Positions 1-64,000 of a DNA stretch of 64,000 nucleotides are shown here, in pieces. Made by a program: the position numbers and the translations under genes. Each line of letters begins with the position of its first letter. Position 1 is the stretch's first letter. This DNA comes from Thermoanaerobaculia bacterium (lineage in GTDB: Bacteria > Acidobacteriota > Thermoanaerobaculia > Multivoradales > UBA5704), in NCBI GenBank assembly GCA_035996875.1, contig DASYJD010000013.1:114-64113 (forward strand), in the 5' to 3' direction. Under the pieces are notes generated by a model that made no database searches, was not told where the DNA came from, and worked only from the letters and a program-made list of their open reading frames with translations.

Positions 1-535
1 TCTCCGTCACCGCCACCGGCGCCACGGCCGCCGGCAACGTAAGGCGGCTCACTCCCTTGCCCACGGCCAGCGGCCCCGTCACCTTGACGGCATAGCGCCC
101 CGGCCCGGGAACGACGAGCTGCAGCTCTCCACTCTTGGCGCCGGCGGTGACTGCGGCCGCGGCGGCCGGGCCGGCGGTGGGAACCGCAACGCCCAGGGTC
201 TTCGTCTCCACCTCCAGGGGGACGCCGGCAATAGGGAGAGACACCGGCCCCTTGGGCTCGCCCTGAACGAGGACCTCGAACTCGGAGGTCACGTCCGCGG
301 TGTCCTCCCGGAGGACGATGCGCAGGCGCTGGGAGACCACCTCGGCCAGCGGCTCCTCGCGCCGAGCCTGCCGCTGGGTGCGCTCACGGTCGAGCCTCTC
401 CACGGTTTCAACCAGCGAAAGGTAATCCTTCAAGGGGAGCATCACCTCCCCCGGACGTGGGCCGTCCGCGGCCCGGAGCACCGGGGACACGGCGATCGAC
501 ATCAATAAGGTCACCGTCAGGACGAGGACTCTCAT
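1..535 (-). CDS. hypothetical secreted protein, N-terminal part only (gene runs off window start)
   Basis: Minus-strand reading frame is open from an ATG (revcomp CAT 533-535) to position 1. N-terminus MRVLVLTVTLLMSIAVSPVLRAADG is signal-peptide-like. Sits 3 nt downstream of the preceding minus-strand gene's stop, suggesting an operon. Confidence 0.4.
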   Translation of the reverse strand, partial: MRVLVLTVTLLMSIAVSPVLRAADGPRPGEVMLPLKDYLSLVETVERLDRERTQRQARREEPLAEVVSQRLRIVLREDTADVTSEFEVLVQGEPKGPVSLPIAGVPLEVETKTLGVAVPTAGPAAAAAVTAGAKSGELQLVVPGPGRYAVKVTGPLAVGKGVSRLTLPAAVAPVAVTE

Positions 536-537
536 CT

Positions 538-2361
538 TCAGAACCATTGTGGTCTCTCCTTCTCCACCTCGGCGCGCAGGACCAGAGGTGCGGGGGTCGC
601 CGAGAGGGCGCTCCAACTGGCGTGGATCTCGGAAAAGCCGGGAGGAGGTGCGAAGAAGGCGGCGACGGAAGCCGGCAGCGGGGAGATGGACAGCGAGGAG
701 TTCACCTGCGCATCCACCTGACGGGCCATGCCGGCGACGGGTTTGCGGGCAGCCGTGCCGGGCGGCGCGGAGATGAGACCGGCGCGGGCGGCGTCGGCCA
801 GCTTGTAGGAGTGGCCGCCAGGGAGGACCACCCGCACCTCGATGCGAGCGGCCGGTGCCGAGAGAGACGGCAGCGGCACCTCCAACGAGCCGTCGTCGCG
901 AGGCAGGGCGAGGCGGAGAAGGCCGCTCAAGTGAACGACCTGTGCCGCTTCCGCCGTGAGGAGAGGGACGGAGAGGCCGCCGCCGGCCGCCGTGCCGGGC
1001 GTCACCGCCGCGCCGTCGCGCTGGGCCGCCGCGAGCTCGAAGCCCCCGGGCATGGCGAACGTGAGCTGCTGGGCGCCGCGGTTTCGCACCTCGGCCCAGA
1101 GCTGGTAGGAGGCCCGCCCTGCCTCGCCGATCACCACGTCCACCAGCAGGCGGTCGATCTGGGAAGCGAGCACCTCCGTGCGCTCGGCCCACTCCGCCGT
1201 CCAGCGGGGAGGACGGGCCGCATCGGCCACGGCGTAGAGCTTGCCTTCGGCCGAGCGCAGCGAAGCGGGGAGCCGCGCCGCATCGGCGTCGCCCGCCGAC
1301 CTCAGCGAGCCGGGTTCGGCGAGGCTCAGAAGCCCGTCGCCCTTCAGCACGGCCTTGGCGAAGAACGCCGTGCGGGCGCTGCCCACGGGCACGAGCAGCG
1401 GCGTCTCGAGGGCGTCCTTTGGCTCGCCCGTCAACTCCAGCTCGACGGCGAAGGCGTCCTCGACGGGAGCCTGCGGCGTGACGACCAGCGTCCTGCCGTC
1501 CATCTTCCAGCCGGCTCCCCCTTGTACCGAGGCGACTTCCAGCCCCGTGGGAACTGGCACCCGCAGCTCCGTGAGGCGTCCCTGGGCGACGCGCGCCTCG
1601 ATCCAGCCGAGCACGCGCAGGCGGGTGCGGGAGAGCACCGCGGCGGTGGCGGACGTCGCCTCCCACCTCAGCGGCAGAAGAGCCCGGGCCGGCAGCGTGG
1701 CCCGGCCCGAGAGCGTCCAGTGCGCGTCCGCTCCGGGAACGGCGACGAAGCTCCAGGGCTTTCCGGCCGGCTTGCCTTCCTGGGGACTCATCTGGCCGGC
1801 ACCGTCGATCTCCACCTCCTCCACCGCCGCCGGCACGGCGATTTGCCCACGCACCACGGCGGCCGGCGGCAGCCCCACGCCGAAGCGCCAAGTCGGGCGG
1901 GTGGCCGTCTCGTCGCGGAACACGGGCACGGCGGATTCGAGCCGCACGTCGTGCCGGCCGCGTCCCCGGACGTGCAGGACCCAACCGGTGCCCGAAGCGG
2001 CCGAGGCGTCCACCCGTCCCTCGACGCCCGCGAGATCGGCGTGGATGAACGAGCCCGGATCGCCCAGCGGCACCGTCTGCCACTTGTCGTCGTAGAGCGT
2101 CAGGCGCAACCGCTGCGCCACCCGGGCGCTCACCGGCCCGACGGTGACGTCGAAGTCGGCCAGTTCCAGAGCGAAGGGGGCGGGGGGTGGCGTCAGCGTC
2201 TCCGGCGCCGGATTGGCGCGGGTCCGCAGGTCTTCGTACTGGGGCAGGGGCAGCGTCACCTGCTGCGCTTGGCCCACGCCCGCCAAGCCGAAAATACCGG
2301 CCAGCAGAGTGACCAGCATCAACAGAATGGCGAGTCCCCCGAATCTCTCGGGTCGTCTCAT
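538..2361 (-). CDS. hypothetical secreted/membrane-anchored protein (607 aa)
   Basis: Long ORF with N-terminal hydrophobic signal/anchor (MRRPERFGGLAILLMLVTLLAGIFGLAGVGQAQ) and protein-like composition. No recognisable catalytic motif. Confidence 0.55.
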   Translation of the reverse strand: MRRPERFGGLAILLMLVTLLAGIFGLAGVGQAQQVTLPLPQYEDLRTRANPAPETLTPPPAPFALELADFDVTVGPVSARVAQRLRLTLYDDKWQTVPLGDPGSFIHADLAGVEGRVDASAASGTGWVLHVRGRGRHDVRLESAVPVFRDETATRPTWRFGVGLPPAAVVRGQIAVPAAVEEVEIDGAGQMSPQEGKPAGKPWSFVAVPGADAHWTLSGRATLPARALLPLRWEATSATAAVLSRTRLRVLGWIEARVAQGRLTELRVPVPTGLEVASVQGGAGWKMDGRTLVVTPQAPVEDAFAVELELTGEPKDALETPLLVPVGSARTAFFAKAVLKGDGLLSLAEPGSLRSAGDADAARLPASLRSAEGKLYAVADAARPPRWTAEWAERTEVLASQIDRLLVDVVIGEAGRASYQLWAEVRNRGAQQLTFAMPGGFELAAAQRDGAAVTPGTAAGGGLSVPLLTAEAAQVVHLSGLLRLALPRDDGSLEVPLPSLSAPAARIEVRVVLPGGHSYKLADAARAGLISAPPGTAARKPVAGMARQVDAQVNSSLSISPLPASVAAFFAPPPGFSEIHASWSALSATPAPLVLRAEVEKERPQWF

Positions 2362-2571
2362 GGTCGTTCCTCCTTAGAACCTTAGACGCAGTCTAGGAGG
2401 AAAAGAACACCACCCCGAAGAAACGGGCGTTCGGCCCCGCGGGGTAGCGGGTGGTCCCGGAGATTGGGGGCAGGACGATCCGGACGTTGGCGGGACTCGG
2501 AGATTTCCGTGCCGGCGATGGCCCCCATCACCCTCGATCCATTGAGCCATCGGATTTTGACCCGTCGGCTG

Positions 2572-2754
2572 CCACTGTAGAGACGCCCCACGGGGAACCC
2601 CGTGGGGCGTCTCATTCGAAGCGTCGGCCTCTCCGTTTTCCGGAACAGTCTGGGGCGGTCTTTTCGTCGGTCTTCAGATCTTCCTGCCGGCTGTGAGGTC
2701 GTTGCCTTCGAGGAGACGCCCCGCGGGGTTCCCCGCGAGGCGTCTCTACAGTGG
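2572..2754. repeat. pair of ~42-bp palindromic hairpin elements in inverted orientation (GAGACGCCCCACGGGG-AA-CCCCGTGGGGCGTCTC and its near reverse complement), 100 bp apart
   Basis: Perfect 16-bp stem palindromes at ~2580-2614 and ~2713-2746, with matching CTGTAGAGACG / CGTCTCTACAG flanks. Located in the upstream region of the 538..2361 gene. Confidence 0.6.
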
Positions 2755-2860
2755 CCGGCAGAGGTAATGAGATTTCCGCCAACTCGGCAAACCGCTCCCT
2801 CTTCTCCCGGCGGGCTGGGTAACGACGCAGCAACAGCAACGCAACCATCTTGGAGCAATG

Positions 2861-3040
2861 CTCCGGCTTAAGCAGCCGTTGCTCCGGCTTGAGCAGTCGT
2901 TGCTCTGGCTTGAGCAGCCATTGCTCCGGCTTGAGCAGCCATTGCTCCGGCTTGAGCAGTCATTGCTCCGGCTTGAGCAGTCGTTGCTCTAGCTTGAGCA
3001 GCCGTTGCTCCGGCTTAAGCAGCCGTTGCTCCCGCTTGAG
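2861..3040. repeat. 21-bp tandem repeat array, ~8.5 copies (unit CTCCGGCTTGAGCAGCCGTTG)
   Basis: Direct head-to-tail copies with point variants and no spacers, so not CRISPR. The same unit recurs as its reverse complement at 21649-21860. Confidence 0.85.
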
Positions 3041-3043
3041 TCT

Positions 3044-3721
3044 TCACCCCGCCTTCGCCGAGCGCCGCTCGGCCATCTTGAGGATGTAGCTCGCGGCGTC
3101 CGGCGTCTTGCAGCCGGTGTCGCCGTGGTCCACCTTCACCTTGCCGATGCGGCCGGCGGCGGCGAGGGCCTTCTTCTGCAGCGCCGGCTTCCTGCCGCCG
3201 ATAGAGATGAGGGCACCGTTCATCTGATGGCGCACCCGGTTCTGGCTGCCGTGGAGATCGCGCTCGATGCGGGCGAGGGCCTCCTCGGCTTCGGCGTCGG
3301 AGAGCTCGCCCTCCGCGACGAGGTGGGAGAGGACGGTCCAGCCGGCCGAGGCGGTCAGCTCCACCGGGGACTCGATCCACCGCTCCATCGCCTCCCGCGC
3401 CACCGAGGACTTCACCGCGAGACCGGCCAGATATCCCGTCTCGATGTAGTTGGCGAGGCTCGCCGCCCAGGCGTCGAGGGTCGCGCCGTCGAGCTTCTTC
3501 GGGTCGGCGACCATCGTCGCCAGGATACGGGCCTCGTGGTTGCCGGAGGCCCACAGCTCTCCCGCCAGCGCGTGGTCTTGTTTGATCTTCTTCCGGAGGC
3601 TCGTGAGGTCCGGCGTGCTGACACCGTAGCAATCCTCGCCCGCGCCATGCCGCCGGTAGGTCTTCCGCGTCTGCTCCTTGCCGGCTGACTTCAGAGAATC
3701 GAGGGTCTGTTGGAGGTTCAT
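3044..3721 (-). CDS. DNA alkylation repair enzyme (AlkD-like HEAT-repeat protein)
   Basis: 225-aa product resembles the DNA alkylation repair (AlkC/AlkD-like) family in size and repeat character, e.g. GELWASGNHEARILATMVADP. Confidence 0.65.
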   Translation of the reverse strand: MNLQQTLDSLKSAGKEQTRKTYRRHGAGEDCYGVSTPDLTSLRKKIKQDHALAGELWASGNHEARILATMVADPKKLDGATLDAWAASLANYIETGYLAGLAVKSSVAREAMERWIESPVELTASAGWTVLSHLVAEGELSDAEAEEALARIERDLHGSQNRVRHQMNGALISIGGRKPALQKKALAAAGRIGKVKVDHGDTGCKTPDAASYILKMAERRSAKAG

Positions 3722-3737
3722 GCCTCGATTCTATCTC

Positions 3738-6482
3738 TCACTCGTCCTCGCTCGCGTTGTCGTACCGTACCAGCGCCACCTTCCAGATTCCCGGCGCCTC
3801 GGTGACGCCCCACTGCCAGACGTCGTGGTCGAACTGCGCGGTCGTGGTGCCGAGAGTGGCGATGGCCTGATCGGTGGTTTTGCCGGCGTTGAAGGCGTCG
3901 AGGAGGCGGTGGATGCCCGCGCGGCCGTAGCGGTGCTCGACGTAATGAAGGGTCCAGCGCGACTCGTCGTAGCCAATGGCGATGAGCGCCGGCGAGAGGC
4001 TGCCGATGGCGGGCTCCAGCAGCGGGAAGCCGAGCAGATTGCTCTTGTCGCGGTAACCCTGGATGGGATTTACATTCTCCTGCACCATCTCGACGTGCTG
4101 TGCCAAGCCCTCCTGGAACCAGTGCGGTGCCCGGTCGCCCGTCCGCTCGGCGATCATGGCGTGGGCCAGCTCGTGGGTGAGGATGCTGACGACGAACGGC
4201 ACGAACCTCGGGGCATCGCCCAGCGGCACGCGGATCTTGCCGTCGTAAAGCCCGAGGATGTCGAGCCCCGGCGAGTAGCCGGCCTGAAAGTCGTCGAAAT
4301 GCAGGATGTGGACCTCGGTGGATTTGGACGAGCTGAGGGGAATCCACGCTTGCAGGCGGCTGCGCTCGGCCTCCAGAATGCGGGCCGCGTCTTTGGCGAA
4401 AGCCTCTCCGCGCAACGGCGGATAGTGGATCTCGAAGTGCGGGCTGCGATAGATCTCGGAGGAGACCGCCAGGCGCTTCTCCATCTGGATCTGCCGGATC
4501 CGCGCGTCGCCTGCCTCGAAGGGAAGCTCCGAGTTGGCCTTGGCCACGAGCTTGAGGGCCGTATCGAAATTCCCCTCGGCGGCCAGCAGATCGGCAAGCT
4601 GGTAGAGCGTCTCGGGGTCCATCCGCTGGCCGGCCTTGTCGCCCTGGACCACCCGCACGAGCAGATCGCGCGCCTCCTTCTCGCGCCCCGCTCGCCGCAG
4701 GGCCTCGGCGCGGAGCCGCAGGAGCCCGGAAGGCAGGCTCGCGACCTCCTGAGAGAGGCTCTCGGTCAGCGTCAGCACCTCGCCCCACCGTTGCCTTCCG
4801 GCCAGGGCTTCCGCGGTGCCCTCCGTCTGGCGCCGTAGAGACGGCTGGGCGAGGGCGCCCGGAGTGCGGGCCGCCGCCTGGAGCGCCGGCAGGCCGGCCA
4901 GCAGCTTCTCCTCCCGCTCGTCGTTCCAGAGGCCGGCATAGTCGACTCTCGTGCCCGGCGGCGCCAGGTCGCAGCCTCCGGGCACTCGCAGCTCTGCCGG
5001 GCCGCGGGTCAGCCGCAGCGTCTGGCCGAGCAGGCGCGCCTCGAAGCCGGCCGGCGGCGACAAGGCGCGGCTGGAGGCTCCCGCGCAGGCCACCACGGGA
5101 TCCGTGGCCGACTCCAGATGCACGAGCCGCCGGATCTGGGCGTCCTGGAACAGGGCGAGCAGCGCCGGCCGGTCCATCACCTCCGAACGTGCGATCGGCT
5201 GCAACTGCCAGGCGATGCGGAAGAGCTCCTCCGCCTCCGCCAACCGATGGTCCCGCACCGCCGTCTCCGCCAGCTCGAGATAGGTGTCCGCCCGCCGCGA
5301 TCCGAGCTCCTGGAGCTGGCGCAGGAACGCCAGGGCGTGACCGCGAAATCCCAGCACCAGGAAGGCCTGGGCGCTTTCCGCCAACAGCCCCTCCTGCGGC
5401 GCTCCCACCGTGGCGGCCCGCTGGTAGGCGGTGGCCGTAGGCAGCTCCTGGAGACGCAGGAACGCCAAGCGGGCCCGCAGCAGCTCGGCCAGCGGAAACC
5501 GTCCCGGCGACGGGAAGCCGGCGAGAAGGCCGTCGACGCCATGGAAGTCCATGCGCCCGAGGAGGTGCTGCGTCCACCAAAGGCTGGCGACGCGCCCGGC
5601 CGTGCCGGGGCCGTGCATGGCGGTCGGCGCCGCCTCCGGCACGGTCCCTCCCGGCTGGGTGAGCGCTTGGCGCAGCGGCAACAGCGAACGCAGCTCGGCG
5701 AAATCCGGTTCTCCGCCGCCCTTCGTTGCGCCGGACGCGCCGGCAGCGCCCCGAGACGCCAGCACCCGCGGCAGGAACACCATCGCCAGCGCTCCGGCCA
5801 CCACCAGCGCTCCGGCGATCCCCAGCCCGAGGGCGACGCCTCGCCGCGGCCGCTGATCCCAGGCCGCCAGCAGAAGGACCAGGCCGATTCCGACGATCCC
5901 ACCGATCATCCACAAGGGCAGCATGCCGAACCGGTGGGCCGTGGCCGCCCGCTTGGCCTCCGGTCCCTCGGGCGATCCGGCGGCGGACGTCACGGATGTC
6001 GCGGACATCGCGGCGCTCGCGGCGCTCGCGGCCACAGGCTCGGCGGAGATCCGCAGCGAGTCGATCTTCCACCCTCCGCCCTCCATCACGAGGCCGAGGA
6101 TCAGGGTGTCGTCGAGCCCCGAAGGGAACTGGAGAGCGAAGACGGCGCCCGAAGCGGAGAGCTCGGGAGCGGCGGCCTGGAGCTCCCACTGCGCCTCGGC
6201 GGGCGAGCCGGCCCGCACCTCGATCTCGGCCAGCGCGGCGTCGCGCCCCAGCCGGCGCAGAGGCGAGGTGCGCGACAGGTGATCCCACCAGGCGGCGGGG
6301 CCCCGCTCCAGGTACTCGGCGGCGAAGACGACGCCCTGCCGCTCGGCGTCGCTGAGCGGCCGCGGTCCGGCGGGTGCCGGAGCCGCGAGGGCGGAGCCGG
6401 CGGCGGTCATCGCACAGAGGAGAGCTGCGGCAACGGCGGCTCGCGTCGTGAGCATCGGTTCGGTTCCTTCCTCGAAATGCAA
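3738..6482 (-). CDS. large membrane protein with TPR-like repeats and C-terminal HExxH zinc-metallopeptidase-like domain
   Basis: 914 aa. N-terminal signal sequence, two internal TM helices (LPLWMIGGIVGIGLVLLLAAW ... LGLGIAGALVVAGALAMVFL), helical repeat region, and a C-terminal SILTHELAHAMIAERTG motif (HExxH). Confidence 0.6.
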   Translation of the reverse strand: MHFEEGTEPMLTTRAAVAAALLCAMTAAGSALAAPAPAGPRPLSDAERQGVVFAAEYLERGPAAWWDHLSRTSPLRRLGRDAALAEIEVRAGSPAEAQWELQAAAPELSASGAVFALQFPSGLDDTLILGLVMEGGGWKIDSLRISAEPVAASAASAAMSATSVTSAAGSPEGPEAKRAATAHRFGMLPLWMIGGIVGIGLVLLLAAWDQRPRRGVALGLGIAGALVVAGALAMVFLPRVLASRGAAGASGATKGGGEPDFAELRSLLPLRQALTQPGGTVPEAAPTAMHGPGTAGRVASLWWTQHLLGRMDFHGVDGLLAGFPSPGRFPLAELLRARLAFLRLQELPTATAYQRAATVGAPQEGLLAESAQAFLVLGFRGHALAFLRQLQELGSRRADTYLELAETAVRDHRLAEAEELFRIAWQLQPIARSEVMDRPALLALFQDAQIRRLVHLESATDPVVACAGASSRALSPPAGFEARLLGQTLRLTRGPAELRVPGGCDLAPPGTRVDYAGLWNDEREEKLLAGLPALQAAARTPGALAQPSLRRQTEGTAEALAGRQRWGEVLTLTESLSQEVASLPSGLLRLRAEALRRAGREKEARDLLVRVVQGDKAGQRMDPETLYQLADLLAAEGNFDTALKLVAKANSELPFEAGDARIRQIQMEKRLAVSSEIYRSPHFEIHYPPLRGEAFAKDAARILEAERSRLQAWIPLSSSKSTEVHILHFDDFQAGYSPGLDILGLYDGKIRVPLGDAPRFVPFVVSILTHELAHAMIAERTGDRAPHWFQEGLAQHVEMVQENVNPIQGYRDKSNLLGFPLLEPAIGSLSPALIAIGYDESRWTLHYVEHRYGRAGIHRLLDAFNAGKTTDQAIATLGTTTAQFDHDVWQWGVTEAPGIWKVALVRYDNASEDE

Positions 6483-6540
6483 TCGGGACTGGGGTCATTA
6501 TAAGATCAACGGCTCACACGAGTGCCTAGGAGGTGAGGAC

Positions 6541-7791
6541 ATGCGACGGAAGCTTCCGCCGGGACTGGCGATTACGCTGCTGGCATTCGCCATGGGTTGT
6601 GGCCGGGATGGCGGCAAGGCGCCGGCCGTCCTGCAGACGACGCCCGAGGCCATTTTCCTCATCCAGGACAACGAGGCGCGCTGCGTCAAGATCGGCCAAG
6701 CCCTCTCCCGGCGCCTGACCCAGGCCGAGGAGGAGATCGCCGACAGGGCGCGGGAGTCGTACAGAGCGGCCAGGAGACCCACGCGTGTGGAGTGGGATCC
6801 CCGCACCGGAAGGGTCTCCAACCCTCAGACCGTGGAGCCGACCTACCCGCCGGAAGAGCCCACGCCTCCCGTTCAGCCCTCGGAAGCCTTCAATCGATAT
6901 CTGGCCGAGGATGCCGTCGGAGAGCTGGCGGCGGTGGACACGGCCAAGGGCGAAATCCAGGATCTGCTCTCGAAGGTCAAAACCGAGGCACCGGCCGACC
7001 TTGCCGGTGCCGTGGCGGCGCTTTCCGGAGCTCACGAGCAGGTGTGCATCGCCATCCGGCGGTCGGCGTGGAGCTCGGCGCAGTATCGAAGGACTCTCGA
7101 GGTCACCGAGGACGCCTACAGGGCCGCCGAGGAGAAGCTGCGCCCCTTGTACACGGTCAGCGAGATGGACTCACAATTCGCCCTCCGCAAGTACGGCCCG
7201 CTCCTGGAGGAGGCCCGAACCGCCGCCCGCAACCGGAACCGCCCCGCCGCGGCCCAGCCTGTCAAGGATTACGAGCGCGACCAGCGGGAGTGGAAGGCGA
7301 CCCAGGAGATCCAAGCCCAGGAGCAGACCGAGCATGAAGTGGCCCTCAAGAAATATTACGTCAAGCGGGACGGGCCCCTGCAGGGGGCGCCGAGGCTGGG
7401 GGTCGTGATCAAGCCCACGCCATCTCCGGAGGAGCGGGCGCAGTCGATGAAGGTCTGGTACCCGCGCTACACGGCCAAGGTCGGCGGGGTCAAGACGGCG
7501 CTCTCCGCGTACCTCCAGTTGCGCAAGGCCGGAGTCACCGGCGAGTCGCTGTTCCAGTCCTGCGAGGCGTTGATGGCCGCCGACGTTCCCCTCCTGAACG
7601 ACCCTGTCGCGCTGGAGCCGCCGGACCCACAGGCCGCGGAGCCCCTGCGCGCCGCGTTCAGCGAGCTGCAGGCCCTGGCCCAAGCCTGCCACGACGGCCA
7701 AACCGCCGAGACCCTCATCCGTCTCGACGCCTTCGAGCGCACTCTCGCGCTGGCGGCCACGGCCCTGCGCCCCTATTCGCTGGCGCCGTAG
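6541..7791 (+). CDS. hypothetical lipoprotein
   Basis: Start MRRKLPPGLAITLLAFAMGCG has a lipobox (LAFAMGC) and is preceded by AGGAGGTGAGGAC. Coiled-coil-rich and proline-rich product. Confidence 0.6.
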   Translation: MRRKLPPGLAITLLAFAMGCGRDGGKAPAVLQTTPEAIFLIQDNEARCVKIGQALSRRLTQAEEEIADRARESYRAARRPTRVEWDPRTGRVSNPQTVEPTYPPEEPTPPVQPSEAFNRYLAEDAVGELAAVDTAKGEIQDLLSKVKTEAPADLAGAVAALSGAHEQVCIAIRRSAWSSAQYRRTLEVTEDAYRAAEEKLRPLYTVSEMDSQFALRKYGPLLEEARTAARNRNRPAAAQPVKDYERDQREWKATQEIQAQEQTEHEVALKKYYVKRDGPLQGAPRLGVVIKPTPSPEERAQSMKVWYPRYTAKVGGVKTALSAYLQLRKAGVTGESLFQSCEALMAADVPLLNDPVALEPPDPQAAEPLRAAFSELQALAQACHDGQTAETLIRLDAFERTLALAATALRPYSLAP

Positions 7792-7823
7792 TTTTATTTG
7801 TCAGATCGCTATCCGAGCCGGGA

Positions 7824-8149
7824 GAAGACCCTCATCACCCCGGCCCTCTTCTCCCATCGCCCTCCCCCCAACCGGGAGACGAGGGAGCAAGGCAAAAACG
7901 CCCCAGGGGTACCCCTCTCCCGGCATAGGCGCTAACTTAACTTGGTCTTGGAGCTTCCCCCACCCAAGACCCTCATCACCCCAGCCCTCTTCTCCCATCG
8001 CCCTCCCCCCAACCGGGAGAAGAGGGAGCAAGGCAAAAACGCCCCAGGGGTACCCCTCTCCCGGTGAGGGGGGGTTGGGAGGGGGCGGGAGAGGGGCAGG
8101 GGTGAGGGTCTTGGGCGGGGGAACCTCCCAGACCACGTTAAGTTAGCGC
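7824..8149. repeat. MITE-like composite repeat: ~97-bp direct repeat x2 plus terminal inverted repeats (GCGCTAACTTAAC...GGTCTTGG / CCAAGACC...GTTAAGTTAGCGC)
   Basis: Two near-identical copies (7826-7922, 7966-8063) and an imperfect complementary G-rich arm (8064-8130). Lies in the convergent intergenic region between the lipoprotein gene and cutA. Confidence 0.5.
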
Positions 8150-8168
8150 ATATGGGGGGAGACCCCCC

Positions 8169-8540
8169 TCAGTCCTCGTAGGCGATCTCTTCGTCTTCCT
8201 CGTCCTCGTCGGCAAAGTCGGCATTCTTGTCGACGCTGCCGGCGAGCCAGTCGAGGAAGCCCTGCTCGCCGCGGGCGACGCCGAAGGAGAGAATCTCGGG
8301 GAGCTCGTAGCTGTGCAGCTCACGGATCGTGGCCGCGACCGCCTCGAATTCCCCCTCCAAGGTCTTGACCAGCAGGAGCAACTCGCCGTCCTTGCAGATC
8401 TTCCCCTTCCAGCGGTAGATCGAACGCATCCCTGGCAGGATATTGACGCAGGCGGCCTGCCGGCGGGCAACGATCTCACGCGCGATCAAATTGGCCTGCT
8501 CTTCGGTTCCGACGGTGGTGACGATGACAATTGCCCCCAT
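8169..8540 (-). CDS. cutA: divalent-cation tolerance protein CutA
   Basis: 123-aa product with the characteristic CutA1 core (IVIVTTVGTEEQANLIAREIVARRQAACVNILPGMRSIYRWKGKI). Confidence 0.85.
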   Translation of the reverse strand: MGAIVIVTTVGTEEQANLIAREIVARRQAACVNILPGMRSIYRWKGKICKDGELLLLVKTLEGEFEAVAATIRELHSYELPEILSFGVARGEQGFLDWLAGSVDKNADFADEDEEDEEIAYED

Positions 8541-8573
8541 GCCGGCGACGTTACTGCACTCGTTTGGAGGGAG

Positions 8574-9185
8574 TCAATCGCGCCACGTCTGCGTTTTGGC
8601 GTCGTACTGAAGCACGTTCACCTTGCCCGTGCGGTCGGACAGCCTCACGACCACCAGGTGCCCGCTGCCGTTGCGCAGGTAGACCGAGCCCGGCGTCGCG
8701 GTGCCGAGCGGGCTGAACGAAGCCAGGTCGGAATCGTTGAAACGGATCGGGTCGTCCAGACGGTCCATCTTCTTGCCGGTGCTGGGATCCCGCGGTGGCG
8801 GCCCCGGCGGGAAACCGAAACCCACGTCGCGGCCCAGGAACTTGAGGCTCTGGGGAGGCATCACCAAGCGGTCCCTTCCGCTGGCGATGTCCTTGTTGAG
8901 GACGCCGTTGCCGTTGCCGTCCCGATAGAGGGCGAAGGTGACGACGCCGTTCGGCTCGGTGTTGAACTTCACCGCCACGTTGGCGTCGTACCGCTGGGCG
9001 AAGCTGCGCGAGCTGCGCAGCACGCCGACGATCTCGCCGGCCGCCATGCGCAGGCGCAAGTCGTCCGAGGTCCGCAGGAGCGGCGGCACTCCCAGAGTCA
9101 GAAGCGTACCCATCAACGCCATCACGACGAGCAGCTCGATCAAGGTGAAGCCCCTATGCAAGAGAATTCTCTGCGCGGGAGTCAT
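8574..9185 (-). CDS. prepilin-type N-terminal cleavage/methylation domain protein (type IV pilin / pseudopilin-like)
   Basis: N-terminus RGFTLIELLVVMALMGTLLTLG is the classic class III signal/methylation motif. Confidence 0.8.
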   Translation of the reverse strand: MTPAQRILLHRGFTLIELLVVMALMGTLLTLGVPPLLRTSDDLRLRMAAGEIVGVLRSSRSFAQRYDANVAVKFNTEPNGVVTFALYRDGNGNGVLNKDIASGRDRLVMPPQSLKFLGRDVGFGFPPGPPPRDPSTGKKMDRLDDPIRFNDSDLASFSPLGTATPGSVYLRNGSGHLVVVRLSDRTGKVNVLQYDAKTQTWRD

Positions 9186-9253
9186 GGCCGGTCTCTGAAG
9201 GCGGAAAGGCGGGAGGCGGGGAGGTAGGGGCTCCCCGCCTCGGGCGCCTGCTG

Positions 9254-9664
9254 CTACCGGCTGTCCCCGGCGTTTTTCTCTTTCTTGGCCTTGCCGGATT
9301 TCGAGCTCTTTCCTTTGCCCTTGCCGGAGCGGCTGCTGCTCACCTTCTCCTTGAGCGTCGTCTCGCCCGAGGTGGCGAGGTAAGGCTTGATGAGCTGAAA
9401 GGTCTTTTCGCCGATCCCCTGCACCAACATCAGGTCCTCGGGTTTCTTGAAAGGACCGTTGTCCTTGCGGTAGTCGACAATGCGGTCGGCGACGCTGGGC
9501 CCCACCCGCGGCAGCATGGAGAGCTGGGAGGAGTCGGCGCTGTTGATGTTGACCCTCTTGGTCACCTCCTTCGGAGCCTCCGGCTTGGCCTGAGCCCGCC
9601 CGGGAGCGGGGATGCAGAGGAGCGCGATGACGAGTCCGGCGACGGTGCGGTAGACGTGCTTCAT
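9254..9664 (-). CDS. comEA: ComEA family helix-hairpin-helix DNA-binding competence protein
   Basis: Signal peptide plus C-terminal HhH motif (VNINSADSSQLSMLPRVGPSVADRIVDYRKDNGPFKKPEDLMLVQGIGEKTFQLIKPY). Confidence 0.8.
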   Translation of the reverse strand: MKHVYRTVAGLVIALLCIPAPGRAQAKPEAPKEVTKRVNINSADSSQLSMLPRVGPSVADRIVDYRKDNGPFKKPEDLMLVQGIGEKTFQLIKPYLATSGETTLKEKVSSSRSGKGKGKSSKSGKAKKEKNAGDSR

Positions 9665-10040
9665 GGTTTTGTTTCCTTTCGTTGATTCCGGCGTTGGATT
9701 TGAAAAACTTCGACAGGTCCTGCGTTTCCCTTTCCGTGTTGTGGCTTGGCCGTCTCTCTCGTCGCCACCTCCTCTCCGTGGTTGACGCGGAGGGGATAGT
9801 TCACGGGGCCTGCCAGCAGCCTTTAGCCAGCAAGCCTTTGAAAATAAACGGCTTGCTGGAGATCAAAAAAGAGGGGAAGGCAGGGGATACGGCGACTGCA
9901 TAGGCTCTGCTCGGACGCAGGGCCTGGCAAAGACAGGCGGAACGGGCGTTCCAAAGGGAAGTTAGGGGCCTGTCAGAGGATTACGGCAGCGAGCGCGATC
10001 TTTTGCGGGCCGGGCCGCTCTCAAGTACAGTAGCCTCACC

Positions 10041-10712
10041 ATGGCAGGAGAACGATCGATCTGGCGGGAGTACGCGGAGGCGCTGATCATCGCCGCGGTA
10101 TTCCTGGCGTTCACCAACACCTTCGTCGTCCAGACCTTCTACATCCCGAGCGGCTCGATGGAGGACACGCTCCTCATCGGCGACCACCTCTTCGTCAACC
10201 GCTTCATCTACGGGCCCGCGACCTTCGAAATCGGAAAGAAGCTGCTCCCCCTGCGCACCGTGCGCCGGGGAGACATCGTCGTCTTCCGGTCGCCCCAGGA
10301 CCCTTCGAAGGATCTGGTGAAACGTGCCGTGGGGGTGGGCGGCGACACGATCCAGCTCATCAACCAGAAGCTCTACGTCAACGACAAAGAGGCCGGCGAC
10401 GCGAGCTTCGCCCTCCACAAGGACCCCAACGGCTTCAACCCGCAACGGGATACCTACGGGCCCTACCTCGTGCCTTCCGGCCACGTCTTCTGCATGGGCG
10501 ACAACCGCGACAACTCCTACGATTCGCGGTTCTGGGGACCGTTGCCCGTCCACCTGCTCAAGGGGCGTGCGCTGCTCGTCTACTGGTCCTACGGCGGCAC
10601 GACCGCGGCCGGCCCCCAGAGCGCGAGAGAGAAAGCCGCGGACCTGTTGGAAACGGCGCTGGGCTTCTTCTCCAAGACCCGCTGGGCGAGGACGTTGCAC
10701 CTGATCCGGTAG
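10041..10712 (+). CDS. lepB: signal peptidase I (paralog 1 of 3 tandem)
   Basis: TM anchor then IPSGSMEDTLLIGDH (catalytic Ser box) and GDNRDNSYDSRFWG (box E). Confidence 0.9.
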   Translation: MAGERSIWREYAEALIIAAVFLAFTNTFVVQTFYIPSGSMEDTLLIGDHLFVNRFIYGPATFEIGKKLLPLRTVRRGDIVVFRSPQDPSKDLVKRAVGVGGDTIQLINQKLYVNDKEAGDASFALHKDPNGFNPQRDTYGPYLVPSGHVFCMGDNRDNSYDSRFWGPLPVHLLKGRALLVYWSYGGTTAAGPQSAREKAADLLETALGFFSKTRWARTLHLIR

Positions 10713-10772
10713 CGGAGCTCGAGCCGCCGTTCTTTGCAGGGCCGGGGCGCTTTCGGGTACAGTAACCGCGCC

Positions 10773-11456
10773 ATGGCGGAAGAACGATCGATCTGGCGGG
10801 AGTACACCGAGGCGTTGATCATCGCCGCCGTTTTCCTGTGGTTCACCAATACCTTCGTCGTCCAGACCTTCTACATCCCGAGCGGCTCGATGGAGGACAC
10901 GCTCCTCATCGGCGATCACCTCTTCGTCAACCGCTTCATCTACGGACCCGCGGCCTTCGAGCTGGGAAAAAAGCTGCTCCCTCTGCGCGCCGCGCAGCGC
11001 GGTGACATCGTCGTCTTCCGGTCGCCGGAGAACCCGCAGCTCGATCTCGTGAAGCGCGCCGTGGGCGTGGCCGGCGACAAGATCCAGGTCATCGACCAGA
11101 AGCTCTACATCAACGACAAGGCGGTCAACGACGCGAGCTACGCTCTGCACAAGGGAACCCCCGCGCCGGCGGGCAGCTTCATCACCCAGCGGGACAACTT
11201 CGGGCCCTACATCGTGCCGGCCGGCCACTACTTCTGCATGGGCGACAACCGCGACAACTCCTACGACTCGCGGTTCTGGGGCCCGCTGCCCGGTCACCTG
11301 CTCAAAGGGCGCGCCCTCTTCATCTATTGGTCCTACGGGGGCAAGACCGCGGCCGGTCCCCAGAGCCCCAGGGAGAAAGCTGCGGACCTGGCGGAAACAG
11401 CGCTGGGCTTCTTCTCCAAGACCCGCTGGGCGAGGACGTTCCGTCTGATCCGGTAA
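10773..11456 (+). CDS. lepB: signal peptidase I (paralog 2 of 3 tandem)
   Basis: Near-duplicate of paralog 1, including ~20 bp of leader sequence. Has the IPSGSMEDTLLIGDH and GDNRDNSYDSRFWG motifs. Confidence 0.9.
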   Translation: MAEERSIWREYTEALIIAAVFLWFTNTFVVQTFYIPSGSMEDTLLIGDHLFVNRFIYGPAAFELGKKLLPLRAAQRGDIVVFRSPENPQLDLVKRAVGVAGDKIQVIDQKLYINDKAVNDASYALHKGTPAPAGSFITQRDNFGPYIVPAGHYFCMGDNRDNSYDSRFWGPLPGHLLKGRALFIYWSYGGKTAAGPQSPREKAADLAETALGFFSKTRWARTFRLIR

Positions 11457-11479
11457 TCGGCCGGCTTACCGCCGTACCC

Positions 11480-12175
11480 ATGCACGAGAAATCGCTGCTC
11501 CGGGAATACCTGGAGGCCCTGCTGATCGCGGTCATCTTCGCGACCTTCGCCCGCACCTGGGTGGTCCAGGCGTTCAAGATCCCCTCGGGCTCGATGGAGA
11601 AGAACCTGCTGATCGGCGACCACATCCTGGTCAACAAGTTCATCTACGGGCCGACGATCTCCCCTCTGGAGGAGAAGCTCCTGCCGGTGCGCAAGGTGCG
11701 GCGGGGCGACGTCGTCGTGTTCAAGTTCCCCGACGACCCTACCCGCGACTTCATCAAGCGCTGCATGGGGCTGCCGGGCGACACCATGAAAATGATCGAC
11801 AAGGACCTGTTCATCAACGGCCGTCACGTCGACGACTCGAAGTACACCTGGTACGCCGACACGCAGTCCTACCCCCGCGAGCTCTACTTTCACCCCAAGC
11901 GGATGCGCGACAACTTCGGTCCCAAGACGGTGCCGCCGGCCAGCTACTTCTGCATGGGCGACAACCGCGACAACTCGAACGACTCTCGATATTGGGGAAC
12001 GGTGCCGGAGAGCTACCTCAAGGGACGGGCCTTCATGATCTATTGGTCGGTCGAAAACGATCCCGATATGGGGGAGTCGCCGGGCTCCGGGGTGCAGTTG
12101 CGGCAGTTGGGCCGCCTGGCCCTTCACTTCTTCTCTTTCACCCGGTGGGACAGAACCTTCCACGTCGTACGTTAA
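11480..12175 (+). CDS. lepB: signal peptidase I (paralog 3 of 3 tandem, more divergent)
   Basis: IPSGSMEKNLLIGDH and GDNRDNSNDSRYWG motifs. Start MHEKSLLREYLEALLIAVIF. Confidence 0.9.
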   Translation: MHEKSLLREYLEALLIAVIFATFARTWVVQAFKIPSGSMEKNLLIGDHILVNKFIYGPTISPLEEKLLPVRKVRRGDVVVFKFPDDPTRDFIKRCMGLPGDTMKMIDKDLFINGRHVDDSKYTWYADTQSYPRELYFHPKRMRDNFGPKTVPPASYFCMGDNRDNSNDSRYWGTVPESYLKGRAFMIYWSVENDPDMGESPGSGVQLRQLGRLALHFFSFTRWDRTFHVVR

Positions 12176-12208
12176 ACTACCCGCAACAGTCCAAGAAGGA
12201 GGGGAGCC

Positions 12209-12580
12209 ATGCTGCGACGGAGGTCCGAACGGGGCGAGGGAAATCTGGGGTGCATCCTCTGGGTGGTCGCACTCGGCCTAGTCGCCCTGATCGCCTGGAA
12301 AGCCATACCGGTCAAGATCCAGAGCAGCGAGCTGTACGACTACATGGACGAGCTCGCGAAGTTCAACTCGGCCCGCACGCCGCCCGAGGAGCTGACCAAA
12401 ATGATCATGGATCGGGCCCATGGGCTCGGGATTCCGATCGAGAAGGGCGACATCAAGGTCGAGCACAACGGCGACAGGATCTTCATGGAGGTCGACTACA
12501 CGGTCCCCCTGGACATCCTCGGGATGGTTTACCGTTGGCACTTCCATCAGAAGCTGGACCGACCGATCTTTATCGTCTGA
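12209..12580 (+). CDS. small membrane-anchored hypothetical protein
   Basis: AAGGAGGGGAGCC RBS before ATG. Single N-terminal TM (ILWVVALGLVALIAW) and a soluble C-terminal domain. Confidence 0.45.
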   Translation: MLRRRSERGEGNLGCILWVVALGLVALIAWKAIPVKIQSSELYDYMDELAKFNSARTPPEELTKMIMDRAHGLGIPIEKGDIKVEHNGDRIFMEVDYTVPLDILGMVYRWHFHQKLDRPIFIV

Positions 12581-12627
12581 CGCGGCGGCAGCTCGCGATC
12601 CTCGGGAGCGGCTTCGCTCCCGGGGCG

Positions 12628-14304
12628 TTGGCGGGCGTCCACCTCGCCGGCCTCATCTTCTTCCTCAACCCCGGGCTCCCCTTCGCGGTGGGCTCGGTGC
12701 TGCGCGGCGTGGCGATCTACGGCACGCTGTTGGGCTTGGTGAGCCTCGCGCTTCACTTCCCTTTCACCCGTCACCATCCGCGCCGCGCCCTGCGGGCGCT
12801 CCCCTGGGGTCTCAGCGCCGCGCTGAGCCTCGCCGCCCTCCTCGACTGGACGCATGCCTCCTATTACGCCTACTACCTGCCGCCGGGCATCAACGACCGC
12901 CTGATCAAAGCGGCGCTCTGGCTCTCGCTGGGGGCGCTCATCGCCTTCTATACGGCCCTGTTGCATTCGCTCCACCGGCGGCGCTACGGCCGGCGCAGCC
13001 GCTGGGGGCTGACGCTGGTCGCGCTGCTCTCGGTCTACGCCATGGTGGAGCGGCGGGAAGCGTTCCATCCCAGGCCGGCCCCGGCGCCCCGCCCGGCGGC
13101 GGTGGAGACCGGCCAGAGGCCGCGGCTGTGGGTGATCGGCGTCGACTCGGCGACGCTCGACGCCATCCTCCCCCTCGCCGGCCAGGGGCGGCTGCCGTTC
13201 CTCGCCTCGGTGTTGCAGAACGGCGCCTATGGGCGCCTCGAATCGCTGTCGCCGGTCCGCCGCGACGCGCTGTGGACGACACTCGCCACCGGCAAGTACC
13301 CGTTCAAGCACGGGGTCACCGGCCAGCGCCCCTATCCGGCCGGGTTCCTCGTTCCCGGTGGAAGGCTGCGGCTGCTGCCCACAGGCCTCTCCTTCCGCCG
13401 CTGGGGCACTCTTGGAGAGGGCCCGTTGCCGGCGCCGGCCCACCCCCGCCAGACTCTGGCGCTGTGGGAGATCCTGCCGCGTCTGGGCGTGCCGGCGGGA
13501 GTCGTCGGCTGGCCGGCGGCCGAGCCCGGCGACGGCGAGGCCGCCTTCGCCTTGGCGGACCGCTTCTTTCAGCCTGTTCCCGAGGCCGGAAGCGCCTGGC
13601 CGGCCGACCTCTCCAACCGCGGCCTGCTGTTTCGCCCCAACGCACGGGACCTCGAAGCCTCACTGCGCGGCCGCTTCGGTCCGCGCCCGCCCCGCAGTCT
13701 CCTCGAATCGCTCGCCGGGGACACCTGGCGGCAGACGTTGGCCCTCGCTCTGGCCGATCAATCGCCGCAGGTGGAGGCGGTCTTCCTCGTTCTCCCCGGG
13801 CTGCGCGAAGCCTCGCTCGAGAACTTCGGCGGTTTCAGCCGGGTGATGTTCGACGGCTCCAAGGGGAGCGCGGCGCGGGCCGCCACGGACCGTGTGGCCA
13901 CGTACTACGCCCAGCTCGACGCCTTCCTGAGCGAGGTCTGGGCTCGCGGGGAGGGAAGGCCGCGCCTCCTCGCCGTGGTCTCGGCCTACGGCGCGAGCCC
14001 CAGAGGAGGGTGGCCCCGGCTCTGGCAGGGAGTCGCGCCCGAGGCGGCGCTGGGGGGAAGCTTCGCGGACGCGCCCGACGGCGTGTTGCTGCTCTACGGC
14101 GAGGGCGTCCTGCCGGGGGCGCTCGTGACCGGCGCCCAGCTCGAGGACCTCGCGCCCACCCTGCTCTACGGTCTCGGCTTCCCAGTGGCCCGGGACTTCG
14201 ACGGCCAAGTGCTCACCTCGGTCTTCGAAAAGAAGTTCCTGGCCAGGCACCCGTTGACGTTTTTTCCCTCGTATGAGGGGCTGGCGAGGGCGGGGAAGCC
14301 TTAA
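12628..14304 (+). CDS. polytopic membrane protein with C-terminal alkaline-phosphatase-superfamily (type I phosphodiesterase/sulfatase-like) domain
   Basis: Several N-terminal TM helices, then LWVIGVDSATLDAIL...GKYPFKHG, typical of AlkP-family metal-binding cores. Start codon uncertain; TTG at 12628 is the first in-frame candidate after the upstream gene. Confidence 0.5.
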   Translation: MAGVHLAGLIFFLNPGLPFAVGSVLRGVAIYGTLLGLVSLALHFPFTRHHPRRALRALPWGLSAALSLAALLDWTHASYYAYYLPPGINDRLIKAALWLSLGALIAFYTALLHSLHRRRYGRRSRWGLTLVALLSVYAMVERREAFHPRPAPAPRPAAVETGQRPRLWVIGVDSATLDAILPLAGQGRLPFLASVLQNGAYGRLESLSPVRRDALWTTLATGKYPFKHGVTGQRPYPAGFLVPGGRLRLLPTGLSFRRWGTLGEGPLPAPAHPRQTLALWEILPRLGVPAGVVGWPAAEPGDGEAAFALADRFFQPVPEAGSAWPADLSNRGLLFRPNARDLEASLRGRFGPRPPRSLLESLAGDTWRQTLALALADQSPQVEAVFLVLPGLREASLENFGGFSRVMFDGSKGSAARAATDRVATYYAQLDAFLSEVWARGEGRPRLLAVVSAYGASPRGGWPRLWQGVAPEAALGGSFADAPDGVLLLYGEGVLPGALVTGAQLEDLAPTLLYGLGFPVARDFDGQVLTSVFEKKFLARHPLTFFPSYEGLARAGKP

Positions 14305-14377
14305 AAGGACCTACACGGAACAGGACCCCGTGTTCGTCCGTGCCAGTCCGTGTTTGTCCGTGTAAGTCCTTTATTTC

Positions 14378-14770
14378 CTATGCTTTCTGTGCCACCAGCT
14401 TCGGCCCCGGCGAGGCCTTGCCGCCGTCGCGATTCATCGAGCAGGTGCCTTCGAAGATGGCACCGTCCTCGATCACCAGGGCGGGCGTGTCGACCTCGGC
14501 AAAGAGCCTTCCCTGGGGAGCGATCTGCACCTTGCGGCTGGCCCGGATAGAGCCGCGAACGGTACCGGAGATGAAGATCTGCCCCACCTTGATCTCGCCG
14601 TCGACTTCGCCGGTCTCGCCCACGATCAGATCGCCGTCGGACTCCACCGTTCCCGTGAGCTTGCCGTCGACGCGGAAGGAGGCGTCGAAGCGAAGCTCGC
14701 CGTGGAGATGGCTGCCCTTGTCGAGAAAGCCGTTGAGGTCGGCGTGCTTGCCCTCCGTTTTGAAGATCAT
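14378..14770 (-). CDS. bactofilin (DUF583 cytoskeletal polymer)
   Basis: 130-aa beta-helical repeat protein (GTVESDGDLIVGETGEVDGEIKVGQIFISGTVRGSI). Start overlaps the parB stop by 4 nt. Confidence 0.85.
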   Translation of the reverse strand: MIFKTEGKHADLNGFLDKGSHLHGELRFDASFRVDGKLTGTVESDGDLIVGETGEVDGEIKVGQIFISGTVRGSIRASRKVQIAPQGRLFAEVDTPALVIEDGAIFEGTCSMNRDGGKASPGPKLVAQKA

Positions 14771-15654
14771 CGATTGTCTCCACGCTCGGTCAGGACATCG
14801 TAAAGCCGCATGAGCTCCTCTTCCGAATGGAAGTGGATCCGCACGAATCCCCCTTTGCCCTGGCGCTTGATCTCCACCCGGGTCTGGAGGCGGCGGGTGA
14901 GCTTCTCCTCCGCGGCGACGGTATGGACCTCGGCCGGACGGTCCGCTTTCTGCTTCGTTTTCGCCGGTTCTTTGGCAGCGGCGGTCAGCCGCTCGAGATC
15001 GCGGGCGGAGAGCCCCTCCCGCACCGCGCGCTCGGCGAGGAGGATCTGCTCGTCGGCATTCTCCAGACCCAACAGGGGACGGGCCTGGCCGGCGGTGAGC
15101 TGCCCCTCGCGCAGCAGCTCCCGCACCTCCTCCGGCAGGCGCAGGAGGCGCAGTGCGTTGGTGACCGTGGTGCGGGCCTTGCCCACCCGGGTGGCCACGG
15201 CTTCCTGGGAAAGGCCGAACTTATCCTGAAGGGCGGCGTAGGCTTCCGCCTCTTCTAGCGGATTCAGGTCGCTGCGCTGAAGGTTTTCCACCAGCGCCAG
15301 CTCCAGCAGCTCGCGGTCGTCCGCCACCTCGCGCACCACCACCGGCACACTCTCCAGCCCGGCCTTGCGGGCCGCCCGCCAGCGGCGCTCGCCCGCGATG
15401 ATTGCCCAGCCTTCCCCCTCGGGAGTGACGACGAGGGGTTGCACGATTCCCTGCGCGCGGATGGAGTCCGCCAGCTCCTCGATTGCCGCATCGGCGAAGT
15501 GGGTGCGTGGCTGGAAGCGGTTCGGTCGCAGGCTGTCGATGGGCAGGGTGCGAATCCCCTCCGGCGGCTTTTCAGGGACGGTTTCGAGCAGGGAATCGAG
15601 GCCGCGGCCCAGACCCCGCTTCTTTGGGGAAGGGGAAGTTGTATTGGGATTCAA
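14767..15654 (-). CDS. parB: chromosome partitioning protein ParB (Spo0J)
   Basis: ParB box GERRWRAA and HTH region. 295 aa. Confidence 0.9.
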   Translation of the reverse strand: MNPNTTSPSPKKRGLGRGLDSLLETVPEKPPEGIRTLPIDSLRPNRFQPRTHFADAAIEELADSIRAQGIVQPLVVTPEGEGWAIIAGERRWRAARKAGLESVPVVVREVADDRELLELALVENLQRSDLNPLEEAEAYAALQDKFGLSQEAVATRVGKARTTVTNALRLLRLPEEVRELLREGQLTAGQARPLLGLENADEQILLAERAVREGLSARDLERLTAAAKEPAKTKQKADRPAEVHTVAAEEKLTRRLQTRVEIKRQGKGGFVRIHFHSEEELMRLYDVLTERGDNR

Positions 15655-16403
15655 GCCGCCCTCCGCAGAAGCTCGCGGGCCACGGCCAGGTAGGCTTCGG
15701 CGCCCCGCGATTTGATGTCGTACTGGAAAATCGGCAGGCCATGGCTCGGCGCCTCGGCCAGGCGGATGTTGCGCGGCACCACCGTCTCGAACACCTTGCC
15801 GGCGAAGTGGGAGCGGATGTCCTCGGCCACGTCCTTCGACAGGTTGGTGCGGTCGTCATACATGGTCAGCAGGATGCCGGCGATGACGAGGCGGGGGTTC
15901 AGGCTGCCCTGCACCCGGCGGACCGTCGTCATCAGCTCGCTGATCCCTTCGAGCGCGAAGTACTCGCACTGCAGGGGAACGAGAACGCCGTCCGCCGCCG
16001 TCAAAGCGCTCACCGTCAGATGTCCAAGGGAGGGAGGGCAGTCGATGAGGATGGTGTCGTAGCGGTCCGCCACCGTCGCGAGGATTCCCTTGAGGCGCCC
16101 CTCCCAGCCGGACTCGCCCACGAACTCCACTTCGATACCCACCAGGTCGCGTTGCGAAGGAACGAGGTCGAGGTTGGGAAAGCCGGAGGGGCGGATCGCC
16201 TCCGCCAGCTGCACCTCGCCGGTCAAGGCGTTGTAGAGGTGCGGCGGGGAAGCCTTGCCGCCCAAGCCGCGGGTGGCATTGCCCTGAGGATCGCAGTCCA
16301 CCAGCAGGACGCGGCGCTCCAAGGCGCCGAGCCCGGCACCGAGGTTGATAGCGGTGGTGGTCTTGCCGACTCCACCCTTCTGATTCGCAATGGCGAGGAT
16401 CAT
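15651..16403 (-). CDS. parA: chromosome partitioning ATPase ParA (Soj)
   Basis: MILAIANQKGGVGKTTTAINL deviant Walker A. The 5' extension of the track ORF was rejected. Confidence 0.9.
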   Translation of the reverse strand: MILAIANQKGGVGKTTTAINLGAGLGALERRVLLVDCDPQGNATRGLGGKASPPHLYNALTGEVQLAEAIRPSGFPNLDLVPSQRDLVGIEVEFVGESGWEGRLKGILATVADRYDTILIDCPPSLGHLTVSALTAADGVLVPLQCEYFALEGISELMTTVRRVQGSLNPRLVIAGILLTMYDDRTNLSKDVAEDIRSHFAGKVFETVVPRNIRLAEAPSHGLPIFQYDIKSRGAEAYLAVARELLRRAA

Positions 16404-16426
16404 GGTCTTTTCGGCTTTCACGGCTC

Positions 16427-17062
16427 TCAAACTTGACGCAGGACCAGAATGCGCCGCCTTTCGCTGCCCGCCAGCTTGACGTCGCCACAGGTCACGAGGT
16501 CCGGCGGCAGACCGGGGTCCTGCTCGCCCACCCAGAGGATGATGCGCCCCCCGTCTCCCAGGCGCCGCGAGAGAGCCCCCCATACATCTGAATCGAGGCG
16601 CAAGGCTCGCGAGGTGATCACGTCGAGGCTCTCGGGCAGGCCGGACGGCAACGGAAGCCGCACTCTAACATTGAGGCATCGGCAGGACAAAGAGGCCCGG
16701 CGCGCGGCGGAGAGAAGGAACGCCCACTTCCGCTCCCGGGCCTCAACCAGGGTCATTTCCAGCTCCGGCCGCGCGGCGGCCAGCACCAGCCCGGGAAACC
16801 CCGCGCCTGATCCTAAATCCAGCCCCGTCTTCGCCCCAGCCGGCAGGAGAGGCAGCGCCGCCAGCGATTCGCCGAAGTGGCGGGCCAGGATTTCCCCGGC
16901 AGTGCCCGGCCCGATCAAGTTGAGCCGCTCGTTCCAGCGCCCCAACTCCTGGTAGTAGGCGTAGAGAGAATCCAACCCCTCAGAGCCCAGAGGCTCAGGG
17001 GAAAAGGGAGCCAGCTCGGAGGCGAAGTCGGCGCGTGAGAGGCGGGGGAGGGGAAAGGGCAT
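16427..17062 (-). CDS. rsmG: 16S rRNA (guanine527-N7)-methyltransferase RsmG (GidB)
   Basis: GidB family SAM-binding motif LDLGSGAGFPGLVLA. Conserved position upstream of parAB. Confidence 0.85.
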   Translation of the reverse strand: MPFPLPRLSRADFASELAPFSPEPLGSEGLDSLYAYYQELGRWNERLNLIGPGTAGEILARHFGESLAALPLLPAGAKTGLDLGSGAGFPGLVLAAARPELEMTLVEARERKWAFLLSAARRASLSCRCLNVRVRLPLPSGLPESLDVITSRALRLDSDVWGALSRRLGDGGRIILWVGEQDPGLPPDLVTCGDVKLAGSERRRILVLRQV

Positions 17063-17138
17063 ATCGGGGACGTTTCACGTGAAACGTAGGCACGCGGACA
17101 GCGGGGACGTTCCACGTGGAACGTCCCCTTTGGAATCT

Positions 17139-18194
17139 CTACGCCGGCCGAACCATGACCCGTTTGAAGTACCCATCGCCCTCGCTCTCGGTGGCGACGC
17201 CGGGGTCGTCCGCGAGGGTGACGTGGATGATCCTGCGGTCGCCGGGGTTCATGGGCTCCAGAATGCGGGGCTTGCCCTGCCGGCGAACCTCTTCCGCGAC
17301 CTTCTGAGCCAGACTGCGCAGCCGCTCCTCGCGGATCTCGTGGAAGTTGTCGCAATCCACTCGCACCGGCACGGGCTCGCCGGACAGGCTGCGGATCATC
17401 CGCGGCAGCAGGTGCTCCACCGCCTGGATCATCTCGCCGTCGTCCGCGAAACACCAATCCACGTCCTCGCCGGAGAGATCGACTTCCAGCCGCTCTTCAC
17501 CCTGGAAGACCTGGGCCTTCAAGTCCAAGCCCGCGATGCGCAGGAGAAGCTCGATGGACTTCGCCGCGGCGTCAGCGGCTGGACCCACGGCCACGGGGTA
17601 GCGGTCGGAGATTCCCCGCGGCTTCTCCGGCAGGGTCACCAATCCCTCGCCGGAACCACCTTCCAGGCGAAAGGGCTCGATGCCCGAGGACGGGCGGTCC
17701 CCGGTCCGGGGCGGACGGCGATCGTCGTCCCGGTGCCGAGGCCGATCATGGCGCTCGCCGCGATCCCCACGGCCGCCGCCGCGAGGCCCACGATCCGGGC
17801 CGCCACGGGAGCCACGGTCAGGACCACGGCCTTCAGGGCGCGCCATCGGAGCGCGCGGGGGGCGGTCTGCCTCCGGCCGGGCGGCGGCGGGAGAGTAGGC
17901 AGGGGGGGGTTCCGCCGCCGGGTGGGGAGCCGTGGGCTCCCGCAGCATGTACCCGGAGGGCGGCGCGGGGGGAGTCGCCCGGACCGTCGCCGGAGCGCTC
18001 ACCGGCGACTCCCGCTTCGGATTGTCGGGGTCGACCTCGATGACCACCTTGCGGCGAGTCTTGAGGAACCCGTGCCGCTTTTCGATGCTCTTGTAAGCCA
18101 CCCAGTCCGGGTCGAGGTTGAAGTAGTTGGCAGCCTGAATGATGGCCTGCTGCAGGCTGTCGCCCGAAAAGAACCGTCGTGTCGCGTCGTTCAT
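17139..18194 (-). CDS. jag: Jag/KhpB RNA-binding protein (Jag_N, KH and R3H domains) with long RG/Pro-rich linker
   Basis: N-terminal Jag_N (MNDATRRFFSGDSLQQAIIQAANYFNLD) and C-terminal R3H region (RILEPMNPGDRRIIHVTLADDPGVATESEGDGYFKRVMV). Lies downstream of yidC. Confidence 0.8.
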   Translation of the reverse strand: MNDATRRFFSGDSLQQAIIQAANYFNLDPDWVAYKSIEKRHGFLKTRRKVVIEVDPDNPKRESPVSAPATVRATPPAPPSGYMLREPTAPHPAAEPPPAYSPAAARPEADRPPRAPMARPEGRGPDRGSRGGPDRGPRGGGRGDRGERHDRPRHRDDDRRPPRTGDRPSSGIEPFRLEGGSGEGLVTLPEKPRGISDRYPVAVGPAADAAAKSIELLLRIAGLDLKAQVFQGEERLEVDLSGEDVDWCFADDGEMIQAVEHLLPRMIRSLSGEPVPVRVDCDNFHEIREERLRSLAQKVAEEVRRQGKPRILEPMNPGDRRIIHVTLADDPGVATESEGDGYFKRVMVRPA

Positions 18195-18229
18195 AGGAAT
18201 CGTCTCTGGGTCCTCCGCTCCAGGCCCCG

Positions 18230-19942
18230 TCATTGTGCCGCCTTCTGCTGACGGTTGTAAACCTGAAGCTGGATGATGGTCAGAATGTTGTTGGTCAGCC
18301 AGTAGATCACCAGGCCGCTGGGAAACCCGAGGAACAGGAAGGTCATGACGATGGGCATGAGCTGGAACATCTTGCGCTGCATGGGATCGCCGGCCTGCGG
18401 CCCCATCCGCACCTGGAGGAACTGGGAGATGCCCATGACGATCGGCAGCACGTAATAGGGGTCGTGCACCGAGAGGTCGTGGATCCAGAGTATCCAGGGC
18501 GCCTTGCGCAGATCGACGGCCGAGCCCAGCAAGCCGTAGAAGGCGAACAGGATCGGCATCTGCAGCAGCAGCGGGAAGCAGCCTCCCGCGGGATTCACCC
18601 CCGCCTCCTTGTAGATGGCCATCACCTCGTCGTTCATCTTTTTCTGCATCTCGAGGTTCGGCCGCCCCTGCTTGTCCTTGAGCTTCGTGCGGTACTTGTC
18701 GCGGATGCCTTGGACCTTGGGGTTGAGCTCCTGCATCCTGCGCATCGACATCGTGCTCTTGTGCGTGATCGGCAGGAGCAGCAGCTTGATCAGCACCGTC
18801 ATCAGAATGATGGCCCAACCATAGTTCTGCACGACGTGGTCGTAGATCCAGTGCAGACCGGCGAGGAGCGGGCGGGCGAGGAAGCTGAACTTCCCCATCT
18901 CCACCGTCCCTTCGAGGCCGAAGGGTAGGGCCTTCAGCCGCTCGTACTCCTTGGAGCCCCAATAGGAGACCAGCGTCAGGCGGTCGCCCGCCGGCTCCAG
19001 CACCATCGAGAACTCCCGCGGCAGATCCTTCTGCTCCTTGGTGATCAGATCCTTGGGCGGCACCGGGGCGAACGTCGCCCCCTCGCCCTTCGTCTCCTGC
19101 ACCATCACCGGCACGAGCACAGCCTTGTCGAGGCCGGTCTGCGGGACCTGGGCGGAGAGGAAATAGGTGTCCGCGAGACCGATCCAGCCGAGCCCCTGAC
19201 CCGCGACCTCGATGGGGTCGAAAGCACCCGCGGCATCGAGCACCTTGACGGCCTCGCCCTGCTTGTAGACCGCGCGGCGGTGCTCGAACCGGCTCTTTAT
19301 TTCCTCCGGCGTCAGATTCCGGATACCAGGTCCCAAAAGAATGCCCCAGTCGGAATGGCCGGGCAGCCGGACGTCGGCCTCCAGCAGGCCGCGCGGATCG
19401 AAGGCGAAACGCTTCTCGGCGACGCCCAAGGGGCCGCTGTAGCGGAAGAGAACAGAGCGGCCGTCGGCGCTCTTCTCTGCGCGGAAGAGCGCGTCGTCGA
19501 GAGGGTGGGGCTTCAGCGCCCTGGTGACCAGGGAGTAGGGGTAGGTGCCGCCAGCCCGCTTGCGCACCAGCTCCAGGCTGCCGCTGTTGCGGCTCGCCTT
19601 CTCCGGCACGATCATGGAGACGAGCTGCGCGCCACGGTTGGTGAAAACGGCTTGGGCGCGCCCGTCCGACAGGGTGACGCGCTCCTCGGCCGTGGCCTGA
19701 ATGGCTTCGGCAGGAGCGGCGGGATTGCCGACGCCCCCTCCGCCGGTGGCCGTCGGGGCCCCGGGAACGGGGGTCTGGCCCGCGGCTGGGGTTTGCGCTG
19801 TCTGCGAGGTCTGGGGTGATTGCGAAGCCAGCGGCGGCTTCGGACTGGGCGGCACGGGCTTGGGTGGCGGGAACAGCCAGAACCAGGCGCCGATGACGAC
19901 CATCGAGAGGAGAAAGGCGAGAAGCAGCCGGCGATTATCCAC
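18230..19942 (-). CDS. yidC: membrane protein insertase YidC
   Basis: 570 aa. N-terminal TM, large periplasmic domain, and conserved C-terminal 5-TM core (YGWAIILMTVLIKLLLLP...GCFPLLLQMPILFAFY). Confidence 0.9.
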   Translation of the reverse strand: MDNRRLLLAFLLSMVVIGAWFWLFPPPKPVPPSPKPPLASQSPQTSQTAQTPAAGQTPVPGAPTATGGGGVGNPAAPAEAIQATAEERVTLSDGRAQAVFTNRGAQLVSMIVPEKASRNSGSLELVRKRAGGTYPYSLVTRALKPHPLDDALFRAEKSADGRSVLFRYSGPLGVAEKRFAFDPRGLLEADVRLPGHSDWGILLGPGIRNLTPEEIKSRFEHRRAVYKQGEAVKVLDAAGAFDPIEVAGQGLGWIGLADTYFLSAQVPQTGLDKAVLVPVMVQETKGEGATFAPVPPKDLITKEQKDLPREFSMVLEPAGDRLTLVSYWGSKEYERLKALPFGLEGTVEMGKFSFLARPLLAGLHWIYDHVVQNYGWAIILMTVLIKLLLLPITHKSTMSMRRMQELNPKVQGIRDKYRTKLKDKQGRPNLEMQKKMNDEVMAIYKEAGVNPAGGCFPLLLQMPILFAFYGLLGSAVDLRKAPWILWIHDLSVHDPYYVLPIVMGISQFLQVRMGPQAGDPMQRKMFQLMPIVMTFLFLGFPSGLVIYWLTNNILTIIQLQVYNRQQKAAQ

Positions 19943-19998
19943 GGGAAATTATGTCCTTTGGGTCGATCGGATCGGGAGGGAATGAGGCCCGCCAAGGC

Positions 19999-20205
19999 CT
20001 AGGGGAGATCGATCCCGCCCGGATGGAACGGCTGGCAGCGCAGGAGCCGGCCGGTGGCCCGCAGCCCCCCGCGCCAGAAGCCGTATTTGAGAAGCGCCAG
20101 CCGGGCATACTCCGAACAGGTCGGAGTGAACCGGCAGGCGCGAGGGAGCAGGGGAGAGAGGCGGCGCTTGTAGACGCCGAGCAGGTACACCAGGAGACGA
20201 GTCAA
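19999..20205 (-). CDS. yidD: membrane protein insertion efficiency factor YidD
   Basis: LLGVYKRRLSPLLPRACRFTPTCSEYARLALLKYG matches the YidD (haemolytic domain) consensus. Putative TTG start overlaps the rnpA stop (TTGA). Confidence 0.7.
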   Translation of the reverse strand: MTRLLVYLLGVYKRRLSPLLPRACRFTPTCSEYARLALLKYGFWRGGLRATGRLLRCQPFHPGGIDLP

Positions 20206-20600
20206 GCCGCCGGCCCTCGCCGCTCCCGCAGGCCGGAGAACAGCCGCAGCAGCTCCGTCCGCAGCGAGGGGAAGTCGCTGCCCCGGGCCTCGGGCTTGAG
20301 GTGGATCACCAGGTCCAACGCAGGAAGCTGGCTGCGGTGCGGCCATCGCCGGTAGATCTCTTTGATCCTGCGCTTGAGCCGCTGGCGGACGACGGCCTTG
20401 CCGACCTTGCGGCTGGCGGTGATTCCGAGGCGCGGCCCCTCGAGCTGGTTCGGTACGAAATAGAGAATCGCCAGCGAGCCATGCCGCCGGCGTCCCGTCC
20501 GGTAACACCTGAGGTAGTCCTTCCGCTGCCGGAGCCGCTCTTCGGCCGACAGCCGTTCCGTGCCGGAGGCAGAGCGCGGGTGGCGCTCCTCGTCCGGCAT
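20202..20600 (-). CDS. rnpA: ribonuclease P protein component RnpA
   Basis: LRQRKDYLRCYRTGRRRHGSLAILYFVPN...ASRKVGKAVVRQRLKRRIKE. ATG overlaps the rpmH stop (TGATG). Confidence 0.8.
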   Translation of the reverse strand: MPDEERHPRSASGTERLSAEERLRQRKDYLRCYRTGRRRHGSLAILYFVPNQLEGPRLGITASRKVGKAVVRQRLKRRIKEIYRRWPHRSQLPALDLVIHLKPEARGSDFPSLRTELLRLFSGLRERRGPAA

Positions 20601-20734
20601 CAGACGCTCAGGCGCTTGCGTCCCTTCCGGCGCCGCCGGGCGATCACTGCCTGGCCGTGGCGGGTGCGCATCCGCACCAGGAATCCGTGCGTCCGCTTGC
20701 GGCGACGGTTGTTGGGCTGAAAAGTCCGTTTCAC
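20600..20734 (-). CDS. rpmH: 50S ribosomal protein L34
   Basis: Manual translation from a GTG start gives [44 protein letters not shown]. Not in the ORF track because it is under 60 aa. Confidence 0.85.
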
Positions 20735-20882
20735 TTGAGACCGCCTTCTTCCAAGTCGTGGTCATGATTTGCGGGATCGCCGGTCCTCCGGGGACCGCCC
20801 GCCGCGTCGAACGAAACCAATAAGGTAGATCACCTGGAGCTCGGGCGTCAAGAACCGCCCGTCCCGTACGAGTCGAAAGCGA

Positions 20883-20972
20883 ATGGCGGAGAGGGTGGGA
20901 TTCGAACCCACGGACCGGTTGCCCGGTCAACGGTTTTCGAGACCGTCCCATTCGACCGCTCTGGCACCTCTC
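20883..20972 (-). tRNA. tRNA-Ser (anticodon CGA), long variable arm
   Basis: Reverse complement GGAGAGGTGCCAGAGCGGTCGAATGG...GGTTCGAATCCCACCCTCTCCGCCA. Anticodon loop CT-CGA-AA, T-loop GGTTCGAATCC, encoded CCA. Confidence 0.8.
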
Positions 20973-20994
20973 CGGTAATTTGTCTGTCGAGATC

Positions 20995-21084
20995 GTGGCG
21001 GAGAGAGTGGGATTCGAACCCACGGTAGAGTTTCCCCTACACACGCTTTCCAAGCGTGCTCCTTAAGCCACTCGGACATCTCTC
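20995..21084 (-). tRNA. tRNA-Ser (anticodon GGA), long variable arm
   Basis: Reverse complement GGAGAGATGTCCGAGTGGCTTAAGGAGCACGCTTGGAAAGCGTG...GGTTCGAATCCCACTCTCTCCGCCA. Anticodon loop TT-GGA-AA. Confidence 0.8.
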
Positions 21085-21108
21085 CCGATCCTGCAAAGAA
21101 CCTTGTCG

Positions 21109-21546
21109 TCAAGGCTTTCGCCGCAACGACGCAAAGAAGCCGCGCAACAGCGCGGCGCTCTCACTTTCGAGCACGCCCGCCGTCACCTCCAGCCGGTGAT
21201 TCAGCCGCGGATCCTGGACCAGGTTGCCCAGGGTGCCGCAGTAGCCGGCCTTAGGATCCGGCGCCCCGTAGACCAGCCGCTCGATGCGGCTGTTCACGAG
21301 GGCTCCGGCGCACATCGGGCACGGCTCCAGGGATGCGTACAGCGTGCAACCCGTCAGCCGCCAGCCACCCATCCGCCGCGCCGCCTCCCGGATGGCCAGG
21401 ATCTCGGCATGAGCCAGCGGATCGCCGTCGAGCTCCCGGCGGTTGTGGCCCCTCCCCAACACCTCCCCCTCCCGAACCACCACCGCCCCGATGGGGACTT
21501 CCCCCAACTCGCCGGCGCGTCGTGCCTCGGCGAGGGCTTCCAACAT
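21109..21546 (-). CDS. tadA: tRNA-specific adenosine deaminase TadA
   Basis: HAEILAIREAA ... PCPMCAGAL zinc-binding deaminase motifs. The upstream ORF extension is a translation of the 21-bp repeat array and was rejected. Confidence 0.85.
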   Translation of the reverse strand: MLEALAEARRAGELGEVPIGAVVVREGEVLGRGHNRRELDGDPLAHAEILAIREAARRMGGWRLTGCTLYASLEPCPMCAGALVNSRIERLVYGAPDPKAGYCGTLGNLVQDPRLNHRLEVTAGVLESESAALLRGFFASLRRKP

Positions 21547-21648
21547 CCAGAGAGGGTCTTCTGGTCTCTCCAAGGCAAGCCTCCGCCCGAGCGGAACGCG
21601 TATGTTACCCGAGAAGGGCTCAAGCGCAAAGCCCGAGGCTTGACCAAA

Positions 21649-21860
21649 CTCAAGCCGGAGCAATGACTGCTCAAGCCGGAGCAACGGCTGCTCAAGCCAG
21701 AGCAACGGCTGCTCAAGCCGGAGCAACGGCTGCTCAAGCCGGAGCAACGACTGCTCAAGCCGGAGCAACGACTGCTCAAGCCGGAGCAACGACTGCTCAA
21801 GCCGGAGCAATGGCTGCTCAAGCCGGAGCAATGGCTGCTCAAGCCAGAGCAACGGCTGCT
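21649..21860. repeat. 21-bp tandem repeat array, ~10 copies (unit CAACGGCTGCTCAAGCCGGAG, reverse complement of the 2861-3040 array)
   Basis: Head-to-tail copies with point variants (CAATGACTG / CAACGACTG / CAATGGCTG), directly upstream of the tadA start. Confidence 0.85.
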
Positions 21861-21988
21861 CTAACAGCGGTAGCGGCACCATGCCCTAAGAGTCCCCCTC
21901 TCCACCTTCGGGCACAACCTCTATATAGAGGCGGCGGGCTCCGCCGGCGTTTCCGCTGTCCGAGACCCGCCCCCAGAGGAGCCGCACC

Positions 21989-22267
21989 ATGCTCAGCTAC
22001 AGGCTGCGCCGCAGCCTTCCCGTCCTCATCCTCCTCGCCGGGCTCGTCCTCCCCCTCACCCCGGCCTCTGCCTTTTCGCTCTCCTCCGCGGTCAACCACC
22101 CGTCCTCCAGAGGCTTTAGCTCGTCCGTCTGGGCCTGGCTGTCCCACTTCTTCCAAGGGGCCTTTGAGAAAAACGGGATGACGATCGACCCCGATGGCCA
22201 GTCTGCTCCGACGGCTCCTCCTGGGCCACATGGGACCAATGGGTTGATGCCCGATCCCAACGGCTAA
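21989..22267 (+). CDS. small secreted hypothetical protein (92 aa)
   Basis: Signal-peptide-like N-terminus (RRSLPVLILLAGLVLPLTPASA) and a strong intrinsic terminator immediately downstream. Confidence 0.4.
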   Translation: MLSYRLRRSLPVLILLAGLVLPLTPASAFSLSSAVNHPSSRGFSSSVWAWLSHFFQGAFEKNGMTIDPDGQSAPTAPPGPHGTNGLMPDPNG

Positions 22268-22284
22268 ATCGGGGAAGCCCAAAG

Positions 22285-22317
22285 GGCCCGGCGCCACTCC
22301 GGGCCTCCCTTTTTTTC
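22285..22317 (+). terminator. rho-independent terminator
   Basis: GGCCCGGCGCCACTCCGGGCC hairpin followed by TCCCTTTTTTT. Confidence 0.55.
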
Positions 22318-22390
22318 CTCTCGGCGTGCCCTCTATTGCTTCTCCCCACGCCGTAGTACAATAAATACCGTTCCGTAGGACCAAGTTCTC

Positions 22391-23686
22391 TTGGAGCAGA
22401 AAGGAGATGTCGTGGGAGAGGGACATCCGTCGTTGGAGACGCTGGCGCGCTGGCTGGCCGGTGAGTTGGAGCACGAAGACGTCCTACGGGAGGTGGTTCC
22501 CCACCTGATCGAGACTTGTTCCACTTGCCGGCTCAACGAGGAGGAGATCCGGCGTCTGCTGGAGGAGTCCGGCCACTGGAGCGAGACGGTCGCTGTCTTC
22601 GAGACGCGCGAAGCCCCAGAGCTGGCGCGGCTCCTCGAAGGCCGGCCCCACGAAGAGCAGATGCGGCTCGCGGAGGAAAACGAAGACTTGCACACCTGGG
22701 GCCTCTGCCAGTATCTCCTCAAGAAGACCCAGGAAACCGTCTTCGAGAATCCGGCCGAGGCAGTGGAAACGGCCTTCCTCGCCATCCGTCTCGCCGGGCA
22801 CCTCGGTGAGGACTACCACCCCGGCTGGGTCCTCGACCTGCAGGCGCGCGCCCTCGCTTATCTCGGGAATGCCCTGCGTGTGACGGGCGAGCTGAAAGCG
22901 GCGGACTACGCCTTTCTCCGGGCAGAAGAGAAGCTTGGAAGGAGCGGAACAGGAAACACCAAACTGGAGGCGGAGGTGCTTCGTTTGAGGGCCTCTCTGA
23001 AGCTCGACCAGAGGCTGTTCGATCAAGCGCGCGAAAACCTGAATCGTTCTTTGACGCTCTATCGGCAGGCCCAAGACTTGTCGGGAATCGCCGCGATTCT
23101 TCTCAAAAAGGTCAAGCTCGTCAAGGCCGAGGGGGACATTGACGCCTCGATCAAGCTCCTGCGGGAAGCGCTTGGCGAGATCGAAGCCGCCAAACAGCCA
23201 CGTCTTCATGCGTACGCTCTGCAGAGTCTCCTGGCCTCTTTGACGCTTGCCGGCAGGAACGAGGAGGCAGCGGACCTCTTGCCCGCCGTCCGTGAGCTCT
23301 TCCGGGAAACGGCCGAGCCTCTCGACTGGCTCCGCCTGCGCTGGACCGAGGCCAGCATCGCCCAGGGTCTGGGGCGGACCGGCGAAGCCGAGGCCGCCTA
23401 CCGGGAGGTCCAGAGAAAGTTCCTGGAGCTGGGGAAGAGCTACGACGTGGCCCTGGTCTCGCTCGATCTCGCGACGCTTCTCGCCGGGCAGGGACGGACC
23501 GAGGAGCTGAAGGGGATCGCGGCCGAGATCCTGCCGGTCTTCGAATCGCGCGAGGTCCAACAGGAGGCGACAGCCGCCCTGCTCCTCTTCCAGCGGGCCT
23601 GCGCCGAAGAGAGGGCCACCGTCGAGCTGTTGCGGCATATCGCCGCGATCCTGCGCCGAGACCGCCGGGGAAACGGAGGCTCCTGA
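22391..23686 (+). CDS. TPR-repeat protein with N-terminal anti-sigma-factor-like zinc finger (HxxxCxxC)
   Basis: N-terminal LETLARWLAGEL...HLIETCSTCR resembles the zf-HC2 anti-sigma N-domain. The remainder is TPR-like helical repeats. Start may be the GTG at 22412, which follows AAGGAG. Confidence 0.55.
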   Translation: MEQKGDVVGEGHPSLETLARWLAGELEHEDVLREVVPHLIETCSTCRLNEEEIRRLLEESGHWSETVAVFETREAPELARLLEGRPHEEQMRLAEENEDLHTWGLCQYLLKKTQETVFENPAEAVETAFLAIRLAGHLGEDYHPGWVLDLQARALAYLGNALRVTGELKAADYAFLRAEEKLGRSGTGNTKLEAEVLRLRASLKLDQRLFDQARENLNRSLTLYRQAQDLSGIAAILLKKVKLVKAEGDIDASIKLLREALGEIEAAKQPRLHAYALQSLLASLTLAGRNEEAADLLPAVRELFRETAEPLDWLRLRWTEASIAQGLGRTGEAEAAYREVQRKFLELGKSYDVALVSLDLATLLAGQGRTEELKGIAAEILPVFESREVQQEATAALLLFQRACAEERATVELLRHIAAILRRDRRGNGGS

Positions 23687-23932
23687 TCTATGGAATGCCT
23701 GCCCGCCCCCGCCTGTTGTTCCAGATCCCGGACTCCGGGCTACGTTCTTTACTTCCCTGATCCCACGACGTAGCATGAGCAGCCTTAGGACAGTGGCCCA
23801 CGAAGGGTTCGGGTCCTGTGCATCGGCCGATACCGAACCTCGTCAGGCCCGGAAGGGAGCAGCGATAAGGTATCCGGACGAGTGCCGCAGATTCACCGGA
23901 ACCCTTCGTTGACCACTGCCGGCAAAACACCC

Positions 23933-25657
23933 ATGGCGTATCAAGTCCTGGCGCGCAAGTGGCGCCCACAGAACTTTTCCAGCCTCGTCGGCCAGGAACC
24001 GATCGTCACCGCCCTGCGCAACGCTCTGCGGGAGGGACGGATCGCCCAGGCCTACCTCTTCTCGGGCATCCGCGGCGTCGGTAAGACGACCGCGGCCCGC
24101 GTCCTCGCCAAGGCTCTCAACTGCGAGCGCGGCCCCGCCGCCGATCCCTGCAACGAGTGCTCGCCCTGCATCGAGATCACCCGCGGCTCGGACATCGACG
24201 TCATCGAGGTCGACGCCGCCACCTACTCCAAAGTGGAGCAGGTGCGCGAGCTCACCGAGAGCCTGCGCTACGGCCCCGCCCGCGACCGCTACAAGGTGGT
24301 GGTGCTGGACGAGATCCACCGCCTCTCGCGACAGGCCTTCGACGCCCTGCTGAAGATCGTCGAGGAGCCGCCCCGGCACCTGGTCTTCATCTTCGCCACC
24401 ACCGAGATCGACGCGGTGCCGGCCACCATCCTCTCCCGCTGCCAGGAGTTCCACTTCCGGCGCGTGCCCTCGCACGATCTCGCCGCCTACCTGCGGACGA
24501 TCACTGAAGCCGAGAACATCAAAGCGAGCGACACGGCCTTGCGGCTCATCGCCCGCGCCGGCGAGGGGAGCGTGCGCGATTCGGTCGCCCTTCTCGACCA
24601 GCTCGCCACCTTCGGCTCCGGCAGTATCGCGGACGAGGACACGGTGCGGCTGCTGGGCGGGCTGGACACGGCCCTCTTCCAGACGCTCCTCACGGGCATT
24701 CTGGCAGGCGATGCCCAAGCTGTCGCCGCCGCCGTGCGCCGTATCGAAGAGGAAGGGTGGGACCCGCGCCACGTCTACGGGCAGTTCCTCGCCTTCAGCC
24801 GCGACGCCCTGCACCTCGCCATGGGCGGCGCACCCGAGCAGATCGACCTGCCCGGTGAAGAAGCCCACGCCCTGGCGGCCACGGCCAAGGCGAGCGGCTA
24901 CGAGAACCTGCTGAGGCTGCTGAGCCAGCTCCTCGCCAGCGAGAACATCGTGCGGCGAAGCGACACCGGCGCCCTGGCCGTGGAGATCGCCTGGCTGCGG
25001 GCCGCCGAGCTGCCGAAGCTGATCCGCGTCGAGGAGATCCTCGCCGGCACGTATCAGCCGGGAGCCGCTCCCGCGGCGAGGCCGGCAGCCGCCGCGCCCC
25101 GGCCGGCCCCCCCGGCGCCGGCACCGCCGCCTCGGAGCGCGCCACCGCCCGAGATGGCACCCCGGGCGAGCGCTCCACCAACTCCCGCGACTCCCTCAGC
25201 GCGCCCGGCCCCGAGCCCCGAGCCTTCAGCAGCTCCGGTATCGGCGCCAAGTATGGCGGCGCCCATCGCGTCGGCGGGACGATCGAGCGATCCCGTCACC
25301 GCCTTCAAGGAAGAGACCGCCAAGCGCAAGCCGAACTTGGGCGGATTTCTGGACGCGGTGGAGGATCTCCGATTCGAGGACGGCAGGGTTACACTCCTGG
25401 CGCCGAATGGAGACAGCTATCTCCGCTCGCGCCTGGAAGCCAATCGGCCTATCCTGGAGGAGGCGGCGGCAGCCGTCTGGGGACAAGGGACCCGGCTCGA
25501 AGTCCGGGAGAGCAAGGGGGCGCCGCCAGCCGCCGCCGAAGCGGCGAAGCCGGCGCGGGCCACGGAAGTCGAGCCGGCCGTCCAGGCCGTCCTGGAGATC
25601 TTCCAGGGCAGCCGGGTCGAAGCCGTCGAAGAGCACGGTACCTACACGGAGGATTGA
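23933..25657 (+). CDS. dnaX: DNA polymerase III subunits gamma/tau
   Basis: MAYQVLARKWRPQNFSSLVGQEP...GIRGVGKTTAARVLAKALNCE (Walker A, zinc Cys cluster), then a Pro/Ala-rich tau linker. Confidence 0.9.
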   Translation: MAYQVLARKWRPQNFSSLVGQEPIVTALRNALREGRIAQAYLFSGIRGVGKTTAARVLAKALNCERGPAADPCNECSPCIEITRGSDIDVIEVDAATYSKVEQVRELTESLRYGPARDRYKVVVLDEIHRLSRQAFDALLKIVEEPPRHLVFIFATTEIDAVPATILSRCQEFHFRRVPSHDLAAYLRTITEAENIKASDTALRLIARAGEGSVRDSVALLDQLATFGSGSIADEDTVRLLGGLDTALFQTLLTGILAGDAQAVAAAVRRIEEEGWDPRHVYGQFLAFSRDALHLAMGGAPEQIDLPGEEAHALAATAKASGYENLLRLLSQLLASENIVRRSDTGALAVEIAWLRAAELPKLIRVEEILAGTYQPGAAPAARPAAAAPRPAPPAPAPPPRSAPPPEMAPRASAPPTPATPSARPAPSPEPSAAPVSAPSMAAPIASAGRSSDPVTAFKEETAKRKPNLGGFLDAVEDLRFEDGRVTLLAPNGDSYLRSRLEANRPILEEAAAAVWGQGTRLEVRESKGAPPAAAEAAKPARATEVEPAVQAVLEIFQGSRVEAVEEHGTYTED

Positions 25658-25662
25658 GAGAT

Positions 25663-25959
25663 ATGAGCAGCATGCAGAAGTTGATGAAACAGGCCCAGGA
25701 AATGCAGGAGCGCCTCCAACGTGAGCTCGCCGAGACCATCGTCGAAGCCAGTGTCGGCGGCGGCATGGTGACCGTGCGGCTGAGCGGCCACAAGCAGCTC
25801 GTCTCGGTGAAGATCGAGCCCGAGGCCATGGACCCCAAGGATCCCTCGATGCTCGAGGATCTCATCGTCGCCGCCGTCAACGAGGCCGGACGCAAGCTCG
25901 AGGAGACGATGCAGGGAAAGGCCGGCGCCATGATGTCCAGCATGCCGGGGCTGTTCTAG
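25663..25959 (+). CDS. ybaB: nucleoid-associated protein YbaB/EbfC
   Basis: Conserved dnaX-ybaB-recR order. MQKLMKQAQEMQERLQ...GGGMVTVRLSGHKQLVSVKI. Confidence 0.85.
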   Translation: MSSMQKLMKQAQEMQERLQRELAETIVEASVGGGMVTVRLSGHKQLVSVKIEPEAMDPKDPSMLEDLIVAAVNEAGRKLEETMQGKAGAMMSSMPGLF

Positions 25960-25975
25960 GGGCCCCGGGGAGCCG

Positions 25976-26560
25976 ATGTCCGAACCACTGGCCCGGCTGA
26001 TCGGTGAGCTGTCCCGGCTGCCGGGCATCGGCCCCAAGACCGCGGCTCGCCTCGCCCACTACCTTCTCAAGGTGCCGGCGGCGGAGGCTCAAGCCCTGTC
26101 CGAGGCCATCCTCGAGGTCAAGGCGAAGCTCTTCCACTGCTCGGTCTGCAACTCCATCACCGCCGTCGATCCCTGCCGCTACTGCTCCGATCCGCAGCGG
26201 GACCGCGCCTGCATCTGCGTCATCGAAGAGGCCTTCAACCTTGAGCCCATCGAGCGCACGGGCGAGTTCCACGGCCTCTACCACGTGCTGATGGGCGCCC
26301 TCTCGCCGCACCGGGGGATTGGCCCGGACCGCCTGGCCATCCCCGGCCTCCTGGAACGCCTGGAGGGGATCGAGGAGATCGTCCTCGCCACCAACCCCAA
26401 CGTCGAGGGAGAGGCGACGGCCCTCTACCTCGCTCGCCTGCTGAAGTCCCGGGGAATCAAGATCACCCGCCTCGCCTTCGGCATGCCGGTGGGCGGCGAC
26501 ATCGAATACACCGACGAGGTCACGCTCGGCCGGTCGCTCGCCGGCCGGCGGGAGATGTGA
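25976..26560 (+). CDS. recR: recombination protein RecR
   Basis: LPGIGPKTAARLAHYLL HhH, C4 zinc finger CSVCNSITAVDPCRYC, and Toprim region. Confidence 0.9.
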   Translation: MSEPLARLIGELSRLPGIGPKTAARLAHYLLKVPAAEAQALSEAILEVKAKLFHCSVCNSITAVDPCRYCSDPQRDRACICVIEEAFNLEPIERTGEFHGLYHVLMGALSPHRGIGPDRLAIPGLLERLEGIEEIVLATNPNVEGEATALYLARLLKSRGIKITRLAFGMPVGGDIEYTDEVTLGRSLAGRREM

Positions 26561-27879
26561 GCTTCGGCGACGAGCTTCCCCAGATCGTCGTCCCGCCGCC
26601 GGGGCCGCGGTCCCGGGCGCTGTCGGCGGACCTGCGCGAGCTGGAGGCGCCGGGGGTCAACACCCTCCCGACGCTGCCTGAGGGTTCTCCACTTCCCTCC
26701 TCCATCCTCTGGGAGGAGGCCCGGGGGGCGAACGTCCGGGATGTCGACGGCAACATCTATATAGACCTCACGGCGGGATTCGGCGTCGCCGCCGTCGGGC
26801 ACCGCCATCCGCGGGTCGTTGAAGCGGTGCGGCACCAGGCAGGAGAGCTCCTCCACGCTCTGGGAGATGTTCACGCCCACCCCCAACGGGTCGAGCTGGC
26901 GCGGCGGCTGGTGGCCCTCGTCCCGGTGGACGACGCCCAGGTGTTCTTCGCGGTCTCTGGAGCCGAAGCGGTGGAGATCGCCCTCAAGACGGCGCTCGGC
27001 GCCACGGGCCGGCCCGGCGTTCTGGCGTTCGATCCCTCCTACCACGGCATGACGCTGGGCGCGCTGGCGGTGACCTCCCGCCCCGAGTTCCGCGACCCCT
27101 TCGTGGCCCATCTCCACGAGCACGTCCGCCGTCTCCCCTTCGGCGCCGGCCTCGACCGGGTCGATGAGGCCCTGGCCGGAGGCGAGGTGGGCGCGGTGAT
27201 CGTGGAGCCCGTTGTCGGCCGCGAGGGAGTGCTGATCCCCCCGGCCGGCTGGCTCGCCGGATTGGCGGAGATCTGCCGCCGACGGGGCGCGCTGCTCATC
27301 GCGGACGAGATCTTCACCGGCTTCGGCCGCACGGGCCGCCTCTTCGCCGTGGACCATGAGAGAGTCCGGCCGGACATCCTTTGCTGCGGCAAGGCGATGG
27401 GAGGCGGGCTGCCCATAGCCGCCGTGATCGCCCGGCGCGACCTCTTCCGTTGCTGGGAGACTTCAGGAGAAGCAAGGCACACAGCGACCTTCATCGCCAA
27501 CCCGCTCGCCTGCGCCGCCGCTCTCGCCGCCGTGGCCGTAATTCAGGAGAGCGATCTCCCTACCCGCGCGGCCCGGCTGGGAGAGGAACTGGGGTATCGC
27601 CTCGCCGATTGGCCCCAGAGGTTCCCCGCCGTCGAAGAAGTCCGCGGCCGGGGTCTCCTATGGGGAATCCAATTCAGCACCGCCGTGGGCGCCAAAAAAT
27701 GGATGCTCGCCGCCTGGTCCCGTGGAATCCTGCTCCTCGCGGGGGGCCCGGAGGGCCGGGTGGCGCAGATCGTGCCGCCGTTGACGATCCTGGAGGAGCA
27801 ATTGGAAGCGGCGGTGGGGATTCTGGAGGAGGAGATGGCGGGCCTTCAGATCGCACCTATGCGCGACCACCGAACATGA
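26557..27879 (+). CDS. class III PLP-dependent aminotransferase family protein
   Basis: ADEIFTGFGRTGRLFA and CCGKAMGGGLPIAAV (PLP-lysine region) are typical of acetylornithine/GABA aminotransferase-type enzymes. GTG start overlaps the recR stop (GTGA). Confidence 0.8.
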   Translation: MSFGDELPQIVVPPPGPRSRALSADLRELEAPGVNTLPTLPEGSPLPSSILWEEARGANVRDVDGNIYIDLTAGFGVAAVGHRHPRVVEAVRHQAGELLHALGDVHAHPQRVELARRLVALVPVDDAQVFFAVSGAEAVEIALKTALGATGRPGVLAFDPSYHGMTLGALAVTSRPEFRDPFVAHLHEHVRRLPFGAGLDRVDEALAGGEVGAVIVEPVVGREGVLIPPAGWLAGLAEICRRRGALLIADEIFTGFGRTGRLFAVDHERVRPDILCCGKAMGGGLPIAAVIARRDLFRCWETSGEARHTATFIANPLACAAALAAVAVIQESDLPTRAARLGEELGYRLADWPQRFPAVEEVRGRGLLWGIQFSTAVGAKKWMLAAWSRGILLLAGGPEGRVAQIVPPLTILEEQLEAAVGILEEEMAGLQIAPMRDHRT

Positions 27880-27907
27880 AGTAAAGTAACGAGTGAGGGA
27901 ATCAATC

Positions 27908-28339
27908 ATGGCCACAGCGCATGACATTGCTGCTTACATCCTGCAACAGAGGGGTGAGCTGACGGCGATGAAGCTTCAGAAACTGGTGTACTACTCCCAG
28001 GCGTGGTCTCTGGTCTGGGATGAAGAGCCTCTGTTTCCCGAGGAGATCCAGGCATGGACGAACGGACCGGTGGTGCCGGAGCTCTATAAGGCCCATCGCG
28101 GTCTGTTCCGGGTTCGTGACTGGCCGCAGGGCAAACCCGGATGCCTGACCAAGGGGCAACGCAAGACGGTCGACGCGGTGCTCGACTACTACGGCGACAA
28201 GACCTCTCAGTGGCTGAGCGACTTGACCCATCGGGAAGCCCCTTGGCTTGAAGCCCGAAAGGGGCTTGATCCCGGTGATCCCGGTCGCCGAATCATCACC
28301 CACGCCTCCATGGCCGAGTACTACAGCAATCCGTACTAG
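27908..28339 (+). CDS. Panacea-domain (DUF4065, SocA-like) putative antitoxin, copy 1
   Basis: KLQKLVYYSQAWSLVWDEEPLF...WTNGPVVPELY matches the DUF4065/Panacea core. GAGGG RBS. A paralog lies at 61528-61959. Confidence 0.75.
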   Translation: MATAHDIAAYILQQRGELTAMKLQKLVYYSQAWSLVWDEEPLFPEEIQAWTNGPVVPELYKAHRGLFRVRDWPQGKPGCLTKGQRKTVDAVLDYYGDKTSQWLSDLTHREAPWLEARKGLDPGDPGRRIITHASMAEYYSNPY

Positions 28340-28488
28340 ACCTCGTGGGTAAACGATCCCGCCATAAGTCATCCCAACCTGCCGACAGGATTCCTCAGAG
28401 AGCCCAGGTTCCCGAGCAGCAGCGGGTTCCCAGGGCTGTCGCCGGCACGAGCTATCACAGCCTCCGGCCCTCCTGGCGGGTTGGAAGG

Positions 28489-28809
28489 ATGGAGATGGTC
28501 GACCCCTTTGGCTGGCACAGGGTCGACGGTCCCACGATCCTGTACGTCCGGTCGCGATTGGCTCACTTCGAGTCGATGACCTGGACGGAGATCCTGGTCC
28601 AGGCGAAGAAGCAGAACCACTCCATCAGGGTTGAGGACATCTGCTCCACTGCTCAGCAGCGACTCGAAGCCCTTGGTCTGCTGCTCGACGACGTGGTTTC
28701 TCTGCGCTTATCGGGGAGGGAGAGAGTCTACGGTTACCTAGAGAACGGCGTTCTCATCCTTCTCTGGTGGGACCCGCTACACCAGATCTGTCCTTCCCTG
28801 AGGGAGTAG
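28489..28809 (+). CDS. putative toxin partner of Panacea antitoxin, divergent RelE/ParE-like fold, copy 1
   Basis: C-terminal SLRLSGRERVYGYLENGVLILLWWDPLH follows the RelE/ParE/YoeB hallmark (LRxSGxYRhhY...hhhL.hhHR). Conserved with its paralog at 62082-62444. GGAAGG RBS. An alternative upstream GTG at 28345 is possible. Confidence 0.5.
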   Translation: MEMVDPFGWHRVDGPTILYVRSRLAHFESMTWTEILVQAKKQNHSIRVEDICSTAQQRLEALGLLLDDVVSLRLSGRERVYGYLENGVLILLWWDPLHQICPSLRE

Positions 28810-28828
28810 CTGCCCTACAATCCCCTCC

Positions 28829-29404
28829 ATGCTGCCCGCCACCCGTCTCAAGATTGCCTTCATCGGCTCCCACGGGGTGGGAAAGACAACGCTGTGCTAC
28901 GGCCTGGCGGCGCGGCTCAAGCGGCGGGACGTGGGGGTCGAGGTGGTGCATGAGGTGGCGCGGCGGTGTCCGCTGCCGATCAACCAGGAGACGTCGATCG
29001 CCGCCCAGTCGTGGATCCTGCACTCGCAGATCGCCGAGGAGCTGGTGGCCCAGGCCCGCTATCCGGTGGTGGTCTGCGACCGTAGCGTGCTCGACAATTA
29101 CGTCTATCTCCTTCTCGCCGCCGGCCGGCAGGAGGGGCCTGAGGGGCTGGTCGAGTACTGGCTCCGGGGCTATGACCTGCTGGTCCACGTCCCCATTGTC
29201 GAGCAACCCAGCCCGGACGGCGTGCGCTCGGCCGACCCCGGGTTCCAGCGCGCCGTGGAAGAGAAGCTCTGCCGTGAGCTGATCGAGCGCAGCCTCGTCG
29301 CCCTCCATCTCGATCCCGCGGCGAGGCCGGATTGGCTCGACGCGGTGGAGCGGACCGTCTGGGAGCGCCTGCGCCCCGCCCAGCTCAATCTCCCATCCTT
29401 ATAG
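28829..29404 (+). CDS. P-loop NTPase (AAA_28 / NadR-kinase-like ATPase)
   Basis: IAFIGSHGVGKTTL Walker A at the N-terminus. 191 aa. Confidence 0.55.
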   Translation: MLPATRLKIAFIGSHGVGKTTLCYGLAARLKRRDVGVEVVHEVARRCPLPINQETSIAAQSWILHSQIAEELVAQARYPVVVCDRSVLDNYVYLLLAAGRQEGPEGLVEYWLRGYDLLVHVPIVEQPSPDGVRSADPGFQRAVEEKLCRELIERSLVALHLDPAARPDWLDAVERTVWERLRPAQLNLPSL

Positions 29405-29416
29405 AAAGGCCTCGCG

Positions 29417-30112
29417 ATGCCCTCGTTCGAAGGACTGCTCCTCGCCGGTCTTCTCGTCCTGCTCGCCGTGGGAGCCTATGCGGCGTGGGCCACTCTGCGC
29501 CAGCCCGCGGCGGGTGGCGCGGCGCAGCGGGCTCTCGGCGAAGGCCGGTTCGCGGACGCCTTGGCCGCCGCCAGAACCGATGCGCGGGCGAGCCGCGACC
29601 AGCTCTATACCGCCGCCGTGGCCGCCCGGCACCTGCTGGAGCTGGACCGCGCCCGAGGCCTGCTCGACCGCATCCTCGCCCAAGACCCCATGGACGGCGA
29701 GGCCTGGTTGGAGCGCGGCCTGACGGCGGCCTGGGCCGGCGACTTCGATGAGGCCGAGCAGGCGTTCCAAAAGGCCGGCGCTCTGCGCTCGGACCTCCTG
29801 GAGTCGCTCACCCTCCACCGCGCCTGGCTGGCCCTGCGGCGCGGCGACCGCCAGGGAGCACGCCGCCTGTTCAGCGAGGTCGAGGCGCCGCTCGAAAACA
29901 AGCTCCGCTCCGATCTGGGCAGCGGCGAGCCGCTGTTCGCCGAGTGGTTCCTGCAGGCTGCCGATCTATGGGCGGACGCCGGCGACGAGGAGCGGGCGGC
30001 CTGGGCGTGGCGCGAGGGGCGGGCCTCGGCTCCCGAAAGCCGATTGATCGAGCCTGCCCAGCACGCCAAGCGGGAAAATAGGGGCGCAGAGGCCCAACCT
30101 CCGCTACAATAA
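29417..30112 (+). CDS. membrane-anchored TPR-like hypothetical protein
   Basis: N-terminal TM (LLLAGLLVLLAVGAYAAWA) followed by a helical-repeat region. Confidence 0.45.
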   Translation: MPSFEGLLLAGLLVLLAVGAYAAWATLRQPAAGGAAQRALGEGRFADALAAARTDARASRDQLYTAAVAARHLLELDRARGLLDRILAQDPMDGEAWLERGLTAAWAGDFDEAEQAFQKAGALRSDLLESLTLHRAWLALRRGDRQGARRLFSEVEAPLENKLRSDLGSGEPLFAEWFLQAADLWADAGDEERAAWAWREGRASAPESRLIEPAQHAKRENRGAEAQPPLQ

Positions 30113-30125
30113 ACCCGCCTTGAAC

Positions 30126-31118
30126 ATGGAAGACACCCTTCGGCGGTGGGACATCTTCTCCCACTTCACGGATGAGCAGCTCGCGCAGCTCGCCGCGTGC
30201 GCCACGTTCATCCATTATCCGGACGGCACCACGATCGTCCAGGAAGGCGAGCCGAGCCAGGAGGCCTACCTCATCGAGAGCGGCAGCGTGCGCATCAAGC
30301 GTAAGACGCCCTATGGCCTCTTCAACCTGGCGGCCCTCATGCCGGGCACACTGTTCGGCGAGACGGCCTTCGTGGATCGCATCCCCCGCTCGGGGAGCGC
30401 CGTGGCCTCCGGCGAGACCGAGCTCATCTCGCTGAACCCCGAGGCGCTCGCCGCCCTCATGGAGCAGGATCCGCGCTTCAAGCTCGCCCTCTACTGGGCC
30501 TTCTGGAAGAGCCTCTCCTCCAAGCTCCGGCAGACCAACGAGAACCTTTCCCAGTTCTTCTCGGAAACCGGCAAGCCGCCCAGCACCGCGGCGGCCACGC
30601 CCTTGGAGTCCACGGGGGAGTTTCACGTCGACCTCGCCTCGAAGCGCAAGCTCTTCCAGGAGCAGAAGCTCTCGAACCTGGAGATCAACTTCCTCACCTC
30701 GCTCTCCAAGGAGAGGAAGTACGGCCCCAACCAGGTGATCTTCCGCGAGGGGGAGCTGGGCAACGAGATGTACGTAGTGCTTGAAGGGCGGGTGATGATC
30801 AGCAAGTACATCCCCGGCGCCGGCGAAGAGGCGCTCGCCTTCCTCGACCGCGGCGGCTACTTCGGCGAGATGGCCCTGATCGACAACGAGACCCGCTCGG
30901 CCGACGCCAAGGCCCACGACGGCGGCGCCGTGGTGCTGGTCATCCCCGGCGAGGTGCTGGAAGGAATTCTGGACATCCACAAGGTGTCGTCGATCCGCCT
31001 GCTGACCATCCTCTGCAACCTGGTGGCGAGCCGGCTGCGAGAGCTGGACGACAAGATCATCGGCTGGTTCATCATCGCCGGCGGCTCGGGGATCTCCTGG
31101 CCCATTCCACCAGGGTAG
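30126..31118 (+). CDS. protein with two cyclic-nucleotide-binding (cNMP/CAP effector) domains
   Basis: Two copies of the GxxFGExA...R(S/T)A-type cNMP-binding signature (GTLFGETAFVDRIPRSGSAVA and GGYFGEMALIDNETRSADAKA). Confidence 0.75.
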   Translation: MEDTLRRWDIFSHFTDEQLAQLAACATFIHYPDGTTIVQEGEPSQEAYLIESGSVRIKRKTPYGLFNLAALMPGTLFGETAFVDRIPRSGSAVASGETELISLNPEALAALMEQDPRFKLALYWAFWKSLSSKLRQTNENLSQFFSETGKPPSTAAATPLESTGEFHVDLASKRKLFQEQKLSNLEINFLTSLSKERKYGPNQVIFREGELGNEMYVVLEGRVMISKYIPGAGEEALAFLDRGGYFGEMALIDNETRSADAKAHDGGAVVLVIPGEVLEGILDIHKVSSIRLLTILCNLVASRLRELDDKIIGWFIIAGGSGISWPIPPG

Positions 31119-31127
31119 ATCGCCGGG

Positions 31128-32171
31128 CTAAAGCGCCGCCAGCACCTTCCCTACCAGCGACGACAGCGGCAACGCCGCGCGGCCGGCGGCGTCGAACCAG
31201 CCGGCGGCCCACCCTTCCCGCACCTCCCCGCCCCAGGAGAGGGATGCCGGGTGAACATCCACCTCCAGGTCGCGATAGGTGATGCCGTGGCGAACGCCGG
31301 CGGCCCGGGGACCCAAAGTCCAATGGCCGCCGTAGCGAGCGGAGAGAGCGGCCTCGGGCGCCTCCTCTTCCGGCACGCCATTCACCTCTACGGTCACCCA
31401 AGGCAGCTCCCAGGTGCCGGCCAAAAGGGCACTGTCCTCCGGACGGCGAAAGAGGAGCACGCCGCCGCCCCTCTCCACCACCGCCACCGCGAGGCGGTGG
31501 CGCTCCCCCTCCCGCTTCACCCGGGCTCTCGGATACCGCTCGGGATCGCCCTCGCGCGCCGCGCGGCAACCGGGCCGGAGGGGACAGAGGAGACATTTGG
31601 GCCGGCGCGGCGAGCAGAGAGTCGCCCCCAGCTCCATGAGTGCCTGGTTGCTATCGCCCGGCCGGCTCAGATCCAGCAGCTCGGCCGCCGCGGCGAGGAG
31701 CTGCCGGCGGGCGCCGCTGGACTTCGGGTCCGCCTCCAGGGCGAGACAACGAGAGAGGACTCGCTCGACGTTGCCGTCCATCACGGGAGTCGCCACGCCG
31801 AAAGCGATGCTCGCCACCGCCGCCGCCGTATAGGCGCCAATCCCCGGGAGGGCCAGGAGGCCTTCGAGGGTGGCGGGGAAGGACCCCAGCTCCGTGATCT
31901 TCTGCGCTGCGGCGTGAAGTTGCCGCGCCCGCCGGTAGTAGCCGAGGCCGGACCACAGGGTCAGAACCTCCTCGATGCCGGCCCGCGCCAGATCCTCGAC
32001 GGTGGGAAATCTTTCCAGGAAGCGATTGTAGAAAGGAAGAACGGCCTCGACCCGGGTCTGCTGGAGCATCACCTCGGAGAGCCAGATGGCGTAGGGGTCG
32101 TGGGTCCGGCGCCAGGGCAGGTCCCGGCGGTGAAGGTCGAACCAGGCGAGAAGATCCTCGGAGCGCCGCAC
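31128..32171 (-). CDS. mutY: A/G-specific adenine DNA glycosylase MutY
   Basis: HhH-GPD region (LPGIGAYTAAAVASIAFG), 4Fe-4S cluster cysteines (CSPRRPKCLLCPLRPGC), and C-terminal NUDIX-like domain. Confidence 0.85.
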   Translation of the reverse strand: MRRSEDLLAWFDLHRRDLPWRRTHDPYAIWLSEVMLQQTRVEAVLPFYNRFLERFPTVEDLARAGIEEVLTLWSGLGYYRRARQLHAAAQKITELGSFPATLEGLLALPGIGAYTAAAVASIAFGVATPVMDGNVERVLSRCLALEADPKSSGARRQLLAAAAELLDLSRPGDSNQALMELGATLCSPRRPKCLLCPLRPGCRAAREGDPERYPRARVKREGERHRLAVAVVERGGGVLLFRRPEDSALLAGTWELPWVTVEVNGVPEEEAPEAALSARYGGHWTLGPRAAGVRHGITYRDLEVDVHPASLSWGGEVREGWAAGWFDAAGRAALPLSSLVGKVLAAL

Positions 32172-32328
32172 CGCGTCATTCTAACCGCGCCGCCCTGGCA
32201 TGAGGGCCAAAATGACTGTCAAATTGGCAGAGGCCCTAAATGAAAACAGCTCCCGACTTTCGTCGGGAGCCGATATTCAGGGGGGGAGACCCCATCTCTC
32301 CGGTGGGCTTTGTGGCTGTACCCCTGTG

Positions 32329-32735
32329 CTTAGGGGAATCAGGTAGGGTTCAAAGAGGGTGAGATCTTACGATCTCGTTATCAGGTAGGACAAAGTTGGT
32401 TGGTGTGGCGCCTCCCCCTCGTTGTGTCCTGTCTTCCCTTGTTGCAACAGCCGTGCCTGGTTTCCCATTCCGCCTTCCGCTCTCCACTCCCATTCTCCAA
32501 TCAACGGCTCCCTAAAAAAACGAAGCCCCCGGGAAGGGGGCTCAGGGGGGAGGTTCCTCGGGTCTGGATGGGAATCTTGGTTGGATCTACCCCTGTCCAG
32601 GGGATGAGGAAGGGCTTTCAAAGACGAGATCGCTTAGGATCTCGGTTGAAGGATGGATGAAACGTTTGGCTGGATGGAATCTCCCCCTCGTCTACGTCGT
32701 TATTGAGTGCCCTACCCCTGTGCAATCTCTGTGCC
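32329..32735. repeat. duplicated ~120-bp structured intergenic element (2 full copies plus a partial one), candidate sRNA/REP-like family
   Basis: Copies begin at ~32329, ~32588 and ~32713 with TACCCCTGT(G/C)...(A)GGGG. Each has an internal palindrome GAGATC...GATCTC and ends ...TCCCCCTCGT. Confidence 0.35.
32511..32541 (-). terminator. rho-independent terminator for a minus-strand transcript
   Basis: Minus strand reads GCCCCCTTCCCGGGGGC hairpin then TTCGTTTTTTT. No protein gene reads into it, which suggests a ncRNA or antisense transcript. Confidence 0.5.
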
Positions 32736-32900
32736 CAGATGACTCACGGTCTTAGAAGCCCGTTGAAATATGGTTTTTCGCCCATCCGGGGCGGTTCAGG
32801 GCCGGCTTTCCCAGGGTCGCGGCCTTTTCGTTCGTACAAATGCGCTCGTCTGTATTTGGCATTTCTACAGAGTTCGACGGGCGGGGAGGGACGATAGAGC

Positions 32901-33419
32901 GTGTCGGAATTTCGCGAGAACCGGCTGGTGGGCTGGAAGGAGTACCTGGACCTCCCGGAGCTCGGCGTCTTCCGCCTCAAGGCCAAGGTGGATACCGGCG
33001 CCCGCACCTCGACCCTGCATGTCGACCGTCTGGAGGTGCTGGATGCTTTTCCAGACGGCTCGGAATGGGTGGAGATCTCGCTACGCCCCGACCGCCGCCG
33101 GCCCGAGCACGTGGTGACCACGCGGGTGAAGGTGCTGCGGCGAATCCGCGTCACTGACTCCGGCGGTCATCCGGAGGTGAGGCCGGTCATCGAGACCGAG
33201 ATGGTGCTCGGGCCGGTGCGCAAGCGTATCCTCCTCACTCTGGCCGACCGCTCCGGCATGCTCTTTCGCATGATCCTCGGGCGCAAGGCCCTGGAGGATG
33301 ACTTCCGCGTGGACGTCGCGAGCAAATACCGGTTGCGCCGCTGGCACCGGCGGCCGTCCTCTGGGAGGTCGCCCGGCAGCCGGCGGCAACCTCCGGGGTC
33401 GCCAGAGAGAGAGAGCTAG
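32901..33419 (+). CDS. RimK-associated ATP-dependent zinc protease family protein (retropepsin-like, DUF785)
   Basis: GWKEYLDLPELGVFRLKAKVDTGARTSTLH matches the RimK-partner protease family. Immediately upstream of rimK. Confidence 0.7.
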   Translation: MSEFRENRLVGWKEYLDLPELGVFRLKAKVDTGARTSTLHVDRLEVLDAFPDGSEWVEISLRPDRRRPEHVVTTRVKVLRRIRVTDSGGHPEVRPVIETEMVLGPVRKRILLTLADRSGMLFRMILGRKALEDDFRVDVASKYRLRRWHRRPSSGRSPGSRRQPPGSPERES

Positions 33420-33426
33420 GCCGCGG

Positions 33427-34332
33427 ATGAAGATCGCCATTCTGTCGCGCAAGGCGACCCTGTATTCGACCCGGCGCCTCGTCGAGGCCTGCGGGCAGCG
33501 GGCCGCGGAGGTCCAGGTGCTCGACCCGCTGCAGTGCGTGGTCAAGTTGTCGAAGAAACGGCCCGAGGTGTTCCACGACAACGAGCGAGTGACCGGCCTC
33601 GACGGCGTGGTGCCACGGATCGGCGCCTCCGTCACCTTCTACGGCTTGGCCGTGCTGCGCCAGTTCGAGATGATGGGGGTCTTCCCGGCCAACGAGAGCC
33701 AGGCTATCTCCCGCAGCCGCGACAAGCTGCGCAGCCTTCAGCTCCTGTCGCGTCACGACATCGGCATCCCGCCCACGGCGTTCGCCTGGCGGCGCGAGGA
33801 CGTCCGCTCGGCCATCCGGCGGGTGGGCGGCGCGCCGGTCATCCTCAAGCTGCTCGAAGGAACGCAGGGCAAGGGTGTCATTCTGGCCGAGTCGGTCAAA
33901 TCGGCGGAGTCGGTCCTCGACGCCATGAGCTCTCTGCGCCAGAACATCCTCATCCAGGCCTTCGTCGCGGAGGCGCAGGGGACGGACTACCGCGCCATCG
34001 TCGTCGGCGGCCAGGTGGTGGCCGCCATGTCGCGCCGGGCCGGCGAGGGGGAGTTCCGCAGCAATCTCCACCGCGGGGGCACGGCGGAAGGCGTCGAGCT
34101 TCCCGCCGACTACGTGTCCACGGCTCTGCACGCCGCCGAGGTGCTGGGCCTGAACATCGCCGGGGTGGATTTGATCCCCTCGAAGGACGGACCGATGGTG
34201 CTCGAGGTCAACAGCTCCCCGGGCCTGGAGGGGATCGAGAAGGCCACCGGCGTCGACGTGGCGGGCCACATGATCGACTTCGTCCTCGCGCACGCCTCGC
34301 GTGGTCATCCCACCACCCGGGGACGAGGGTGA
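33427..34332 (+). CDS. rimK: ribosomal protein S6--L-glutamate ligase RimK (ATP-grasp)
   Basis: MKIAILSRKATLYSTRRL...VILKLLEGTQGKGV...NIAGVDLIPSKDGPMVLEVNSSPGLEGIE. Confidence 0.9.
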   Translation: MKIAILSRKATLYSTRRLVEACGQRAAEVQVLDPLQCVVKLSKKRPEVFHDNERVTGLDGVVPRIGASVTFYGLAVLRQFEMMGVFPANESQAISRSRDKLRSLQLLSRHDIGIPPTAFAWRREDVRSAIRRVGGAPVILKLLEGTQGKGVILAESVKSAESVLDAMSSLRQNILIQAFVAEAQGTDYRAIVVGGQVVAAMSRRAGEGEFRSNLHRGGTAEGVELPADYVSTALHAAEVLGLNIAGVDLIPSKDGPMVLEVNSSPGLEGIEKATGVDVAGHMIDFVLAHASRGHPTTRGRG

Positions 34333-34363
34333 GCCGGCCCGGAGCCGGCGGAAGGGCTCTCCG

Positions 34364-36073
34364 ATGAAAAAGCTGCTGCTGATCTTCGTCGCACTGCTGG
34401 GGATCGCGGTCCTTGCCACCCTCGGCGGCATCCTGGCGAGCCGCAGAGGCCAGGCTGCCCGCGACGGCGCCACGGTCCTCGTCTGGAAGCTGGACGGTCC
34501 GGTGCTGGAGCAGGAGGTGCCGCGCCTCCCCTTCTCCAGCGTCGCCGAGCCCGACAGCATCGCGCAGCTCTATCCAGCCTTCCGGGCCGCCCGCCTGGAT
34601 CCCGGGATCAAAGGGCTCGCCGTCTACATCCAGAGCGCCGAGCTCGGCCTCGCCAAGGCGCAGGAGCTGCGGCGGCAGATGATGGCCCTGCGCCGAGCCG
34701 GCAAGTTCGTCGAGTGCTACGTGGAGACTGCCGGCGAGGGATCGAACGGTACCCTGGCCTACTACCTGGCCACGGCCTGCGAGCATATCCACCTCTCGCC
34801 GGCGGGCGACCTCAATCTGCTGGGCCTCTCCTGGGAGACCCGGCTGCTGCGCGGCACGCTGGACAAGCTGAAGATCGACCCTCAATTCAACCGCGTGGGC
34901 CGCTACAAGAGCGCCGTCGAGACCTACACCCAAACCCGGCTCACCCCTGAAGCCCAGGAGGCCGTCGCGGCGCTGCTCGACGGCTACTTCTCCCAGATCG
35001 TCTCGGCGGTGGCCGAAGCCCGCAAGAAGAGCGAGCCGGAAGTCCGCGCGCTGGTCGACGCCGCGCCGTATGACGCGGAGACGGCGCTCAAGCGGGGCCT
35101 GGTCGACGACCTCCTCTATCCGGACCAGTTCCTCGACCTCCTAAGAAAGCGCCTGGGCCGCAAGCCCACGCTGCTGCCGATCGAGGAGTACCGGCCCGAG
35201 CCCACCTTCGCCGCCAAACAGGTCGCCATCGTCTTCGCCCTCGGCACCATCGTGCGGGGAGGAGGAGGCAGCGCGCCCTGGACGGAGGAGAGCTACCTCG
35301 GCTCGGACAAGATGGCCGAGGTGCTCCGCGACCTGCGCGAGGACGATTCGGTGGCCGCCGTCGTGCTGCGCATCGACAGCCCCGGCGGCTCGGCGCTGGC
35401 CTCGGACCTCATCCTGCGCCAGGTGGAGAAGCTCAAGCAGAGGAAGCCTGTCGTCGTCTCGATGTCCGACGCGGCCGCCTCCGGCGGTTACTACATCGCC
35501 GCCAAGGCCACCAAGATCGTCGCCGAGCCCGCGACACTCACCGGCTCGATCGGCGTCTTCGGCGGCAAGTTCGTCACCCGCCGCCTGGAAGAGGAGATCC
35601 TGGGGATCAGCCACGACTCCCAGAAGCGGGGAGCCAACGCCGACATCTACTCCGAGCTGCAGCCCTACACGCCCCAGCAGGAGGCCCTCGTGCAGCAGCT
35701 CCTCGACCGCACCTATGCCGCCTTCGTCGGCCACGTCGCCAGCGGCCGCAAGATGAGCCGTGCGGCAGTGGAAGTGGTGGCGAGCGGCCGGGTCTGGACG
35801 GGCGCCGCGGCCCAGAAGATCGGTCTGGTCGACGAGCTCGGCGGACTCGATCGGGCCGTGGAGCTGGCCCGGTCGGAAGCCGGGATCGGCCCGCGCGAGA
35901 CGATGGCCGTCGACTTCTATCCCGCCCCTCCGACCTGGCTCGACATCTTCCTCGCGAAACGCGAGCCGCGCCTCCCGGGAGCCCTGGCGGAGATCGTAAA
36001 GGGGCTTGAAATGACTCCGCCCCGCCTGCTCGAGCTACCTCCTGAGCTGGCCCGCCTGAGCCGCCCCTTCTGA
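34364..36073 (+). CDS. sppA: signal peptide peptidase SppA (protease IV, 67K type)
   Basis: N-terminal TM, two ClpP/crotonase-like S49 domains, and catalytic serine context MSDAAASGGYYIA. Confidence 0.85.
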   Translation: MKKLLLIFVALLGIAVLATLGGILASRRGQAARDGATVLVWKLDGPVLEQEVPRLPFSSVAEPDSIAQLYPAFRAARLDPGIKGLAVYIQSAELGLAKAQELRRQMMALRRAGKFVECYVETAGEGSNGTLAYYLATACEHIHLSPAGDLNLLGLSWETRLLRGTLDKLKIDPQFNRVGRYKSAVETYTQTRLTPEAQEAVAALLDGYFSQIVSAVAEARKKSEPEVRALVDAAPYDAETALKRGLVDDLLYPDQFLDLLRKRLGRKPTLLPIEEYRPEPTFAAKQVAIVFALGTIVRGGGGSAPWTEESYLGSDKMAEVLRDLREDDSVAAVVLRIDSPGGSALASDLILRQVEKLKQRKPVVVSMSDAAASGGYYIAAKATKIVAEPATLTGSIGVFGGKFVTRRLEEEILGISHDSQKRGANADIYSELQPYTPQQEALVQQLLDRTYAAFVGHVASGRKMSRAAVEVVASGRVWTGAAAQKIGLVDELGGLDRAVELARSEAGIGPRETMAVDFYPAPPTWLDIFLAKREPRLPGALAEIVKGLEMTPPRLLELPPELARLSRPF

Positions 36074-36240
36074 CCGAGACACCGGCCCTAAACATTTGAG
36101 GACAAAGCGGTTCTTTGCTGTAATCCGGGGATTTCACCGGCCAGCTCTTTGGGGGCTTGCGGGACGTTTCGGGTGTTGCTATGATGGCTGCCGTCGAAGT
36201 CAGTCACTCAAACCGCTCCAGCAGCACTCCTCGGCCGAGG

Positions 36241-36273
36241 ATTTCCACAATCTGTGGAATTTCTGTGGAAAAA
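36241..36273. promoter_or_regulatory. three DnaA-box-like motifs upstream of dnaA (ATTTCCACA, TGTGGAATT, TGTGGAAAA)
   Basis: 7-8 of 9 matches to TTATCCACA / TGTGGATAA, clustered 40-70 bp upstream of the dnaA ATG. Confidence 0.45.
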
Positions 36274-36309
36274 TAGCGTCCGTTCCACCTGAGGTCCCAT
36301 AGGTTTTCA

Positions 36310-37596
36310 ATGCCGTCCCTCTGGTCTCTTCTTCAAAGGCAGTTACAACAACAACTCGACCCCGAGGAGTTCGCCACCTGGTTTCGCCCGTTGAAGGTGG
36401 GCGACGAGAACGGCGGCCGGCTCGTGCTCCTGGCGCCGAACTCGCGGTTCCTGCACACTCTGGAGGAGAGCTACCGGCCCGCCGTGGACCGGGCGGTCGC
36501 CGGCCTCGCGGGACCGGGTTTCGAGGTTCTGTTCTCCCTCGAAGACGAGTTGGTGCCTGACGACGAGCCGCTGATCACACCCTCGCGCTTCAACCCGAGA
36601 TATTTGTTCGCCAACTTCGTCAAGGGAAAGTCGAACGAGCTCGCCGAGGCGGCGGCGCGGCGGGTGGCCGAGAACCCGTCCCTCTCCTACAACCCGCTCT
36701 TCATCTATGGTGGAGTCGGCCTGGGAAAGACCCACCTGCTGCACGCCATCGGGCACGAGATCCAGCGCAGCCGGCCACAGCTCCGGGTGCTGTACCTGTC
36801 CGCCGAGCAGTTCACCAACGAGCTCATCAACTCCATCCGCTTCGACCGCATGCCGGCATTCCGGGAGCGCTACCGCACGATCGACGTCCTCATGATCGAC
36901 GACGTGCAGTTCCTGGCCAGCAAGGAACGGACGCAGGAGGAGTTCTTCCACACCTTCAACACTCTCTACACGAGCCAGAAGCAGATCATCATTTCCTCCG
37001 ACGCGCCGCCGCGCAACATTCCGACGCTGGAGGAACGGCTGCGCAGCCGCTTCGAGTGGGGGTTGATCGCCGACATCCAGCCGCCGGACCTCGAGACCAA
37101 GATGGCGATCCTGCAGGGTAAGGCCGCCCTCGAAGGATCGAGTCTCCCCGAGGAGGTCGCGGAGTTCATTGCCCTGCAGGTGAGGTCCAACGTCCGCGAG
37201 CTCGAAGGGCACCTCAACCGCGTGCTCGCCTTCGCCGAGCTGACGGGAAAGCCCCTCAACCTGGCCCTGGCGCGGGAGACCCTGAAGGACATCCTGCCGG
37301 AGGAGGGCAAAAAGCCCGCCGCGGCCGAGATCATCAAGTTCGTGGCCCGGCACTACGACCTCAAGGTGTCGGAGATCAAGAGCAAGAGCAACTCGCGGCA
37401 GATCGTCATCCCCCGCCAAGTGGCGATGTTCCTCTGCAAGCGCCTGACGGACCTCTCCTACCCGGAGATCGGCAAGCTCTTCAACGACAAGCACCACTCG
37501 ACGGTCATGTACTCCGTCGAGACGGTCGACAAGAAGCGCGAAGCCGACCCGGACTTCGACCGCACCTTGAAGAGCCTCGAGGCGCACTTCACTTGA
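36310..37596 (+). CDS. dnaA: chromosomal replication initiator protein DnaA
   Basis: GGVGLGKTHLLHAIG Walker A, sensor motifs, and C-terminal DNA-binding domain (VARHYDLKVSEIKSKSNSRQIVIPRQVAMFLCKRLTDLSYPEIG). Confidence 0.95.
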   Translation: MPSLWSLLQRQLQQQLDPEEFATWFRPLKVGDENGGRLVLLAPNSRFLHTLEESYRPAVDRAVAGLAGPGFEVLFSLEDELVPDDEPLITPSRFNPRYLFANFVKGKSNELAEAAARRVAENPSLSYNPLFIYGGVGLGKTHLLHAIGHEIQRSRPQLRVLYLSAEQFTNELINSIRFDRMPAFRERYRTIDVLMIDDVQFLASKERTQEEFFHTFNTLYTSQKQIIISSDAPPRNIPTLEERLRSRFEWGLIADIQPPDLETKMAILQGKAALEGSSLPEEVAEFIALQVRSNVRELEGHLNRVLAFAELTGKPLNLALARETLKDILPEEGKKPAAAEIIKFVARHYDLKVSEIKSKSNSRQIVIPRQVAMFLCKRLTDLSYPEIGKLFNDKHHSTVMYSVETVDKKREADPDFDRTLKSLEAHFT

Positions 37597-37852
37597 GAGG
37601 GCCGCAGGGGAAAGCCTGTGGAACCGCTTCGGAGGCCCTGTGGAGGATCTGCGGAATTTTTTCCGGCCTTCGGTGTTTTCCTCCGCCTCCTCAAGACCTC
37701 CACAGGTTCTCCGCAACCCGGGGTGGGGAACCTAAACTTCCTCCCGTCTGGCACTTAGACCCCTTTTCCCCGTTTCCGCAGCCCCTATGTACTACTACGT
37801 CTATGCTATATTCAGGTGTCCTCTGGTAGAGGTAGCAGACGGAGAAGAGTGA
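37597..37852. promoter_or_regulatory. candidate oriC (dnaA-dnaN intergenic): DnaA-box-like motifs plus AT-rich putative unwinding element
   Basis: CTGTGGAAC, CTGTGGAGG and CCTCCACAGG motifs, plus the AT-rich TATGTACTACTACGTCTATGCTATATTC (~37785-37815) in an otherwise 68% GC genome. Confidence 0.5.
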
Positions 37853-38953
37853 ATGGAAATCCGCGTCACCCGTAGTGAGTTTCTGGCCGAGCTGGCCCCC
37901 ATGCAGGGTATCGTCGAGCGCAAGACCACCATCCCGGTCCTTTCCCACCTGCTGCTCACCGCCCGCGAGGACAAGCTCCATCTGGCAGCGACCGACCTGG
38001 ACGTCTCCCTCACCTCCTGGTGCGATGCCGACGTGAAGCGCGAAGGCGGCATCGCCGTCCAGGCCAAGAAGTTGATGGAGATCATCCGCTCGCTCACCGG
38101 GGAAGAGGTCCTCATCGTCCAGGAGGACCCCAGAGTCCTCACCATCCGGGCCGGCAAATCGCGCTTCAAGATCCACGGCCTGTCGCCGGACGACTTTCCG
38201 ACGCTTCCGTCCGTCGACGATGGCCGGAAGGTCGAGATTCCCTTCTCCGACTTCCGCCGCATGGTCACCAAGATCCTCTTCGCCGTCTCGGCCGAGGAAT
38301 CGCGCTTCCAGTTGAACGGCGCCCTCCTGAAGCTCAAGGACGGTTCGCTGGAGATGGTGGCGACCGACGGCCACCGCCTCGCGCTGGTGGAGGGTGGCCT
38401 TGGAGGGAACAACGGCAGCGAAGACTCGGTCCTGGTGCCCCGCAAGGCCTTGCAGGAGCTTCAGCGCCTGGAGGGGGACGGCAACCTCCTCTATGGCCGT
38501 GGCGAGCACCACCTCTCCTTTAGCCTCGGCCGGCGCGAGTTGATTTGCCGCATCCTCGAAGGGACCTTTCCAGACTACGAGCGGGTTATCGCCAAGGACA
38601 ACGACAAGAAGGTCCTCTTCGACCGCAAGAATCTGGTGGACGCCGTCCAGCGCGCCGCTCTCATGACGGGAGACCGGGCTCGGGCCGTGCGCCTCCAGTT
38701 CTCCCCGGAGCAAATGGTGATCTCGGCCGTCAACTCCGACCTCGGCGAGGCCATGGAAGAGGTACCCTGCGATTACGACGGGCCGGAGTTCCGGGTGGGA
38801 ATCAACCCGGACTACCTGACCCAGTTCCTGCGGGAAGTGGAAACCGAGAAGGTCCGCCTGGAGCTCAAAGACGAGAACACCCAGTGCGTCGGCTATCCGC
38901 ACGAGGGTCCGGACACCCGGTACCTCTGCGTCATCATGCCGATGCGCATCTGA
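37853..38953 (+). CDS. dnaN: DNA polymerase III beta sliding clamp
   Basis: MEIRVTRSEFLAELAPMQGIVERKTTIPVLSHLLL. 366 aa. Conserved dnaA-dnaN order. Confidence 0.95.
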   Translation: MEIRVTRSEFLAELAPMQGIVERKTTIPVLSHLLLTAREDKLHLAATDLDVSLTSWCDADVKREGGIAVQAKKLMEIIRSLTGEEVLIVQEDPRVLTIRAGKSRFKIHGLSPDDFPTLPSVDDGRKVEIPFSDFRRMVTKILFAVSAEESRFQLNGALLKLKDGSLEMVATDGHRLALVEGGLGGNNGSEDSVLVPRKALQELQRLEGDGNLLYGRGEHHLSFSLGRRELICRILEGTFPDYERVIAKDNDKKVLFDRKNLVDAVQRAALMTGDRARAVRLQFSPEQMVISAVNSDLGEAMEEVPCDYDGPEFRVGINPDYLTQFLREVETEKVRLELKDENTQCVGYPHEGPDTRYLCVIMPMRI

Positions 38954-38971
38954 CCGGATCAAAACCGACCG

Positions 38972-40039
38972 CTGCTCACCCGGCTCACCGCCCGCGACTT
39001 CCGAAACCTGGAGCCCCTCACCTGGGAGCCCGGTGCCGGCTCCCACCTCCTCCTGGGGGGCAATGGCGCGGGCAAGACCAGCCTCCTCGAAGCCATCTAC
39101 GTCGCGGCCACCACGCGTAGCTTTCGCGCCGCCCAGATCGCCGACTGCACGCGTCACGGCGCGGGTTCCTTCCATGTTCAGGCGGACGCCGAGACTGACC
39201 ACCGTTCCACCCTCGAAGTCGGCTGGATGGACGGCCAGCGGCTGCGGCTCCTCAACGGCAAGGCGACCCCCCTCTCCGAGCACCTCTCAGCCCTGCCTGT
39301 AGTGGCCTGGACCGCGGCGGCCGAGGCCGAGGTGTTGGTTGGCACACCCAAAGCTCGCCGGCGCTTCATGGACCGCGGGCTGGTGGGTATCCACCCCGCG
39401 GCCCTGGAGCTGCTGGGCCGCTACCGCGAGGCTCTGCGCCAGAAGCGCGGGCTTTTGCTGGGAGATGGTGCAGGCCTCGAGATCTGGAACGAGCTGCTTG
39501 GCGCCACCGCGGCGGACGTAATCGCCCAGCGGCACCGCTACGTCGAGCTCCTCAAGGTGCAGCTCGCGGGGATTCTTGTGGACTCAGGCCTGCCGTTCCC
39601 ACCCATTGAGCTTCACTACCGTCCCTCCCCGGCCAACGGCCTCGAGGGCCCGGAGGCCATCGCCGACGCTCTCGACCGCATCGCCGACCGCGAGCGCCGC
39701 CGCCAACTCCCACTGCTCGGGCCCCACCGCGACGAGCTCGAAATCCTCTGGGATGGCCATGAGATCCGCAGGGTCGCGTCCGCTGGCGAGCGCAAGAGCC
39801 TGTCTCTCATGCTGTTGGCCGCCCACGGCCGGGTCATGGAAGAAGGAGGGAGGACCCCGGTCTACCTTCTGGACGACACCGACGCCGAGCTGGCGCCGTC
39901 GACCGTGGCCGCCGTCTGGAGCGTGTTTCGTCACGCCGGCCAGCTCCTGGCGACCTCGAACCGTCCGCAGGTCTGGTTGACTCTGGAGGTGGGCCGGATC
40001 TGGGAGATGGAAAAAGGGGTTCTGCAGCTCATTTCCTGA
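38972..40039 (+). CDS. recF: DNA replication and repair protein RecF
   Basis: LTRLTARDFRNLEPLTW...GGNGAGKTSLLEAIY Walker A and C-terminal signature. No ATG/GTG/TTG lies between the dnaN stop and the Walker A, so the start is probably the CTG at 38972 or otherwise non-canonical. Confidence 0.8.
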   Translation: MLTRLTARDFRNLEPLTWEPGAGSHLLLGGNGAGKTSLLEAIYVAATTRSFRAAQIADCTRHGAGSFHVQADAETDHRSTLEVGWMDGQRLRLLNGKATPLSEHLSALPVVAWTAAAEAEVLVGTPKARRRFMDRGLVGIHPAALELLGRYREALRQKRGLLLGDGAGLEIWNELLGATAADVIAQRHRYVELLKVQLAGILVDSGLPFPPIELHYRPSPANGLEGPEAIADALDRIADRERRRQLPLLGPHRDELEILWDGHEIRRVASAGERKSLSLMLLAAHGRVMEEGGRTPVYLLDDTDAELAPSTVAAVWSVFRHAGQLLATSNRPQVWLTLEVGRIWEMEKGVLQLIS

Positions 40040-40072
40040 AGCCATCCACGGCGGCTGGAAAATCAAGGCTAA

Positions 40073-42643
<2,571 letters not shown>

Positions 42644-42670
42644 AGCGAAATAGTAAAGATCCGGAGAGCT

Positions 42671-45307
42671 ATGAGCGATAACAACGACGAGATCCTTCCC
42701 TTCGAGCAGCCGATTCCCGTCGGCATCGAAGATGAGATGAAGCGCAGCTACCTCGATTACGCGATGAGCGTGATCATCGGCCGCGCATTGCCGGACGTGC
42801 GCGACGGCTTGAAACCCGTGCACCGCCGCGCCCTCTATGGCATGTGGGAGAGCGGCAACCGCTCGGACCGGCCGTACAAGAAGTCCGCCCGCATCGTCGG
42901 CGACGTCATGGGTAAATATCACCCCCATGGCGACTCCGCGATCTACGACACCGTGGTGCGCATGGCTCAGGATTTTGCCATGCGCTATCCGCTGGTGGAC
43001 GGCCAGGGCAACTTCGGCTCGCTCGACGGCGACAACCCCGCGGCCATGCGGTACACCGAGGTCCGCCTCACCAAGCTCGCCGAGGAGATGATCCGCGAGG
43101 ACATCGACAAGGAGACCGTGGACTGGGGGCCGAACTACGACGGCTCGGAAACCGAGCCTCTGGTGCTGCCGGCCCGCGTTCCCAACCTGCTGGTCAACGG
43201 CAGCTCGGGCATCGCGGTCGGCATGGCGACCAATATTCCGCCGCACAACATCGGCGAGGTGATCGATGCCCTGCTGGTGATGATCGACAACCCGGACGTG
43301 AGCATCGCCGAGCTGATGACCAAGCTGCCCGGTCCGGACTTTCCCACCGCCGGCTTCATTCATGGATTGGACGGGATTCGGTCAGCCTACACCACGGGCC
43401 GCGGCATCATCCAGCTCCGCGCGCGCTCCGAGATCGAGGTCCACGCCAAGAGCGAACGGCAATCGATCATCGTCACGGAGATTCCGTATCAGGTCAACAA
43501 GAAGAAGCTCGTCGAGCACATCGCCGCCCTGGTGCGCGAGAAGAGGATCGAAGGGGTTTCCGACCTGCGCGACGAGTCGGACCGCGACGGCATCCGCATC
43601 GTCGTCGACGTGAAGAAGGACGCCATTCCGGAGATCATCCTGAACTCGCTGTACAAGATGACTCCCATGCAGACCACCTTCGGCATCATCCTGCTGGCCA
43701 TCGTGGACAACCAGCCGAAGGTGATGACGCTCAAGGAGCTGCTCTATCACTTCCTCAACCATCGCAAGACGGTCATCATCCGGCGCACCCGTTACGATCT
43801 GCGCAAAGCGGAGGAACGGGCCCATATTCTGGAAGGCATCCTCAAGGCCCTCGATCACCTGGACGAGGTGATCTCGACCATCCGCGCCAGCCAGACGCCG
43901 ACCGACGCGCGCGCCAACCTGATCGCCCGCTTCGAGTTCACCGAGGTGCAGGCGCAGGCCATCCTCGACATGCGCCTGCAGCGCCTGACCGGCCTTGAGC
44001 GCGACAAGGTGGTCGAGGAATATAAAGACCTGATGGTGCTGATCGAACGGCTGCGGTCGATCCTCGGTTCGGATCAGCTCGTGCTGGAGGAGATCAAGCG
44101 CGAGCTGGGAGAGCTGCGCGAAACCTATTCTGACAAGCGGCGCACCGAGATCATCCCCGAGACGAACGACATCTCGATCGAGGACATGATCGCCGACGAG
44201 CCGATGGTGATCACGGTCACCCAGTCCGGCTACATCAAGCGCTCGCCGCTGACGCTCTACCGGGCGCAGGCGCGCGGCGGCAAGGGCCGCACGGGGATGG
44301 TCACCAAGGACGACGACTTCGTCGAGCATCTTTATGTCGCCACGGCTCACAGCTACATCCTGGTCTTCACCGAGAGCGGCCGGGTCTACTGGCTGAAAGT
44401 CCATGCGATTCCTGAGACGGGACCGGCGGCGAAGGGCAAGGCGATCGTCAACCTGCTCAATCTGGAACCGAGCGAGCGGCTGGCGACGACGGTGGCGGTG
44501 CGGGAGTTCCGCGAGGATCGCTATCTCGTATTTGCCACCGCCAACGGCACGGTGAAGAAGACCGAGCTGGCCGCCTACGCCAATCCGCGTGTCGGCGGCA
44601 TCATCGGCATCAACATCGACGAGGGCGACAAGCTGCTCGCCGTGCGCGAGACGGACGGCAAGAAGGACATCCTCTTCGCCACCGCCAAGGGTTTCTCCGT
44701 GCGCTTCCCCGAAAGCGACGTGCGGTCCATGGGCCGGGCCACCTACGGCGTCAAGGGCCTCGTGCTGCGGCAGGGCGACCGCGTCGTGGCTATGGAGGAG
44801 CTCGATCCCCACGGCCAGGTGCTGACGGTGACCGAGCGTGGCTATGGCAAGCGGACTCCCGTCGCGGACTACCGGCTGCAGGGGCGCGGCGGGCTCGGCA
44901 TCATCAACCTCAAGGTCTCGGCGAAGACGGGTGAGGTCGTCGGCGTCCGCTACGTGACGCCCGACGAGGGGCTGATGCTCATCACCCAGGAGGGGATGAT
45001 CATCCGGCTCAACGTCTCCGGCGTCCGTGAGGTCGGCCGCTCGGCTCAGGGGGTCAAGCTGATGAACCTGGACGAGGACGACTGCATCGTGGCCGTCGCC
45101 AAGCTCGCCGAGAAGGACGAGGAGACCGAGATCGAGCTCGCCAAGAGCGAGAGCGGCCCCGAGCTGGAGCTCGAGGCGGCTGACCTCGACGGCATGGACG
45201 ATACCGACGAGATGGACGAGTTGACGGTGCTCGATACCGCGGTCTTTGAGGACGATGATGAGGATCCGGACGGAGGCGAAGGCGGCCCTGACGAGACCGT
45301 GCACTGA
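42671..45307 (+). CDS. gyrA: DNA gyrase subunit A
   Basis: [28 protein letters not shown]...active-site Tyr region (AAMRYTE), six C-terminal beta-pinwheel repeats, and an acidic tail. Confidence 0.95.
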
Positions 45308-45382
45308 GATCCCGGGGTGCTAACCTAGTCAGGCCCGCCACTGAGGTGGGGCTCAACGGACGCATACGAGGAGGGGAAACCC

Positions 45383-46042
45383 ATGGAGTTCTTTCTCGAC
45401 ACCGCGGAAATCAAAGAGATCGAGACCGGCCTCGAATGGGGCATGGTCGACGGCGTCACCACCAACCCGTCGCTGATCGCCAAGTCGGGCCGGCCCTATC
45501 TGCCGACCGTGCAGGCCATCGCCAAGCTGGTACCGGGGCCGGTCTCCGGCGAGGTCCTGGCGACTGAATATGAAGAGATCCTCAGCCAGGGCCGCCGCTT
45601 GGCGGGCCTGGCGGAGAACGTCGTCGTGAAGGTGCCGCTGACGCCGGCCGGCCTGCGGGCCGTGGCCACCTTCAAGAAGGAAGGCATTCGCAACAACGTG
45701 ACCCTCTGCTTCTCCGCCGCCCAGGCGTTGCTGGCCGCCAAGGTCGGCGCGGCCTACATTTCACCCTTCATCGGCCGGCTCGACGACGTCGGCGAGGAGG
45801 GGATGGAGCTGATCGAACAGGTGGTCACCATCTACCAGAACTACGGCTACGACACGAAGGTCCTCGTCGCCTCGGTCCGCAGCCCCATCCACGTCATCCA
45901 GGCGGCAATGCTGGGCGCGGACGTGGCCACGATTCCGTTCAAGGTGCTGGAGCAGCTCTACAAGCACCCGTTGACCGACGTGGGGCTCGACCACTTCCTT
46001 GCCGACTGGAAGAAGACGGGCAAGAGCTTCGACGAGTCCTAG
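45383..46042 (+). CDS. tal: transaldolase / fructose-6-phosphate aldolase family (short TalC/Fsa type)
   Basis: [13 protein letters not shown]...NPSLIAKSG...[11 protein letters not shown]...[31 protein letters not shown] (Schiff-base lysine context). Confidence 0.85.
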
Positions 46043-46044
46043 GG

Positions 46045-46635
46045 GTGGAGCCAGGCCGGCTGTATCGTTTCGCGTGGGGTCTTTACCTCTTCCTGGCCGT
46101 GGCCGGGGCGATCTGGATCGGTTTCCAGCGGGGAGTCATTCCCCTCTCGTTGTTCCTGGACACGCGGCACTGGTGGCTCGACCTCGGACTGGGACTGGGA
46201 GCGGGCCTGCTGCTCCTGGGCCTCTGGGCGGCGGCCGAACGGATCTTTCCCCTCGCCCGCGATCTGGAGGCGAAGCTCGCCCAGGCGCTCGGTCCCCTCT
46301 CCGGCTCCGAATCCCTCGCCCTGGCCCTGCTCTCCGGTTTCGCTGAGGAGCTTTTCTTCCGCGGCGCCGTTCAGGGGACTCTGGGTCTGGTGGGAGCCAC
46401 GCTCCTCTTCGGCCTGTTGCACAGCGGGCCGGGCAAGGAGCTCCGGTTGTGGACGGTGTTCGCCCTTCTGGCCGGAGGCGTCCTCGGGCTCCTGATGGTC
46501 TGGCGGGGAAACCTTCTTGGGCCGGTCGCCGGCCACTTTCTGGTCAACGCCGTGAACCTGCGGCGCTTGGCAGGCCAGGCTAGGGACTCTGCTAAACTGG
46601 CACCGAGCGAGACTCAGAGCGACAAGGAGATCTGA
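46045..46635 (+). CDS. CPBP family intramembrane glutamic endopeptidase (CAAX protease / Abi)
   Basis: Multi-TM protein with EELFFRG and downstream FGLLH...HFLVN motifs. Confidence 0.7.
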   Translation: MEPGRLYRFAWGLYLFLAVAGAIWIGFQRGVIPLSLFLDTRHWWLDLGLGLGAGLLLLGLWAAAERIFPLARDLEAKLAQALGPLSGSESLALALLSGFAEELFFRGAVQGTLGLVGATLLFGLLHSGPGKELRLWTVFALLAGGVLGLLMVWRGNLLGPVAGHFLVNAVNLRRLAGQARDSAKLAPSETQSDKEI

Positions 46636-46640
46636 AACGG

Positions 46641-48023
46641 ATGGCTAGCGATTCAAAAGACGTGCTTGCGCGCATCGACTCCGAGAAGGAGCGGTATCTC
46701 GAGGAGCTGAAGGACTACATCCGCATCCCCTCCATCTCGACGGATCCGGACTTCAAGGCCGACGTCCTGCGGGCGAGCGAGTTCCTGGTGGGCAAGCTGC
46801 GCGAGGCGGGCCTCCAGGCGGAACGGATTGATACGGCGGGCCATCCTCTGGTCTACGCCGAGTGGCTGGGAGCGCCGGGCAAGCCGACGGTCCTCTTCTA
46901 CGGGCACTATGACGTGCAGCCGGTGGACCCCATCGAGCTGTGGCGCAACCCGCCGTTCGAGCCGACGGTGGAGGGCGACAAGCTGGTGGCCCGCGGCTCG
47001 ACGGACGACAAGGGGCAGTCGTACGCCCACGTCAAGGCGGTCGCGGCCCTGCTCGCCGAGCGCGGCAAGCTGCCGGTGAACGTCAAGTTCCTGGTCGAAG
47101 GCGAGGAAGAGGCCGGCGGAGCGGCGATCGAAGAGTACGTCAAGCAGGACGGCGGCAAGCGGCTGAAGGCCGACGCCGTGGTCATCTCGGACTCGTCGCT
47201 CTTCGCGCCGGGCCAGCCGTCGCTGATCTACGGCCTCAAGGGGCTGTGCTACACGGAGATCAAGGTCACCGGTCCCAACCGGGACCTGCACTCCGGCACC
47301 TACGGCGGCGCGGTATGGAATCCGCTCAACGCCCTCGGCCATATCATCGCCGGCCTGCGCGACGCCAAGACGGGGAAGATCCTCATCCCGGGTTTCTACG
47401 ACGACGTGCGGCCCCTCGAGGATTGGGAGCGCGCGGAGTGGGCCAAGCTGCCGTTCGACGAAGAGGAGTACCGGGTCGACCTTGGAGTGCCCGAGCTGTT
47501 CGGCGAGGAGGGTTACACCACCCGCGAGCGGACCTGGGGACGCCCCACCTGCGACGTCCACGGGGTCTTCGGCGGCTACATGGGCAAGGGCGCGAAGACG
47601 GTGCTCCCCTCGTGGGGCGGCGCCAAGATCTCCATGCGCCTGGTGCCCGACCAGGACGCGCACAAGATCGGCCAGCTGTTCACCGAGCACGTCCAGGCGA
47701 TCGCCCCCAAAGGCGTGACCGTCGAGGTGCAGAGCCTGCACGGCGGGCCGGCGGTGGTGGTCGAGGTCCAGGGGCCGATCGTCGACGCGGCGCTGGACGC
47801 GATGCAGGAGATCTGGGGCGCGCGGCCGGTGCGCATCCGCGAGGGCGGCTCGATCCCGATCGTCTCGACCTTCTCGTCCGTCCTCAAGAGTCCGGTCCTG
47901 CTGCTCGGCTTTGGCCTCAACGACGACGGCCTGCACTCGCCCAACGAGAAGTTCAACATCAGCCACTTCTATAATGGCATCCGGTCCGTGGCGCGGCTGC
48001 TGGATCGCCTGGGCGATCTATGA
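46641..48023 (+). CDS. M20 family metallopeptidase (dipeptidase / ArgE-DapE-like)
   Basis: HYDVQPVDP...GSTDDKGQ...FLVEGEEEAGG...HSPNEKF metal-ligand motifs of the M20 family. Confidence 0.8.
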   Translation: MASDSKDVLARIDSEKERYLEELKDYIRIPSISTDPDFKADVLRASEFLVGKLREAGLQAERIDTAGHPLVYAEWLGAPGKPTVLFYGHYDVQPVDPIELWRNPPFEPTVEGDKLVARGSTDDKGQSYAHVKAVAALLAERGKLPVNVKFLVEGEEEAGGAAIEEYVKQDGGKRLKADAVVISDSSLFAPGQPSLIYGLKGLCYTEIKVTGPNRDLHSGTYGGAVWNPLNALGHIIAGLRDAKTGKILIPGFYDDVRPLEDWERAEWAKLPFDEEEYRVDLGVPELFGEEGYTTRERTWGRPTCDVHGVFGGYMGKGAKTVLPSWGGAKISMRLVPDQDAHKIGQLFTEHVQAIAPKGVTVEVQSLHGGPAVVVEVQGPIVDAALDAMQEIWGARPVRIREGGSIPIVSTFSSVLKSPVLLLGFGLNDDGLHSPNEKFNISHFYNGIRSVARLLDRLGDL

Positions 48024-48571
48024 GGAGCAAGGACAATTTCGAGCGCGAGATCAAGTTTCCCCACGTCGAGCTGGACAAGCTGCGGGACCGCCTGATCGAG
48101 CTCGAGGCGGAACGCTCCGGCCCCTCGGCCTTCGAGGACAACTGGATCCTCGACCGCAACGAGGAGTTGCTCTCCACCGACCGAATCCTGCGCCTGCGCA
48201 CCGACGGCGGCCGGGCGCGCCTGACCTTCAAAGGCCCCATGCATATCGAGGGCAACGTCAAGGTGCGCGAGGAGCGGGAGATCGAGGTGGGGAGCGCGGA
48301 GGACGCCCGGATTCTGTTCGAGAACCTGGGCTTCACCCTGGTGCGCCGCTATCAGAAGATGCGGGAGGAGTGGCAGTTGGGCGGCGTGACGATCGCCCTC
48401 GACCACACCCCGATCGGCGACTTCGCCGAGTTCGAGGGCGACGGCGCGGAGACCGTGGCCAAGCGTTGCGGCTTCGATCCCGACAAGGCCGAGCGCCGCT
48501 CCTACCTGCGTCTCTACGAGGATTACCTGACGAAAAACCCTGACGCGCCACCGGAGATGGTGTTCCGGTAG
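48020..48571 (+). CDS. CYTH domain protein (class IV adenylyl cyclase / triphosphatase-like)
   Basis: N-terminal EREIKF (ExExK) motif and overall ~180-aa size match a CYTH tunnel-fold protein. Start overlaps the preceding gene by 4 nt. Confidence 0.6.
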   Translation: MRSKDNFEREIKFPHVELDKLRDRLIELEAERSGPSAFEDNWILDRNEELLSTDRILRLRTDGGRARLTFKGPMHIEGNVKVREEREIEVGSAEDARILFENLGFTLVRRYQKMREEWQLGGVTIALDHTPIGDFAEFEGDGAETVAKRCGFDPDKAERRSYLRLYEDYLTKNPDAPPEMVFR

Positions 48572-48596
48572 GCGCGGGCCGCCCCCCTGAAACGTC

Positions 48597-49670
48597 ATGC
48601 AGGTTCGACGTATCCGCGCGCTGGTGCTGGCGGCGGGCCTGGGGACGCGCCTGCGCCCATTGACGGAGCAGCTCCCGAAGCCTTTGCTGCCGGTGCGCGG
48701 CGTTCCCATCCTAGGCCATACCTTGACGCAGCTCGCCGCCTTCGGTTGCGAGGCGGCGGCGGTCAATCTCCATTATCTGGGAGAGCCGATCCGCGAGCGC
48801 TTCGGCGATTCGCACGCCGGCATGGCCCTCACCTGGTCGGAGGAGCCGGAGATCCTCGGTACGCTCGGGGCTCTCCACCCGCTGAAAGAGTTTTTCGCGC
48901 CGGCCGACCTCGTGCTGCTGATCAACGGCGACAGCCTCTGCCGGTGGCCACTGCGCAAGCTGGTCCGCCGGCACCTGGCGGCGGCAGCGCGGGCGACTCT
49001 CCTCCTCGCCTCGCGGCCCGACCCCGCCGAATTCGGCGGCGGCGTGGGAGTGGACCCTGCGGGGCATATTCAGTCTTTCCGGCCGGGAGATCCTGAGCGC
49101 GGGCCGGTGGTTCACCGGTACGTTTTTGCCGGCGCCCACGTGATCTCTCCGGAGCTCCTGGCCCGCATCGAACCTGGCAAGGCCGACATCGTGCGCGGCC
49201 TCTATGGCCCCATGTTGGCCTCGGGAGAGCCGATCGCCTCGGAGTCGTTCGCCGGCCGTTGGCACGACCTGGGAACGCCGCAGCGCTTCCTCGACGCCAC
49301 GCTCGATTGGGCGCGGGCCGAGGGGCCGGAGCGGCTCTGGCGCCGTTCGTGGATCTCGCCCGAGGCGGGGGTGGGACCGGGCGCGCGGGTGAGAAGCGTC
49401 TCCATCGAGGCCGGTGCGCGAGTCGGCGACGGGGCGCGGGTCGAGCGGTCGATCCTGATGCCGGGATCGAGGATCGGCAAGGGGAGCGTCGTGCGCGAGT
49501 CCATCCTCGGTTTCGGCGCCGCGGTGCCGCCTGGAACCTGGGTGGAGCGGCGGATCATCATGCCCCAGCTTGCTGGACTTGTCCCCGGGCTCGACGACTC
49601 CGTGGTAGGCGGCGCGGTCTACACGCCCTTTGGCAGCGACCGCCGCGAGGCCTCGAACGCGAAAGGTTGA
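48597..49670 (+). CDS. sugar-phosphate nucleotidyltransferase with C-terminal left-handed beta-helix domain
   Basis: ALVLAAGLGTRLRPLTEQLPKPLLPV N-terminal NTP-transferase signature, with a C-terminal hexapeptide-repeat-like region. Confidence 0.7.
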   Translation: MQVRRIRALVLAAGLGTRLRPLTEQLPKPLLPVRGVPILGHTLTQLAAFGCEAAAVNLHYLGEPIRERFGDSHAGMALTWSEEPEILGTLGALHPLKEFFAPADLVLLINGDSLCRWPLRKLVRRHLAAAARATLLLASRPDPAEFGGGVGVDPAGHIQSFRPGDPERGPVVHRYVFAGAHVISPELLARIEPGKADIVRGLYGPMLASGEPIASESFAGRWHDLGTPQRFLDATLDWARAEGPERLWRRSWISPEAGVGPGARVRSVSIEAGARVGDGARVERSILMPGSRIGKGSVVRESILGFGAAVPPGTWVERRIIMPQLAGLVPGLDDSVVGGAVYTPFGSDRREASNAKG

Positions 49671-49706
49671 ACGCGCGGCTCCCCTCTGTCATCATCGGTG
49701 GGCGGG

Positions 49707-50420
49707 ATGTTCCGTCCCCTGTCTACTCTCTCCACCATGCCTGCCGACCTCGCACAGTTCCGACTTCTCGTCTTCGATTGGGACGGGACGCTGATGGATT
49801 CCATCGGCACCATCGTCGCCTGCACCCAGAGCGCCATCCGCGAGCTGGAGCTGGGGGAGCTGCCCGAGGAGACGATCCGCAACACCATCGGCCTGGGCCT
49901 GCGGGAGACGATCGAGATCCTCAGCCCGGGCTGCGGCGAGGAGCTCTTCGGCCGCATCCTGGAGTGCTACCGCAAGCATTGGATCTCCACCTATCGCGAT
50001 GCGCCTTTTCTTTTCGCGGGCGTGCCGGAGATGCTGCGCGAGCTGGCGGACTCCGGATATCTCCTGGCCGTGGCCACCGGCAAGAGCCGGCGCGGGCTCG
50101 ACTACGCCCTGGAGCAGACGGGCCTTCGGGATCTTTTCCAGGTCACGCGCACGGCCGACGAGGCCTTCTCGAAGCCTCACCCGCAGATGCTCCTGGAGAT
50201 TCTGGACGAGCTGGGCGTGAAGCCCGCGGATGCGGTGATGATCGGCGACACCACCTATGACCTGGAGATGGCCCGGAGCGCCAGGACGCACGCGGTGGGC
50301 GTCTGCTCCGGCGGGCACGACCGGGAGGAGCTGCTGCGCTTCGAGCCCATCGCCTGCCTCGACCAGGTGGTGGACCTGGTGCCCTGGCTGGCGGAGCGGG
50401 GCATCGCGGTGCCGGCGTAG
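49707..50420 (+). CDS. HAD-superfamily hydrolase (phosphoglycolate phosphatase-like)
   Basis: LLVFDWDGTLMDS (motif I), ATGKS (motif II), IGDTTYD (motif IV). ATG at 49707 follows GGTGGGCGGG; the alternative ATG at 49737 is also possible. Confidence 0.75.
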   Translation: MFRPLSTLSTMPADLAQFRLLVFDWDGTLMDSIGTIVACTQSAIRELELGELPEETIRNTIGLGLRETIEILSPGCGEELFGRILECYRKHWISTYRDAPFLFAGVPEMLRELADSGYLLAVATGKSRRGLDYALEQTGLRDLFQVTRTADEAFSKPHPQMLLEILDELGVKPADAVMIGDTTYDLEMARSARTHAVGVCSGGHDREELLRFEPIACLDQVVDLVPWLAERGIAVPA

Positions 50421-50459
50421 CTCGTCCTGCGACGGTCCACGCCGGCTGTTATCTGCTGC

Positions 50460-51317
50460 CTATCCCTTCTTCCAATCCGCGATCATCCCCTCCAGATCCT
50501 TGATCTGCTGAGGATTCGGTGGCTGCTTCGCAGTTTTCGCCGCCGCCAGCGCCTTCTCGCCATAGGAGACGGCACCCTTGGCATCCTTCTTCTTGGCGAG
50601 GAGGAGGGCCTTGGCCCGCAGGTTGGAGAAGGTCTCCTGCTGAGCGATCGAGGCGTCGACCCAGCGCGTGGCGTCGTCCAGGCAGGTGTTGTTCTGGATG
50701 CACCAGCCGGCCGCCTGGAGTTGCGATTTGGCGTCCGCGTTCGCTTTGCCCACCAGCAGCTTCGTCGTATCCACCTCGACGGTGAAGGGAACCTTGAGCT
50801 TCTCCCAGTGGAGCACGACCTTGGCTGAGTTGTCCGTCACGTCGTCGAACTCGTAGGCCATGCGCTCCAGCATCTCGGCCGGGTGGGGCTTCGCCTGCAC
50901 GCGCAGCGCATCGTCCGCCTGCTTATAGCTGTAGGCGCCCCATTCGTTGGCGTCCTTGCTGAAGATGATGGTCCAGTCGCCCGCGGTGGGAATGGTCTGG
51001 AAGCCGTAGGTGCCGGCGGCCAGCTCATGACCCTCGACCTTCACCGGCGTGCTGAAGGTGATGGTGGTGTTCTCGTTGGCGCCCGAGCGCCAGACCTCGC
51101 CATAGGGCACGAGGTCGCCCCAGATCTTCCGTCCCTTCACGCCGGGCCGGCTGTAGGTGATGGAGATCTTGGTCACTCCCACCATCTGGGCGGCCCAGGC
51201 GTTGGGGCTGGGACGGGGCAGATCGAGCTGCTGCTGCGCGAAGGCGGCGCCTGCCGCGAGGTGGAGCGCCACGGCGCCGGCGAGGCCGGCCATGACGCGG
51301 ATTCCTGACATTCTCAT
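50460..51317 (-). CDS. secreted DUF2911-like hypothetical protein
   Basis: Signal peptide (MAGLAGAVALHLAAGAAFAQ) and a GANENTTITFS beta-rich domain. Family assignment is from memory and tentative. Confidence 0.5.
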   Translation of the reverse strand: MRMSGIRVMAGLAGAVALHLAAGAAFAQQQLDLPRPSPNAWAAQMVGVTKISITYSRPGVKGRKIWGDLVPYGEVWRSGANENTTITFSTPVKVEGHELAAGTYGFQTIPTAGDWTIIFSKDANEWGAYSYKQADDALRVQAKPHPAEMLERMAYEFDDVTDNSAKVVLHWEKLKVPFTVEVDTTKLLVGKANADAKSQLQAAGWCIQNNTCLDDATRWVDASIAQQETFSNLRAKALLLAKKKDAKGAVSYGEKALAAAKTAKQPPNPQQIKDLEGMIADWKKG

Positions 51318-51394
51318 CTCGGATTCTCCTTTTTAGCTTGCAACTGAGGCCTTCTCGGCCGGAATTTACCAGAGGGAGGCCCCGCCGGGGGTAA

Positions 51395-52510
51395 TCAATC
51401 TGTAAAAGCAGTTTTCATCGACTCTGCCCGCCGCCGGGACTCCGCAGCCTCCCGCTTCACCGCCTCCTCGTTCCACTCGGCGGGCGACTGTACCCATCCC
51501 TGGAGGTTGCGGTGGACCAGGTCGGCGATGACGCGAATGTGGTCCGGCCGGTCGTTCAGGGCGGGGATGTAGCGGTAGCGCTCGCCTCCGGCGTGGACGA
51601 AGACCTCCCGGTTCTCCTGGTCGATCTCCTCGATGGTTTCCAGGCAATCGGCCGAGAAGCCGGGGCAGGCGACGTCGAGCTTCCGGAGGCCGGATTTCGC
51701 CAACGCGATAATCGTCTCGTTCGTGTAGGGTCTCAGCCACTCCTCCTTGCCGAAAAGCGACTGAAAGGATACCTGCCACTGCTCGGGGGGAAGCTGCAGC
51801 TCCTCGGCGGCCAGCCGGGCGAGCTTGTGGCACTCGCAGAAGTAGGGGTCGCCCGCCAGGAAATAGCGCTTGGGAATACCGTGGAAAGAGAAGAGGAGCT
51901 TCTCCGGCGGTCCTTCGCGGTCCCAAAGCTCGCGGATGCTCGCCGCCAGCGCCCGGATGTAGGCGGGATCGTCGTGGTAATGATGGATGGTGCGGATCTC
52001 CGGCACCCACCGCCAGGTCGTCAGCTCGGCGGCCACGGCATCGATCGTCGAGCCGGTCGTCACCGCCGCGTACTGGGGATAGAGCGGCAGCACCAGAAGG
52101 CGGCGGCAGCCCTTGGCGGCGAGCTCGCGCAACGCCGCTCGCACCGAAGGGTTGCCGTAGCGCATGCCGACCGCCACGTGGACCGGCGTGCCGATCTCCC
52201 GCCGCAGCATCTCCTGAAGCGCCGCCGCCTGTCGGTTGGTGATGACGAGGAGTGGCGAGCCCTCCGCCGTCCAGACCTTTTTATAGAGCGCCGCCGACTT
52301 GGGCGGCCGGGTGGTGAGAATGAACAAATGGAGGATCAGCCACCAGAGCACCCGCGGCAGCTCGATGACCCGCGGATCGAGAAGGAACTCGCGAAGATAG
52401 CGCCGCAGCGCCGGCGAATCCGGCGCGTCGGGCGTCCCCAGATTGGCCAGGAGAACGCCCACCGCAGGCACCTCCCCATGCTGGAAGTCGGGTTGACCGA
52501 AGTACTTCAT
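51395..52510 (-). CDS. hemH: ferrochelatase
   Basis: VGVLLANLGTPDAPDSPALRRYLREFLLDPRV...LPLYPQYAAVTTGS...FSFHGIP matches the HemH consensus. The upstream extension of the track ORF was rejected. Confidence 0.9.
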   Translation of the reverse strand: MKYFGQPDFQHGEVPAVGVLLANLGTPDAPDSPALRRYLREFLLDPRVIELPRVLWWLILHLFILTTRPPKSAALYKKVWTAEGSPLLVITNRQAAALQEMLRREIGTPVHVAVGMRYGNPSVRAALRELAAKGCRRLLVLPLYPQYAAVTTGSTIDAVAAELTTWRWVPEIRTIHHYHDDPAYIRALAASIRELWDREGPPEKLLFSFHGIPKRYFLAGDPYFCECHKLARLAAEELQLPPEQWQVSFQSLFGKEEWLRPYTNETIIALAKSGLRKLDVACPGFSADCLETIEEIDQENREVFVHAGGERYRYIPALNDRPDHIRVIADLVHRNLQGWVQSPAEWNEEAVKREAAESRRRAESMKTAFTD

Positions 52511-52530
52511 GGCGGGGGTGAGTCTACCCC

Positions 52531-53736
52531 CTACCGCCGACTGTCCAGCAATCCGAACACCTCCCCCACCTGTTCCCACCCGATCCGCATCAGGAAGGTG
52601 TTGTTCCTGCCGTAGGACTTGCTGCCGAGGATGAAGAAGCCGGGCTCGGGGTTGGTGAGGGTGTCGGCTCCGTGGGTGGTCTGGGTCAGGCAGTCCGAGC
52701 TGCCCGCCCCCAGGAGGGCTCCGGAGAGCTTGATGGGTCCGCAGGTGGCGTAGCACTCGTGGACCTGAAGCTGGCGGTAGAGCCCGTGGTCGCCCACCGC
52801 GCCGGTGAGAGAGAGGATGCGGTCCACCTCGATGGATTCGGGGCCCGAGTCGTTCCTTAGAACGACGTGGAACCGGCCATTCGGCTTCGAGACCTCCTCG
52901 ACCGCCGCGCCGCGCCGGACCTCGAAGGCCGGCGAGGTCCCTGCCGCCAGCGCGGCAGCCTCGGCGGCGAGGCCCGCCCGCTCCGGAAGCGGATCGCCCG
53001 GATGAGTGCCCCAGCTCGGCTTGGGATTGCGCAGCAGCCAGATCACCTCGGTGCCCGGCGCCTCCTGCGCCAACCGGGCGAGATCGCGGGCGGCGGTCTG
53101 CGCCGAGTGACCGGCACCGGCGAGGAGAATGCTCTTGCCGGCCCAGTCGGCCGCTTCCCGCTCAAAGTCGGGGATATTGCGCCGGATTTCGCCCTCGAAG
53201 CTGCGCTCGCCGGGGGCGGGGATGCCGGCGTCGCCCAGGGTGTTGGGATGTCCCCACGAGCCGGTCGCGTCGATCACCAGGTCCGCCGTCTCCGTCCATT
53301 CCCGACCGGAGTCATCCGAGAGAAGCAGGCGGAAGGGCCGTCGGCCGCGCTCGGCCGTCGCGATCTCCTCGTGTTTGAGCAGTCCCTCGCGGCCGATCCC
53401 GAGCACGCGGGTGCCAAGCCGCAGTCGGGGGGCGACCTCCGGCAGCCCTGCGAGGGGCTCCAACAGCCGCTCAGCGAGCTCGCGTCCGGTGGGGCACTCG
53501 GCGCCGTCCGGCGTCTCGATGCCCGCCGCGGCAAGATGGCTGCGCATGCGGGCGGATACGTTCATCTCCCAGGGGGTGAAAAGGCGGACGTGCCCCCAGG
53601 CGCGGACGTTGCCGGCGACACCGGGCGCCGCCTCGTAGACCGTGAACGGATATCCCGCTTCGGCGGCGGCGAGGGCGGCTTCGAGGCCGGTGGGGCCGGC
53701 TCCCAGGATGGCGATATGGGGCTTGGAGTCACTCAT
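52531..53736 (-). CDS. FAD/NAD(P)-binding oxidoreductase (flavin monooxygenase-like)
   Basis: IAILGAGPTGLEAAL dinucleotide-binding fold at the N-terminus and a second GAGHSA motif. 401 aa. Confidence 0.6.
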   Translation of the reverse strand: MSDSKPHIAILGAGPTGLEAALAAAEAGYPFTVYEAAPGVAGNVRAWGHVRLFTPWEMNVSARMRSHLAAAGIETPDGAECPTGRELAERLLEPLAGLPEVAPRLRLGTRVLGIGREGLLKHEEIATAERGRRPFRLLLSDDSGREWTETADLVIDATGSWGHPNTLGDAGIPAPGERSFEGEIRRNIPDFEREAADWAGKSILLAGAGHSAQTAARDLARLAQEAPGTEVIWLLRNPKPSWGTHPGDPLPERAGLAAEAAALAAGTSPAFEVRRGAAVEEVSKPNGRFHVVLRNDSGPESIEVDRILSLTGAVGDHGLYRQLQVHECYATCGPIKLSGALLGAGSSDCLTQTTHGADTLTNPEPGFFILGSKSYGRNNTFLMRIGWEQVGEVFGLLDSRR

Positions 53737-53759
53737 GTCGTCTCTCCTCATTCCTTGTC

Positions 53760-54722
53760 TCAAAAGCGGGAAGCCGCGCGCTCGCGGGCGGGCAGGATCT
53801 CCAGGCAGGTGGTCCACCAACCGGTGAGGACGGTCTCGACGAACTCTTCGGGTAGGCTTTCTCCGCGCATCTCGGCGGCCAACCCCTGATGATCGTAGCG
53901 CAAGGGCAAAAGCTCGACGCCCAAGCCTTCCTCGCGGGCCTCCAGCATCGCGAACCAGACGTTGGTGTTGCCGTCGTTGGCGGGCCGGCCAATCACGCCG
54001 ACGTTGATCAGGTCCCGGCCGGAGGGGAGGCGCCGGTGCCACTGCAGCCCGGTATGTGTGCAGAGGATGCCATCGCAGCGGTTCTGATCCAGTAAGACTT
54101 CCAGGAACGGCACCGGCGAGGTGCTTTGGAAGAGGAACTCGTTGATCCGCCGCGGCGAACCGTGAACCAGCAGCAGCTCCCGGTTCCCCAACCGCACCCG
54201 TCGCCGGCGGGGGAGCGTCCCCATCCAGGCTTTATACTCCGGCGAGCTGTTCCGTGCGGTGTAGCGGTAGGAGATCTCGGCGAAGTGGTTGTCCCGCGGG
54301 TCGGTGTAGCCGCAGTTGCAGTCCTCGCGGCCCGAGGCGAGGGACTCCTCGTAGTTGCCTTGAATGGCGAGCACCTCCCCGCGGACGAGGAGCGGCCACA
54401 CCTTTTCTGGATTGGGGCCAAAGGCACCTAGATCGCCGAGGCAGTAGACGGCCTCGGCACCCCGCCTCGCCGCCTCTGCCAGCACCTCCGTTAGCGCCAG
54501 GTGATTGCTGTAGACGCCGCCGAAGACGGCGATGCGGGAGTACGGCCCCTCGACCGGGGTAGGGTCGAAAACCGGCGTCCCGTAGGTCCGCAAGGCCGCC
54601 TCGCGCTCCTCGGGAGTCTGCGTCAAGCCGGCCTCCGCCGCCGCTTGGCGGAACGTGGCGAGGGGAACCAGCCTCTCTCCCCAGGTTGCCAAGCCCCGAT
54701 GGACGGTCAGCTTTTCCGGCAT
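53760..54722 (-). CDS. metallophosphoesterase (calcineurin-like phosphoesterase) family protein
   Basis: IAVFGGVYSNHLAL...CLGDLGAFGPNP...GNYEE...LLVHGSP metal-binding motif series. Confidence 0.65.
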   Translation of the reverse strand: MPEKLTVHRGLATWGERLVPLATFRQAAAEAGLTQTPEEREAALRTYGTPVFDPTPVEGPYSRIAVFGGVYSNHLALTEVLAEAARRGAEAVYCLGDLGAFGPNPEKVWPLLVRGEVLAIQGNYEESLASGREDCNCGYTDPRDNHFAEISYRYTARNSSPEYKAWMGTLPRRRRVRLGNRELLLVHGSPRRINEFLFQSTSPVPFLEVLLDQNRCDGILCTHTGLQWHRRLPSGRDLINVGVIGRPANDGNTNVWFAMLEAREEGLGVELLPLRYDHQGLAAEMRGESLPEEFVETVLTGWWTTCLEILPARERAASRF

Positions 54723-54731
54723 CTGGCTCTC

Positions 54732-55592
54732 TCAGGTCCGGCAGCTCACGCCGTAGACGTGACACGTCCAGCAAGCCGGGTGCTCCAGCGGGAAGGCGCC
54801 CAGCGTGTCGGCGAGAGTCTCGCCCATCTTCGCCGTGGGCTCGTTGACCAGGATAGGGCAGACCCAGACGCCCTGGTCGGTGACCATCCGGCACCCGCTG
54901 CACTGGAGGTGGTCCCAGCCTCCCTCGGGCGCGTCGCCCTCCTTCAGTCGCTGCCAGCTCTCGTAGGAGCCGGCGCGCTCGGCCTCGGCGCCGATCTGGA
55001 AGACGGGCAGCACCTTGAGCCGCGGCCGCTCGATTCCCATCGACCGCAGCAGCGCGAAGAACCTCTCCTTGCCTGCGTCGGTCGTGGCCTCCCGGCAGAC
55101 CTCCGTCACCGTGATCACGGGGTTCAGGCCGGCATCGTGCAGGTTGCGCACGCCGGCCAGGATGCGCTCGAAGGTTCCGGCGCCGCGGACGGGATCGTTG
55201 CTCTCGGCGTCGTAGCCGTCCATGGAGACCCGGAGATCGAGCGAGTACTCGGTGGCATCGGCGAACGTCTTGAGGCGGGCGCAACGGGCTGGGTCGAGCA
55301 GCAGGCCGTTGGTCAGCACCGTGGCAGGACCCACGGCGAGCGTCGCTTCCAGGATGGCCTCCATCTCGGGGTTGAGGAACGGCTCGCCGCCGGTGAAGTA
55401 GTACTCGCGCACGCCGAGCCGCGACGCCTCAGCCAGATACCGCTGCACCTCGGCCAGGCTCAGAAACTCGTGCGTGTGATTGGTGGGCGAGCAGGAGACG
55501 AAGCAGTGGGTGCAGGCCAGGTTGCAGACCGTGCCGCCCACCTGGAACCACAAGGTGTCGAGCGATTTCAGGGTGACTTCAGGGACGTTCAT
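54732..55592 (-). CDS. radical SAM protein with C-terminal Cys-rich (SPASM/twitch-like) region
   Basis: CNLACTHC (CxxxCxxC) near the N-terminus. Additional cysteines in CSGCRMVTDQGVWVCPILV...CWTCHVYGVSC. Confidence 0.8.
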   Translation of the reverse strand: MNVPEVTLKSLDTLWFQVGGTVCNLACTHCFVSCSPTNHTHEFLSLAEVQRYLAEASRLGVREYYFTGGEPFLNPEMEAILEATLAVGPATVLTNGLLLDPARCARLKTFADATEYSLDLRVSMDGYDAESNDPVRGAGTFERILAGVRNLHDAGLNPVITVTEVCREATTDAGKERFFALLRSMGIERPRLKVLPVFQIGAEAERAGSYESWQRLKEGDAPEGGWDHLQCSGCRMVTDQGVWVCPILVNEPTAKMGETLADTLGAFPLEHPACWTCHVYGVSCRT

Positions 55593-55648
55593 GCGTTCAA
55601 GAGGATATACGGTCCTTCCCCGTGCCGCGGTTCAGGGCGGTCCGTCCG

Positions 55649-56092
55649 ATGAATGGCTTGCGCTATGATCGGCGAACCTTGAAACGCTTTCTCGCCTTCT
55701 CCGTGCCGCTTCTCCTTCTTGCCATGGCTCTCGACCGATTTGTCCTCGAAGCGGTCGGCCGGGCTCCCGACCCTTCCGCGCTCTCTCCCTCCGGAGTGAC
55801 GCGGTTACTGCCGGGCTGGGTCCTGCTCGCCACCTGGGTGCTGGAGGCCGTGGCCCTCTCGGCCCTCTACCTCCTCATTCAAGGACGGGGCGGAACGCGT
55901 TGGCTCAACGGCCTGCTCACCGGCTGGATCGCCTGGGTCTTCCGCGGCCCTCTGCTGGTGGTGACCGTGGTGGGAATGGCCGGCCTGCCTCATGGCCCCT
56001 GGTGGGCAATGGCCTTCTCCTGGCTCGTGCTCTACACCTTCTGCGGCCTTATCCTCGGTGGCGCCGCGGCTGCGTCGGGCCTCCAGTCCTGA
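55649..56092 (+). CDS. hypothetical integral membrane protein
   Basis: Four predicted TM segments. Directly upstream of the PKS cluster. Start uncertain (GTG 55622 or ATG 55649). Confidence 0.4.
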   Translation: MNGLRYDRRTLKRFLAFSVPLLLLAMALDRFVLEAVGRAPDPSALSPSGVTRLLPGWVLLATWVLEAVALSALYLLIQGRGGTRWLNGLLTGWIAWVFRGPLLVVTVVGMAGLPHGPWWAMAFSWLVLYTFCGLILGGAAAASGLQS

Positions 56093-56142
56093 ACCTCGCT
56101 CGGGTCCCCGGGGACTCACCTCCCCGGACGCTGGCAAGCATT

Positions 56143-57246
56143 GTGCTAGATTCCTTGCGGATTGAGCTTAGAGTCTTTTTGAACTTGAGAATAGCCGCCG
56201 TCGGGAGGGCGCTCCCACCTCACTACTACGACCAGGAGACGCTTCTCGCGGCTCTTCGGCAGCGTTGGTCGGACCGCTACTTCAATCTCGACCGCCTGGA
56301 GCGCCTGCACAAGAACGTCCTGGTTGGCGGACGCCACTTGGCCCTGCCGATCGATGAGTACGACTCCCTGACCACCTGGGGGAAGGCGAACGACGCCTGG
56401 ATCCGGGTAGCTCAGGAGGTCGGGGCCCGGGCGGTGCTGGACGGCCTGGCCAAGGCCGGGCTCTCCACCGCTGACGTGGACGCCCTGATCTTCGTCACCG
56501 TCACCGGCGTCGCCACCCCCTCGATCGACGCCCGCCTGATGAACATTCTGGGGCTGCGGTCCCGGGTCAAGCGGATGCCCATCTTCGGCCTCGGCTGCGT
56601 CGCCGGCGCCGCCGGCATCGCCCGGGCGGCCGACTACGTCCGCGCCTTCCCGGATCAGGTCGCCGTGCTCCTCTCCGTCGAGCTTTGCTCCCTTACCCTG
56701 CAGCCGGAGGATCTCTCCATTCCCAACCTCATCGCCTCGGGCCTCTTCGGCGATGGCGCGGCGGCGGCGGTGGTCACCGGCGCGGACCGACCGTCGACCG
56801 AGCCATCGAGCGGGCCGCGGATCGTGGACAGCCGATCGGTCTTCTATCCAGATACCGAGCGGGTGATGGGCTGGGACATCTCCGAGACGGGGTTCAAAAT
56901 CGTCCTCTCGGCGGACGTCCCCCTGGTGGCACGGGACCGGCTGCGCCCGGACGTCGACTCGTTCCTGGCCGAGCACGGCCTCACTGTTTCCGACATCGGA
57001 TCCTGGGTCTGCCACCCCGGAGGCCCCAAGGTGCTGGAAGCCATGCAGGAGTCGCTGGACCTCCCGCCCGGAGCGCTGGACGTGACTTGGCGCAGCCTCC
57101 AGGAAGTGGGAAACCTCTCCTCGACCTCGGTGCTGATGGTGCTGGCCGAGACCCTGGAGAACCACCGCCCGCCGCCGGGCAGCTACGGTGTCCTGCTCGC
57201 CATGGGCCCGGGCTTCTGCTCCGAGCTGGTGCTGCTCCAGTGGTGA
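56143..57246 (+). CDS. type III polyketide synthase (chalcone/stilbene synthase superfamily; alkylresorcinol/alkylpyrone synthase-like)
   Basis: RIAAVGRALPPH N-terminus, active-site Cys context PIFGLGCVAGAAG, and C-terminal WVCHPGGPKVL and GPGF motifs. Start uncertain (GTG 56143, TTG 56179 or TTG 56185). Confidence 0.85.
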   Translation: MLDSLRIELRVFLNLRIAAVGRALPPHYYDQETLLAALRQRWSDRYFNLDRLERLHKNVLVGGRHLALPIDEYDSLTTWGKANDAWIRVAQEVGARAVLDGLAKAGLSTADVDALIFVTVTGVATPSIDARLMNILGLRSRVKRMPIFGLGCVAGAAGIARAADYVRAFPDQVAVLLSVELCSLTLQPEDLSIPNLIASGLFGDGAAAAVVTGADRPSTEPSSGPRIVDSRSVFYPDTERVMGWDISETGFKIVLSADVPLVARDRLRPDVDSFLAEHGLTVSDIGSWVCHPGGPKVLEAMQESLDLPPGALDVTWRSLQEVGNLSSTSVLMVLAETLENHRPPPGSYGVLLAMGPGFCSELVLLQW

Positions 57247-57818
57247 GCGACACCCGCATTCTCTACACCCTGCTGGTGGCGCTGGTCGCCGTGGGCCGCC
57301 TCTTCGAGCTGCGGATCGCGTCCCGCAACCGCCGGCACCTCCTGGCGCGGGGCGGTGTCGAGGTGGCGCCCGGGCACTACCCGTGGATGGTGGCGCTCCA
57401 CACCGCGCTCATCGTCTCGTGCCCTTTGGAGGTCTGGTTTCTTCGACGGCCGTTTGTGCCCCTCCTCGCCGGGGCGATGTTCTTCCTTCTAGTAGTCGCC
57501 GCGGCGCTGCGGTGGTGGGTGATCTCGACACTCGATGGCCGCTGGACCACCCGCATCGTCGTCCTGCCGGGCGTGCCTCCGGTCACCGGCGGCCCTTATC
57601 GTTTCCTGCGCCACCCCAACTACCTCGCCGTGATTCTGGAGATCTTCTCGCTGCCGATGATTCACACCGCCTGGCTCACGGCGTTCGTCTTCAGCCTGGC
57701 AGACGCCTTGCTTCTCCGAGTGCGGATTCGAGCTGAGGAAGCGGGGCTCTCCCAGGTCTCCGGTTACGAGGCCGCTTTCGCGGACCGGTCGCGATTGATC
57801 CCAGGGGGAGGAGGGTAA
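57243..57818 (+). CDS. isoprenylcysteine carboxyl methyltransferase (ICMT) family membrane methyltransferase
   Basis: Multi-TM protein with C-terminal GPYRFLRHPNYLAVILEIFSLP, the ICMT/PEMT SAM-binding signature. GTG start overlaps the PKS stop. Confidence 0.75.
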   Translation: MSDTRILYTLLVALVAVGRLFELRIASRNRRHLLARGGVEVAPGHYPWMVALHTALIVSCPLEVWFLRRPFVPLLAGAMFFLLVVAAALRWWVISTLDGRWTTRIVVLPGVPPVTGGPYRFLRHPNYLAVILEIFSLPMIHTAWLTAFVFSLADALLLRVRIRAEEAGLSQVSGYEAAFADRSRLIPGGGG

Positions 57819-58060
57819 TGAGCGATGAGGTGATTCTGGCCGGGATCGGCGAGGTGGCCCGAGTGCATCTCGGGTGGGAGGGGATCGTCACGCCGGAGCT
57901 GCGCCTGATCGAGGACCTGCGGCTCGATTCCATCCGTCTCCTCACCCTGGCGGCCGAGGTAGAAAACCGCTTTCGTGTCCTCCTCGACGAGGGAGACGAG
58001 GCGGGAATTGAGACTGTGGGCGACCTGGTCGCCGTCGTGCGGGGAAAGCTCGATGCCTGA
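57818..58060 (+). CDS. acyl carrier protein
   Basis: 80 aa with LRLDSIRLLTL (phosphopantetheine-attachment DSL-type motif). ATG overlaps the upstream stop (TAATG). Confidence 0.7.
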   Translation: MSDEVILAGIGEVARVHLGWEGIVTPELRLIEDLRLDSIRLLTLAAEVENRFRVLLDEGDEAGIETVGDLVAVVRGKLDA

Positions 58061-59768
58061 GACGCCTGACATGCCTGAAACATCCGAAGGCATCCTCGAC
58101 TGGCTGGAGCAGGCCGGCCGCCGCCCGGAAGGAGGGCTGCGCTTCATCGACCGGGCCGAGAAGGCCACCTGGTTCGGCTGGGCCGAGGTCCGCGCGCGGG
58201 CTCTCGCCGCGTGCGGCGGCCTGCAGGCGCTGGGTGTCGAGCGCGGCGACCGCGTGGCCCTGGTCTTCCCCACCGGCATCGACTTTTTTACCGCCTTCTT
58301 CGGCGCCCTGCTGGCCGGCGCCGTGCCGGTGCCCCTCTACCCGCCGGCGCGCCTGGGCCGCACCGAGGAGTATCTACGCCGCACGGCGAGGATGTTGGAG
58401 CGCTCCGGCGCCCGGCTCGTCCTGGCCGAATCCCGCGTCTGCCGGAAACTCGGCGGGGCCGTTGAACCGGCGCTGGGCTGCCGGGCGCTGACGGACCTCC
58501 CCTTGGGAACGGCGCGGCCGGTCCAAGCCTTCCCTGCGGATCTCGCCCTGATCCAGTTCTCCTCCGGCACGACGGTCGATCCCAAACCCGTGGCGCTCAG
58601 TCACCGTGCCGTCGCGGCCCAGGCGGAGATCCTCGCCAGCTTCTGGCCCGACACGACGGAGCTGCGCCAGAGCTGCGTCTCCTGGCTGCCGCTCTACCAC
58701 GACATGGGATTGATCGGCTGCGTCTTCCCGGCCCTGGCGCGGGATGCGGGCCTGACGCTCTTCGCCCCGGAGCTGTTCGTCGCCCGCCCGGCCCTCTGGC
58801 TGCGGACCCTCTCGCGTTACCGTGCCACGATCTCGCCGGCCCCCAACTTTGCCTATAGCCTCTGCCTGACCCGGATCTCGGACGCCGAAATGGAGGGAGT
58901 GGACCTCTCCGGCTGGCAGACGGCCCTCAACGGCGCCGAGTCGATCTCGCCTGCGGTATTACGGGCGTTCTGCAACCGTTTCGCCAGCTGGGGTTTTCGG
59001 CCCGAGGCCATGACACCCGTCTATGGATTGTCGGAAGCGGCTCTCGCCGTCACCTTCTCGGACCTCGGCCAGCCGTTTCAAGTCACTCGCTTCGACCGCG
59101 AAGAGCTGGCCCGCGAGGGTCGGGCTCGGGCTTCGGCCGAAGGGAGGGAGATCGTCTCGGTGGGCCGGCCGGTCCCCGGGTTCCGCCTGCGGATCGTGGA
59201 CTCAGGAGGGCACGATCTGCCCGCCGGGGCCGTAGGCCGCGTCTGGATTCAAGGCCCATCCCTAATGGAAGGCTACCTCGGTGATCCGGAAGGTACGGAG
59301 CGCGCCCTGCGGGATGGCTGGCTGGACACGGGCGACCTGGGATTCCTGCACGACGGGGAGCTCTATCTGGCAGGCCGCGCCAAGGATGCCGTCATCCTGC
59401 GCGGCCGCAACCACGCACCCGAGGAGATCGAGCGGGCGGTGGACGAGGTGTCGGGGCTGCGCGCCGGGAGCGTCGTCGCCGTGAGCTGGCTGCCGGAGGA
59501 CGCTCCCGGCGAGGTGCTGGCCCTCTTCGTCGAAGCCACCCGGGAGGCGACGCCGGAGGAGCTCGCGGCCCTGCCCGACGCCTGCCGCGAAGCCGTCCTC
59601 GGCGCGACCGGACTCGCCGTGGACCGCCTCGAAGTACTGACGCCCGGTGCCCTGCCCCGCACCTCGTCGGGCAAGCTGCGCCGGGGGGAGACCCTGCGCC
59701 TCTACCTTGCTGGCGAGCTCGCCCTCCTGGAGCCCGCGGCCTCCCTGCTGATGGGAGCCCTGGCGTGA
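58053..59768 (+). CDS. fatty acyl-AMP ligase (FAAL) / long-chain acyl-CoA synthetase family
   Basis: FSSGTTVDPKPV (AMP-binding motif I), YGLSEA, TGDLG...GR.KD motifs. An insertion-containing architecture typical of FAALs that load ACPs. Confidence 0.8.
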   Translation: MPETPDMPETSEGILDWLEQAGRRPEGGLRFIDRAEKATWFGWAEVRARALAACGGLQALGVERGDRVALVFPTGIDFFTAFFGALLAGAVPVPLYPPARLGRTEEYLRRTARMLERSGARLVLAESRVCRKLGGAVEPALGCRALTDLPLGTARPVQAFPADLALIQFSSGTTVDPKPVALSHRAVAAQAEILASFWPDTTELRQSCVSWLPLYHDMGLIGCVFPALARDAGLTLFAPELFVARPALWLRTLSRYRATISPAPNFAYSLCLTRISDAEMEGVDLSGWQTALNGAESISPAVLRAFCNRFASWGFRPEAMTPVYGLSEAALAVTFSDLGQPFQVTRFDREELAREGRARASAEGREIVSVGRPVPGFRLRIVDSGGHDLPAGAVGRVWIQGPSLMEGYLGDPEGTERALRDGWLDTGDLGFLHDGELYLAGRAKDAVILRGRNHAPEEIERAVDEVSGLRAGSVVAVSWLPEDAPGEVLALFVEATREATPEELAALPDACREAVLGATGLAVDRLEVLTPGALPRTSSGKLRRGETLRLYLAGELALLEPAASLLMGALA

Positions 59769-60868
59769 CCGATCTGTTGACGGATCTTTTGGTGGTCGGT
59801 GGCGGCCCCGCGGGGCTGGCGACCGCCATCCGCGCGCGCCTCGCCGGACTCAACATCACCGTGATCGACCGCGCCCGGCCGCCTATCGACAAGGCCTGCG
59901 GCGAGGGCTTGATGCCCGACGCCGTAGCGCGCCTGCGGGAGATCGGCGTCGAGCCGCGGGGCTTCCCCTTCCGCGGCATCCGCTATGTCGACGGCGACCT
60001 CCAGGCCGAGGGGCACTTTCCCGGCTCCGGCGGCCTCGGCGTACGCCGCACCGAGCTCCACGCCGCCCTCGTCCGCCGGGCGCAGGAAGTCGGCGTCGAT
60101 CTCCGCTGGGGCGTGAAGGCCGAGGGGCTTGACGCCGAAGGCATCCGGACAGACCAGGGGGCCCTCGCCGCCCGCTGGATCGTGGGAGCGGACGGCCTGC
60201 GCTCCCAGGTGAGGCGTTGGGCTGGGCTCGACGGGAGGTTGAGCGCGCTGCGACGCTTCGGCGTCCGCCGGCATTTCGCCGTGGCTCCCTGGAGCGACTG
60301 CGTCGAGGTCCACTGGGGGCCGGAATGTGAGGCCTATGTAACCCCGGTGGGCGGCGACGAAGTGGGGATCGCCATCCTCTGGAGCAGGCGGAAGGCCGGC
60401 TTCGACAATCTCCTGGAGAGCTTTCCAACCCTGAGGGAGAAGGTAGGGAACGCCCCAATCGCCTCCCGCGACCGCGGCACCGGCCCCCTCCGGCAGCAGG
60501 CGAGCGCGGTATCTAAGGGTCGCGTGGCCCTGGTGGGCGATGCCGCCGGGTATCTCGACGCCATCACCGGCGAAGGCTTGGCCGTCACTCTCCACGAGTC
60601 GGCGGCCCTGGTCGAGGCCCTCGCGGCGGGCGATCTCTCCCGCTACGCCGCCGCCCACCGGCGCATCAACCGTCTGCCCAACTTCATGACGTCGATGGTG
60701 CTTGCCCTGGAGCGGCGTCCCCGGCTGCGCCGCCGCGCCCTTCGCGCCCTCGCCGCCGAGCCCGCTCTCTTCGCCCGCCTTCTGGGCATCCACGCCCGCA
60801 CCTTGCCGCCCCGAGATTTTGGGTTCGACGGAGCCCTTCGGCTGGCCTGGAGACTGGTTGCAGCTTAA
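59765..60868 (+). CDS. FAD-dependent monooxygenase (UbiH/geranylgeranyl-reductase-like)
   Basis: VVGGGPAGLATAI (GxGxxG) and GADGLRSQVRR (GADGxxS) motifs. GTG start overlaps the FAAL stop. Confidence 0.75.
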   Translation: MTDLLTDLLVVGGGPAGLATAIRARLAGLNITVIDRARPPIDKACGEGLMPDAVARLREIGVEPRGFPFRGIRYVDGDLQAEGHFPGSGGLGVRRTELHAALVRRAQEVGVDLRWGVKAEGLDAEGIRTDQGALAARWIVGADGLRSQVRRWAGLDGRLSALRRFGVRRHFAVAPWSDCVEVHWGPECEAYVTPVGGDEVGIAILWSRRKAGFDNLLESFPTLREKVGNAPIASRDRGTGPLRQQASAVSKGRVALVGDAAGYLDAITGEGLAVTLHESAALVEALAAGDLSRYAAAHRRINRLPNFMTSMVLALERRPRLRRRALRALAAEPALFARLLGIHARTLPPRDFGFDGALRLAWRLVAA

Positions 60869-60884
60869 ACAAGGAGAACTCGCA

Positions 60885-61478
60885 ATGCTCTGCCGCAGGA
60901 TCGCTCTCGCCCTCGTGTCCATGTTGGCCTTCGTTTCGATCCTCCCCGCCGAGCCGGTGACTTTCGAGCTCGACGCCGCAGCCACCACCATCGAGTTCAC
61001 CTTCGGCGCCACCCTCCACACGGTCGACGGCACGATACGCGTCAAGGAAGGATCGATTCATATCGATCCCGAAACCGGCACCGCCAGCGGCCGCATCGTC
61101 ATCGACGCCATCAGCGCCAAGACCGGCAACGACCGTCGAGACCGCAAGATGCACGAGAAGATCCTCGAGAGCCAGCGCTATCCCGAGATGATCTTCGAGA
61201 TCGAGCGGCTGAGCGGCAAGCTCAACCCTGTGGGCCAGAGCGAGATCGAGCTTCACGGCACCCTGGAGATGCACGGCACCCGCCGGCCCCTCGCCCTGCC
61301 GGCGACCGTCATGACCTCCGACGGCAAGACGGTGACCGGCACCGGCATGCTCATCCTCTCCTATCGGGATTGGGGGCTCGCCGATCCGAGCGTCTTCATC
61401 TTGCGGGTGGAGAAGGAGGTGCACGTGACCGTGAAGGCCGTGGGGCGGATCTCGGACGGGACTTCGCCTGGGGAGTAG
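60885..61478 (+). CDS. YceI-family polyisoprenoid/lipid-binding protein
   Basis: AAGGAG RBS, signal peptide, and the YceI beta-barrel signature (ATTIEFTFGATLHTVDGTI...GNDRRDRKMHEKILESQRYPEMIFE). Confidence 0.8.
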   Translation: MLCRRIALALVSMLAFVSILPAEPVTFELDAAATTIEFTFGATLHTVDGTIRVKEGSIHIDPETGTASGRIVIDAISAKTGNDRRDRKMHEKILESQRYPEMIFEIERLSGKLNPVGQSEIELHGTLEMHGTRRPLALPATVMTSDGKTVTGTGMLILSYRDWGLADPSVFILRVEKEVHVTVKAVGRISDGTSPGE

Positions 61479-61527
61479 GGAATTTCTCGCGCCTTCCGGG
61501 TGTAGAATAAGGGCGAGGATTTCACTG

Positions 61528-61959
61528 ATGACGACTGTACATAACGTAGCGGCCTACATCCTGCAAAAGCAGGGTGAAATGACCGCTATGAAGCTCCAGA
61601 AGCTCGTCTATTACTCTCAAGCCTGGTCGCTCGTCTGGGATGAGGAGCCTCTGTTTGCCGAACGGGTCGAAGCCTGGGCCAATGGTCCCGTGGTTCCCGA
61701 TCTCTACCGTGAGCACAAAGGGCAGTTCAAGGTCGGTTCATGGCCGCGAGGAAACCCCGAGGCCTTGTCGGCAGTCCATCGCGAGACGATCGACTCCGTG
61801 CTTGGCTACTACGGAGACAAGGCTTCCCAGTGGCTCAGCGACCTGACGCACCGGGAAGATCCCTGGCTCGACGCCCGCCGCGGCCTTGCGCCCGGCGAAA
61901 GAGGCTCGACGGAGATCTCCCATGCCGCGATGGCAGAATATTACGGGAGCCTGACGTAG
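61528..61959 (+). CDS. Panacea-domain (DUF4065, SocA-like) putative antitoxin, copy 2
   Basis: KLQKLVYYSQAWSLVWDEEPLF...WANGPVVPDLY. Roughly 80% nucleotide and 75% amino-acid identity to copy 1 in the core. Confidence 0.75.
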   Translation: MTTVHNVAAYILQKQGEMTAMKLQKLVYYSQAWSLVWDEEPLFAERVEAWANGPVVPDLYREHKGQFKVGSWPRGNPEALSAVHRETIDSVLGYYGDKASQWLSDLTHREDPWLDARRGLAPGERGSTEISHAAMAEYYGSLT

Positions 61960-61970
61960 GCCCCCCGTTC

Positions 61971-62444
61971 ATGCCGAAGCAGCCGCGACAGAGAAGCTCT
62001 CCCTCCAGTCTCAAGCAGCCGGTCGCAGGGAAGGCCGTAAAGTCCTCCAAGGAGCCCAGGATCACCGCTGGGGAAGATCCCATGCGAGAGAGTCCCGCGT
62101 GGCACATCTCGACCCTGGAGACAGTGGACCCCTTCGGCTGGCACCGGATCGACACCGAGAAGCTGGGAGAGGTCCGCAGGAAGATCGGCGACTTCGAATC
62201 TATGACCTGGAATGAGATTCTCGTCGTCGCGAGTCACAGAAACCACGCGGTCTCCGTGGACCGGCTCTGCAAGGCCGCGCAGGATCGGTTGGAAGAGATC
62301 GGCCAGGGAGATGTCGACGAATTGGTCTCGCTACGGCTCTCCGGCCCGGAACGAATCTGGGGAATCCGCGCCGGCCGCATTTTGAAGATCCTGTGGTGGG
62401 ACCCGGAGCACGCGGTCTGCCCCGCCCTATTGAGACATACCTGA
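61971..62444 (+). CDS. putative toxin partner of Panacea antitoxin, divergent RelE/ParE-like fold, copy 2
   Basis: VDPFGWHRID...FESMTWNEILV...SLRLSGPERIWGIRAGRILKILWWDPEH is conserved with copy 1. A Lys/Pro-rich N-terminal extension is present only if the ATG at 61971 is used. The alternative ATG at 62082 gives a 120-aa product. Confidence 0.5.
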   Translation: MPKQPRQRSSPSSLKQPVAGKAVKSSKEPRITAGEDPMRESPAWHISTLETVDPFGWHRIDTEKLGEVRRKIGDFESMTWNEILVVASHRNHAVSVDRLCKAAQDRLEEIGQGDVDELVSLRLSGPERIWGIRAGRILKILWWDPEHAVCPALLRHT

Positions 62445-62462
62445 GGCATACTTGAAGAAGCC

Positions 62463-64000
62463 ATGAAGAAGCCCACCCACGACTGGTCCCCTTTTCTTGC
62501 CGACGAACGTCCGGTGGAGCGGTTCTCGCCCCATGGGCGGTACCGGCTGGCTCTGGCGTATGCCAACAGCTACCACATCGGCATGTCGAGCCTGGGGTTC
62601 CAGCGCGTCTACGAGCTGGTTCACCAACGGCCGGACTGGTCGTGCGAGCGCCTCTTCACGGACGGCATCGGCATGCCGGTCTCACTCGAGACCCGGCGAT
62701 CGATGAACGACTTCGGCTGCATCGCCTTCTCCGTCTCCTTCGAAGAGGACTACGTCAACCTCCTCCAGATGCTCGACCGCGCCCGCATCCCCTTGCGCCG
62801 GCGCGACCGCGGCCCGTGGGACCCGGTGATCGTCCTCGGCGGCTCTTGCGCCGCGATCAATCCGCTGCCGATGTCGGAGTTCGTCGACGTCTTCACCCTC
62901 GGCGCCGCCGAGAACGTCCTCCCTCACCTTCTCGACGCCCTGGAAGGCGAGGAAGGGCGGGAGGCGGTGATCGAGCGTCTGGCCGCTCTGGACGGCTTCT
63001 ACGTTCCCGCCTTCCATCATCCGGAGGACGAGGGGGACGAGCTGCCCAAGCTCAACAAGCTGGAGCTCACCGAAGAGCAGATGAAGCAGACGGGAAACCT
63101 GCCGACCACCTGCATCGTCACGCCGCGCACCGAGTTCTCCGAGAAGTTCCTCATCGAGATGTCCCGCGGCTGCCCCGAGAAGTGCCGCTACTGCTGGGCG
63201 ACCTTCGGCATGGGGCGCTTCCGCTGGCACCCGACGGACGAGATCCTCGCCGCGCTGGAGCGGGCCAAGCCCATCACCAACCAGCTCGGCTTCGTGGCCA
63301 CGGCCGTCGGCGACCATCCGGACATCGAACCCATTCTCCGCGAGGCCAACAAGCTCGGCTTCCGCACCTCGGTCTCGTCGATCCGCATCCCGGCGGTCAC
63401 CGAGGGCGTGCTCGAAGCCCTCCACGCCTCGGGCGACCGCTCCATCACCCTCGCGCCCGAAACCGGCACGGACGAGCTGCGGGTGAAGATGGGCAAGCCG
63501 ATCAAGAACGAGTTCCTGCTGGAGAAGATTCGCCTCATCTTCCGCCACGGCTTCACCCAGCTCAAGCTCTACTTCCTGATCGGCCTGCCGGGCGAGACCA
63601 TGGAGGACATCCAGGGCATCCTGGACCTCGCCGCCCGCGCCCGCGCCGTGATGCTCGACGAGCTGCCGAAGAAGGGGATGATCGGCAACATCCACCTCGG
63701 CACCAACGTGCTGGTGCCGAAGCCCTACACCCCCTGGCAGCGCGAGCCGATGGACGACGAGCGGAGCCTCAAGGAAAAGATCGCCGTCCTGAAGAAGGGC
63801 GTCTCCCGCATGCCCAACATCTCCCTGGGCTCCATCTCCGTCCGCCAAGCCATCTGGCAGACCTACATCAGCAAAGCCGGAAGCGGCGCCGCCGACGCCA
63901 TCGAAGCCGCCGCCCGGGGAGAATCGATCAGCTCCCTCCTCCACCGCTTCGCACCCCAGATCCAGCCGGAGGTCTATCAGCGGCTGGAGGGGGATTTACG
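62463..64000 (+). CDS. B12-binding-domain radical SAM protein (partial, runs off window end)
   Basis: IEMSRGCPEKCRYCW (CxxxCxxC) preceded by an N-terminal B12-binding-like domain (VIVLGGSCAAINPLPMSEF). The frame is open to the end of the window. Confidence 0.8.
   Translation, partial: MKKPTHDWSPFLADERPVERFSPHGRYRLALAYANSYHIGMSSLGFQRVYELVHQRPDWSCERLFTDGIGMPVSLETRRSMNDFGCIAFSVSFEEDYVNLLQMLDRARIPLRRRDRGPWDPVIVLGGSCAAINPLPMSEFVDVFTLGAAENVLPHLLDALEGEEGREAVIERLAALDGFYVPAFHHPEDEGDELPKLNKLELTEEQMKQTGNLPTTCIVTPRTEFSEKFLIEMSRGCPEKCRYCWATFGMGRFRWHPTDEILAALERAKPITNQLGFVATAVGDHPDIEPILREANKLGFRTSVSSIRIPAVTEGVLEALHASGDRSITLAPETGTDELRVKMGKPIKNEFLLEKIRLIFRHGFTQLKLYFLIGLPGETMEDIQGILDLAARARAVMLDELPKKGMIGNIHLGTNVLVPKPYTPWQREPMDDERSLKEKIAVLKKGVSRMPNISLGSISVRQAIWQTYISKAGSGAADAIEAAARGESISSLLHRFAPQIQPEVYQRLEGDL

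Follow-up and report, generated by a model that had tools for sequence, protein, structure and literature searches.

Stand-alone Panacea antitoxins are already known from a large set of predicted systems, with 1,268 PanA–PanT loci predicted in 88 toxin clusters (Kurata et al. 2022, PMC8832971). Genomes often carry more than one PanAT copy, and two PanA were found in 217 of the surveyed taxa (PMC8832971). Of the predicted PanT clusters, T1 is the largest; its members are the partners most often predicted for the 'hyperpromiscuous' Panacea antitoxin, and HHpred labelled them 'mRNase' (Kurata et al. 2022, PMC8832971). When T1 members were assayed in E. coli, the C. cadaveris protein was toxic and was not neutralised by its PanA, and the members from E. 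coli MOD1 and phage Emek were not toxic (PMC8832971). Stand-alone Panacea proteins can neutralise directly (Ernits et al. 2023, PMC10440598); in one validated system the predicted Panacea contact is the unstructured N-terminus of the toxin, and the same authors suggest a sensory role for the Panacea domain (PMC10440598). Two further systems are relevant here. The C-terminal region of the Menshen protein NsnC has been described as a BECR RNase domain of the YafQ type, with an H-R-H triad (PMC12065111), and in JCVI-syn3.0 / M. mycoides the DUF4065 gene of an adjoining pair is dispensable and its RelE-like companion quasi-essential (PMC13621843). None of the accessions searched was present in the NetFlax supplement, and Panacea goes unmentioned in a bioRxiv survey of RelE/ParE defence toxins.

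The locus described here lies near the end of the 64-kb stretch of DNA analysed, hereafter the window. An earlier note on this DNA had claimed a second two-gene module at positions 61528-62444, and this proved correct: two adjacent open reading frames are found on the + strand, both matched in a first copy located 33.6 kb away, in agreement with the 33 kb previously given. The first gene, panA2 (61528-61959), encodes a stand-alone Panacea (DUF4065) antitoxin-like protein of 143 aa, devoid of HTH or any other N-terminal domain. It scores 64.8 bits (1.7e-17) against the Pfam SocA_Panacea model, whose gathering score is 25.7, and matches phrog_1281 at 2.5e-37; its counterpart PanA1 scores 65.7 bits on the same model, and Panacea is the only Pfam domain detected in either protein. 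The second gene, panT2 (61971-62444), encodes a 157-aa putative BECR/RelE-fold RNase toxin of the T1 class. A spacer of 11 nt (61960-61970) separates the panA2 stop codon from the partner start. Since this spacer contains no Shine-Dalgarno sequence, the two genes are likely to be translationally coupled. Upstream of panA2, the intergenic region on the + strand (61479-61527) contains a -10-like TAGAAT (61503-61508) and an SD-like GAGGA (61515-61519).

As for the surroundings, the cassette is preceded by a YceI-like gene (60885-61478, + strand; Pfam PF04264, 5.8e-23) and followed by a radical SAM gene (62463-64000, + strand; Pfam Radical_SAM_N2 and Radical_SAM), which extends beyond the end of the window. 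Both neighbours had been named correctly in the earlier note, except for the 'B12' attached to the latter, in which no B12-binding Pfam hit was found. The GC content of the cassettes is 60-61.5%, compared to 66.8% for the whole window. Scans for sigma-70 promoters, terminators and inverted repeats around both cassettes returned no promoter and no operator; the only features returned were an inverted repeat of 11 nt lying within panA2 and, on the opposite strand of panT2, two hairpins resembling terminators. Neither cassette is accompanied by an integrase, a transposase, a tRNA or a flanking repeat, and tRNA and Rfam scans showed no integration-type landmark near either of them.

The start codon of panT2 required particular attention. 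The ORF called mechanically here is 234 aa long, starts at 61740 and overlaps panA2 out of frame. This candidate was rejected as a high-GC artefact, its homologues starting at 61971. Specifically, the BLASTP alignment of the two partners begins at residue 78 of the 234-aa ORF (MPKQPRQ), which corresponds to residue 1 of the copy 1 protein (MGKRSRH), so that ATG 61971 is most likely the true start, giving the 157-aa protein. The same 157-aa sequence occurs in JGI data. An internal ATG (M38; 62082-62084, + strand), with an SD-like GGGGAAG 6-12 nt upstream, is a possible alternative start and would yield a 120-aa form; members of 120 aa occur in the same 90% cluster, this form being called by some pipelines, and M38 is conserved in the copy-2 subclade only. 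In copy 1, panA1 most likely starts at ATG 27908, preceded by an SD-like GAGGGA, rather than at the upstream alternative GTG 27893.

Copy 1 therefore consists of panA1 (27908-28339, + strand, 143 aa) and panT1 (28345-28809, + strand), which encodes 154 aa from GTG 28345, including a basic N-terminal tail. The gap between the two genes is 5 nt, and the flanking genes code for a class-III aminotransferase and an AAA_28 protein. PanA2 and PanA1 share 95 of 141 residues (67%, E 8e-77, BLASTP); the earlier figure of about 75% thus holds for the N-terminal core and is too high for the whole protein. The partners share 66 of 153 residues (43%, E 2e-45, BLASTP), close to the 45% reported before. Among the blocks said to be strictly conserved, VDPFGWHR, FESMTW and SLRLSG.ER are indeed found in both partners, while the ILWWDP.H block is not strictly kept, copy 2 having KILWWDPEH where copy 1 has LLLWWDPLH. 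It had also been proposed that copy 2 carries a Lys/Pro-rich N-terminal extension missing from copy 1; this has to be abandoned, as the two partners align from their first residue (MPKQPRQRSS and MGKRSRHKSS) and the tail is family-wide. At the nucleotide level, the copies match at 71% over two stretches only, 61522-61944 / 27902-28324 and 62116-62225 / 28490-28599. Their flanks have no nucleotide similarity, and no third copy of the cassette was found within the window.

These data bear directly on how the genome came to hold two copies. The same two-gene architecture appearing twice in 64 kb could in principle reflect a recent duplication within this genome, as the earlier note had proposed, or an error of assembly. 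The similarity is beyond chance by its E values and is not that of an assembly duplicate, because it stops at the coding regions and the surrounding DNA is unrelated. In addition, far closer relatives of each copy are found in other genomes. For copy 2, the pairs at loci L084, L089 and L004 show PanA identities of 100, 90 and 89% and partner identities of 97, 80 and 77%, respectively; for copy 1, those at L082 and L103 show 86 and 87% for PanA and 86 and 85% for the partner. Among the 82 partner-protein neighbours of copy 2, copy 1 ranks only 67th. The closer relatives are also syntenic: in L004 and L082, which belong to other Thermoanaerobaculia genomes, the gene order is FAD-oxidoreductase, YceI, cassette and radical SAM, as around copy 2, and aminotransferase, cassette, AAA_28 and TPR, as around copy 1, respectively. 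Recent duplication within the genome and misassembly are thus both refuted as explanations, with a negligible probability left to them. From these orthologues, their synteny and the rank of copy 1, we conclude that the two copies are old paralogous lineages, to judge from the sequences vertically inherited in recent times.

By comparing the corresponding intergenic slots in related genomes, it appears that both insertion sites are polymorphic. The slot between the YceI and radical SAM genes carries the cassette in the metagenomic relatives L084 and L089. In five others (L085-L087, L090 and L092), whose radical SAM proteins are 81-99% identical to that of the window (97-99% in L085-L087), it consists of 300-430 nt of non-coding DNA, which in L085-L087 holds REP-like palindromes (GAGACGCCCCGCGGGG / CCCCACGGGGCGTCTC). 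The slot is reduced to just 12-89 nt in L091, L093 and L094, and in L088 it hosts another TA-like pair, made of HTH_66-DUF433 and PIN_10 proteins. The cassette-less L090 matches positions 61480-61508 at 93%; since the first 29 nt or so of the upstream intergenic region are shared with it, the left edge of the cassette can be placed at about 61509-61521. The slot between the aminotransferase and AAA_28 genes is empty in L101 and L102, and a cassette of the copy 1 type fills it in L082 and L103. In L104, the same slot holds an intact copy-2-like PanA, 75% identical to PanA2, followed by a partner destroyed by an internal deletion of about 370 nt, of which MPKRPKHVSTS* and an out-of-frame C-terminal remnant are left. 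Loss of the partner with retention of PanA is the pattern predicted for a harmful partner, and this single case fits it. Presence and absence at both sites among close relatives fits an accessory, exchangeable module, and we infer that its movement occurs via recombination in the conserved flanks.

To what extent the two genes belong together was assessed by a genome scan, which found 456 loci, 80 of which were kept. The latter come from Acidobacteriota (many of them Thermoanaerobaculia), Cyanobacteria, Deltaproteobacteria, Nitrospirota, Chloroflexi, Verrucomicrobia and others. In 78 of these 80, the gene immediately upstream of the partner, on the same strand, is panA, with a median gap of 7.5 nt, and the pair is also present in Gloeobacter violaceus. 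The two exceptions are L052, an orphan partner gene without PanA, and L032, in which another ORF lies upstream and PanA is divergently oriented. Flanking genes differ from locus to locus, just as they do between the two copies. As far as family membership goes, the earlier reading of the pair as a PanA–toxin module is borne out. The duplication on which the idea of a mobile, selfish TA module had been based is not supported. The pairs also have the features by which PanAT loci were defined (Kurata et al. 2022): a Panacea domain above the Pfam score, a gap of at most 100 nt and no longer conserved operon.

Membership of the T1 class follows from a cyanobacterial protein. Scytonema hofmannii WP_017744647.1, which shares a 90% cluster with a member of our partner family (P0085), is listed in PanT cluster T1 and paired with PanA WP_017744648.1 (Kurata Dataset S1, PMC8832971). 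The RefSeq gene call of this protein drops the tail and is 118 aa long instead of 148 aa, and the 98-nt gap given in Dataset S1 is explained by this truncation. In addition, hhalign pairs the profile of the partner family with the T1 member of phage Emek at a probability of 81% (E 1.2e-5). The cassette is therefore a new member of T1, a class predicted in silico that holds no validated example.

Both genes are functional and under strong purifying selection to judge from their low dN/dS values, which are 0.04-0.10 for PanA (0.04-0.09 for PanA2 against its orthologues) and 0.03-0.11 for the core of the partner. In 99.7% of 3,403 pairs the PanA proteins are more alike than the partners (mean identities of 64% and 47%, respectively), and the identities of the two proteins co-vary (r 0.58). 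A higher conservation of the antitoxin is unusual, being atypical of antitoxins, and we count it against a toxin–antitoxin reading.

The partner belongs to a large family: its 383 word-indexed matches are all annotated as hypothetical, and a profile search places at least 2,472 representatives of 50%-identity clusters in its subfamily at E<=1e-3. In an alignment of 54 members, W44, G56, W57, E76, T79, W80, H92, S120, L121, R128, G131, W142, W143, D144, P145, H147 and P151 are invariant and R122 nearly so. PanT2 has a folded core, residues 41-157, preceded by a disordered tail (residues 1-40) that is basic and rich in Lys and Pro. Across the family the tail is about 34 residues long, with 15% Lys and 14% Pro (67 loci in which it could be delimited), and it is also found in cyanobacteria, whose GC content of 35-46% gives no reason to expect long open frames by chance. 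From its dN/dS of 0.20-0.35, compared to 0.03-0.11 for the core, it seems that the tail is translated and less tightly constrained. Many gene calls miss this tail.

Sequence searches with the partner were largely silent. None of the 54 members has a Pfam match, even at E<=10, a sequence-profile search of the PDB gave no match at E<=10, no curated RelE, ParE, HigB, YafQ or Gp49 family is matched, and tblastn against phages recovered just one unverified human-gut contig. Two remote similarities emerged. Fifty-one of the 54 members match the C-terminal region (positions 191-280 of 284) of the PADLOC NsnC model, with a best value of 1.6e-7, which gives moderate support to homology between the partner and the NsnC RNase domain. 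In addition, all 54 match NCBIfam MAG6450_fam weakly (best 1.7e-6); with scores of 21.7 and 17.2 bits against a curated cutoff of 40, these matches indicate remote similarity only. At the structural level, the AlphaFold2 model of the partner, built on the 54-member alignment, has a mean pLDDT of 77.7, rising to about 90 in most of the core and falling below 50 in residues 1-30, and shows a beta-hairpin, two helices, a short strand, a helix and then three strands. RelE, HigB and YafQ were the top matches of the fold searches; Foldseek of the model against PDB and BFVD gave nothing significant, with the same families ranking first. The assignment of a RelE/YafQ-like BECR fold is thus moderately supported by the model and consistent across searches.

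All together, these data favour, with a probability of about 0.6, a bicistronic T1-class PanA–PanT module of type II TA-like character, present as two ancient copies, in which a divergent BECR partner is silenced by PanA and putatively cleaves RNA. The identity of the module is established by the Panacea domain, the two-gene linkage, purifying selection, T1 membership and the polymorphic sites, and a type II TA-like module with a putative RNase toxin is what these sequences most likely encode. According to this model, the two genes would probably be co-translated across the 11-nt spacer, and PanA would bind its partner directly and keep it inactive, perhaps through contacts with its disordered N-terminal tail like those predicted for other stand-alone Panacea proteins. 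Upon loss or triggering of PanA, for example by phage infection, the partner would cleave RNA, probably mRNA on the ribosome, and translation would stop. Cleavage would probably involve the invariant His92/Arg128/His147 together with Glu76, a set which resembles RNase catalytic sets. Each copy occupies an intergenic position which in related genomes is empty or taken by other small accessory elements. Against this reading stand the incomplete or negative T1 tests, the unusually high conservation of PanA, fold scores that are moderate, the exceptional loci L052 and L032, and the reversed essentiality of the M. mycoides pair (PMC13621843). PanA moreover has no DNA-binding domain, and no operator-like repeat was found.

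Some of these objections gain weight if the same module is read differently, with the partner acting as a conditionally activated BECR effector gated by a PanA sensor, after the manner of abortive-infection or phage-defence systems, or as a non-toxic, PanA-regulated factor for RNA processing or associated with ribosomes. Two of the three T1 members tested were not toxic in E. coli, a sensory Panacea is favoured by Ernits et al. (PMC10440598), PanA is conserved above its partner, and both cassettes are stable, syntenic and under strong purifying selection. The partner's homology with the effector domain of NsnC, a protein of the Menshen defence system, points the same way, as does the reversed essentiality of the RelE-like/DUF4065 pair of JCVI-syn3.0 (PMC13621843), which is, in our reading, the reverse of TA logic in a pair set beside the partner family by description. 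However, the neighbourhoods are not those of defence islands, as the flanking genes (YceI, radical SAM, aminotransferase, AAA_28) are of the housekeeping type; moreover, one T1 member is toxic, and the L104 allele fits a harmful partner. On balance we hold this alternative to be unlikely. A related reading, to which we give slightly less credit still and which we regard as doubtful, concerns T1 as a whole: T1 proteins would be PanA-gated BECR RNases and not classical toxins, with the family-wide Lys/Pro-rich disordered tail as the decisive element. Here the tail could be a PanA docking site, a degron, or a device for targeting to ribosomes or RNA. If true, this would explain the non-toxicity of T1 members in E. 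coli, the higher conservation of PanA and the reversed essentiality in a related Mollicute pair.

RelE-type and ParE-type proteins are not separable by fold alone, so the partner might also be a ParE-like DNA gyrase poison or another non-RNase member of the fold. This is improbable, since the top fold matches are RelE, HigB and YafQ, the invariant His/Arg/His/Glu set is like RNase catalytic sets, and at the sequence level the partner is linked only with the RNase domain of NsnC and a cluster carrying the label mRNase.

Taken alone, the cassette is one more chromosomal PanAT pair, and as an entry point to T1 its value is modest. It does provide experimenters with handles, namely the full-length start, the conserved basic tail and a candidate His/Arg/His site. 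Moreover, two diverged paralogues in one genome are clean material for cross-neutralisation tests, and natural empty, occupied and decayed alleles are available at the insertion sites.

The comparison with known systems places the cassette as follows. With SocAB, the type VI TA system of Caulobacter, PanA has the Panacea/SocA domain in common; it scores 44 bits on the NCBIfam SocA equivalog, whose cutoff is 190, the partner is unrelated to SocB, and the cassette shows no sign of a ClpXP-adaptor mechanism, so that it is not a SocAB system. MMSYN1_0416 (RelE-like) and MMSYN1_0417 (DUF4065) of M. mycoides are approached through the weak family-wide matches to MAG6450, the former being likened by description and the scores falling below the NCBIfam cutoff (21.7 vs 40 bits), and the Mollicute proteins show no sign of the Lys/Pro tail. 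As to Menshen (PMC12065111), the partner shares a weak, family-wide YafQ-like RNase similarity with the PB-BECR1 domain of NsnC (51 of 54 members) and possibly its H-R-H catalytic triad. However, the match covers only the C-terminal domain, the inPIN N-terminal domain is absent, and the gene is free-standing and paired with PanA, with neither NsnA (ParB-DUF262) nor NsnB (ABC ATPase) as a neighbour. The closest likeness is to PanAT T1 (PMC8832971), with a stand-alone Panacea antitoxin gene first, the partner second and a short gap between them, and with the S. hofmannii protein of the same partner family listed in T1. T1 is nevertheless very broad, spanning phage Emek, E. coli, Mollicutes and cyanobacteria, and the subfamily of the cassette, marked by its WWDPxH motif and K/P-rich tail, is remote from the tested members (hhalign 81% to Emek). 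Finally, the partner resembles the RelE, HigB, YafQ and YoeB ribosome-dependent mRNA interferases of the BECR fold in being a small protein encoded 3' of its antitoxin, in its predicted helices and antiparallel sheet, and in a conserved C-terminal His and conserved Arg residues that may lie on the sheet. It differs from them in its lack of sequence-level membership in Pfam or PDB, in an additional beta-hairpin on the N-terminal side, a helix inserted at residues 101-109 and the 40-residue basic disordered tail, and in its antitoxin, which is a Panacea protein, whereas RelE-type toxins are paired with RelB, HigA, DinJ or YefM.

As sites for small TA-like cassettes, two slots show hot-spot behaviour: that between the YceI and radical SAM genes, in which copy 2 of the PanA–partner cassette lies, and that of copy 1, between the aminotransferase and AAA_28 genes. 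In one relative (locus L088, 2349-3558 in its own coordinates, as for all loci from other genomes), the YceI–radical SAM slot carries a different TA-like pair, encoding an HTH_66+DUF433 protein of 264 aa and a PIN_10 protein of 150 aa, and at locus L103 an HTH_66-DUF433 gene (1730-2503) adjoins a copy-1-type cassette. A further locus, L104, has its copy-1 slot occupied by a copy-2-like lineage (2934-3475), in which an uninterrupted PanA gene, whose product is 75% identical to PanA2, is followed by a partner pseudogene; the latter has lost about 370 nt from its interior, and its codons 1-7 now run, in a shifted frame, into the final ~22 codons.

In close relatives without a cassette, the YceI–radical SAM intergenic slot is filled by REP-like palindromic units. 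Such units map in relatives to L085 4647-4840, L086 4658-4844 and L087 4699-4747, and two are present in the window, at 2580-2613 and 2713-2746, where GAGACGCCCCNCGGGG is paired with its own reverse complement. They resemble a small family of repeated extragenic elements belonging to this lineage. The window also contains two tandem tRNA-Ser genes with anticodons CGA and GGA (20884-21085, minus strand), as well as a gene for a small SRP RNA of the bacterial type (23807-23905, plus strand); none of these is near a cassette.

Different arrangements were observed at two loci. At L032 (1731-3423), an unrelated 159-aa ORF precedes the partner gene and PanA is divergently oriented; at L052 (1-2021), no PanA was found in the 1.5 kb upstream of the partner, where a 448-aa ORF is located instead. 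The sole match of the partner in the phage collection is MT835822.1, an unverified phage-labelled contig ('Bacteriophage sp.') from a human faecal sample. At 2501-3471 of this locus (L003), a PanA gene (54% identical) precedes an ORF that resembles the partner, with 39% identity across its C-terminal half.

Several reading frames around copy 2 were rejected as genes and regarded as high-GC artefacts: a 234-aa ORF starting at 61740 (61740-62444), a 420-aa antisense ORF (62682-63944) and numerous long, overlapping antisense ORFs in other frames between 59500 and 64000. The closest genome is a long-read MAG whose radical SAM orthologue is broken across several frames (L004 3486-5006), which probably reflects assembly indel errors and not a pseudogene.

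As regards the published pairs, the Scytonema hofmannii partner WP_017744647.1 (PanA, WP_017744648.1) is called at 118 aa in RefSeq, whereas its relatives favour 148 aa (P0121 versus P0085). Because of the 118-aa call, the PanA–PanT gap is inflated to 98 nt in the corresponding row of Kurata 2022 (PMC8832971) Dataset S1. An N-terminal tail is probably missing from many database entries for the partner family (107-120 aa).
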